A DNA stretch of 33,343 bases, from the sequence record DRR378314_795, one strand, 5' to 3'. Shown here in pieces: positions 1 through 33,343 of the stretch. Position 1 is the first letter of the stretch. Each line of letters begins with the position of its first letter. The notes under the pieces are model-generated. The model was not told where the DNA came from. It saw nothing but the letters and a program-made list of their open reading frames with translations, and searched no databases. The position numbers and the translations under genes are program-made.

Positions 1-613
1 GACCGGCAAGCCGATGCTGGACGGGATCGGCGCGACCGAGATGCTGCATATCTTCATCTCCAACCGCTTTGACGACCACCGCCCGGCCTGCACCGGCAAA
101 CCCGTGGGTGGCTATGAGGCGAAGGTGGTCGATGACGAGGGCCGCGAAGTGCCCGACGGCGAGGTTGGTCGCCTTGCGGTGCGTGGGCCGACCGGGTGCC
201 GCTATCTGAACGACGACCGTCAGGCCGGGTATGTTACGGATGGCTGGAACATCACCGGCGACAGTTTTATCCGCGACGCGGAGGGCTATTTCCACTTTGC
301 CGCCCGCAACGACGATATGATCGTCTCGGCTGGCTACAATATCGCAGGTCCCGAGGTGGAGGCCGCATTGCTGGCGCATGACGCCGTGTCTGAATGCGCA
401 GTGATCGGTGCCCCCGATGAGGAGCGCGGCCATATCGTGCAGGCCCATGTGGTCCTTAATGCAGAATTCGCGCCCTCAGACGCGCTCATCAAAGACTTGC
501 AGACCCATGTGAAGGCGACCATCGCCCCCTACAAATATCCCCGCAGCATCATCTTTGCCGACAGCCTGCCCAAGACGCAGACCGGCAAGATCCAGCGGTT
601 CCGGCTTCGATAA
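1..613 (+). CDS. Aromatic acid-CoA ligase, probably 2-aminobenzoate-CoA ligase (AMP-binding family); 5'-truncated by window edge
   Basis: Frame open from position 2 (TGKPMLDGIGATEMLHIFISN). ANL-family C-terminal motifs WNITGD, RNDDMIVSAGYNIAGPEVE, YKYPR, LPKTQTGKIQRF. kynA/kynU (anthranilate formation) lie in the same window. Confidence 0.8.
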   Translation, partial: TGKPMLDGIGATEMLHIFISNRFDDHRPACTGKPVGGYEAKVVDDEGREVPDGEVGRLAVRGPTGCRYLNDDRQAGYVTDGWNITGDSFIRDAEGYFHFAARNDDMIVSAGYNIAGPEVEAALLAHDAVSECAVIGAPDEERGHIVQAHVVLNAEFAPSDALIKDLQTHVKATIAPYKYPRSIIFADSLPKTQTGKIQRFRLR

Positions 614-650
614 TCAACAACAAACCAACCATAAAACAGGGAGTTTGATC

Positions 651-1781
651 ATGAAGAAGCTAATGTTGGCCACAGCGGCCGCGGCGCTGGCCGCGGGCGG
701 AGCGATGGCGGATGTCAAAGTCGGGATGATCACCACGCTTTCGGGCGGCGGTGCGAGCCTCGGCATCGACACGCGCGATGGGTTCATGCTGGCGATGGAA
801 GGTGCCAACCGCGATGATGTCGAGGTGGTCATCGAGGACGACCAGCGCAAGCCCGATATTGCGGTGCAGCTTGCGGATAAGATGATCCAATCGGAAAAGG
901 TCGACGTGCTGACCGGTATCGTCTGGTCAAACCTCGCCATGGCCGTGGTGCCTGCTGCCACCGCGCAAGGTCTGTTCTACCTTTCGACCAACGCTGCGCC
1001 TGCGCAACTGGCGGGCAAGGGCTGCAACGCCAACTATTTCTCCGTGTCTTATCAGAACGATAACCTCCATGAAGGTGCGGGTGCTTATGCAACCCAAGCC
1101 GGGTTCAAAAACACCTTCATCCTTGCGCCGAACTATCCGGCGGGCATCGACAGCCTCACCGGTTTCAAGCGGTTCTACGAGGGCGAACTGGCAGGTGAGG
1201 TCTACACCAAGCTCGGGCAGACGGATTACGCGGCTGAAATCGCGCAGATCCGCGCGTCTGGCGCCGACAGCGTGTTCTTCTTCCTGCCCGGCGGCATGGG
1301 GATTTCCTTCCTGAAGCAATATGCCGACAGCGGCGTGGATCTGCCCGTGGTTGGCCCGGCCTTCAGCTTTGATCAGGGCATCCTGCAAGCGGTAGGCGAG
1401 GCGGCCGTGGGGGTCAAGAACTCCTCCACATGGTCCAAGGATCTGGACAATGAGGCCAATGCGGCTTTTGTCGCGGCCTTCCAGCAGAAATACGACCGCC
1501 TGCCGTCGATCTACGCGGCGCAGGGCTATGACACCGCGAACCTGCTGCTATCGGCCATCGACAAGGCGGATGTGAATGATGACGCGGCCTTTGCTGCGGC
1601 CCTGAAGGAGGCGGAATTTGCCTCTGTGCGGGGGGAGTTCTCTTTTGCCGCCAACAATCACCCGATCCAGAACGTCTATGTGCGTGAGGTCATCAAGGAA
1701 GGCGACGTCTTTACCAACAAGATTGTCGGCACCGCTCTTGAGGATCATGCAAACGCCTATGTGGACGCATGCAAGATGTAA
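651..1781 (+). CDS. ABC transporter substrate-binding protein, LIV/aromatic-acid type
   Basis: ATG 651 after GGGAG (639-643). Signal peptide MKKLMLATAAAALAAGGAMA, then VKVGMITTLSG, EDDQRKPD, YAAQGYD. Confidence 0.9.
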   Translation: MKKLMLATAAAALAAGGAMADVKVGMITTLSGGGASLGIDTRDGFMLAMEGANRDDVEVVIEDDQRKPDIAVQLADKMIQSEKVDVLTGIVWSNLAMAVVPAATAQGLFYLSTNAAPAQLAGKGCNANYFSVSYQNDNLHEGAGAYATQAGFKNTFILAPNYPAGIDSLTGFKRFYEGELAGEVYTKLGQTDYAAEIAQIRASGADSVFFFLPGGMGISFLKQYADSGVDLPVVGPAFSFDQGILQAVGEAAVGVKNSSTWSKDLDNEANAAFVAAFQQKYDRLPSIYAAQGYDTANLLLSAIDKADVNDDAAFAAALKEAEFASVRGEFSFAANNHPIQNVYVREVIKEGDVFTNKIVGTALEDHANAYVDACKM

Positions 1782-1790
1782 GTGAGGCGC

Positions 1791-1820
1791 GCCCGGCCCG
1801 CATCTCTCGCGGGTCGGGGC
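1791..1820 (+). other. GC-rich stem-loop between SBP and permease genes (mRNA stabiliser or partial terminator)
   Basis: gcccggcccgc-atctctc-gcgggtcggggc, imperfect inverted repeat directly after the SBP stop; no U tract. Confidence 0.45.
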
Positions 1821-1838
1821 ACACCTGAAAGAAGACAT

Positions 1839-2759
1839 ATGTCAACGATACTTATCATCGAGCAGGTGCTGAACGGGCTGCAATCCGGCGTCATGCTCTT
1901 TCTCATGGCGGCAGGGCTGACGCTGATCTTTGGCGTCATGGGGCTTATCAACCTCGCCCATGGCTCGCTCTATATGGTTGGGGCCTTTGCGGCGGCGGCG
2001 GTGGCAGGTGTCACCGGGTCGTTTGTGCTGGCGCTGATCGCAGCCCTTGCGGCAGCGGCCCTTGCGGGGGCTGTGATCGAGGTCGCGGTGATCCGCAGGC
2101 TTTATGACAGCGACCATCTTGATCAGGTCTTGGCGACCTTTGCGCTCATTCTGATCTTTTCCGAGGGCACACGCTGGGTCTTTGGATCTTTTCCGCTGTT
2201 CCTGGACATTCCCGATGCCTTGTCGGGGCCGGTGACCTTGCCCGGCGGCATCCAGTACCCTTTGTATCGTTTGGCGCTGATTGGCGTGGGGCTGCTGGTG
2301 GCGTTTGGCCTGTGGCTCTTGATTGAGCGCACACGTATCGGCATCCAGATCCGCGCGGGCGAAAACGACCGCGAGATGATCGCGGCGCTGGGCGTCGATA
2401 TCTCGAAACTCTACACGCTGGTCTTTGCGCTGGGGGCGGCCCTGGCTGGTCTCGCGGGCGCATTGGTGGGCGCAATCCAGTCGGTTCAGGTGGGCATGGG
2501 CGAGCCGGTGCTGATCCTGGCCTTCGTGGTGATCGTGATCGGCGGTATCGGATCGATCAAGGGCGCGTTTATCGGCGCATTGCTGGTGGGGCTTACGGAC
2601 ACATTGGTCGGGATCTTCCTGCCCGAAGTGCTGAAACTCTTCATGGACGCGGCCCCTGCAACCTCTGCCGGATCCTCGATTGCCTCGATGTCGATCTACA
2701 TCCTGATGAGTCTTGTCTTGATCTGGCGTCCCTCTGGCCTGTTCGGAGCACGCGCATGA
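1839..2759 (+). CDS. Branched-chain-type ABC permease (LivH-like)
   Basis: Hydrophobic; QVLNGL, GLTLIFGVMGLINLAHG, RTRIGIQIRA, VIVIGGIGSIKGA, RPSGLFG. Confidence 0.9.
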   Translation: MSTILIIEQVLNGLQSGVMLFLMAAGLTLIFGVMGLINLAHGSLYMVGAFAAAAVAGVTGSFVLALIAALAAAALAGAVIEVAVIRRLYDSDHLDQVLATFALILIFSEGTRWVFGSFPLFLDIPDALSGPVTLPGGIQYPLYRLALIGVGLLVAFGLWLLIERTRIGIQIRAGENDREMIAALGVDISKLYTLVFALGAALAGLAGALVGAIQSVQVGMGEPVLILAFVVIVIGGIGSIKGAFIGALLVGLTDTLVGIFLPEVLKLFMDAAPATSAGSSIASMSIYILMSLVLIWRPSGLFGARA

Positions 2760-3739
2760 GCCGAGAAACACTCTTTAACGCAGCCCTGCTGCTGGGTCTC
2801 ATTGCCGTGCCTGCATGGGCGGTGATGATGAATGAACCCTTTACGATCACACTGGCGACCCGTGCAGTGATCCTTGCGCTTGCGGCGGCGGGCCTGAATA
2901 TCGCGCTGGGCATCGGCGGGCTGGTGAGCCTTGGCCACGCGGTTTTCTTTGGGATTGGCGGTTACGCCATGGGCATCCTCGCCCATCACGCCCAAAGCTA
3001 TACACCGCTGATGGAATGGCCGCTGGTGATCGAAGGCACCAAGTTCATGCCGGTGATCTGGCTTCTGGCCGTTGTGGTCTCGGCCGTTGCGGCCTTCCTG
3101 ATCGGATTGATGTCGCTGCGTACCACCGGGGCCTATTTCATCATGATTACGCTCGCCTTTGGTCAGATGTTTTACTATTTCGCCATCTCCTGGAGCACCT
3201 ATGGCGGCGAAGATGGCATGTCGATCTACATCAGGAACGACTTTCCCGGCCTCAACACGCTTGTTCCCATCCAGTTCTACGGGCTGTGCCTCGCAATCCT
3301 CGTTGTGGTGCTGATCTTCACCGCCCGCTTGCGCCGTTCGCCCTTTGGGTTGGCGCTGAACGCGGCGCGTCAGGTGCCCGCACGGGTGGAGGCCGTGGGC
3401 ATGGACCCGATGCGTCTGAAGCTGGTGGCCTTTGTAATCTCCGGTGTCATCACCGGTCTGGCTGGCGCGCTCTTTGCCGATCTCAACCGCTTTGTCAGCC
3501 CGACCATGTTCAGCTGGCAGTTCTCGGGCGAGATCATGATCCTTGTGATCCTCGGCGGGGTGGGGCGGCTGTTTGGGCCTGTTGCGGGGGCTGTGACCTT
3601 TGTGGCGCTGGAACATTTCCTCGGTGGCATTACCGAGTTCTGGCACATCTTCCTCGGGCTGATCCTTCTGGCGGTCGTGCTCTTTGCGCGCGGTGGCATC
3701 ACCGGGCTGGTGGCCGGCAAGGAGGCGACCCATGACTGA
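2756..3739 (+). CDS. Branched-chain-type ABC permease (LivM-like)
   Basis: GLVSLGHAVFFGIGGY, GAYFIMITLAFGQ, GGEDG, SPFG, VILGGVG; ATGA overlap with upstream gene. Confidence 0.9.
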   Translation: MSRETLFNAALLLGLIAVPAWAVMMNEPFTITLATRAVILALAAAGLNIALGIGGLVSLGHAVFFGIGGYAMGILAHHAQSYTPLMEWPLVIEGTKFMPVIWLLAVVVSAVAAFLIGLMSLRTTGAYFIMITLAFGQMFYYFAISWSTYGGEDGMSIYIRNDFPGLNTLVPIQFYGLCLAILVVVLIFTARLRRSPFGLALNAARQVPARVEAVGMDPMRLKLVAFVISGVITGLAGALFADLNRFVSPTMFSWQFSGEIMILVILGGVGRLFGPVAGAVTFVALEHFLGGITEFWHIFLGLILLAVVLFARGGITGLVAGKEATHD

Positions 3740-4481
3740 GACCATTCTTGCAACTCACGGCATCACCAAATCCTTCGGCGCGCTGACGGCCAGTAATGAC
3801 ATCTCGATTGATCTGCGCCCCGGCGAAATTCACGCCATCATCGGTCCCAATGGGGCAGGTAAATCCACGCTGATCGGCCAGATTTGCGGCTCTCTTACAC
3901 CGGATGCAGGTCGCGTAGAGCTGATGGGTCAGGATGTGACCGGCCTCAGCACCGATCAGCGGGCGCGGGCCGGGCTTGGGCGGACCTTTCAGATCTCGGC
4001 GCTGGCGATGGAGGACACGGTGCTGGAAAACGCCATCCTCGGCGCCATGGGCGCCAGCGGCAGGCCGTGGCGGTTCTGGTCGGCAGCGCTTGGCGACAGG
4101 TCTTTGCGCACCCGCGCCGAGGCCGCGCTGGAACGGGTTGGCCTCGCGGAGAACATGACGAAACGCTGCGCCGACCTCAGCCATGGACAACGCCGCCAGC
4201 TGGAGGTCGCGGTGGCGCTGACGCTCGCGCCAAAGGCCTTCGTGATGGATGAACCGATGGCGGGCCTTGGCGCTGAAGGGTCCAAGAACCTCACCGGGTT
4301 CCTCGACAGCCTGCGCCAGGAGGCACCTATCCTATTGGTGGAACATGACATGGATGCGGTCTTTGCGCTCGCGGACCGGATCAGCGTGCTGGTCTACGGT
4401 GAGGTCATCGCCACCGGCAGCGTCGATCAGATCCGCAGCGATCCGCGCGTGCGCGAAGCCTATCTGGGAGAAAGCGCATGA
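3732..4481 (+). CDS. ABC ATP-binding protein (LivG-like)
   Basis: Walker A GPNGAGKST, LSHGQRRQLE, MDEPMAGL, VEHDM; GGAGG upstream of ATG 3732. Confidence 0.92.
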   Translation: MTETILATHGITKSFGALTASNDISIDLRPGEIHAIIGPNGAGKSTLIGQICGSLTPDAGRVELMGQDVTGLSTDQRARAGLGRTFQISALAMEDTVLENAILGAMGASGRPWRFWSAALGDRSLRTRAEAALERVGLAENMTKRCADLSHGQRRQLEVAVALTLAPKAFVMDEPMAGLGAEGSKNLTGFLDSLRQEAPILLVEHDMDAVFALADRISVLVYGEVIATGSVDQIRSDPRVREAYLGESA

Positions 4482-5164
4482 GTCTTTTGTCCGTCAAATC
4501 CCTCACCGCATCCTACGGCGTGAGCCAAGCCCTGTTTGGTGTCGACCTTGATATCAATCCGGGCGAGGTGGTGGCGCTCATGGGCCGCAACGGCATGGGC
4601 AAATCCACCACGGTCAAGGCGATCTGTCGCATGATAACCGCGGGCGGCACGCTGGAGTTTGCGGGTCAGAACCTGCACGCATTGCCCAGCCATAAGGCCG
4701 CGCGTCTGGGTCTTGGTCTGGTGCCTGAAGGGCGGCGCTGTTTTCGCGACCTCACGGTGGCCGAGAACCTCCTCGCGACCAGCCGCCCCGGTGACTGGGA
4801 CATGGGCCGGGTGACTCAGCTTTTCCCGCGTCTGGGCGAACGTCACAGTCAGCTTTCGGCGTCGCTCTCGGGCGGTGAGCAGCAGATGCTCGCCATTGGT
4901 CGCGCCCTGATGACCAACCCGCGCCTGCTGATCCTGGACGAAGCCACAGAAGGCCTCGCGCCGATCATCCGCCAGGAAATCTGGTCTGCGATCAACCGGC
5001 TGAAACAGGACACCGATATGGCGATCCTGGTGATCGACAAGACACTGGCGGAGCTGGAACAGGTCTGTGATCGCGCCGTGATGCTGGAGCGTGGCAAGAC
5101 CGTCTGGAGTGGTGCCATGACGGCGCTGACCCCGGACATTACTGAACGCTATGTAGGGGTTTGA
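4478..5164 (+). CDS. ABC ATP-binding protein (LivF-like)
   Basis: GRNGMGKST, VPEGRR, LSGGEQQMLAIGRAL, LDEATEGLAP. Confidence 0.92.
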   Translation: MSLLSVKSLTASYGVSQALFGVDLDINPGEVVALMGRNGMGKSTTVKAICRMITAGGTLEFAGQNLHALPSHKAARLGLGLVPEGRRCFRDLTVAENLLATSRPGDWDMGRVTQLFPRLGERHSQLSASLSGGEQQMLAIGRALMTNPRLLILDEATEGLAPIIRQEIWSAINRLKQDTDMAILVIDKTLAELEQVCDRAVMLERGKTVWSGAMTALTPDITERYVGV

Positions 5165-5167
5165 GCC

Positions 5168-5572
5168 ATGTATGAAATGCCGCAAAAAGTGCTGTTCAAG
5201 CACTGTGACCCTGCGGGGATTGTCTTCTACCCGCGTTATTTCGAGATGATGAACGATTGCGTCGAGAGCTGGTTTGCGGACGTCTTGGAATGGCCGTTTG
5301 AGGACATCCACAAGACCGCTGGCGTGCCGACGGCCAACATCCAAACGCGCTTTTCCGCGCCCAGTCGCCATGGCGAGCAACTGGTGCTGAAATTGCGGGT
5401 GATAAAGCTGGGTCGGAGCTCTCTGACCTACGAGATGACCGCCACATGCAACGATGAGCTTCGCTTTGAGACAGAGGCGACGCTGGTGCATGTGGCAGCG
5501 AGCGGGCGGCCTGACCTCTGGCCTGCGCCCATTAGAACAAAAATTGAATATGACATGAAAGGGCAGACATGA
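5168..5572 (+). CDS. Acyl-CoA thioesterase (4HBT/YbgC hotdog family)
   Basis: Motif F-x-HCDPAGIVFYPRYF and later LGRSSL; 134 aa. Confidence 0.85.
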   Translation: MYEMPQKVLFKHCDPAGIVFYPRYFEMMNDCVESWFADVLEWPFEDIHKTAGVPTANIQTRFSAPSRHGEQLVLKLRVIKLGRSSLTYEMTATCNDELRFETEATLVHVAASGRPDLWPAPIRTKIEYDMKGQT

Positions 5573-5964
5573 CCCATCAAACCATTCACCCCGAAGGTTG
5601 GGCTCCGGCGAAGGGCTATGCCAACGGCATGTTGACACAGGACGGCGTATTGCACATCGGCGGCCAGATCGGCTGGGACGAGAAGCAGGAATTTGCTTCC
5701 GACAGCTTTGTCGACCAGATGCGCCAGGCGTTGAAGAACATCAGATCGATCGTAGAGGCCGCGGGCGGCAAAGCTTCGGATGTCACCCGCCTGACGTGGT
5801 TCGTGATCGACAAGCAGGAATATCTGGCGCACCAGGCCGAGGTTGGTGCCGCCTATCGGGAGGTCTTTGGCAAGCACTTCCCGGCGATGTCGATGCTGAT
5901 CGTGGCAGGTCTTGTTGAGGATCGCGCGCTGGTTGAGATCGAGGCCACGGCGCATATCAGCTGA
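5569..5964 (+). CDS. RidA/YjgF family protein
   Basis: PAKGYANG, IGGQIG, HFPAMS, LVEIEATA; 131 aa; ATGA overlap. Confidence 0.88.
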   Translation: MTHQTIHPEGWAPAKGYANGMLTQDGVLHIGGQIGWDEKQEFASDSFVDQMRQALKNIRSIVEAAGGKASDVTRLTWFVIDKQEYLAHQAEVGAAYREVFGKHFPAMSMLIVAGLVEDRALVEIEATAHIS

Positions 5965-6007
5965 GTGCGGGGCGCGAGCTCTAGCAATCGCACAGCCTAT
6001 CTGACTG

Positions 6008-6035
6008 AAAAAAGGGCCCCGCACCGGGGCCCTTT
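6008..6035. terminator. Intrinsic terminator between convergent genes, strongest for the minus strand
   Basis: aaagggccccg-cac-cggggcccttt (6011-6035), preceded by extra A residues that give a U6 tract on the minus strand. Confidence 0.8.
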
Positions 6036-6065
6036 GCTGTTGGAGAAACCCGCAATCCGGTGGGG

Positions 6066-7064
6066 TCAGAGAGTCACGACCGCATTGCCCAACAGGCTTC
6101 CCGCTTCCACGGTCTCATGCGCGACGGCGATGTCTTCCAGCGCAAAGCGACGATCAATCCGGGGCGACAACTGGCCGGAGGTGAGCAAAGCGTTGATATC
6201 CTTGATCGCCTCTGCTTTGGCGGCATCGCTCATTGAGTAGACAAACACCGGCTGCAGCTGAATGTTGCGGAATGCCAGCGGATAGAAGGGCAGGGCCGGC
6301 GTCAGATTGGAGGCCGAAGCATAGGCGCCGACGGAGCCGTTGATCTTCAGGATCTGGGGGTAGATCTCCATATGAGCGGCAATATCCACATCGACCACAT
6401 GGTCGATGCCACCGTTGCCAACCAGATCCAGCAGTTGATCGAGCAGCGGCGTTGCCTTGTAGTTCAGCACCTCATCCGCACCAGCTTCGCGCGCGATTTC
6501 TGCCTTGATGTCATTGGAGACGGTCGCGATAACCCGTGCGCCCTTCGCCTTGGCGATCTGGATGGCGCTGTGGCCGACCGCACCGGCACCGCCGGTCACC
6601 AGAACCGTGCGTCCTGCGACGGGACCGGCCCACATCAGCGCGCGGTGTGCGGTCATGGCCGGTACGCCGAGGCACGCCCCGGCCTCAAAGGACGCCGCTT
6701 CTGGCAGTTCAACAGCCAGATGAGCGGGTATGATCGCATATTGGGCTGCTGTGCCAAGCGGCCCCTGTCCCAAGCCATCGGCAGAGCGGTTGATGTTGTA
6801 CATCCAAACGCGCTGACCGACGCGGGCAGGGCCGACGCCTTCGCCAACCGCCTCGATCACGCCTGCGCCGTCATTATGGACCAGGACCTGATCGGCAATC
6901 ATGGGGCCCTGTGCGCCAGAGCGCAATTTGACATCCGAAGGGTTCACGCCGGATGCGCGCATGGCCACCAGGACCTCGCCCGCGCCGGGAGATGGCAGGT
7001 CGACCTCCTTGAGTGCCAGAGTGTCCCGCGCCGTACCTCGGGCCGTGTTGAATACCGCTTTCAT
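6066..7064 (-). CDS. NADPH:quinone oxidoreductase (zeta-crystallin/MDR family)
   Basis: ATG 7064 after AGGAG. GVNPSD, DGAGVIEAVGEGV, VTGGAGAVG Rossmann motif. Confidence 0.88.
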   Translation of the reverse strand: MKAVFNTARGTARDTLALKEVDLPSPGAGEVLVAMRASGVNPSDVKLRSGAQGPMIADQVLVHNDGAGVIEAVGEGVGPARVGQRVWMYNINRSADGLGQGPLGTAAQYAIIPAHLAVELPEAASFEAGACLGVPAMTAHRALMWAGPVAGRTVLVTGGAGAVGHSAIQIAKAKGARVIATVSNDIKAEIAREAGADEVLNYKATPLLDQLLDLVGNGGIDHVVDVDIAAHMEIYPQILKINGSVGAYASASNLTPALPFYPLAFRNIQLQPVFVYSMSDAAKAEAIKDINALLTSGQLSPRIDRRFALEDIAVAHETVEAGSLLGNAVVTL

Positions 7065-7160
7065 GATCACTCCTGTCGTTTGGTCGGGGTTTGAATTGAC
7101 GCGCATGAGCCCTGAAATCTGACCCGAACGCAAGGGCGAGAAGGCCGATTTATAAGCACT

Positions 7161-7177
7161 GTAACAAGGTGTTAACC
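7161..7177. promoter_or_regulatory. Candidate CtrA box (one mismatch)
   Basis: gtaa-caaggtg-ttaacc versus consensus TTAA-N7-TTAAC, about 100 bp upstream of the GGDEF-EAL gene. Confidence 0.35.
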
Positions 7178-7275
7178 AAGAATGATGAACGCCGCCGTGG
7201 ATTAGGCTTTGCGAAAACGAATCTGTTTAGTGTCATCTCGGTGTGGTGTGTGATTTCGGTCCGGAGGGCCTGTTC

Positions 7276-9618
7276 ATGAGACTGGGACAGACACTTGTTC
7301 TGTTTGCTCTTATTTTGGCGATGCTGACCGGACTGTCGTTCTTGGGCTATCACTATTTGACCCTTGCGAGCGAGTATCGTGCCCGGAATCTGATCCACCT
7401 CGATCTGATGCACGATGCGCGCGATATTCTACACAACAACCCGATCTTGCGACCGGAATCCGCGCGGCACCTGAATGAGGTGTTGCAAGCGGCAGACGTT
7501 CAGCCCCGCTGGTGCATTAGCAACCTCTCTGAGATGGAGCACAAGGGATTTGTCCTACTCGGTGCAGAACCAGCACTTGCGATATGCGAGCGTGGGATCC
7601 GAGAGGGGCGGCGTGCCGAGGCGTTGTTGAAGCCGTTGATGGGGCCGCAGGCGGTCTTGGGGGATGACCCCAATAGCCTGTCTGATCACACCCTGAAGGT
7701 CAGGAAGCAGGTGCAAATCCTGCACGATCTCAGCTTTTCATTCCGCCCGACCCTTGATTTGATCGAGGCGCGGCTCGTGATGGTGGTCAAAACCGGCACC
7801 GGGATAGTAAGTTTCTGCCTTGCTCTGGTGTTCATTTTTCTAGCCCGCCAGATGGTCAGGTCGTGGCGGACGTTGTCCGAACAATCTCAGCAACTGAAAC
7901 GGATGTCTCAACGCGTCTCTGCAGCGATGGGTGCCTCCACCGACGGGTTTGCGATCTTTGATGAGGAAAATCGCCTCGTCACCTGCAATGAGACCTATCG
8001 CGAGTTGAGCCATGTTGACCCGAAAGCAGTCAAAGTGGGTATGGCCCTGCCGGAAATCCTGGCGGATGCGGTGCATGCAGGGCACTACGCGCTGCACGGT
8101 CAGTCGCCAGAAGACTACGTGATGAGTTACAACAGCCGCATTGAAAGTCACGCCTATCGCGCTGAAACGCAGCTGGAGCTTTCGGGGGATCGCCATATCG
8201 TCTCGCGTGTGAACGAAACCGATTCTGGTGACAAGGTCGTGACGCGGATAGATATTACGGATCTCGTGCGCGGTGAGCGCGAGCAACGTCATGTGGCCGA
8301 GGTCTTGCAGGAGGCCAAGGACCGGGTTGAGAAACAGTCGTTGAGCGACCCGCTGACGGACCTTGCGAACCGGCGGCATCTCGACCGCGAACTGGCGCGG
8401 CGGCTCGAGGAGGCACCGGTGACATTGGTGCGTATCGACCTGGACCGCTTCAAGAAAATCAACGACATCCTTGGGCATGAAGCGGGCGATTTCGTGCTGT
8501 GCCATGTTGCGGATGTGTTGCGCCTACACTCGAAGGCCGGAGATCTCATCGCACGGGTGGGCGGGGATGAATTTGTCGTTCTGTGCCAGCAGGGCACATC
8601 GCTGGCGCAGGGAGAGGTGCTGGCGAACCGGGTTCTGGATGCGGTGCTGCAGCCGGTGGCGTGGGGGAACAAGCGCTGCAACTTCGGTGCCAGCTTCGGC
8701 GTCGCCCATGGCAAGCCGGGCGAGATGACAGCAAGTGAGCTGCTCAGCAATGCCGATGCTGCTCTGTACCGTGCGAAAGCCTCAGGTCGCGCCATGGTCG
8801 AGGTGTTTACCGCCGAGATGCGGGCAGAAACCCTGGCGGAACGGGCTCTTGCGGACCGCATGCAGCATGCGCTCGAGGTTGGGGAAATCGTGCCCTATTA
8901 TCACACCCAACATGATGCCCGCAGTTGGCAGCTTGCCGGTGTCGAAGTGCTGGCGCGCTGGGAGCATCCCGAATTGGGCGTGTTGCCGCCGGTAAAGTTC
9001 TTGGGCATTGCCAAGCAATTGGGCCTTGAGGCGGAGCTTGACGGGCGCATTTTCGAGGCTGCGGTCAAGCAAATGGCCGAGTTGGAGGCGCGATCGATAG
9101 AGGTGCCGCGCGTGGCCTTCAACGTCAGTGCGCCGCGGATCATGGAGCCGGGGTTTCTTGATACCGTGCGCGGCCACATCCCGGATCGCCGCGACCGCTT
9201 TGCCTTCGAAATACTGGAATCCATTTCTTGCGAGGAAGAAGGCGATGCGTTGATCTTCTGTATCGACGCCTTGAAGGACATGGGCTTCAAGATCGACGTG
9301 GATGATTTCGGCTCGGGGCATGCCTCGATCAACGGGGTGCTGAATATCGAGCCAGATGCCCTGAAGATCGACCGCAATATCATCTTTCCGCTTGGTCAGA
9401 GCGAGCGGGCGGAGCGCATGGTCGCCTCGATCGTCGACCTTGCCCATACGCTCGATGTGAAAATCATCGCCGAGGGCGTCGATTCACTTGAGAAAGCGCG
9501 GCTGCTGCGTGAAATCGGCTGCGACATCCTGCAGGGGTTCTATTTCTCCGAGCCTCGCAGCTTCGCAGAGCTGAAGCTGAGCCTGCTTGGGGTCGATCAG
9601 GATCGCAGCGCGATCTAG
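7276..9618 (+). CDS. Membrane-anchored PAS-GGDEF-EAL diguanylate cyclase/phosphodiesterase
   Basis: ATG 7276 after GGAGG. Two hydrophobic segments flank an extracytoplasmic domain; PAS-like DGFAIFDEENRLVTCN; DPLTDLANRR, DLDRFKKINDILGH, RVGGDEF; EVLARW, DDFGSGH, KIDR, AEGV, LQGFYF. Confidence 0.92.
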   Translation: MRLGQTLVLFALILAMLTGLSFLGYHYLTLASEYRARNLIHLDLMHDARDILHNNPILRPESARHLNEVLQAADVQPRWCISNLSEMEHKGFVLLGAEPALAICERGIREGRRAEALLKPLMGPQAVLGDDPNSLSDHTLKVRKQVQILHDLSFSFRPTLDLIEARLVMVVKTGTGIVSFCLALVFIFLARQMVRSWRTLSEQSQQLKRMSQRVSAAMGASTDGFAIFDEENRLVTCNETYRELSHVDPKAVKVGMALPEILADAVHAGHYALHGQSPEDYVMSYNSRIESHAYRAETQLELSGDRHIVSRVNETDSGDKVVTRIDITDLVRGEREQRHVAEVLQEAKDRVEKQSLSDPLTDLANRRHLDRELARRLEEAPVTLVRIDLDRFKKINDILGHEAGDFVLCHVADVLRLHSKAGDLIARVGGDEFVVLCQQGTSLAQGEVLANRVLDAVLQPVAWGNKRCNFGASFGVAHGKPGEMTASELLSNADAALYRAKASGRAMVEVFTAEMRAETLAERALADRMQHALEVGEIVPYYHTQHDARSWQLAGVEVLARWEHPELGVLPPVKFLGIAKQLGLEAELDGRIFEAAVKQMAELEARSIEVPRVAFNVSAPRIMEPGFLDTVRGHIPDRRDRFAFEILESISCEEEGDALIFCIDALKDMGFKIDVDDFGSGHASINGVLNIEPDALKIDRNIIFPLGQSERAERMVASIVDLAHTLDVKIIAEGVDSLEKARLLREIGCDILQGFYFSEPRSFAELKLSLLGVDQDRSAI

Positions 9619-9717
9619 CTCTTGCGTGATCTTGGGGGTGGTCGTGACTTAGAACACGGGCGCTTGCCGGGGGGCCGATGGCGCCCGTGCTGGGGATTTT
9701 CCTAGACGGCGCGCGGC

Positions 9718-10515
9718 TCAGCGCGTCGGCGTGAACCGCAGCGACAGGCAGGACATGCCGCCGTCCAGCTTGGCAGCTTCGGAATTGCCGATTTCGCGCA
9801 CAGTGTATCCGGCTTCGATCAACCGATCCCGGGTGGCGGGGAAGCCCGCTGGCATCAGGACGAGATCGTTGAACCGGATGGTGTTTGCGGCGGCCTCTTC
9901 ACCCGGGGCGGTATAGATGACCTTGTACCCTTCAAAGCAGCCCGACGCGGCGAGACGCTCGGTCGCCAGCACGGTTTCGCCGTCCAGCAGCGAGCAATCG
10001 GTCTTGAAGTGCAAGACACCTTCGGGGGTGATGACCTCGCGCACGGTGTAGCCCCAATCGGCAACCAGCCCGCGCAGCTCTTCTATGCCGGCGGCATTTG
10101 TACGCGCCGAACGCCCGACGAGGATTTCGGTTTCCGTGGTCAGGATATCACCGCCCTCGATATAGCTGTCGGCGCCCGAAATCGCGCGCACATCGCCGTA
10201 GAGCGCCTTCAGATGTGGCGCCATCTCTGCCGCTTCGCCCAGACGGGACGGGGCGCCGGGCCGCATGACAATCGCCCCTTCACGCAGGCAGAGCGCGGTG
10301 TCCTCGACAAAAACCGCATCCGGATAGGCGTCCAAGGCGTCGAGCACGGTGACCTCCGCACCGGTGTCCTTCAGCGCCTGTACATAGTCGGCATGGTGGC
10401 TGTGGAACAGATCCAGATCCGGGGTGCCGACGTCCACGGCGCGCAGACCGTCAATGATGCTGGCGCTGGGTTTGCGGGAAATCGCGTGGGTGAAGCGGAA
10501 GGAGCGGTCCGTCAT
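9718..10515 (-). CDS. Dimethylargininase (DDAH)-like amidinotransferase-family hydrolase
   Basis: PDAVFVEDTA, IEGGD, LHFKT, KLDGGMSCLS: the Asp/Glu-His-Cys catalytic motifs of DDAH. Confidence 0.85.
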   Translation of the reverse strand: MTDRSFRFTHAISRKPSASIIDGLRAVDVGTPDLDLFHSHHADYVQALKDTGAEVTVLDALDAYPDAVFVEDTALCLREGAIVMRPGAPSRLGEAAEMAPHLKALYGDVRAISGADSYIEGGDILTTETEILVGRSARTNAAGIEELRGLVADWGYTVREVITPEGVLHFKTDCSLLDGETVLATERLAASGCFEGYKVIYTAPGEEAAANTIRFNDLVLMPAGFPATRDRLIEAGYTVREIGNSEAAKLDGGMSCLSLRFTPTR

Positions 10516-10552
10516 GAGGTAGTCCTTGTGTGTCGTCAGAGAAACAGATGTG

Positions 10553-11245
10553 TCAGGCGCTGCGCTGTGGCATCCGGCGTTCCATCATCCGGAAGGCAAT
10601 CACCAGCACGAACGTGAGGCAAAGGTAGATGAGCGCCACGAACAGCAATGGTTCGTAGATGCGATAGGTTTCCTGACGCACGATGCTGCCGACGCCATAG
10701 ACCTCGAAGACGGTGATGGTGGCGGCCAGCGGTGTGGCTTTCAGTGTCAGGATGAATTCCCCGGCCAGGGTGGGGAAGACGTTCTGCAAGGCGCGTGGCA
10801 ACCAGATCCGGCGCAGCACTTTGAACGGGCTCATCCCCATGGCGCGTGCGGCTTCCAACTCGCCGCGCGGAACGCTGCGGAAGGCACCGCGCATCACTTC
10901 GCCCTCATATCCCGCCACGCTCAGTGAAAAGGCCACGACGGCGTAGGGGAAGGCCTCGCGCAGAAGCGGCCAGATCATCGACTCGCGAATGCCCGGAATG
11001 AAGGGAAACAGCGATCCAAGGCCGTAGTAGATCAGCCAGAGCTGGATCAGAAGCGGCGTGCCCCGGATCACGGTGCAGAAGGCGCGCGCCGTCCAGGCCA
11101 GCGGCCAGGGGCCAGTGACCTGTGCAAGCCCGATCGGGATCGCCAGTGACATGCCGAAAAAGATCGAGAGACCCAGCAGTTGTAACGTCAGCCACAGACC
11201 TTCCAGGAAGCGGGGCGCGTATTCGGGTAGCCAATACCATTCCAT
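10553..11245 (-). CDS. Polar amino acid ABC permease (HisM-like)
   Basis: RGTPLLIQL, GELEAARAMGMS, LKATPLA. ATG 11245 is better spaced from AGGAGG than GTG 11248. Confidence 0.9.
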   Translation of the reverse strand: MEWYWLPEYAPRFLEGLWLTLQLLGLSIFFGMSLAIPIGLAQVTGPWPLAWTARAFCTVIRGTPLLIQLWLIYYGLGSLFPFIPGIRESMIWPLLREAFPYAVVAFSLSVAGYEGEVMRGAFRSVPRGELEAARAMGMSPFKVLRRIWLPRALQNVFPTLAGEFILTLKATPLAATITVFEVYGVGSIVRQETYRIYEPLLFVALIYLCLTFVLVIAFRMMERRMPQRSA

Positions 11246-11257
11246 CACGGGGCCTCC

Positions 11258-11971
11258 TTATGTCTGCGACGGCTGGCCGCGCCGCAGACGACGCTCCAGC
11301 AGGCCAAAACCGAGGGTGGAGACCAGCGTCACCGCCAGATACAGGCCGCCAGCCACCATGTAGAACATGAAATACTCTCGTGTCGCGCCAGCCGCCTGTC
11401 GGGTTTCCAGCGCCAATTCGCTAAAGCCCACAACGGCCAATAGCGCGGTGTCCTTGGTGGTGATCAGCCAGAGGTTCGACAGTCCAGGCAGCGCATAGGG
11501 CAGCATGATCGGCAGGGTGATCCGGCGCAGCACAGTAAGGGGCCGCAACCCCATGGCGCGCCCGGCCTCGACCTGTCCGTGCGGCACGGACTGAAAGGCG
11601 CCGCGAAACACTTCGGTTGAATAGGCGCCCTGCACCAGTCCGATCACGTAGATCCCGGCCCAGAGGCCGCTGATGTCCATGCGCTCCAGCCCCATGCTCT
11701 CGCGGACGATATTCAGCAGATCGGTGCCCGCGTAGTACAGCAGCAGGATCAGCACCAGCTCCGGGATCGCGCGGATCACGGTGGTATAAAACTCGAGCCC
11801 CCAGCGCAGCACCGGCCCGCCGTGCAGCTTTCCAAGCGCACCAAGCAATCCGATCACCAGCCCGAGCGCATAGGCCCCGACCGCGATCTGGAGTGTACGC
11901 AGGAGGCCCATCAGGAGGTTGCCCCCCCAGCCGGGCGGGCTCAGGGCGAGAAGATCGAATGCGCTGTCCAT
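11258..11971 (-). CDS. Polar amino acid ABC permease (HisQ-like)
   Basis: YTTVIRAIPEL, GQVEAGRAMGL, ALPGLSNLW, KDTAL. Confidence 0.9.
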   Translation of the reverse strand: MDSAFDLLALSPPGWGGNLLMGLLRTLQIAVGAYALGLVIGLLGALGKLHGGPVLRWGLEFYTTVIRAIPELVLILLLYYAGTDLLNIVRESMGLERMDISGLWAGIYVIGLVQGAYSTEVFRGAFQSVPHGQVEAGRAMGLRPLTVLRRITLPIMLPYALPGLSNLWLITTKDTALLAVVGFSELALETRQAAGATREYFMFYMVAGGLYLAVTLVSTLGFGLLERRLRRGQPSQT

Positions 11972-11994
11972 TGGGGATTTGGTCTTTCGTCAGT

Positions 11995-12029
11995 AAAAAT
12001 GCCGGGCCACCCGGATGAGGTGGCCCGGC
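11995..12029 (-). terminator. Intra-operon terminator/stabilising hairpin after the SBP gene
   Basis: Perfect 11-bp stem gccgggccacc (12001-12011) / ggtggcccggc (12019-12029), followed by ATTTTT on the minus strand. Confidence 0.7.
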
Positions 12030-12043
12030 CAGTACAGCGGGGA

Positions 12044-12814
12044 TCAGCCGCCGTAGATGTCGAAGTCGAAGTATTTGTCCGAAATCGCCTTGTAGGTGCC
12101 GTCGGCGCGGATCTTCTCGATTGCCGCGTTCATCTTGGCGTGCAGGTCGGTGTCGTCCTTGCGCATGCCTGCGCCCACACCGGGACCAAAGATGGCGACG
12201 TCGTTCAGCTCGGCCTTGACCTCGTAAGGCGCGCCTGCATCGCTTTTCAGAAAGTCCTGAAAGGCGAGACTGTCACCCACAACCGCGTCGATGCGGCCCG
12301 CAACCAGATCCTGGTTGTGCTCGTCAAAGGTGTTGTAGGTCTTCACGTCCGCGGTTTCGGCGAAATGCGCATCCACGTAGTTGGCATGGGTGGTGGACAC
12401 CTGAACACCGACATATTTGCCGTCCAGGCTGGCCGGGTCGCCGGTCATCTCCATGGACTTCGCACCCACCAGAACCGCCGGTGTGTTGTAGTACTTGTCG
12501 GAGAAGTCGATGGTTTTCAGCCGTTCTTCGGTGATCGACATGGACGCCATGATCACGTCGATCTTTTCCGACATCAGGGCAGGGATGATGCCGTCCCATG
12601 CGATGGGCGCGATCGTGCAGGTCTCTTCCATGGCCTCACACAGCGCGCCGATCATCTCGACTTCCCAGCCGGTCCAGCTGCCATCGGCGGTTTTTTCCGC
12701 AAACGGCGGATAGGGCTCTGCCGCGATGCCGATGGTGACATCGGCGCTGGCAAGCCCGGTGGACAGCATAAGGGTGGCGGTCGCGGTTGCAGCGAATGTG
12801 GTCAATGTTCTCAT
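12044..12814 (-). CDS. Polar amino acid ABC substrate-binding protein (HisJ/ArgT family)
   Basis: Signal peptide, EPYPPF, WDGIIPAL, SMSITEER, FSDKYY, ends FDFDIYGG. Confidence 0.92.
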   Translation of the reverse strand: MRTLTTFAATATATLMLSTGLASADVTIGIAAEPYPPFAEKTADGSWTGWEVEMIGALCEAMEETCTIAPIAWDGIIPALMSEKIDVIMASMSITEERLKTIDFSDKYYNTPAVLVGAKSMEMTGDPASLDGKYVGVQVSTTHANYVDAHFAETADVKTYNTFDEHNQDLVAGRIDAVVGDSLAFQDFLKSDAGAPYEVKAELNDVAIFGPGVGAGMRKDDTDLHAKMNAAIEKIRADGTYKAISDKYFDFDIYGG

Positions 12815-12858
12815 TGTGTTGAACTCCCGGTTTGGTGGTTTTGTTTTATGGTTTGGTC

Positions 12859-13641
12859 TTAGTGAACGGAGGCCACGAAGGCCCGGCAGCGATCACTGAG
12901 TGGGTCGCCGAAGACCTGCGCGGGCGGGCCTTCCTCTTCGATCTGCCCCTGATGCAGGTACAGAACGCGGCTTGAGACATCGCGGGCAAAGCGCATTTCA
13001 TGGGTGACCAGCAGCATGGTGCGGCCTTCGTCGGCCAGCTCGCGAATGACCTTCAGAACCTCGCCCACCAGCTCCGGATCAAGCGCCGATGTGGGTTCAT
13101 CAAACAGCATGACGCGCGGATCCATCGCCAACGCACGGGCAATCGCCACCCGCTGCTGTTGCCCGCCAGAGAGATAGGCAGGATAGGCGTCGCGCTTTTC
13201 CCAAAGGCCCACGCGGGCCAGATGCGCCTCGGCCCGGTCGGTGGCCTCGGCCCGGCTGAGGCCGAGAATCTGTACCGGCCCCTCGATCACATTCTGCAGC
13301 ACTGTCATGTGCTGCCACAGGTTGAACGATTGAAACACCATGCCGAGGCGGGAGCGGAACCCTTCAAGCTGACGGCGATTCTTCGGGACCAGACCGGTTC
13401 GCCCGGGTTTCAGGTCCAGTTCTTCGCCACCGAGAAAGATCTGTCCACTCGATGGGGTCTCCAACATGTTGATGCACCGCAGAAAGGTGCTTTTGCCAGA
13501 GCCGCTGGAGCCGATCAATGACACGACATCACCGTCCTTGGCACGGACCCCCACCCCCCGCAGTACATGCGCGGTGCCAAAATACTTGTGCAAATCGCGC
13601 ACTTCGATGGCGGGCGGTTGGGAAGGCGTGTCGTCTGGCAT
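12859..13641 (-). CDS. Polar amino acid ABC ATP-binding protein (HisP-like)
   Basis: GSSGSGKSTFLRCIN, LSGGQQQRVAIARAL, FDEPTSALDPELVGEVL. Confidence 0.93.
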   Translation of the reverse strand: MPDDTPSQPPAIEVRDLHKYFGTAHVLRGVGVRAKDGDVVSLIGSSGSGKSTFLRCINMLETPSSGQIFLGGEELDLKPGRTGLVPKNRRQLEGFRSRLGMVFQSFNLWQHMTVLQNVIEGPVQILGLSRAEATDRAEAHLARVGLWEKRDAYPAYLSGGQQQRVAIARALAMDPRVMLFDEPTSALDPELVGEVLKVIRELADEGRTMLLVTHEMRFARDVSSRVLYLHQGQIEEEGPPAQVFGDPLSDRCRAFVASVH

Positions 13642-13970
13642 CGGCTGGGTCCGTTGTTATGATCGTTTGGCGCCAGACTAGGTGTGTTACCGCCCGAAGG
13701 TCAACACTATTGCACGATTGTGCAGCCTGCGACCTCATAGATCGCCCATGGGTTGCGCAAGCTGCCTAGGTTCCCATCACCAAGGGGAGACACATGTTGG
13801 GGAGCTGCCGAGAGCAGGAAATCGGCGGAACGACAGCGTGTATGGGCTTGCCTGTATGAATGATGGCAACACGGCTTGGTGCCCCGAAGAGCCCGCTTCA
13901 TATTGTATGGCGGTGTTGTGATCGGATGCGAATGGGGACTGTGCCGAAAAACTTAGCGCAGGACGGGCAC

Positions 13971-14636
13971 TCAATCTCCGCCAGTATCGCTTTGGGGGCA
14001 TCGGGCATTGGGTGCGACATGTTCGCGGGCGGACATGTCGCGATCCAGAGCACAATCGTCTACATAACGGCGCAGCAACTCGGTGTAGAACTTCAATTCG
14101 ATCGCCTCATCCTCCGGCTTGCGTGTCTGCGGCCAGACGGTATGACGGTCTTGCAGGATCTGGTCGAGACGTGAGGCAATATTGGTAAGTGGCGCGGGGA
14201 TATTGTCCGGAGGCTGTGTCGGCATTTGATCACGGGCGGACAATGGACAATGCCGAAGAGGTGTAGGACGAAAGAAACGGCCTGCCACATTTCCGAAAGG
14301 CTGGACAACTCGGCTCGCTATGCCTTGCAGGGTCGCGCCAGCACTGCACGCCAGATTTCGGAGATACGCCACGACGGCATAGGCCAGAAATCTGACTACA
14401 TCACGGTCTGTCAGCACCGTCGGTGCCTCGACTGTACGGTCGATCAGGCCAAGCAGATACTCAGAAATATCAGGGTGGAACACGTCCGAGATGCTGCGCC
14501 CACCAGAAAATTGCAGTGCGGTCTTCAGCTCTCCATTGTGCAGGCTGACTGCGGCTACCGCCTGATCGCGACCATCAGCGGTATTGCGAATTTCCACGGT
14601 CATCATGTTCCGTGCGTATTCACTTACCTCGTACAC
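13971..14636 (-). CDS. Hypothetical protein, possibly degenerate PAS plus HisKA-like segments
   Basis: Longest ORF in a 1.3-kb gap, co-oriented with cheB-cheR; segments GRSISDVFHPD and APLTNIASRLDQIL. Start uncertain (GTG 14636 or ATG 14606/14603). Confidence 0.5.
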   Translation of the reverse strand: MYEVSEYARNMMTVEIRNTADGRDQAVAAVSLHNGELKTALQFSGGRSISDVFHPDISEYLLGLIDRTVEAPTVLTDRDVVRFLAYAVVAYLRNLACSAGATLQGIASRVVQPFGNVAGRFFRPTPLRHCPLSARDQMPTQPPDNIPAPLTNIASRLDQILQDRHTVWPQTRKPEDEAIELKFYTELLRRYVDDCALDRDMSAREHVAPNARCPQSDTGGD

Positions 14637-14929
14637 GACAGATTACCACCACATACCACTACACCATGCTAATACTCTATAGGTTGCATGCTCCAAAGCA
14701 AGTCTGGATATGGCGGGGCAATCTCGTTGCGATTGGCCGATGAAATCGTAAACTCATACTTTTTCTATAGAATGACGGGCGCTGGGGTTGAATGCACTGG
14801 TGTTTTCCTGCCTGCGCCCTCGCCGCTTTTGGTGGGCAACTCGCTCGCAGAAAATGGATGTTTTGTGTTATATTGATGGCGCCGAGGCTGTGCGTTTCGT
14901 GCAAAAGTTGCGTTTCTTGCCGCTGATCT

Positions 14930-17404
14930 TCAGAGTACGGTCACGATAACGCCGATCACATCCTGGGTCAGTCCCTTTGAAATCGGCGTGAAGGTCAGTG
15001 TCTTTACCGTCGTCTCTTCTCCGAAGGTCAGTGTTGTGCCCTCTTGCCTGTGCAAACAATCCGTTACGCGTGGCGCCAGCTGCGGAAGGCCGTTGCTATT
15101 GGTGCATTCGCTCAGATGTGTGCCGCGCCTTGGCAGGGAGCGCAGGCCGAAGAAACGCAGCGCCGCAGCAGAGGCATGGCGGATTTGTAGGGTCGGATCT
15201 ACCACCAATGTGGGGTAGGGCGTCGCCTTCAGAATTGCGGCGAGCTCGACGGACAGATGCTGCAACTCGGTGGAGTTGGTCTGCATTTCCTCATTGACGG
15301 TGATCAGCGCTTCGTTCGTTGCCTGCAGTTCCTCGTTTGAGGTTTCCAGCTCTTCGTTGGTCGCCTGGAGTTCCTCATTGGTGGCCTGCATTTCCTCGTT
15401 CACCGATTGCAACTCTTCGTTCGAGGTTTGCAGCTCCTCTATTGTCTGCTGCAGGGCGTCACGGGTCGTTGAGATCTCATCTTCGATCTGGCGCACATAG
15501 GTCAGATGCTCCTCGCTGCTCAGCTCCAGGGGGGATTGGCTGCGAGCCTGGCGACTGCGGGTCTCGATCGCAAAGAGCACATGGTGCTCGCCAGCGCCGT
15601 CGGCCAACAGCGGATAACACGTCAGCCGAACCTCCTCGAACCCGACACCGGATATGGCGTGCCAGCGGCCGTGTCGTATTGCTTCGCTGCGCAGGCTGAT
15701 GGTGATCAGGCTGGCGGCTTCGGCGCGGAGATCCGGTTTCAGGGCCTTCGTGGTCAGGCGCATCAGGGAGCTGTGTTCGTTCAGCCCGGCCACATGAGAA
15801 ATATCACCTATGATACGGATGATCTCGTTGAACCGGGTGGCGATGAACCCATTGGGGGCGAGCATGCGGACAAGCGTTTCGAACATGTCCGGAGCCAGTG
15901 GTTTTGACGGGCGTCGCAAGCTGGGCTGGACGCCGCGCTGGATTGTGCTTGTTGGCAGGATGTTGGCCGTCGGCTGCATGGGCTGGCGCAGGCCGCGCTT
16001 CGAGTAGAGCTTGTCCGGCAGAGATTGGGTTTCAAAATGCCCATGCATCGCACCGACGGTTTCGGATGTGCCGAGAAACAGCTTGCCACTGGGCACAAGA
16101 GCATAGGCCATGCGCGATAGCACTTTCTCCTGCAGGGCTGCCCCGAAATAGATCAGCAGATTACGCAAGCTGACCATGTCCATGTTGATAAAGGGCGGAT
16201 CCTGAATGATGTTGTGGCGCGAGAACAGCACGACCGCGCGCAGCTGCTTGTCCACTTCCAGCATGTCATCCCCGATATGGAAGTAGGGCTCGATGTAGGT
16301 GTGGGGCACATCATTCGCCGCCGAGAGCGGGTAGGCCCCGCGCCGTGCCACTTCCAGCGCCTGGGTGTCGATGTCCGTGGCAAAGATCTGGATGCGGTCC
16401 TTGGTCAGTTTCTCCAGCCCGCCAAGCGCCTCGGCAAAGAGGATCGCGATGGAATAGGCTTCCTCGCCTGTGGCGCAGCCTGCAACCCAGATTCGCAACT
16501 GGCGGTCGTGGCTGTCCGCCACCATGGCCCGGATGACCTTGGCCAGTTTGTTGAACTGTGACGGGTCGCGGAAGAAGCGGGTCACCGAGATCATCATGTC
16601 CTTGTAGAGCGAGTCGACCTCGCTTTCATCTGCGCGACAATGCTCGACGTAATTTTCGTAGTCGGTGACGCCCAGTGCCACCATTCGGCGGGCAATCCGG
16701 CGGTTGATGGTGGTTTCCTTGTAATCGCGAAAGTCCACGCCGGTGCGCGCCAATAGGATGTGATGGAGGTCCCTCAGCGTGCCGAAGCTGCTCGCCAGAT
16801 CTTGCAGGTCAGCAAGGCCACCGGAATCCGACAGGATGCTATCCAACTGTGGGCCGATCATGTCAGGTGACATTGTCAGGTCAATGCAGCCGGTGTGAAG
16901 CGCGGCCCAGGGCATGCCCTCGTATTTGGCCGATCCGGCCTCCTGCGCGATGGTGACACCGCCGACCTCGCGGATCGCCCGGACACCATAACTGCCATCA
17001 TTTCCGGTTCCGGAAAGAACAACTCCGATGCAGTGTTCACCGCATTCCTTGGCCAGGCTTTTGAACAATCGATCTGCCAGCGGTTTGGGCGTGCCGGGCG
17101 GGCCGCCCGGCTTGCGCAGGGCCAGCATGCCCCCGTCCAGAACGACATCGAAGTTTGGTGGCGTGATGTAGATCGTATCGGGTTGCGGTGAGATATCCTC
17201 GCTCGTCAGCTCGATGACCGGCAGTTCTGTCTCCCGATCAATCAGTGATGGCAGCAGGCTCCTGTGGGTCGGAGACATGTGTTGCACGACAATATAGCTG
17301 GCCCCGGCCTTCAACGGCAGGTGTTTCACCATCTGCGTGATCGCTTCCAACCCACCGGCAGATGCGGCGATCCCGATCATCACAGGTCGTTTTGCCTCGG
17401 CCAT
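14930..17404 (-). CDS. CheB methylesterase-CheR methyltransferase fusion with coiled coil and C-terminal PAS-like domain
   Basis: ATG 17404 after AGGAG. CheB triad motifs ASAGG, VVQHM, GTGNDG; CheR motifs TRFFRD, WVAGCATGEEAYS, ATDID, RNLLIYF; NEELQ heptads; 824 aa. Confidence 0.9.
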   Translation of the reverse strand: MAEAKRPVMIGIAASAGGLEAITQMVKHLPLKAGASYIVVQHMSPTHRSLLPSLIDRETELPVIELTSEDISPQPDTIYITPPNFDVVLDGGMLALRKPGGPPGTPKPLADRLFKSLAKECGEHCIGVVLSGTGNDGSYGVRAIREVGGVTIAQEAGSAKYEGMPWAALHTGCIDLTMSPDMIGPQLDSILSDSGGLADLQDLASSFGTLRDLHHILLARTGVDFRDYKETTINRRIARRMVALGVTDYENYVEHCRADESEVDSLYKDMMISVTRFFRDPSQFNKLAKVIRAMVADSHDRQLRIWVAGCATGEEAYSIAILFAEALGGLEKLTKDRIQIFATDIDTQALEVARRGAYPLSAANDVPHTYIEPYFHIGDDMLEVDKQLRAVVLFSRHNIIQDPPFINMDMVSLRNLLIYFGAALQEKVLSRMAYALVPSGKLFLGTSETVGAMHGHFETQSLPDKLYSKRGLRQPMQPTANILPTSTIQRGVQPSLRRPSKPLAPDMFETLVRMLAPNGFIATRFNEIIRIIGDISHVAGLNEHSSLMRLTTKALKPDLRAEAASLITISLRSEAIRHGRWHAISGVGFEEVRLTCYPLLADGAGEHHVLFAIETRSRQARSQSPLELSSEEHLTYVRQIEDEISTTRDALQQTIEELQTSNEELQSVNEEMQATNEELQATNEELETSNEELQATNEALITVNEEMQTNSTELQHLSVELAAILKATPYPTLVVDPTLQIRHASAAALRFFGLRSLPRRGTHLSECTNSNGLPQLAPRVTDCLHRQEGTTLTFGEETTVKTLTFTPISKGLTQDVIGVIVTVL
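15275..15442 (-). repeat. Eight coding 21-nt heptad repeats (xEE[LM][QE]xx coiled coil)
   Basis: IEELQTS-NEELQSV-NEEMQAT-NEELQAT-NEELETS-NEELQAT-NEALITV-NEEMQTN. Confidence 0.85.
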
Positions 17405-17701
17405 GTGCCGCACTCCTGCTCCTGCTTCGCAACGTTGCGCTGGTGCGGCGTCGCAATGTCGCCAGTATGGCGTGGTTTCGGATAAATGCCATTTCCTTGC
17501 GAGGCTGCCCAGAGGTGTCTCAGAATATTTTGCCCGATTTTCATCTGGATCCATCGCTTCATTAAGAGCAATGAGGCGGGGCAGCGAAGATGTATTTTAT
17601 GCTTGAAGCTTTTTTCTTGCGCTGAAGGAACCAGAGCAATACCGTTGCGCCAAACCGGCCCCAGGGGCGGCAACGGATCTCCGAAGGAAAGGTGCGCCAA
17701 G

Positions 17702-18541
17702 ATGAGCAACACACCCTATAATCCGGGGCAGGAGGGGGCAAAGATGGGCTTTGCCGATGCCATGTCCTATGGCGACTACCTGCATCTGGATGCGCTCCTC
17801 GACCAGCAGCATTGCAAGAGCGACGCTCATGACGAGATGCTGTTCATCATTCAGCACCAGACGAGCGAACTGTGGATGAAGCTGGCGCTGCACGAATTGC
17901 AGGCGGCGCGCGATGCACTGCAGCAGGGTCAGACGGCCGAGATGTTCAAGATGCTCGCCCGCGTCAGCCGCATCTTCGAGCAGCTCAACAGTGCTTGGGA
18001 CGTGCTGCGCACCATGACCCCCGCCGATTACACCCGCTTTCGCGAGGCGCTGGGCCCGTCGTCGGGGTTCCAGTCGCATCAGTACCGGCTGATCGAATAC
18101 GTGCTGGGCAACCGCAACCCCAACATGCTGCGCCCGCACGAACATGTCCCCGAGGTGCATGCGCTGCTCGCGGATGAGCTGGCACGGCCCAGTTTCTATG
18201 ACGAGGTGAACCGCTACCTCTACCAGACCCTCGACGGCCATACCGACAACATGCCGGAATTGCAGCTGGACGCGCCCCATGCGCTGAACGCCGAGATCCA
18301 GTCCCGCTGGCTGGAGGTCTATCAGGACATCGACAGCCATTGGACGCTCTATGAGATGGCCGAGAAACTGGTTGATCTCGAAGACTATTTCCGCCGCTGG
18401 CGCTTCAATCACGTCACCACGGTAGAACGCGTCATTGGCTTCAAACGCGGCACCGGCGGCACCTCCGGCGTGCAATATCTGCGCCGCATGCTGAGCGTCG
18501 AGCTGTTCCCCGAACTCTGGACCCTGAGAGGCGATCTCTGA
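17702..18541 (+). CDS. kynA: Tryptophan 2,3-dioxygenase
   Basis: YGDYLHLD, HDEMLFIIQHQTSELWMK, SSGFQSHQYR, WRFNHVTTVERVIGFKRGTGGTSG, FPELW. Confidence 0.96.
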   Translation: MSNTPYNPGQEGAKMGFADAMSYGDYLHLDALLDQQHCKSDAHDEMLFIIQHQTSELWMKLALHELQAARDALQQGQTAEMFKMLARVSRIFEQLNSAWDVLRTMTPADYTRFREALGPSSGFQSHQYRLIEYVLGNRNPNMLRPHEHVPEVHALLADELARPSFYDEVNRYLYQTLDGHTDNMPELQLDAPHALNAEIQSRWLEVYQDIDSHWTLYEMAEKLVDLEDYFRRWRFNHVTTVERVIGFKRGTGGTSGVQYLRRMLSVELFPELWTLRGDL

Positions 18542-18542
18542 C

Positions 18543-19733
18543 ATGACCCAACTGCCCAAGAAACATCTCTTCGACATTCCCGAGGGCATGATCTACCTCG
18601 ACGGCAATTCGCTCGGCCCACTTCCAAAAGGCGCGGCGGAACGTGCGACCAAGACCCTCACGCAGGAATGGGGCACCCAGCTGATCAAGGCTTGGAACAC
18701 CGCCGACTGGATGGCGCTGCCGCAGAAGGTGGGCGACCGGATCGCGGGCTTTATCGGCGCCGCACCGGGCAGCGTGGCCACCGGCGACACGCTGTCGATC
18801 AAGGTCTATCAGGCGCTGGCGGCGGCGCTGAAAATGCGCCCCGACCGTCGGGTGATCCTGTCCGACACCGGCAATTTTCCCTCCGACCTCTATATGGCGC
18901 AGGGGCTGATCTCCACCATCGGTAAGGACTACGAGCTGCGCACCGTTGCCCCCGAGGATGTCGCCGAGGCGATCACCGAGGATGTGGCCGTGGTGATGCT
19001 CACGGAGGTCGACTACCGCACCGGGCGCCGCCACGACATGACCGAGTTGACCGCACGCGCCCATCAGGCCGGGGCGGTGATGATCTGGGATCTGGCCCAT
19101 AGTGCCGGTGCGCTGCCAGTGGACCTGACCGGCTGTAACGCAGAATTTGCGGTGGGCTGCACCTATAAATACTTCAACGGCGGTCCCGGTGCGCCGGCCT
19201 TTATCTATGCGCGTCCCGATATCCTGCTGGAGGTGGAACCGGCGTTGTCGGGCTGGCTCGGCCATGACGCGCCCTTCGCGATGGAGCCCGGCTACCGCCC
19301 CGCCATGACCACCGAACGGCTGCGCGTGGGCACCCCGCCGATCGTGCAGCTGTCGATCCTCGACGCGGCGCTTGATGTCTGGGACGGTGTGTCGATGGAA
19401 GAAATCCGCGGGGCCTCCGTCGCGCTCTGCGAGAGTTTCATCACCGAGGTCGAGGCGCGTTGCCCGCAGCTGACCCTGGCCTCGCCGCGCGATGCGGCAG
19501 TGCGTGGTTCGCAGGTGTCCTTCGTCTTTGAAGAGGGGTATCCCGTCATGCAGGCTCTGATCGAGCGCGGCGTGATCGGTGATTTCCGCGCGCCCAACAT
19601 CCTGCGCTTTGGCTTCACGCCGCTCTATATTGATCAGGATGACGTAATCGCCGCCGCAAAGGTACTTGAGGACGTCATGACCAGTGAAAGCTGGAAGGAT
19701 CCGAAATATCAGGTACGCTCTCGCGTGACCTGA
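18543..19733 (+). CDS. kynU: Kynureninase
   Basis: IYLDGNSLG, NFPSDLY, WDLAHSAGA, GCTYKYFNGGPG (PLP lysine), RGSQVS, LRFGFTPLY. Confidence 0.96.
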   Translation: MTQLPKKHLFDIPEGMIYLDGNSLGPLPKGAAERATKTLTQEWGTQLIKAWNTADWMALPQKVGDRIAGFIGAAPGSVATGDTLSIKVYQALAAALKMRPDRRVILSDTGNFPSDLYMAQGLISTIGKDYELRTVAPEDVAEAITEDVAVVMLTEVDYRTGRRHDMTELTARAHQAGAVMIWDLAHSAGALPVDLTGCNAEFAVGCTYKYFNGGPGAPAFIYARPDILLEVEPALSGWLGHDAPFAMEPGYRPAMTTERLRVGTPPIVQLSILDAALDVWDGVSMEEIRGASVALCESFITEVEARCPQLTLASPRDAAVRGSQVSFVFEEGYPVMQALIERGVIGDFRAPNILRFGFTPLYIDQDDVIAAAKVLEDVMTSESWKDPKYQVRSRVT

Positions 19734-19760
19734 TCCCGCGTCAGATTACGGCCGGACAGG

Positions 19761-19797
19761 ATCGCCCTCTGCGCATGCAGGGGGCGGTTTTCATTTT
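19761..19797 (+). terminator. Intrinsic terminator of kynAU
   Basis: atcgccctctgc-gcat-gcagggggcggt followed by ttttcatttt. Confidence 0.8.
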
Positions 19798-19890
19798 GGC
19801 GCCCTCGCGGCCCATGAAAGCGCGGGCACAAGTTCTGCCGGCTGCCCCCATATGTCTGTCGCGCAAGAGCCGGGATTCTATCGTACCTGT

Positions 19891-19927
19891 TTGACAAGAG
19901 CTTCGGAATAATGACATCATGACGTCA
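19891..19927 (+). promoter_or_regulatory. Putative sigma70 promoter with overlapping repeat operator for the RHH-CHAD-ParA-CYTH operon
   Basis: Consensus -35 TTGACA (19891-19896); possible -10 CATCAT (19915-19920, 18-nt spacer) embedded in tandem ATGACATC-ATGACGTC (19911-19926). Confidence 0.55.
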
Positions 19928-19945
19928 CATTAAAGGTTCGCTACT

Positions 19946-20125
19946 ATGCCCAAAGATAAAGCCGATATCAGCAAATCCGCGCGCAAGAACACCTCGCTGC
20001 GTCTGGATGGCAAAACGCTGAAAGCCCTGAAATTGCGGGCCATCGAAGAAGATACCAGCATTCAGCGCCTCATCGAGCGGCTCATTGATGACTACCTGAA
20101 GACAACAAAGAAAAAAGGCAAATGA
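19946..20125 (+). CDS. 59-aa ribbon-helix-helix DNA-binding protein (CopG/ParG/Omega-like); absent from the ORF track
   Basis: Hand translation: MPKDKADISKSARKNTSLRLDGKTLKALKLRAIEEDTSIQRLIERLIDDYLKTTKKKGK. Alternating strand NTSLRL, helix, turn, helix SIQRLIERLIDDYL. Its TGA overlaps the next ATG (ATGA 20122-20125). Confidence 0.85.
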   Translation: MPKDKADISKSARKNTSLRLDGKTLKALKLRAIEEDTSIQRLIERLIDDYLKTTKKKGK

Positions 20126-21648
20126 CAGCAGAAGTGTCCCATAGTTTCCTGCTCGACGGCGCTGTCGAGTGGCCCGAAATTGCAACTGCGCTGGGCGATC
20201 TGCGGCTGGAATTCAACACGGAGGACACGTCACTGTCCTTCCGCATGCTGGATTGTCACGATCAACTGCTGCGAAAGTCCGGCCGCGTTTTGCTGGAGTT
20301 CGACGATCGCCTCACGATGTTGGCTGCCGGCACGCCACCACAGCGTCAGGCCACCGCCGAGGCGGCAAGGTTCCCCGCCGGTCTGCCCGAGGGGCCGGTC
20401 AAGCGCCTGACAGAGAAGACATTCCCACTGCGCTGCTTCCTGGCGATGACCAGCGGCATGCTCCACCGAAACAGCCTGCGGGTGGTGGATGACGAGGCCA
20501 AGACCCATCTGCGTGGCGAGATCCTGACCTTCGGCAGTGACGCGGGCCACGTCACGCTGGTGACCTTGTCGCCCCTGCGCGGCTATACCCGTGCGCCGGA
20601 CCGGCTGGGTGCTGCGCTTTTGGCTAATGGCGCCGGGCCGCTGGAGGCCGAACACATCTTCACCACATTGGCGCCGAATGTGACGCGCTATGTGGCCAAG
20701 CCCAAGATGAGGTTCAGCGGCCATGAGACCGCCTTTGACGTGGCGGTGGAAACGATCCGCAATTACATCGCCGTGGCCCGCGCCAATGAGGCCGGCGTGA
20801 TCGGCGACCTCGACACCGAGTTTCTGCATGACTACCGGGTGGCCCTGCGCAAGGTGCGTTCGGTGCTAAGCCTGTTCAAAGGCGTCTTTGGCTCTGTGCA
20901 GACGGCAGAGCTGAAGGCGGCATTTTCCGACCTGATGGCGCCGACGGGGCGGGTGCGTGACCTCGATGTCTATCTGATGGACCGCGCCGCCTATGATGCG
21001 CTGGTGCCCGAGCAACTGCGCCCGGGCCTGTCGGTGATGTTCGACGCCTTTGCCGCGGAACGGGACGGGGCGCAGGCAAAGCTCGTCAAGCACCTGAAAA
21101 GCAAGGGCTATCAGAAAAAGATCTCGGCACTGGAAGAACAGTTCGCCCATCCCGATGGTTTTGTGCGTGGTGAGGCGGGCGGCCTCAGCGCGGAGGTTTA
21201 CGCACGCAAGTTGGTGTGGAAGAGTTATCGCAAGATCTGCAAGATCGCCGCCCATATTGGTGACGACACCGTGGATGAGGACGTTCACGAATTGCGCATC
21301 GCCTGCAAGAAATTCCGCTACCTGCTGGAGTTCTTCGCGCCGCTGTTCCCGGGCAAGAGTGCCAAGCGCCTGATCACGCGGATGAAGGCGCTGCAGGATA
21401 CCCTCGGGGTCTTCAATGATTGTTCTGTGCAGAAGGACTCTCTGGCCGCATTCATGTCCACGCACCCTGCCGTCACCGGTGCCAAGGGGCTGGAGGCGGC
21501 GCAAAGCATCGGCGCGCTGATCGCCATTCTCGACCAGCGCCAGCGGGCGGAGCGGGCGCGTGTGATGGAGAATTTCGACCATTTCAACAGCGCCGAGACC
21601 CGCGCCGAGATCAAGGCGCTGTGCCAGCGCAAGGGGGCCGCGGCATGA
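20122..21648 (+). CDS. CHAD domain protein (polyphosphate-binding family) with N-terminal degenerate CYTH-like region
   Basis: CHAD motifs EFLHDYRVALRKVRSVL, GRVRDLDV, VHELRIACKKFRYLLEFF, LQDTLGVFND. Confidence 0.88.
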   Translation: MTAEVSHSFLLDGAVEWPEIATALGDLRLEFNTEDTSLSFRMLDCHDQLLRKSGRVLLEFDDRLTMLAAGTPPQRQATAEAARFPAGLPEGPVKRLTEKTFPLRCFLAMTSGMLHRNSLRVVDDEAKTHLRGEILTFGSDAGHVTLVTLSPLRGYTRAPDRLGAALLANGAGPLEAEHIFTTLAPNVTRYVAKPKMRFSGHETAFDVAVETIRNYIAVARANEAGVIGDLDTEFLHDYRVALRKVRSVLSLFKGVFGSVQTAELKAAFSDLMAPTGRVRDLDVYLMDRAAYDALVPEQLRPGLSVMFDAFAAERDGAQAKLVKHLKSKGYQKKISALEEQFAHPDGFVRGEAGGLSAEVYARKLVWKSYRKICKIAAHIGDDTVDEDVHELRIACKKFRYLLEFFAPLFPGKSAKRLITRMKALQDTLGVFNDCSVQKDSLAAFMSTHPAVTGAKGLEAAQSIGALIAILDQRQRAERARVMENFDHFNSAETRAEIKALCQRKGAAA

Positions 21649-22427
21649 AGATCATCGCCTGCTACAGCAACAAGGGCGGCGTGGGCAAGACCGCCTTGGC
21701 GGTGAACCTCGCCTATGCCTATGCGCAATCCGGCGCGCGCACCCTGCTCTGCGATCTCGACCCGCAGGGGGCGTCGAGCTTCTACTTCCGGGTGAAACCG
21801 TCGAAAAAACTGAAGGACGCACAGTTTTTTGAGGACGTGGACCGCTTCACCCGTGCGATCCGGGGCAGCGACTACGAGAACCTCGACATCCTGCCCGCCA
21901 ATCTGACCTTCCGCGACTTTGACGTGTTCCTGTCGCGGATGAAGAACAGCCGGTCGCGCCTGAAAAAGGCGCTGAAAGCGGTGGATGGCGATTATGACGT
22001 GATCATTCTGGATTGCCCACCCAACATCTCCTCGCTGTCGGAGGCGGTGTTCAAGGCCGCCGACAGGGTGGTGGTGCCGGTGATCCCGACCACCCTCTCC
22101 GAACGCAGCTTCGAACAGCTGATTGCGTTCTTCAGGGAGAGCGGGCTGAAGACTGCAAAGCTGCTGGCCTTCTTCTCCATGGTGCAGGGGCGCAAGACCC
22201 TGCATGGCGAGACGATGGCGCGGCTGCGTGACAGCTATGGCAAGCTGTTCCTGACCACGGAGGTGCCGTTTTCCACCGATGTGGAGAAGATGGGCGTGCA
22301 TCGTGAGCCGGCGCTGTGCTTTGCAAAGACGCGCCCGGCGGGCAGGGCCTATCTGGCGCTGTTCGACGAGGTGAACGCTCATGTGTCGGGTAGGAATACA
22401 GCCGTGAGAACAAAGGGATCGCCATGA
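21645..22427 (+). CDS. ParA/Soj-family ATPase (no N-terminal HTH; no ParB in window)
   Basis: Deviant Walker A KGGVGKT, DLDPQG, Walker B IILDCPP; 260 aa from ATG 21645; ATGA overlaps at both ends. Confidence 0.92.
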   Translation: MKIIACYSNKGGVGKTALAVNLAYAYAQSGARTLLCDLDPQGASSFYFRVKPSKKLKDAQFFEDVDRFTRAIRGSDYENLDILPANLTFRDFDVFLSRMKNSRSRLKKALKAVDGDYDVIILDCPPNISSLSEAVFKAADRVVVPVIPTTLSERSFEQLIAFFRESGLKTAKLLAFFSMVQGRKTLHGETMARLRDSYGKLFLTTEVPFSTDVEKMGVHREPALCFAKTRPAGRAYLALFDEVNAHVSGRNTAVRTKGSP

Positions 22428-22897
22428 AAGAGATCGAACGGAAGTACCTGGTGGCGGAGCGCCCCGATCTGACCGCAGCCACGGCGACGCCGGTCAAGCA
22501 AGGCTATCTGACAGCGTTGGAGGACAGCACCGAACTGCGCCTGCGCCAGAAGGGGGAACGGTTCTTCCTCACCCAGAAGGGCGGCGCAGGCCGGGTGCGC
22601 GAGGAACGCGAGGCGGAGATCACCCTAGTCGTCTACGAGACCTTCTGGCCCGGCACCGAGGGGCGGCGGCTGGAAAAGACCCGCTGGACTGGCGTGTTGG
22701 CGGATGGCTCGGGGTATGAGCTCGACATTTTCGAGGGCACACTGGCACCATTGCAGATGGTTGAGGTGGAGTTCGCCGATGAGGCTGCGGCGGAGGCCTT
22801 CGTGCCGCCCGAATGGTTCGGGCGCGAGGTGACAGAGGACAAGCGGTTCGGCAACAAGTCCCTCGCGGTGCATGGCCTGCCGGAGGGCGCTGTCTGA
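22424..22897 (+). CDS. CYTH domain protein (triphosphate tunnel metalloenzyme)
   Basis: N-terminal EIERKYLV (ExExK), LRLRQ, EKTR, ELDIF, VEVEF, WFGREVT, NKSLA; 157 aa. Confidence 0.92.
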   Translation: MKEIERKYLVAERPDLTAATATPVKQGYLTALEDSTELRLRQKGERFFLTQKGGAGRVREEREAEITLVVYETFWPGTEGRRLEKTRWTGVLADGSGYELDIFEGTLAPLQMVEVEFADEAAAEAFVPPEWFGREVTEDKRFGNKSLAVHGLPEGAV

Positions 22898-22961
22898 GCC
22901 ACGACTGAGCCCGGGGTGTCGCGCCGAAAAAAGCAGACCGGTGGAGGTCGAGCAGGGGGAG

Positions 22962-23119
22962 CTCCCGCCCCCGCGCAGTCCATTGCTGACGCAAGACCCC
23001 GCTTGGGGTTGGGCCGGGCAGCCTGTCCTGCGGACAGGCTGCGGCGCCGGACCGTCAGGTCCGGCGCCATGCCCAACGGGAGCGGTTGTGCCTCTGGCAC
23101 GGCCAGCGACGGGCGGGAG
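22962..23119. repeat. Multi-hairpin palindromic intergenic element (REP/MITE-like)
   Basis: Terminal IR ctcccgccc/gggcgggag; inner stem gttgggc/gcccaac enclosing two perfect 11-bp hairpins (23018-23042, 23043-23068); small hairpins at 22983-22994 and 23088-23100. Confidence 0.7.
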
Positions 23120-23175
23120 GCCCGCCGCCGATGAAGAAACGTGTGTCGGCTAGGCCGAGCGGTCAGGTCAGGTGA

Positions 23176-23940
23176 CTAGGTCAGACGCTGCAACAGGTAG
23201 ATATCCATGATCCAGCCGTGATCGGCCCGGGCGCTGGTGCGTGTGGCGAGGATCTCCGCCTGCACCTCGGACAGGCGCCCGGCGATGTTGATCTCATTCT
23301 CCATGCCCGCATAGGCGGACCAATGGATCATCACCTCTTCGGGCGCTTCAAGGCTCTGGAATGAGCAATCCCCGTCCAGCATGATCACCAGCGTGTCGCA
23401 GCCCTCGGGCCAGCCGTGATCGCGCAGGCGTCGCCCGGTGGTGATCTGCACCGGCGCGCCAATGCCGTTCAGCGGCACGCCGTGGGCGGCCGTCAGCGCC
23501 TGGATCGAGGTGATGCCCGGTATCACCTGCATTTGCATCCCCACCCGCGCGCGCAGACGCTCGGCAATTCGCATGGTGCTGTCATAGAGCGACGGATCCC
23601 CCCAGACCAGAAACCCCACGCGTCCCCCCTTCGGCAGATGTGTCGCCATGGCCGCCTGCCAGACCTCGGCAATCGCGTCATGCCAGTCATCCACTCGCTG
23701 ACGATAGTCGGCAGTGGCTGGATCTCGCACCGGCAGGTCGAATTCGACGATCTTCGGCGGCTGTGCGGCCCCCGCCAGCACCTCGGCGCAGATCGCCTGG
23801 CGCAGCCCGGCAAGGTCATCCTTACCTGCACCCTTGTTGGGGATCAGGATCAGATCCTGCGCGCCGAGCGCTTCCACCGCCTGCAACGTCAGATGCTTGG
23901 GGTTGCCGGTGCCGATACCGATCAGGCTGAGGTGGAGCAT
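23176..23940 (-). CDS. cobF: Precorrin-6A synthase (deacetylating)
   Basis: LIGIGTGNPKHLTLQA, KDDLAGLR, VDDWH, LVWGDPSLYDST, GWIMDIYLL. Confidence 0.93.
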   Translation of the reverse strand: MLHLSLIGIGTGNPKHLTLQAVEALGAQDLILIPNKGAGKDDLAGLRQAICAEVLAGAAQPPKIVEFDLPVRDPATADYRQRVDDWHDAIAEVWQAAMATHLPKGGRVGFLVWGDPSLYDSTMRIAERLRARVGMQMQVIPGITSIQALTAAHGVPLNGIGAPVQITTGRRLRDHGWPEGCDTLVIMLDGDCSFQSLEAPEEVMIHWSAYAGMENEINIAGRLSEVQAEILATRTSARADHGWIMDIYLLQRLT

Positions 23941-24038
23941 GGGGCGAAATCTCTCAAGAATAAATGGGCGGTCAGATCTGCCCCGGTCTTGGTGCCGTGT
24001 CCGGGGCAGGTCAAGGGCATGGTCTCAGGAGCGCATCA

Positions 24039-24536
24039 TCAGCGCGTGTCCACGGTCACCGCAGCTTCGACCGGGCTGCCGTCAACCGCGATAACCCCGT
24101 GGCTGTTGGAGTTCAACGAGACCTTCACTTCCACCTCACCCTCGGGCAGCGCGCCGATGTGCATCCAGCGGCCATAGAGCCGCCCGATCTTTTCGCCGTT
24201 GACATAGACATGGGCGTGGCCTTCGCCTGCCACATCAGCGCCGGAGGCGTTTTCGGGCGCAAAGCGGAAGTTCTGCGGCATCGCGTGCAGGTTCCAGCCC
24301 GACATCGGATCGGGGGTCAGTGCAATCTCCAGCGCCGGGGCCTCCGGGCCAGCGGCCATATCGACCATGGCGGAGTGATCATGTGCTGCCATCTCGGCCT
24401 GACCGCCGCCTCCGTGATGGGCGGGGTCGCCGTGGTCGTGGCCCTCAAAGGTCACGCCATTTCCGGCGGCGGTGACAAAGCCGACGCCGCCCCCAAAGAC
24501 AAGACCGATGGCAAACAGGGCGAGCGAACGAGACAT
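24039..24536 (-). CDS. His/Met-rich exported or membrane-anchored hypothetical protein, putative metal-binding
   Basis: N-terminal hydrophobic segment, HDHGDPAHH and HDHSAM, then GEGHAHVYVNG; directly downstream of cbtA. Confidence 0.75.
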   Translation of the reverse strand: MSRSLALFAIGLVFGGGVGFVTAAGNGVTFEGHDHGDPAHHGGGGQAEMAAHDHSAMVDMAAGPEAPALEIALTPDPMSGWNLHAMPQNFRFAPENASGADVAGEGHAHVYVNGEKIGRLYGRWMHIGALPEGEVEVKVSLNSNSHGVIAVDGSPVEAAVTVDTR

Positions 24537-24558
24537 GGGGTCTTCCTTCAATATGGAA

Positions 24559-24591
24559 ATCCCCGCCGGGCGCGATGTGCCCGGCGGGGAT
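24559..24591 (-). terminator. Strong hairpin after cbtA (terminator or stabiliser)
   Basis: atccccgccgggcgc-gat-gtgcccggcggggat, near-perfect 15-bp stem; only a weak U tract. Confidence 0.55.
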
Positions 24592-24607
24592 CATCAGGCA
24601 TTCTGGG

Positions 24608-25306
24608 TCACGCTGCAGCTGCGTCGCGGGCGGACTCGGTCTGCCAGAAATAGGCGGCAAAGGCGCCCAGCAGCACCCAGGCGGCCATGCCGATGCCAAA
24701 GGCCCGCGCGGCAAACAGCGCCCCGATCTCGGTCGGCACCGGGCCGGTGAACGTATCGGGCTCCGGCGCGCCAATCACATGCGGGGCGATCAGCAACAGC
24801 GTCGCCACCACGTAGGAGACCAGATTGCCGCCAAAGGCGATCAGCCACATGGCAATGCCAGCGGTGGAGACGGTGGCCACCCACCAGATCTGACGCGCGC
24901 CGACATCGGCGGCGGCGACGCCGGGCACTTCCGGGGCCAGGGTGAAGCCGGGCGCGAAGTGAAAGGCGACAAAGCCCGCAATCCCCCAGATGATGCCGTG
25001 GCGTGCGGTGACCACATGGCCCTGACGCTCCGCCTGCGACATCAGCGCCACCAGAACCAGCGCGTAGCCGGTGTAGGTCAGCATGGTGAAGAGGACGCTC
25101 AGCAGGTTGCGCATCGGCTCGTCGAACAGGCCCGGCAGCTCGGGATGGGCACTGACGGGATCACCGCCGAAATGCACCAGCGCGCCGGTTTCATAAAGTT
25201 CGGCATGCAACAGCACCGGCTGCACGAAGAAAAGCTGCAGCAGGGCGACGATCAGCCCCGCTGCAGCGCCAGCGAACAACGCGCTGGTCAGAATACGTGT
25301 GAGCAT
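24608..25306 (-). CDS. cbtA: Cobalt transporter subunit CbtA
   Basis: ALFAGAAAGL, VQPVLLHAELYE, APEVPG, ARQIWW, PHVIGAP; follows cbtB and a B12 riboswitch. Confidence 0.9.
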   Translation of the reverse strand: MLTRILTSALFAGAAAGLIVALLQLFFVQPVLLHAELYETGALVHFGGDPVSAHPELPGLFDEPMRNLLSVLFTMLTYTGYALVLVALMSQAERQGHVVTARHGIIWGIAGFVAFHFAPGFTLAPEVPGVAAADVGARQIWWVATVSTAGIAMWLIAFGGNLVSYVVATLLLIAPHVIGAPEPDTFTGPVPTEIGALFAARAFGIGMAAWVLLGAFAAYFWQTESARDAAAA

Positions 25307-25310
25307 GGTC

Positions 25311-25481
25311 TTAGTGGCAGGGGAAGCCGGTGGCGTGGCGCACGTCATGCGCCGCATCATGCAGGGTCGAGGCCTGCACATGGCCGGTGACGGTGATGAT
25401 GCCGAGACCCAGAACCACGGCAAAAAGCGCCGGGATGATGCTGGAGACGGATGTGGTCGAGGTAAGCGTCTTGGTCGTCAT
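25311..25481 (-). CDS. cbtB: Cobalt transporter subunit CbtB
   Basis: 56 aa, one TM helix, C-terminal LHDAAHDVRHATGFPCH; GGAGG upstream. Confidence 0.93.
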   Translation of the reverse strand: MTTKTLTSTTSVSSIIPALFAVVLGLGIITVTGHVQASTLHDAAHDVRHATGFPCH

Positions 25482-25533
25482 GTTTGTGTCCTCCGTGCCG
25501 TCACACCCGACGGCAGACATAAAGTTCTCGTTC

Positions 25534-25722
25534 CATACGGCCGGTCTCCTGACTCGCGGGTCACGGCGATCATCCTCCTTCCCGGCACGCAGGCCAGTGG
25601 GTTCAGAATGTCGCTCGCCGCTCACAGTCGCGGGGGCGGTTGGGGCTTCGGCGCCGCGATTGGGTCCGCCGTTCCTCATTCCCGTTTCAGTCCCGATGCT
25701 TTGCATCATCAGACACCGTATG
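25534..25722 (-). promoter_or_regulatory. Cobalamin riboswitch
   Basis: Minus strand reads atacggtg...aaacgggaa...cgcccccgcgactgtgagcg...ccactg...gggaagg...gcgagtcaggagaccggccgtat (B12 box; P1 atacgg/ccgtat). Downstream hairpin tgccgtc/gacggca (25496-25515) abuts the cbtB RBS, suggesting translational control. Confidence 0.95.
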
Positions 25723-25727
25723 CATCT

Positions 25728-25757
25728 GTTGTGCCTTGCGCGCTTTGCTCCGGTCAA
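25728..25757 (-). promoter_or_regulatory. Putative promoter for the riboswitch-cbtBA transcript
   Basis: TTGACC at 25757-25752, about 35 nt upstream of riboswitch P1; -10 is non-consensus. Confidence 0.35.
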
Positions 25758-25848
25758 GCGTGAATACGCCACCGGAGGCCCTGTTAGCGGCAGTTTTGCC
25801 CGGTGTTGCGGCTGTTGTCGCAGGAGGAGGCAGCCTGAGGTTGTGCGG

Positions 25849-26184
25849 TCAGGGGAGGTCGGCGGGAATGCGGGCAATGGCCTTGTACCGCAACTCACCC
25901 AGCGGCCTTGCATCCGCCAGCGTGCCATCGGCGCTGCTGGCATAGAGGCGCAGGAACGTCAGGATATCGGGCAGATCCGCCGATGTGATCTCGCCAAACA
26001 GATAGGCGGTCTTGCCGCTCTGGCGGATCGCCAGGGTCTGCGGGCGGTCGCAGCCCGACATGCAGTCGACCTGCTGCAGCGTCGCGCTCAGCCCCGCCGC
26101 CGCCAGTGCCGCGGAGATCTGCCTTGGCAGCTCCGGGTCGGCATCGCTGCAAATGCGGCAGAGCGTGAGCATCGGCTGCGTCAT
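25849..26184 (-). CDS. DUF1636 family Cys-rich putative metal-binding protein
   Basis: CRIC, VDCMSGCDRP, GKTAYLFG, YASSADG, IARIP; coupled to cobA. Confidence 0.82.
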   Translation of the reverse strand: MTQPMLTLCRICSDADPELPRQISAALAAAGLSATLQQVDCMSGCDRPQTLAIRQSGKTAYLFGEITSADLPDILTFLRLYASSADGTLADARPLGELRYKAIARIPADLP

Positions 26185-26912
26185 GCGGGCGCGTCTTCAT
26201 CCGCCAGCGGACCGTAAAGGATCAGCACCGGCGCGGCGCTGTCGATGCGCTCCAGCAGCTCAGGCAGCGCCTGCACCGTGGTGCGGTGCAGGCGCTGCGC
26301 CGGGGTGGAGACCCCGAGGGCCACCAGCGCCGGGGTGTCCTGCGGCAGGCCTTCGCCCAGCAGCAGCGCCAGCATCGCCGCAAAGGTGCGCTTGCCCATA
26401 TAGACCACGGTGGTGGCCTGCGGGTCGGCGAGGGCAGCCAGGTTCATGTGATCGGGCAGCCCGCCGGTCACGTCATGGCCGGTGATAAACTGCAGCCGCC
26501 GTGCGGTCAGCCGCCGCGTCAGCGGAATGCCCGCCGCCGCAGCTGCGGCCGAGGCGGCGGTGACACCGGGGATGATCTCGTATTTGATGCTGGCGGCGCG
26601 CAGGGCGGCCAGCTCTTCCTCCAGGCGGCCAAAGACACCGGAGTCGCCGGATTTCAGCCGCACCACATGGGCGCCGGCCTGAGCATAATCCACCAGCAGC
26701 CGGCTGACATGGTCCTGTTTCGGCGAGGGGCGCCCGGCGCGTTTGCCGACCCCCACCAGATCCGCATCCGCATGGGCATGGTCCAGGATCGGCCCCGAGG
26801 ACAGATCGTCAAACAGCACCGCATCCGCCGCCTCCAGCCGTTTCACCGCCTTCACCGTCAACAGCTCCGGATCGCCGGGACCGGAGGAGACAAAGCTGAC
26901 AAAGCCACTCAT
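26181..26912 (-). CDS. cobA: Uroporphyrinogen-III C-methyltransferase
   Basis: SGPGDPELLTVKA, VGKRAG, RLKSGDSGVFGR, IPGVTA, ITGH, VVYMG. Confidence 0.93.
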   Translation of the reverse strand: MSGFVSFVSSGPGDPELLTVKAVKRLEAADAVLFDDLSSGPILDHAHADADLVGVGKRAGRPSPKQDHVSRLLVDYAQAGAHVVRLKSGDSGVFGRLEEELAALRAASIKYEIIPGVTAASAAAAAAGIPLTRRLTARRLQFITGHDVTGGLPDHMNLAALADPQATTVVYMGKRTFAAMLALLLGEGLPQDTPALVALGVSTPAQRLHRTTVQALPELLERIDSAAPVLILYGPLADEDAPA

Positions 26913-28237
26913 GCGCGCGTCCCTTCCTGCTCTGCGGTGATCAGATGGAAGAAGGTGCCGGTGACGTTGCCCTTGATCGAGCCGGTTTCCGGCACCGGGT
27001 TGCCATCCGCATCCATCACCCGGGCCAGCGGCGCGTCGGGTTCATCCAGAATGGTGGAATAATGGAACTCATGCCCGCGCAGGAAATCCCCTGCGTCAAA
27101 GCCCGGCATGCCCGCCTGCAGCTCCGCCCGCCGATAGCCGAGGTGGAACTTGCGTTTCTCATAGGACGTCACCAGCCCCAGGAGTCCGGCCATCTGGTGC
27201 CGCACGCCCGCCTTGTCGATCAGCGCCGCGCCAAGCGCCATGTAGCCGCCGCATTCACCATGCACCGGCTTGGTCTGCGCATGTTTCTGCAGGCCTGCGC
27301 GCCATGTCTCCGCCGCCGCCAGCGCCGCGCCGTGCAATTCTGGATAGCCACCGGGCAGCCAGACCAGATCGGCGTCCGGGGCGGGGGGCTCGTTGTTGAG
27401 GGGGGAAAACGGCAAGATTTCCGCTCCGGCGGCGCGCCAGCCCTCCAGCAGGTGCGGATAGGTGAAGGAAAACGCCGCATCCCGCGCCAGTGCGATCCGC
27501 TGTGCTGGCGGTTTTGGCAAGGCCCGCGGAGCAGGGGCCGCAGCTGTGCTGGCCACCGCGCGGATTGCGTCAAGGTCGACGTTGTCGCGCAGGAAGGCCG
27601 CATAGCCCGCAATCGCGGCCTCAAGATCCGGATGCTCCACCGCCTGAATGAGGCCAAGGTGGCGTTCGGGCAGCGTAAGATCGCCGCGCCGGGGCAGGGA
27701 GCCCAGAACCTTGACGCCCGCCCGCTCCATCCCCAGCCGGGTCAGCCGCTCATGTCGGGGGCTGGCCACCCGGTTCAGGATCACGCCCGCAAAGGGCAGA
27801 TCGGGGTTGTACATCCTGAAGCCAAGCGCGGTGGCGGCAGCAGATTGCGCCTGCCCGCCCACGTCGATCACCAGCACCACCGGCCAGCCCATGCGCAGCG
27901 CGGTCTCGGCCGAGGAGCCAAAGCCCGATTGCCCGCGGGTGGCAACGCCATCGAACAGCCCCATGGAGCCTTCGCCGATGCAGATATCCGCGCCGGTGGC
28001 CTGGGTGGTCACCGCATCGAGCAAGCCGCCGTCCATCGCCCAGGTATCAAGGTTGAAGGACGCGCGCCCGGCGGCGGCAAGGTGAAAGGCGGGGTCGATG
28101 TAATCCGGTCCGCTCTTGAAGGGCTGCACCGTGAGGCCGTCCTCGGCCAGCGCGCGCAACAGGCCCAGCATCACCGTGGTCTTGCCGGTGCCGGAAGAGG
28201 GGGCCGAGATCATCAGGCCTTTGGGGAAATTGGTCAT
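26909..28237 (-). CDS. cobB: Hydrogenobyrinate/cobyrinate a,c-diamide synthase
   Basis: SGTGKTT, KSGPDYIDP, EGSMGLFDG, ERHLGL, PGGYPELH, GECGGY, GHEFHYS. Confidence 0.95.
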   Translation of the reverse strand: MTNFPKGLMISAPSSGTGKTTVMLGLLRALAEDGLTVQPFKSGPDYIDPAFHLAAAGRASFNLDTWAMDGGLLDAVTTQATGADICIGEGSMGLFDGVATRGQSGFGSSAETALRMGWPVVLVIDVGGQAQSAAATALGFRMYNPDLPFAGVILNRVASPRHERLTRLGMERAGVKVLGSLPRRGDLTLPERHLGLIQAVEHPDLEAAIAGYAAFLRDNVDLDAIRAVASTAAAPAPRALPKPPAQRIALARDAAFSFTYPHLLEGWRAAGAEILPFSPLNNEPPAPDADLVWLPGGYPELHGAALAAAETWRAGLQKHAQTKPVHGECGGYMALGAALIDKAGVRHQMAGLLGLVTSYEKRKFHLGYRRAELQAGMPGFDAGDFLRGHEFHYSTILDEPDAPLARVMDADGNPVPETGSIKGNVTGTFFHLITAEQEGTRA

Positions 28238-28264
28238 CGGGCTACCTCATTTGCAGAGAACTCT

Positions 28265-28345
28265 TGTCCGGTCCATGGACCGGACAGCGCCCGACCCTCC
28301 CCCTGGGAGGGCGCTTGCGCACCCACCCAGGTTCGGGCGCTGTCC
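28265..28345. repeat. Nested palindromic element between cobM and cobB
   Basis: Perfect 22-bp palindrome 28265-28286; 13-bp IR ggacagcgcccga (28282-28294) / tcgggcgctgtcc (28333-28345) enclosing ccctccc-cct-gggaggg. Confidence 0.7.
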
Positions 28346-28366
28346 TCGGTGTGATAGATCAAGCGA

Positions 28367-29161
28367 TCACTCATCCGCTTCGCTCCACTCGGACCACGGG
28401 CTGTCGGCACTCTGTGGGCGGTAGCGGCGGTCATAGTCCGCACCATAAAGGCAGCTTTCGGCAAAATCCTCGGCGCCCAGGGCAGGCCCCACCAGGATCA
28501 GCGCAGTACGCCCGCGCGCGCCTTCGGTGGCCTCAATGACTGAACCCAGCGTCGCCTTGATGATCTTCTGATCCGGCCAGGTCGCCCGCCAGACGATCGC
28601 CACCGGACAGTCGGATCCATAGGCAGGCGAAAGCCGTGCGACCACGTCATCCAGCACATGCACGGACAGGTGAATGGCCAATGTGGCACCGGTCGCGGCA
28701 AAATTCTCCAACGTCTCGCCCTCGGGCATGGCAGAGGCCCGCCCGGATGTGCGCGTCAGTACCAGCGATTGCGCCACGCCGGGCAGGGTCAGCTCGGTGC
28801 CCAGAGCGGCGGCTGCGGCGGCAAAGGCGGGCACGCCGGGGGTGATGTCATGCGGGATGCCCAGATCGCGCAGGCGGCGCAACTGCTCCCCCATTGCCGA
28901 CCAGACCGACAGATCGCCGGAATGCAGCCGTGCCACGTCTTGACTTGCCGCATGGGCGGTGGCGATTTCTGCCATGATCTCGTCCAGCGACAGCGGCGCG
29001 GTGTTGATGATCTTTGCGCCGTCTGGGCAATGTTGCAGCAGCGCCTCGGGCACCAGAGAGCCCGCATAAAGGCACACCGGGCAGGCAGCGATCAGGTCGC
29101 GCCCGCGCAGGGTAATCAGGTCCGCCGCGCCGGGTCCGGCGCCAATGAAGTGTACGGTCAT
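28367..29161 (-). CDS. cobM: Precorrin-4 C11-methyltransferase
   Basis: [50 protein letters not shown]. Confidence 0.95.
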
Positions 29162-29520
29162 CTTTCAGTCGTCTCCGCAAGGGCCACGGTGGCAAGCCCG
29201 TCCGTGGTCACATATCTCGTCTGGATCAGCCGTGCGCCTGGGCCTGCCGCGACAAGCGCTGCGGCCTCGGCCACCGATCCGGTGTGGAACCGCGCGGCGA
29301 TGCGCGGTGAATGGGTTGGGGTCTCAATACCCGAAATCTCGGCTTCGTCGAGGGGCATCACCGGCAGCCCTTGTGCCGTTGCAAAGCTCCGAAACAGCGC
29401 GGTATCGGCCTTGGCGCGCAGGGTGGCGAGCTGGTCGGGGCGCCGGGACAGGGCGGCGAGCGCCTCGACAAGGCTCGACGTGGTGGCCCGATCCGCAAAG
29501 CCAAAACCGGCGACGATCAT
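29158..29520 (-). CDS. cobE: Cobalamin biosynthesis protein CobE (CbiG C-terminal domain)
   Basis: [27 protein letters not shown]; 120 aa; ATGA-coupled to cobL and cobM. Confidence 0.85.
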
Positions 29521-30725
29521 CGGGTGACGCTCCATTGGATCACCGGACGCGCCCGCTCCCAGCCGCGCATGCTCCCGAGCGGGGCCGCTTCGGCGATCTC
29601 GACCTTCAGCAGATGCCCGCCCCAGTGCACCTGCGCCTGCATCAGCAGGCTCTCGGTTTCCAGCGTCACGCCATTGGCGACGATACGGGTGCCCTGCGGC
29701 AAGATCTGCCAGAGGTGGTCCAACAACGCCTGCGTGCCGCCGCCGCCGATGAACACGCAGTCGGGCAGCGGCTGGTCCGTCAGCACCTCCGGCGCGCGGC
29801 CCTCGATCGCGGTAAGGCGATGCGCGAGGCCGAAACCCTCGGCGTTGCGGCGGATGTTGACCAATCGGTCGGCGCGCGCCTCGAATGTGGTTGCGGACGC
29901 GCCGCGTGCGGCAAGGCACCATTCTACTGAGATCGACCCCGTCCCGCCGCCAATGTCCCACAGATGCTCATCCGCGCGTGGTGCGAGGGCTGAAAGGGTG
30001 AGGGCGCGAATGGGCCGCTTGGTGATCTGACCGTCGCTGGCAAATAGATCGTCCGGCAGCCCTGCGGCTTGCGGCAGGCCCTGGCCCATAGCCTCGATTG
30101 CGGCCACAACCGGCGCGTCCACATCCCCGAGGTCAAACGCCCCGGCGGTGGTCTCGCGGCGCCACTCCTTGGGCCCGCCGAGGCGTTCCAAAACGGTCAG
30201 GCGACTGTCGGCAAAGCCGATGTCGCAGAGGTACCCCGCCAGCTCTGCCGCCGCCGCGCCATCACGCAGGGTACACAAGATCCGGGTGCCGCGCGCAAGG
30301 ATTGGTCGCAGACGCGCAAAGGGCGCGGCATGCAGGCCGAGGCAAAGCGTCTCTTCCAGCCGCCACCCCAGCGCATTTGCGGCCAGCGCAAAGCAGGAGG
30401 GCGCGGGGTGTGAGGTCCACTCATCGCGGCTCAGATCCCGCAGGAGGCTGCCGCCGGCGCCATGCCAGAACGGATCACCGGAGGCCAGCACCACCGTGGC
30501 GCGCCCCCGCGCTGCCAGCACCGGCGCGGTGGAGAAGGGCACCGGCCAGCACTGACCACGCGCGCCTGCGTCGACCAGGTCCAGATGGCGGGGACCACCG
30601 ATGATGATTTCTGCCGCGGCAAGTGCGGAGCGGCTTGCATCCGTCAGCCCATCAAGGCCATTTTCGCCCAGCCCGATCAGGGTCAGCCACGGGCGCGCCG
30701 CGCCGTTTGTCAAAGGATCAGACAT
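29517..30725 (-). CDS. cobL: Precorrin-6B C5,15-methyltransferase (CbiE/CbiT bifunctional)
   Basis: PWLTLIGLGE, LASGDPFWHG, DGQITKRPIR, WDIGGGTGSISVEW, FIGGG; AGGAG 7 nt upstream of ATG 30725. Confidence 0.93.
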   Translation of the reverse strand: MSDPLTNGAARPWLTLIGLGENGLDGLTDASRSALAAAEIIIGGPRHLDLVDAGARGQCWPVPFSTAPVLAARGRATVVLASGDPFWHGAGGSLLRDLSRDEWTSHPAPSCFALAANALGWRLEETLCLGLHAAPFARLRPILARGTRILCTLRDGAAAAELAGYLCDIGFADSRLTVLERLGGPKEWRRETTAGAFDLGDVDAPVVAAIEAMGQGLPQAAGLPDDLFASDGQITKRPIRALTLSALAPRADEHLWDIGGGTGSISVEWCLAARGASATTFEARADRLVNIRRNAEGFGLAHRLTAIEGRAPEVLTDQPLPDCVFIGGGGTQALLDHLWQILPQGTRIVANGVTLETESLLMQAQVHWGGHLLKVEIAEAAPLGSMRGWERARPVIQWSVTR

Positions 30726-31473
30726 GACCAAACTCCTGCTTCTGGGCGGCACCACCGAGGCCTCGCAACTGGCGGCACATTTGGCGCAAGCGTGGACGGG
30801 AGCCGGGCGTCAGGCGGTGTTCTCCTACGCGGGCCGCACCGCGCGCCCGGCGTCGCAGCCGTTGCCCTGCCGGGTGGGCGGGTTTGGCGGCGCGGCCGGG
30901 CTGGCGGAGTATCTGCGCGCCGAAGCCATCACCCATGTGGTGGATGCAACGCATCCCTTCGCCGCGCAGATGAGCACCAACGCGGTGCAGGCCTGCGCCG
31001 AGGTTGGGGTGGATCTGGTGGCGTTGGAGCGCCCCGCCTGGGTCGCGGAGGCCGGCGACAGTTGGCGCCATGTGCCCGATATAGAGGGCGCGGTGGCAGC
31101 GCTGCCGCAGGCGGGCGCGCGGGTGTTCCTTGCCATCGGCAAGCAGCATGTGGCGGAGTTTGCGGCGAAACCGCAGAACCACTACCTGCTGCGGCTGGTC
31201 GACCGGCCTGACGCACCGCTGGCCCTGCCCGATGCCACCGTGGTTGTGGCCCGTGGGCCGTTTGAGGCCGCAGACGACAAAACGCTGATGCAAACCCACG
31301 CCATCACCCATGTGGTCGCCAAGAACGCCGGTGGTGCCGGGGCGGAGGCGAAGCTGATCGCCGCCCGCGCGCTTGGCCTGCCGGTGGTCATGATCGACCG
31401 GCCCAAGACCCCGGAAAGGCAGGTGCTGGGATCGGTTGCAGAGGTGAGGCGCTGGCTGGACCACGGGGCTTAG
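30724..31473 (+). CDS. cobK: Precorrin-6A reductase
   Basis: LLLLGGTTEA, SYAGRT, RVGGFGG, VDATHPFAAQMS, ARGPF, VAKNAGG, AKLIAAR. Confidence 0.93.
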   Translation: MTKLLLLGGTTEASQLAAHLAQAWTGAGRQAVFSYAGRTARPASQPLPCRVGGFGGAAGLAEYLRAEAITHVVDATHPFAAQMSTNAVQACAEVGVDLVALERPAWVAEAGDSWRHVPDIEGAVAALPQAGARVFLAIGKQHVAEFAAKPQNHYLLRLVDRPDAPLALPDATVVVARGPFEAADDKTLMQTHAITHVVAKNAGGAGAEAKLIAARALGLPVVMIDRPKTPERQVLGSVAEVRRWLDHGA

Positions 31474-32246
31474 GTGTCCTTGCTGTCGGGCTGGTGACCG
31501 GGCGCAAACCGTGGCGTGTAGACATACGGCCCGACCCGCCGGGTCTCGCGATTGCCGACGATCACCACGGTGCGCATGTCGGCCATTTCAGGCGTGGCCT
31601 CGCGCAGCGGCATGGTCAGCAGCTCCTGACCGGGCTTGGTCACGTCGCGGGCAAAGGTGATGAGGGTCTCCTCGCCGCAGGCCGCGCGCAGCACCTCCAG
31701 TGCGCGCGAGAACTGATGTGGGCGCGATTTGGAGCGCGGGTTGTAGAAGGCCATCGCCAGACCGGCCTCGCCCACCAGCTGCAGGCGGCGTTCGATCAGC
31801 GCCCAGGGCTTGAGATTGTCGCTGAGGTTGATGGCGGCAAAGTCATGCCCCAGCGGCGCACCGATGGCGGCAGCTGCGGCGAGCATGGCGGTGATGCCGG
31901 GCAGCACGCGGATCTCCAGCGTGCGCCAGGCCTCGGGACCCGCGTCCAGCGCCTCGAACACCGCCGAGGCCATGGCAAAGACGCCCGGATCGCCGGAAGA
32001 CACCACCACCACACGACGGCCCGCAGCGGCCATTTCCAGCGCATGAGAGGCGCGGTCCACCTCGACGCGATTGTCGCTGGCATGCAGGGTCAGGCCGTCG
32101 CGCGGTGTGATGCGCTGCACATAGGGGATATAGCCCACCACATCTGTGGCCTCGGCCAGCGCGTCATGCACCTCGGGGATCACCATGCTCTCTGAGCCGG
32201 GACCGAGACCCGCGATCACCACCCAGCCTTTTTGAGTGTCCGTCAT
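31470..32246 (-). CDS. cobJ: Precorrin-3B C17-methyltransferase
   Basis: GLGPG, VSSGDPGVFAMA, GAPLGHDF, NLSDNLKPW, FYNPRS, ADMRT, YTPR. Confidence 0.95.
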   Translation of the reverse strand: MTDTQKGWVVIAGLGPGSESMVIPEVHDALAEATDVVGYIPYVQRITPRDGLTLHASDNRVEVDRASHALEMAAAGRRVVVVSSGDPGVFAMASAVFEALDAGPEAWRTLEIRVLPGITAMLAAAAAIGAPLGHDFAAINLSDNLKPWALIERRLQLVGEAGLAMAFYNPRSKSRPHQFSRALEVLRAACGEETLITFARDVTKPGQELLTMPLREATPEMADMRTVVIVGNRETRRVGPYVYTPRFAPGHQPDSKDT

Positions 32247-32974
32247 GGCCGCCGTCCTTGCCCGTGCAGCAGCACGATGGAGAAATAGGGCACCTCGCCG
32301 GTCACATCCGTCAGCTTCTGCACGGTCTGGGTCGGCATGGTGCCGCGCTCGACAAGCCAGGCGTCCTCTAGCCGCCCGGCGGCCTCCAATGCGCGGCGCA
32401 GCTTTGACAGGTTGCGGCCGATCTTCATCACCACCAGCGCATCCGTTTCGGTGATGCGTCGGGTCAGCTCGTCCTCCGACAGGGTTGCCATCGCCACGGT
32501 CAGCACGTCATCGCCCCAGGTGATCGGCTGGCCGGTGGCGGTCCAGCAGCCCGACATGCCGGTGATGCCGGGGATGATCTCCACCGGCGCGCGGCCCTCA
32601 AGCCGGGTGTGCAGATGCATGAAGGAGCCATAGAGGAAGGGATCGCCCTCGCAGAGCACCACCACGGTGTCCGTCGCCGCGATCTCGGCCAATGTGTCGG
32701 CCCATTGGTCATAAAACGCGGCCAGCTGGCGGTTGTACTCGGGGTCGGAAAAATGGATCTCCGTGGTGACGGGATATTCCATCGGATATTCTGTGACACC
32801 CGCGGGCAGGATGCCCTCGACGATGGCGCGGGCCTGTCCGGCGCGCCCGGCCTTGCGGAAATAGGCCACGTGGGAGGCGGCTTGCAGCGCGCGCCAGCTC
32901 TTGACGCTCATCAGTTCGGGGTCGCCGGGGCCGAGGCCTGCGCAGATGACTTTGCCTGTTGCGGGGGTGTTCAT
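32243..32974 (-). CDS. cobI: Precorrin-2 C20-methyltransferase
   Basis: GLGPGDPELM, YPVTTE, LCEGDPFLYGSFMH, VMKIGRN, PYFS. ATG 32974 is better spaced from AAGGA than ATG 32980. Confidence 0.93.
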   Translation of the reverse strand: MNTPATGKVICAGLGPGDPELMSVKSWRALQAASHVAYFRKAGRAGQARAIVEGILPAGVTEYPMEYPVTTEIHFSDPEYNRQLAAFYDQWADTLAEIAATDTVVVLCEGDPFLYGSFMHLHTRLEGRAPVEIIPGITGMSGCWTATGQPITWGDDVLTVAMATLSEDELTRRITETDALVVMKIGRNLSKLRRALEAAGRLEDAWLVERGTMPTQTVQKLTDVTGEVPYFSIVLLHGQGRRP

Positions 32975-32990
32975 GGTCATTCCTTGCCCG

Positions 32991-33343
32991 TCATTCTTTC
33001 CAGGACGCCAGCGCGTTCACCGCCGCGACGGTGATCGCGGAGCCACCGAGACGTCCCTGCACGATCATCGACGGTACCGGCAGATCCTGCATCAGGGCCT
33101 CTTTCGATTCCCGCGCGCCGACAAAGCCCACCGGGCAGCCGATGATTGCGGCAGGGCGCGGGCAGGCGGGGTCCTTCAGCATGTTCAGCAGATGAAACAG
33201 CGCGGTCGGGGCGTTGCCGATGGCGACTACGGCGCCGTCGAGCATGGGGCGCCAGAGTTCAAGCGCTGCTGCCGAGCGGGTGTTGGCCATCTCGCGGGCC
33301 ATCTCCGGCACCTGCGGGTCGCGCAGGGTGCAGATCACCTCGT
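32991..33343 (-). CDS. cobH: Precorrin-8X methylmutase; 5'-truncated by window edge
   Basis: TRSAAA, AIGNAPTALF, PVGFVGARESK, GRLGGSA, AAVNALA. Confidence 0.95.
   Translation of the reverse strand, partial: EVICTLRDPQVPEMAREMANTRSAAALELWRPMLDGAVVAIGNAPTALFHLLNMLKDPACPRPAAIIGCPVGFVGARESKEALMQDLPVPSMIVQGRLGGSAITVAAVNALASWKE

Follow-up and report, generated by a model that had tools for sequence, protein, structure and literature searches.

In type Ib partition systems such as ParF/ParG and Delta/Omega, an ATPase lacking an HTH is found with a small RHH partner and a promoter repeat site, and MetJ-type repressors bind tandem 8-bp boxes cooperatively. The partners of ParA ATPases typically activate them via a basic, disordered N-terminus. 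Localisation to polyphosphate (polyP) granules has been reported for CHAD proteins other than the one described here, and an ATPase partner of phosins was not described in the phosin literature searched. How bacterial polyP granules are spaced and inherited is a stated open question: in the available text of a 2025 review, the ATP dependence of granule positioning is listed as 'Unknown' and AlgP, used for this by P. aeruginosa, is the sole named factor (PMC13052382), and the corresponding part of a 2026 paper describes the molecular basis of granule spacing as still unclear and reports that polyP spacing in S. elongatus is independent of McdA, its only ParA-family ATPase (PMC13556221). From the S. 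elongatus and P. aeruginosa cases it follows that a ParA-phosin system cannot be universal. No paper that we found describes ParA acting at polyP granules, although subscription journals and supplements (granule proteomes, the gene maps of PMC6537752 Fig. 1B) may hold such work; ppk-parA-CHAD linkage in Acidithiobacillus was noted in two papers, whose available portions give its ParA no polyP role. In marine Rhodobacterales, which can be cultured, the operon described here supplies candidates for the ATPase, the adaptor domain, an accessory hydrolase and the operator.

The window, a stretch of 33,343 nucleotides from sequence record DRR378314_795, carries four co-oriented genes on the plus strand, encoding an RHH protein (59 aa, 19946..20125; RHH_1 21.1 bits, cut-off 20.5), a two-domain phosin (508 aa, 20122..21648), a Soj-like ParA/MinD-family ATPase (260 aa from ATG, 21645..22427; AAA_31 E 2e-38) and a short CYTH/TTM protein (157 aa, 22424..22897; CYTH 25.7 bits, cut-off 23.2). 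A first, sequence-only reading had described the genes at these positions, joined by ATGA stop/start overlaps at 20122, 21645 and 22424, and both the coordinates and all three junctions were found as claimed. It had also placed an insulating terminator after kynU; this was absent from a pattern-scan listing and was detected by folding, with the segment 19755-19800 forming a hairpin (-24.9 kcal/mol, z -5.1, 0/200 shuffles) and a U-rich tail coming after it, consistent with a probable intrinsic terminator on the plus strand at 19758..19797. The proposed TTGACA promoter corresponds to a plus-strand sigma-70-type promoter-like site at 19891..19920 (TTGACA, 18-nt spacer, CATCAT), which matches 10/12 consensus positions. 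Two such 10/12 sites were found where 1.0 is expected, so the match alone is suggestive at most; in the consensus of 38 related promoters, however, TTG stands at this offset too. Folding did not reveal a 3' terminator of the operon (z +1.0), downstream of which lies the convergent neighbour cobF. The surroundings are chromosomal housekeeping, with kynurenine genes, cobalamin genes and a cobalamin riboswitch, and the 34 window ORFs scanned against Pfam included no ParB, Rep or integrase, in agreement with the first reading. The nearest genome to the window used in comparisons was G001.

The gene survey proposed by that reading linked the ATPase to CHAD in three of the four samples. CHAD lies directly upstream of ParA in 78/80 close loci, whose flanks vary widely and which come from alpha-, beta- and gammaproteobacteria as well as Desulfotalea, in 61/61 informative metagenome loci (those with at least 600 bp upstream, retrieved with a ParA-CYTH fusion as query, not CHAD), and in six of eight loci of a second phylum, that of genome G302, versus none of 20 Soj controls. 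The relatives that this fusion query returned were unfused. The CHAD and parA reading frames still overlap, or nearly do, where identity has fallen to about 45% for ParA and 25% for CHAD. In one locus, L020, RHH-parA occurs without CHAD, and in four loci of family f6 ppk2 replaces CHAD directly upstream of ParA; PPK2, SixA, Nudix, CYTH and PPX are among the neighbours encoded beside ParA. At least one of ppk1, ppk2 and ppx lies within 9/22 long metagenome loci versus 0/20 controls, and locus L151 has the gene order ppk1-CHAD-parA-sixA-ppx-phoU. At the genome level, CHAD was present in 56/65 genomes that have the ParA family versus 88/236 that lack it, and within f6 in 9/12 versus 5/52, kin not being independent in either count; no CHAD match was obtained in the remaining 9/65, among them 4/6 of f20. 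A link of this ParA to polyP is likely. Because the ParA-CHAD pairing recurs in many unrelated bacteria, the operon is, judged from its genes, a strong if untested candidate for an ATP-driven organiser of phosphate-storage granules.

The phosin comprises a TTM-like barrel (residues ~1-200), which the first reading overlooked, and a long-type CHAD polyphosphate-binding domain (~204-500; Pfam PF05235, residues 212-441, E 7e-60). Its model (pLDDT 93) is ordered from residue 7, and Foldseek searches returned CtCHAD (6qv7/6qva) at TM 0.93-0.94 of the target and 34% identity, with weaker matches to TTM enzymes. H236, R239, R243, R279, R399 and Y400 are invariant in 61 CHAD rows and, by an inferred mapping, match the tested polyP contacts of CtCHAD. 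The N-domain is assigned as TTM-like on structural grounds, from the model and its Foldseek matches (E about 1e-3, probability 1.0); a sequence-level link to CYTH was not detected, Pfam gave no CYTH match, and the catalytic ExExK is missing. An N-domain profile found eight matches in 301 genomes. Seven of them immediately precede this ParA; the other one (G037) adjoins cobF, and neither parA nor CYTH was matched in the 9 kb inspected there. The domain is present in 48/49 informative metagenome loci, while a word-index search for relatives, an insensitive method, yielded six matches only. The CYTH protein aligns over its full length with NeuTTM/NE1496 (2fbl, E 1.4e-50) and keeps ExExK, Tyr28 and Lys52, the last two forming the dyad proposed for NeuTTM in the part of PMC3440374 available. 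A closer Nitrosomonas homologue (E 2e-79) lies within the CHAD-parA-CYTH operon of locus L017. This homology lends good support to the predicted role as a short-polyP hydrolase, and the operon offers a plausible physiological setting for the orphan tripolyphosphatase NeuTTM.

For these genes we infer a mechanism whose core would be a two-gene unit, phosin and ParA, acting on polyP granules, with CYTH and RHH as accessories; certainty falls in order over its five steps. First, the CHAD domain likely coats polyP granules. Second, by homology, CYTH in all likelihood hydrolyses tripolyphosphate released in polyP turnover. Third, RHH is expected, with similar confidence, to bind the tandem 8-bp boxes and repress its own promoter. 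Fourth, the degenerate TTM-like N-domain of the phosin may serve as an adaptor contacting the ParA dimer, a role that we favour slightly over its negation. Fifth, by analogy with McdAB for carboxysomes, ATP-bound basic ParA dimers might sit on the nucleoid and be released by granule-bound phosin, and the granules would thereby be spaced, segregated or kept from coalescing; for this nucleoid cycle the chances appear evenly divided.

The ATPase has no N-terminal HTH, and K10, K15, T16, D37, D39, Q41 and D123 (deviant Walker A KGGxGKT with its signature lysine, switch I DxDxQ and the Walker B aspartate) are invariant in 85 ParA rows. Its model (pLDDT 87) has Soj/ParA structures as its best Foldseek matches (TM 0.82-0.85), far ahead of Delta. 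The conserved C-terminal membrane helix of MinD is absent, a coil of low confidence following residue 248 and homologues ending at ~247-250. Phylogenetic analysis, also proposed by the first reading, placed the family in its own Soj-like clade (support 100) with a long branch to 13 Soj controls, and scores differ accordingly (229 vs 178.5 bits). Lying outside the Soj clade and having no parB among the window proteins scanned, the ATPase does not group with chromosomal ParABS. Net charge ranges from +9 to +11 versus -3 in Soj controls. The DNA-binding arginines of Soj are R189 and R218 in B. subtilis numbering; the position equivalent to Arg218 (209) holds F/Y in 79/79 close members versus R in 20/20 Soj controls, and that equivalent to Arg189 (183) holds R in 22/79 close and 91/95 diverse members. 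Nucleoid binding by this ParA is thus putative: its net charge is basic, but a Soj DNA-binding arginine is replaced.

These residues bear on an alternative in which polyP is the surface rather than the cargo: an ATP-bound basic ParA dimer would bind polyP and act as a switch that gates, loads or releases proteins of the granule surface (phosin, TTM, PPK2, PPX), and on the same reading it would control turnover or granule size, not nucleoid position. The alternative would account for the lost arginine together with the gain of the family-specific conserved basic residues R90, R154, K184, H187 and R220, for exchangeable neighbours, every one a polyP or phosphate enzyme, for direct fusions of ParA to CYTH and to a HAD phosphatase, and for the retention of ParA where the N-domain phosin was not found. 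A net basic surface, however, suits DNA equally, the Arg189 equivalent is still arginine in most diverse members, the solved structures nearest in fold are those of Soj proteins, which bind the nucleoid, and a 2024 review gives the nucleoid and the membrane as matrices and, by a term search of its main text, has no mention of polyphosphate (PMC11407121). We consider both parts of this alternative possible but rather doubtful.

A less probable view sees in this ParA a positioning or switch ATPase of general use that serves several unrelated cargos and was recruited to a polyP operon in a limited set of lineages, its linkage to CHAD reflecting co-regulation and co-transfer without physical coupling. 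The fourth sample, 301 Pseudomonadota genomes, speaks for it: of 67 family matches in all, 55 had inspected flanks, and seven of these adjoin CHAD while 48 do not. In families f7, f10, f17, f20, f42 and others the ParA gene instead lies beside rnfH, rpoZ or gyrB, the N-domain profile gave no match in the genomes of these unlinked families, and the f20 members are mostly without CHAD. Among 103 longer forms, the ParA is fused to an SBP_bac_3 domain in 13 and to an S6PP/HAD domain in 10, and we know of no polyP role for either domain; in 21 it is fused to CYTH, which counts for the polyP reading. Against this alternative stand the retention of CHAD-parA junctions at the low identities given above, a dedicated N-domain variant found almost only before this ParA, the enrichment of CHAD even in genomes whose ParA is unlinked, and a clean ParA-N-domain-CHAD fusion (P0191), of which a different source provides a second 771-aa member. 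Other CHAD-ParA 'fusions' were discarded as Rosetta-stone evidence and count as adjacency only: of 18 read, most have out-of-frame-looking stretches, are mostly singletons and look like frameshift artefacts. ParA distances correlate with those of the CHAD domain (rho 0.75, permutation maximum 0.25) and the N-domain (0.52) over 50 diverse pairs, a correlation that was set aside as contact evidence since it is expected of any co-inherited operon; because the distances track CHAD better than the N-domain, the latter gains no special standing from them.

Upstream of the RHH gene, tandem near-palindromic 8-bp boxes, TGACATCA and TGACGTCA, overlie the -10 element at 19912..19927 and form a candidate RHH operator, to which a third, degenerate box is frequently added in relatives (two to three boxes in total). 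The boxes had escaped the first reading. They occur upstream of 42/43 RHH genes, and in 40/42 RHH+ loci versus 4/33 RHH- loci, against a background of 0.024 per 510 bp. One site per genome was found in the five genomes searched, at the operon in four of them, and an RHH regulon or a centromere was rejected on this ground; in G303 the single match lies elsewhere than at the operon's site. A Pho box search upstream of the operon gave no convincing match, the best in the window having 5 mismatches of 14 to the consensus, and better scores in RHH+ loci arise from the RHH operator itself. The RHH gene is present in 43/80 close loci, whereas the same RHH profile detected it in none of 80 metagenome loci, so RHH is regarded as an accessory. 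Its N-terminal tail is Lys-rich (mean net +2.2) and not conserved, varying from 5 to 40 residues and lacking arginine in 27/43. Of the two roles first suggested for RHH, autorepression is thus supported by boxes that track the gene, whereas that of DNA tether or type Ib partner is not supported, given a single two- to three-box operator, a patchy gene and an unconserved tail.

That the operon is a plasmid-derived type Ib pair, in which RHH would bind a centromere formed by the boxes, ParA would be the motor and the polyP genes passengers, is very unlikely: an HTH-less ParA does share an operon with a small Lys-tailed RHH protein and a repeat site beside the promoter, the cassette occurs in many different flanks including some Paracoccus megaplasmids, and L020 keeps RHH-parA but no CHAD; yet RHH comes and goes while CHAD is nearly constant, the boxes are few and confined to one site, the tails vary, the family is on 8 of 72,556 plasmids, rep being absent from the 12.7 kb inspected and from both plasmid regions viewed, and the ParA scores 95 where the ParF-type model NF041546 requires 180, and folds nearest Soj.

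The original proposal of a partition-like module with the polyP granule as cargo therefore keeps its linkage to polyP genes, its CYTH and its RHH autorepressor, and loses RHH as tether or type Ib partner. Whether the operon is machinery that positions polyP granules specifically we judge a balanced question, the replaced Soj arginine, the non-basic CHAD N-terminus and the several lineages that keep ParA away from CHAD all weighing against positioning. More speculatively, this unnamed, widespread ParA family might be a dedicated polyP granule organiser that docks on a dead TTM adaptor, with polyP itself possibly its surface, an idea we hold only tentatively. If true, docking in other lineages would occur alternatively on PPK2 or a fused TTM, and ParA/MinD ATPases would have polyP as a third type of matrix besides DNA and membrane.

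Compared with known systems, the CYTH protein shares with NeuTTM/NE1496 of Nitrosomonas europaea (PDB 2fbl, 3typ) full-length homology, ExExK and Tyr28/Lys52, and a tripolyphosphatase activity is predicted for it. The CHAD protein resembles the phosins CtCHAD (PDB 6qv7/6qva), PptA and E. coli YgiF in its N-terminal TTM-like barrel and long-type CHAD with polyP-contact residues, but its N-domain lacks ExExK and is a variant nearly confined to positions upstream of this ParA. As with MetJ-type repressors, an RHH protein accompanies near-palindromic 8-bp boxes set in tandem over a promoter; here the protein family and box sequence are different, one site per genome leaves no regulon, and binding is predicted. 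ParF/ParG of TP228 and Delta/Omega of pSM19035 likewise combine an HTH-less Walker A ATPase, a small RHH protein and a promoter repeat site, whereas here RHH is dispensable, there is neither a centromere array nor plasmid enrichment, and the ATPase falls outside the ParF model. Relative to McdA/McdB, a TTM-like/CHAD phosin of 500 aa takes the place of the small partner whose N-terminus is basic and disordered (the first 20 residues of the CHAD protein have a mean net charge of -1.5 in 61 rows, and another surface could serve), the ATPase belongs to its own Soj-like family and in the fold search shares 18% identity with Cyanothece McdA, and the cargo would be a polymer condensate whose positioning is predicted from genes. 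As in McdA/McdB, an HTH-less ParA-type ATPase is encoded, with no ParB nearby, beside a predicted coat protein of a non-DNA body, an adjacency of candidate cargo-binding partner kept in all samples but the Pseudomonadota one.

Judged from sequence, the operon is a real, conserved module of ParA and the polyphosphate (polyP)-binding CHAD protein (phosin), with a predicted tripolyphosphatase and a predicted autorepressor as accessories, and it very probably has a role in polyP granule biology. The four co-oriented (+) ORFs, RHH (19946-20125), phosin (20122-21648), ParA (21645-22427) and CYTH (22424-22897), and their three ATGA overlaps agree in position and strand with the sequence-only reading. 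Their Pfam domains are RHH_1, CHAD (residues 212-441 only), AAA_31 and CYTH, respectively. The proposed promoter and kynU terminator were also recovered, as a promoter-like site upstream of the operon (10/12 score) and a strong hairpin after kynU (z -5.1, fold versus shuffles) that was missed by a pattern scan. As had been noted, no ParB, Rep or integrase occurs among the 34 window ORFs scanned. The setting is chromosomal, with kynA-kynU upstream and a convergent cobalamin cluster with a riboswitch downstream, and the nearest named locus, from Tritonibacter scottomollicae, shows 95-98% identity in all four proteins. The riboswitch (25522-25735, (-) strand) is ordinary and lies upstream of cbtB-cbtA within the cobalamin cluster. 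A CheB-CheR-coiled-coil-PAS fusion is encoded at 14930-17554 (-), with no chemotaxis cluster adjoining among the ORFs scanned. Within 13000-15500, GC falls to 0.54 around 14000-15500, and the ORF at 13971-14636 in this stretch has no Pfam match at 1e-8.

Among the best 80 of 175 confirmed ParA relatives in GTDB, CHAD lies directly upstream of ParA in 78, a window-type CYTH downstream in 60 and a window-type RHH upstream in 43. A metagenome scan was queried with a distant ParA-CYTH fusion; the best 80 of at least 555 confirmed matches are unfused ParAs with ~45% identity to the window's ParA, on contigs that may repeat taxa and cover one part of the ParA family. In these best 80, CHAD is directly upstream in all 61 loci whose upstream DNA extends 600 bp or more, and was seen in 76 overall, the four misses having at most 218 bp; ppk1, ppk2 or ppx is present in 9 of the 22 with at least 7 kb of flank. 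None of CHAD, ppk1, ppk2 or ppx was found in 20 control loci with Soj-type or other ParAs from outside the family. The phylum of genome G302 carries the family in 8/151 genomes, and at these eight loci (L077 among them) CHAD is directly upstream in six, convergent in one and missing within the fetched 13 kb in one. Further neighbours of ParA include SixA-type phosphatases, Nudix and Pit/PhoU.

The proposed ParA-CHAD link thus held in the GTDB, metagenome and G302-phylum loci, but not in an even sample of Pseudomonadota. A profile built from 84 ParA relatives split 301 genomes cleanly: 65 genomes gave 67 matches, all scoring at least 229 bits, and the next score was at most 178.5; CHAD adjoins only 7 of the 55 ParAs with flanks fetched, and is absent or on other contigs for the other 12. 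In four close kin of family f6 (L117, L118, L182 and L183), a PPK2 gene, tandem-domain in the first two, occupies CHAD's usual place directly upstream of ParA, and the remaining unlinked ParAs adjoin rnfH/truA, rpoZ, gyrB and others. Genome-wide, CHAD occurs in 56/65 genomes with the ParA family versus 88/236 without, and within f6 in 9/12 versus 5/52, counts that are inflated by kinship and include three weak CHAD matches (E ~1e-14); in family f20, only 2 of 6 ParA-carrying genomes have it. At four f10 loci (L123, L142, L143 and L144; genomes G011, G043, G059 and G095), a CHAD-unlinked ParA lies by rnfH, with an MreB/Mbl-family gene 1-3 kb away and, next after it, a gene for a protein of >1000 aa that has no Pfam match. 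The actin-like gene looks MamK-like to us, and the four genomes would then presumably be magnetotactic cocci. Magnetotactic cocci store large polyP inclusions.

The window's ParA is Soj-like and HTH-less, as claimed, and also lacks a conserved C-terminal membrane helix. A tree was built from 147 rows: part of the loci and proteins, plus 13 of the 20 controls, which comprise Soj-type ParAs and a few others but not McdA, ParC or ParF. The family separates from these controls with support 100; most of the inner branching is weakly supported. The subfamily of the window's ParA has 25 rows (support 97), combines alpha-, beta- and gammaproteobacteria with Desulfotalea, is patchy (1/18 genomes in the family of G001, the genome nearest to the window) and has many different flanks, which together suggest a mobile cassette. 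One locus, L020:5584-6750, appears decayed to RHH-parA without CHAD. Catalytic motifs are all invariant among the relatives. Mean net charge is +11 in close relatives and +9 in the wider family versus -3 in controls, position 209 is F/Y where controls have an invariant arginine, and R90, R154, K184, H187, E214 and R220 are conserved family-specifically. It is plausible that this ParA binds a polyanion, either DNA or polyP. As a single mechanism, McdAB-like positioning explains the module best, an even call in our estimate; the main rival, in which ParA would serve as an ATP switch at the granule surface, is a rather doubtful possibility.

Analysis of 103 longer ParA forms revealed CYTH in 21, CHAD in 18, an S6PP/HAD domain in 10 and an SBP_bac_3 domain in 13. 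The ExExK catalytic signature is kept in several ParA-CYTH fusions and degenerate in others. Frameshift artefacts seem to account for most CHAD-ParA fusions; the P0191 sequence is clean, and its second full-length member comes from a different source. The singleton P0151 joins a degenerate phosin N-domain to ParA without CHAD (probability 72%). ParA-S6PP/HAD-IIB phosphatase proteins of 561 aa (P0009, P0155, P0158 and relatives) form a cluster of 28 members, two of them named Bacteroidota. The 13 SBP_bac_3 forms (P0173-P0189; cluster of P0178) carry this solute-binding fold C-terminally, recur with unchanged length across many assemblies and could possibly represent a ligand-gated ParA.

Two tandem 8-bp boxes, the candidate RHH operator, lie at 19912-19927 over the -10 element. 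At least one exact box stands upstream of 42/43 RHH genes, and the consensus comprises three boxes with an 8-bp period. A position-fixed test covered 75 loci, leaving out four at contig ends and L079 (no full ParA), and found boxes in 40/42 RHH-positive versus 4/33 RHH-negative loci (expected 0.024 per tested stretch), broken-CHAD loci being liable to mis-anchoring. Two of these four RHH-negative loci have a degenerate RHH and one has an RHH outside the tested stretch. L054, a putative decay product of the cassette, keeps an upstream box with no detectable RHH. A MetJ-like layout, with tandem boxes at the promoter, is of the autorepressor type. Each of five genomes has the tandem pattern at a single site, which in four is the operon. 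Of the proposed autorepressor and/or tether roles, the box layout favours the former, and a single site per genome argues against a centromere. DNA partition is a highly improbable function of the module; on plasmids the ParA family was found in 8/72,556. The RHH profile had no match in the best 80 of at least 555 metagenome loci. A different, RHH_9-like protein, below the curated cut-off, precedes the CHAD gene at L044:3920-4246, L049:4031-4357 and L075:3853-4194, three loci where neither the usual RHH nor its boxes occur.

The phosin model (pLDDT 93) comprises a beta-rich N-domain (residues ~1-200) and a long CHAD domain. Across 50 diverse rows, the N-domain conserves D44, D47, R104, K127, R131 and Y155. 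Its profile gave 8 matches in 301 genomes; 7 of them immediately precede a ParA of the family, a partly circular test as 5 of these 7 had been in the profile. The eighth (L269, genome G037) has no parA or CYTH in the 9 kb fetched and keeps its cobF neighbour; this locus is a putative decay product of the cassette. Of 49 informative loci among the best 80 of at least 555 metagenome matches, 48 carry the N-domain. We infer that it is an adaptor to ParA, a role weakened by two observations: ParA distances correlate no less well with those of the CHAD domain, and the phosin does not begin with a basic activator peptide.

Among the main texts of openly accessible papers, none was found that places a ParA at polyP granules. 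The term 'polyphosphate' is absent from PMC11407121 and 10.1101/2022.06.09.495121, and the available part of PMC9239181 contains no ParA-family match. PolyP positioning is treated as unresolved in the accessible portions of PMC13052382, PMC13556221 and PMC11894788. The available text of PMC10892726 and PMC6416229 notes a folD-ppk-parA-CHAD linkage in Acidithiobacillus, compared here by gene order alone, and calls parA a partition gene, proposing no polyP role.

The only solved relatives of the window's CYTH are NE1496/NeuTTM (E 1.4e-50), which PMC3440374 describes as an inorganic triphosphatase that is specific and has a dyad of Tyr28 and Lys52. The window's CYTH keeps ExExK, Tyr28 and Lys52, and a homologue from Nitrosomonas, at L017, is far more similar to NE1496 (E 2e-79) and sits in a CHAD-parA-CYTH operon. 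The similarity of the phosin N-domain to TTM enzymes is confined to the fold, and their ExExK strand is missing from it. The CHAD domain matches CtCHAD (TM 0.93-0.94 of target), which was solved with polyP, and keeps its polyP-binding residues (numbering mapped from the alignment), mutation of which weakens binding according to the available text of PMC6537752.
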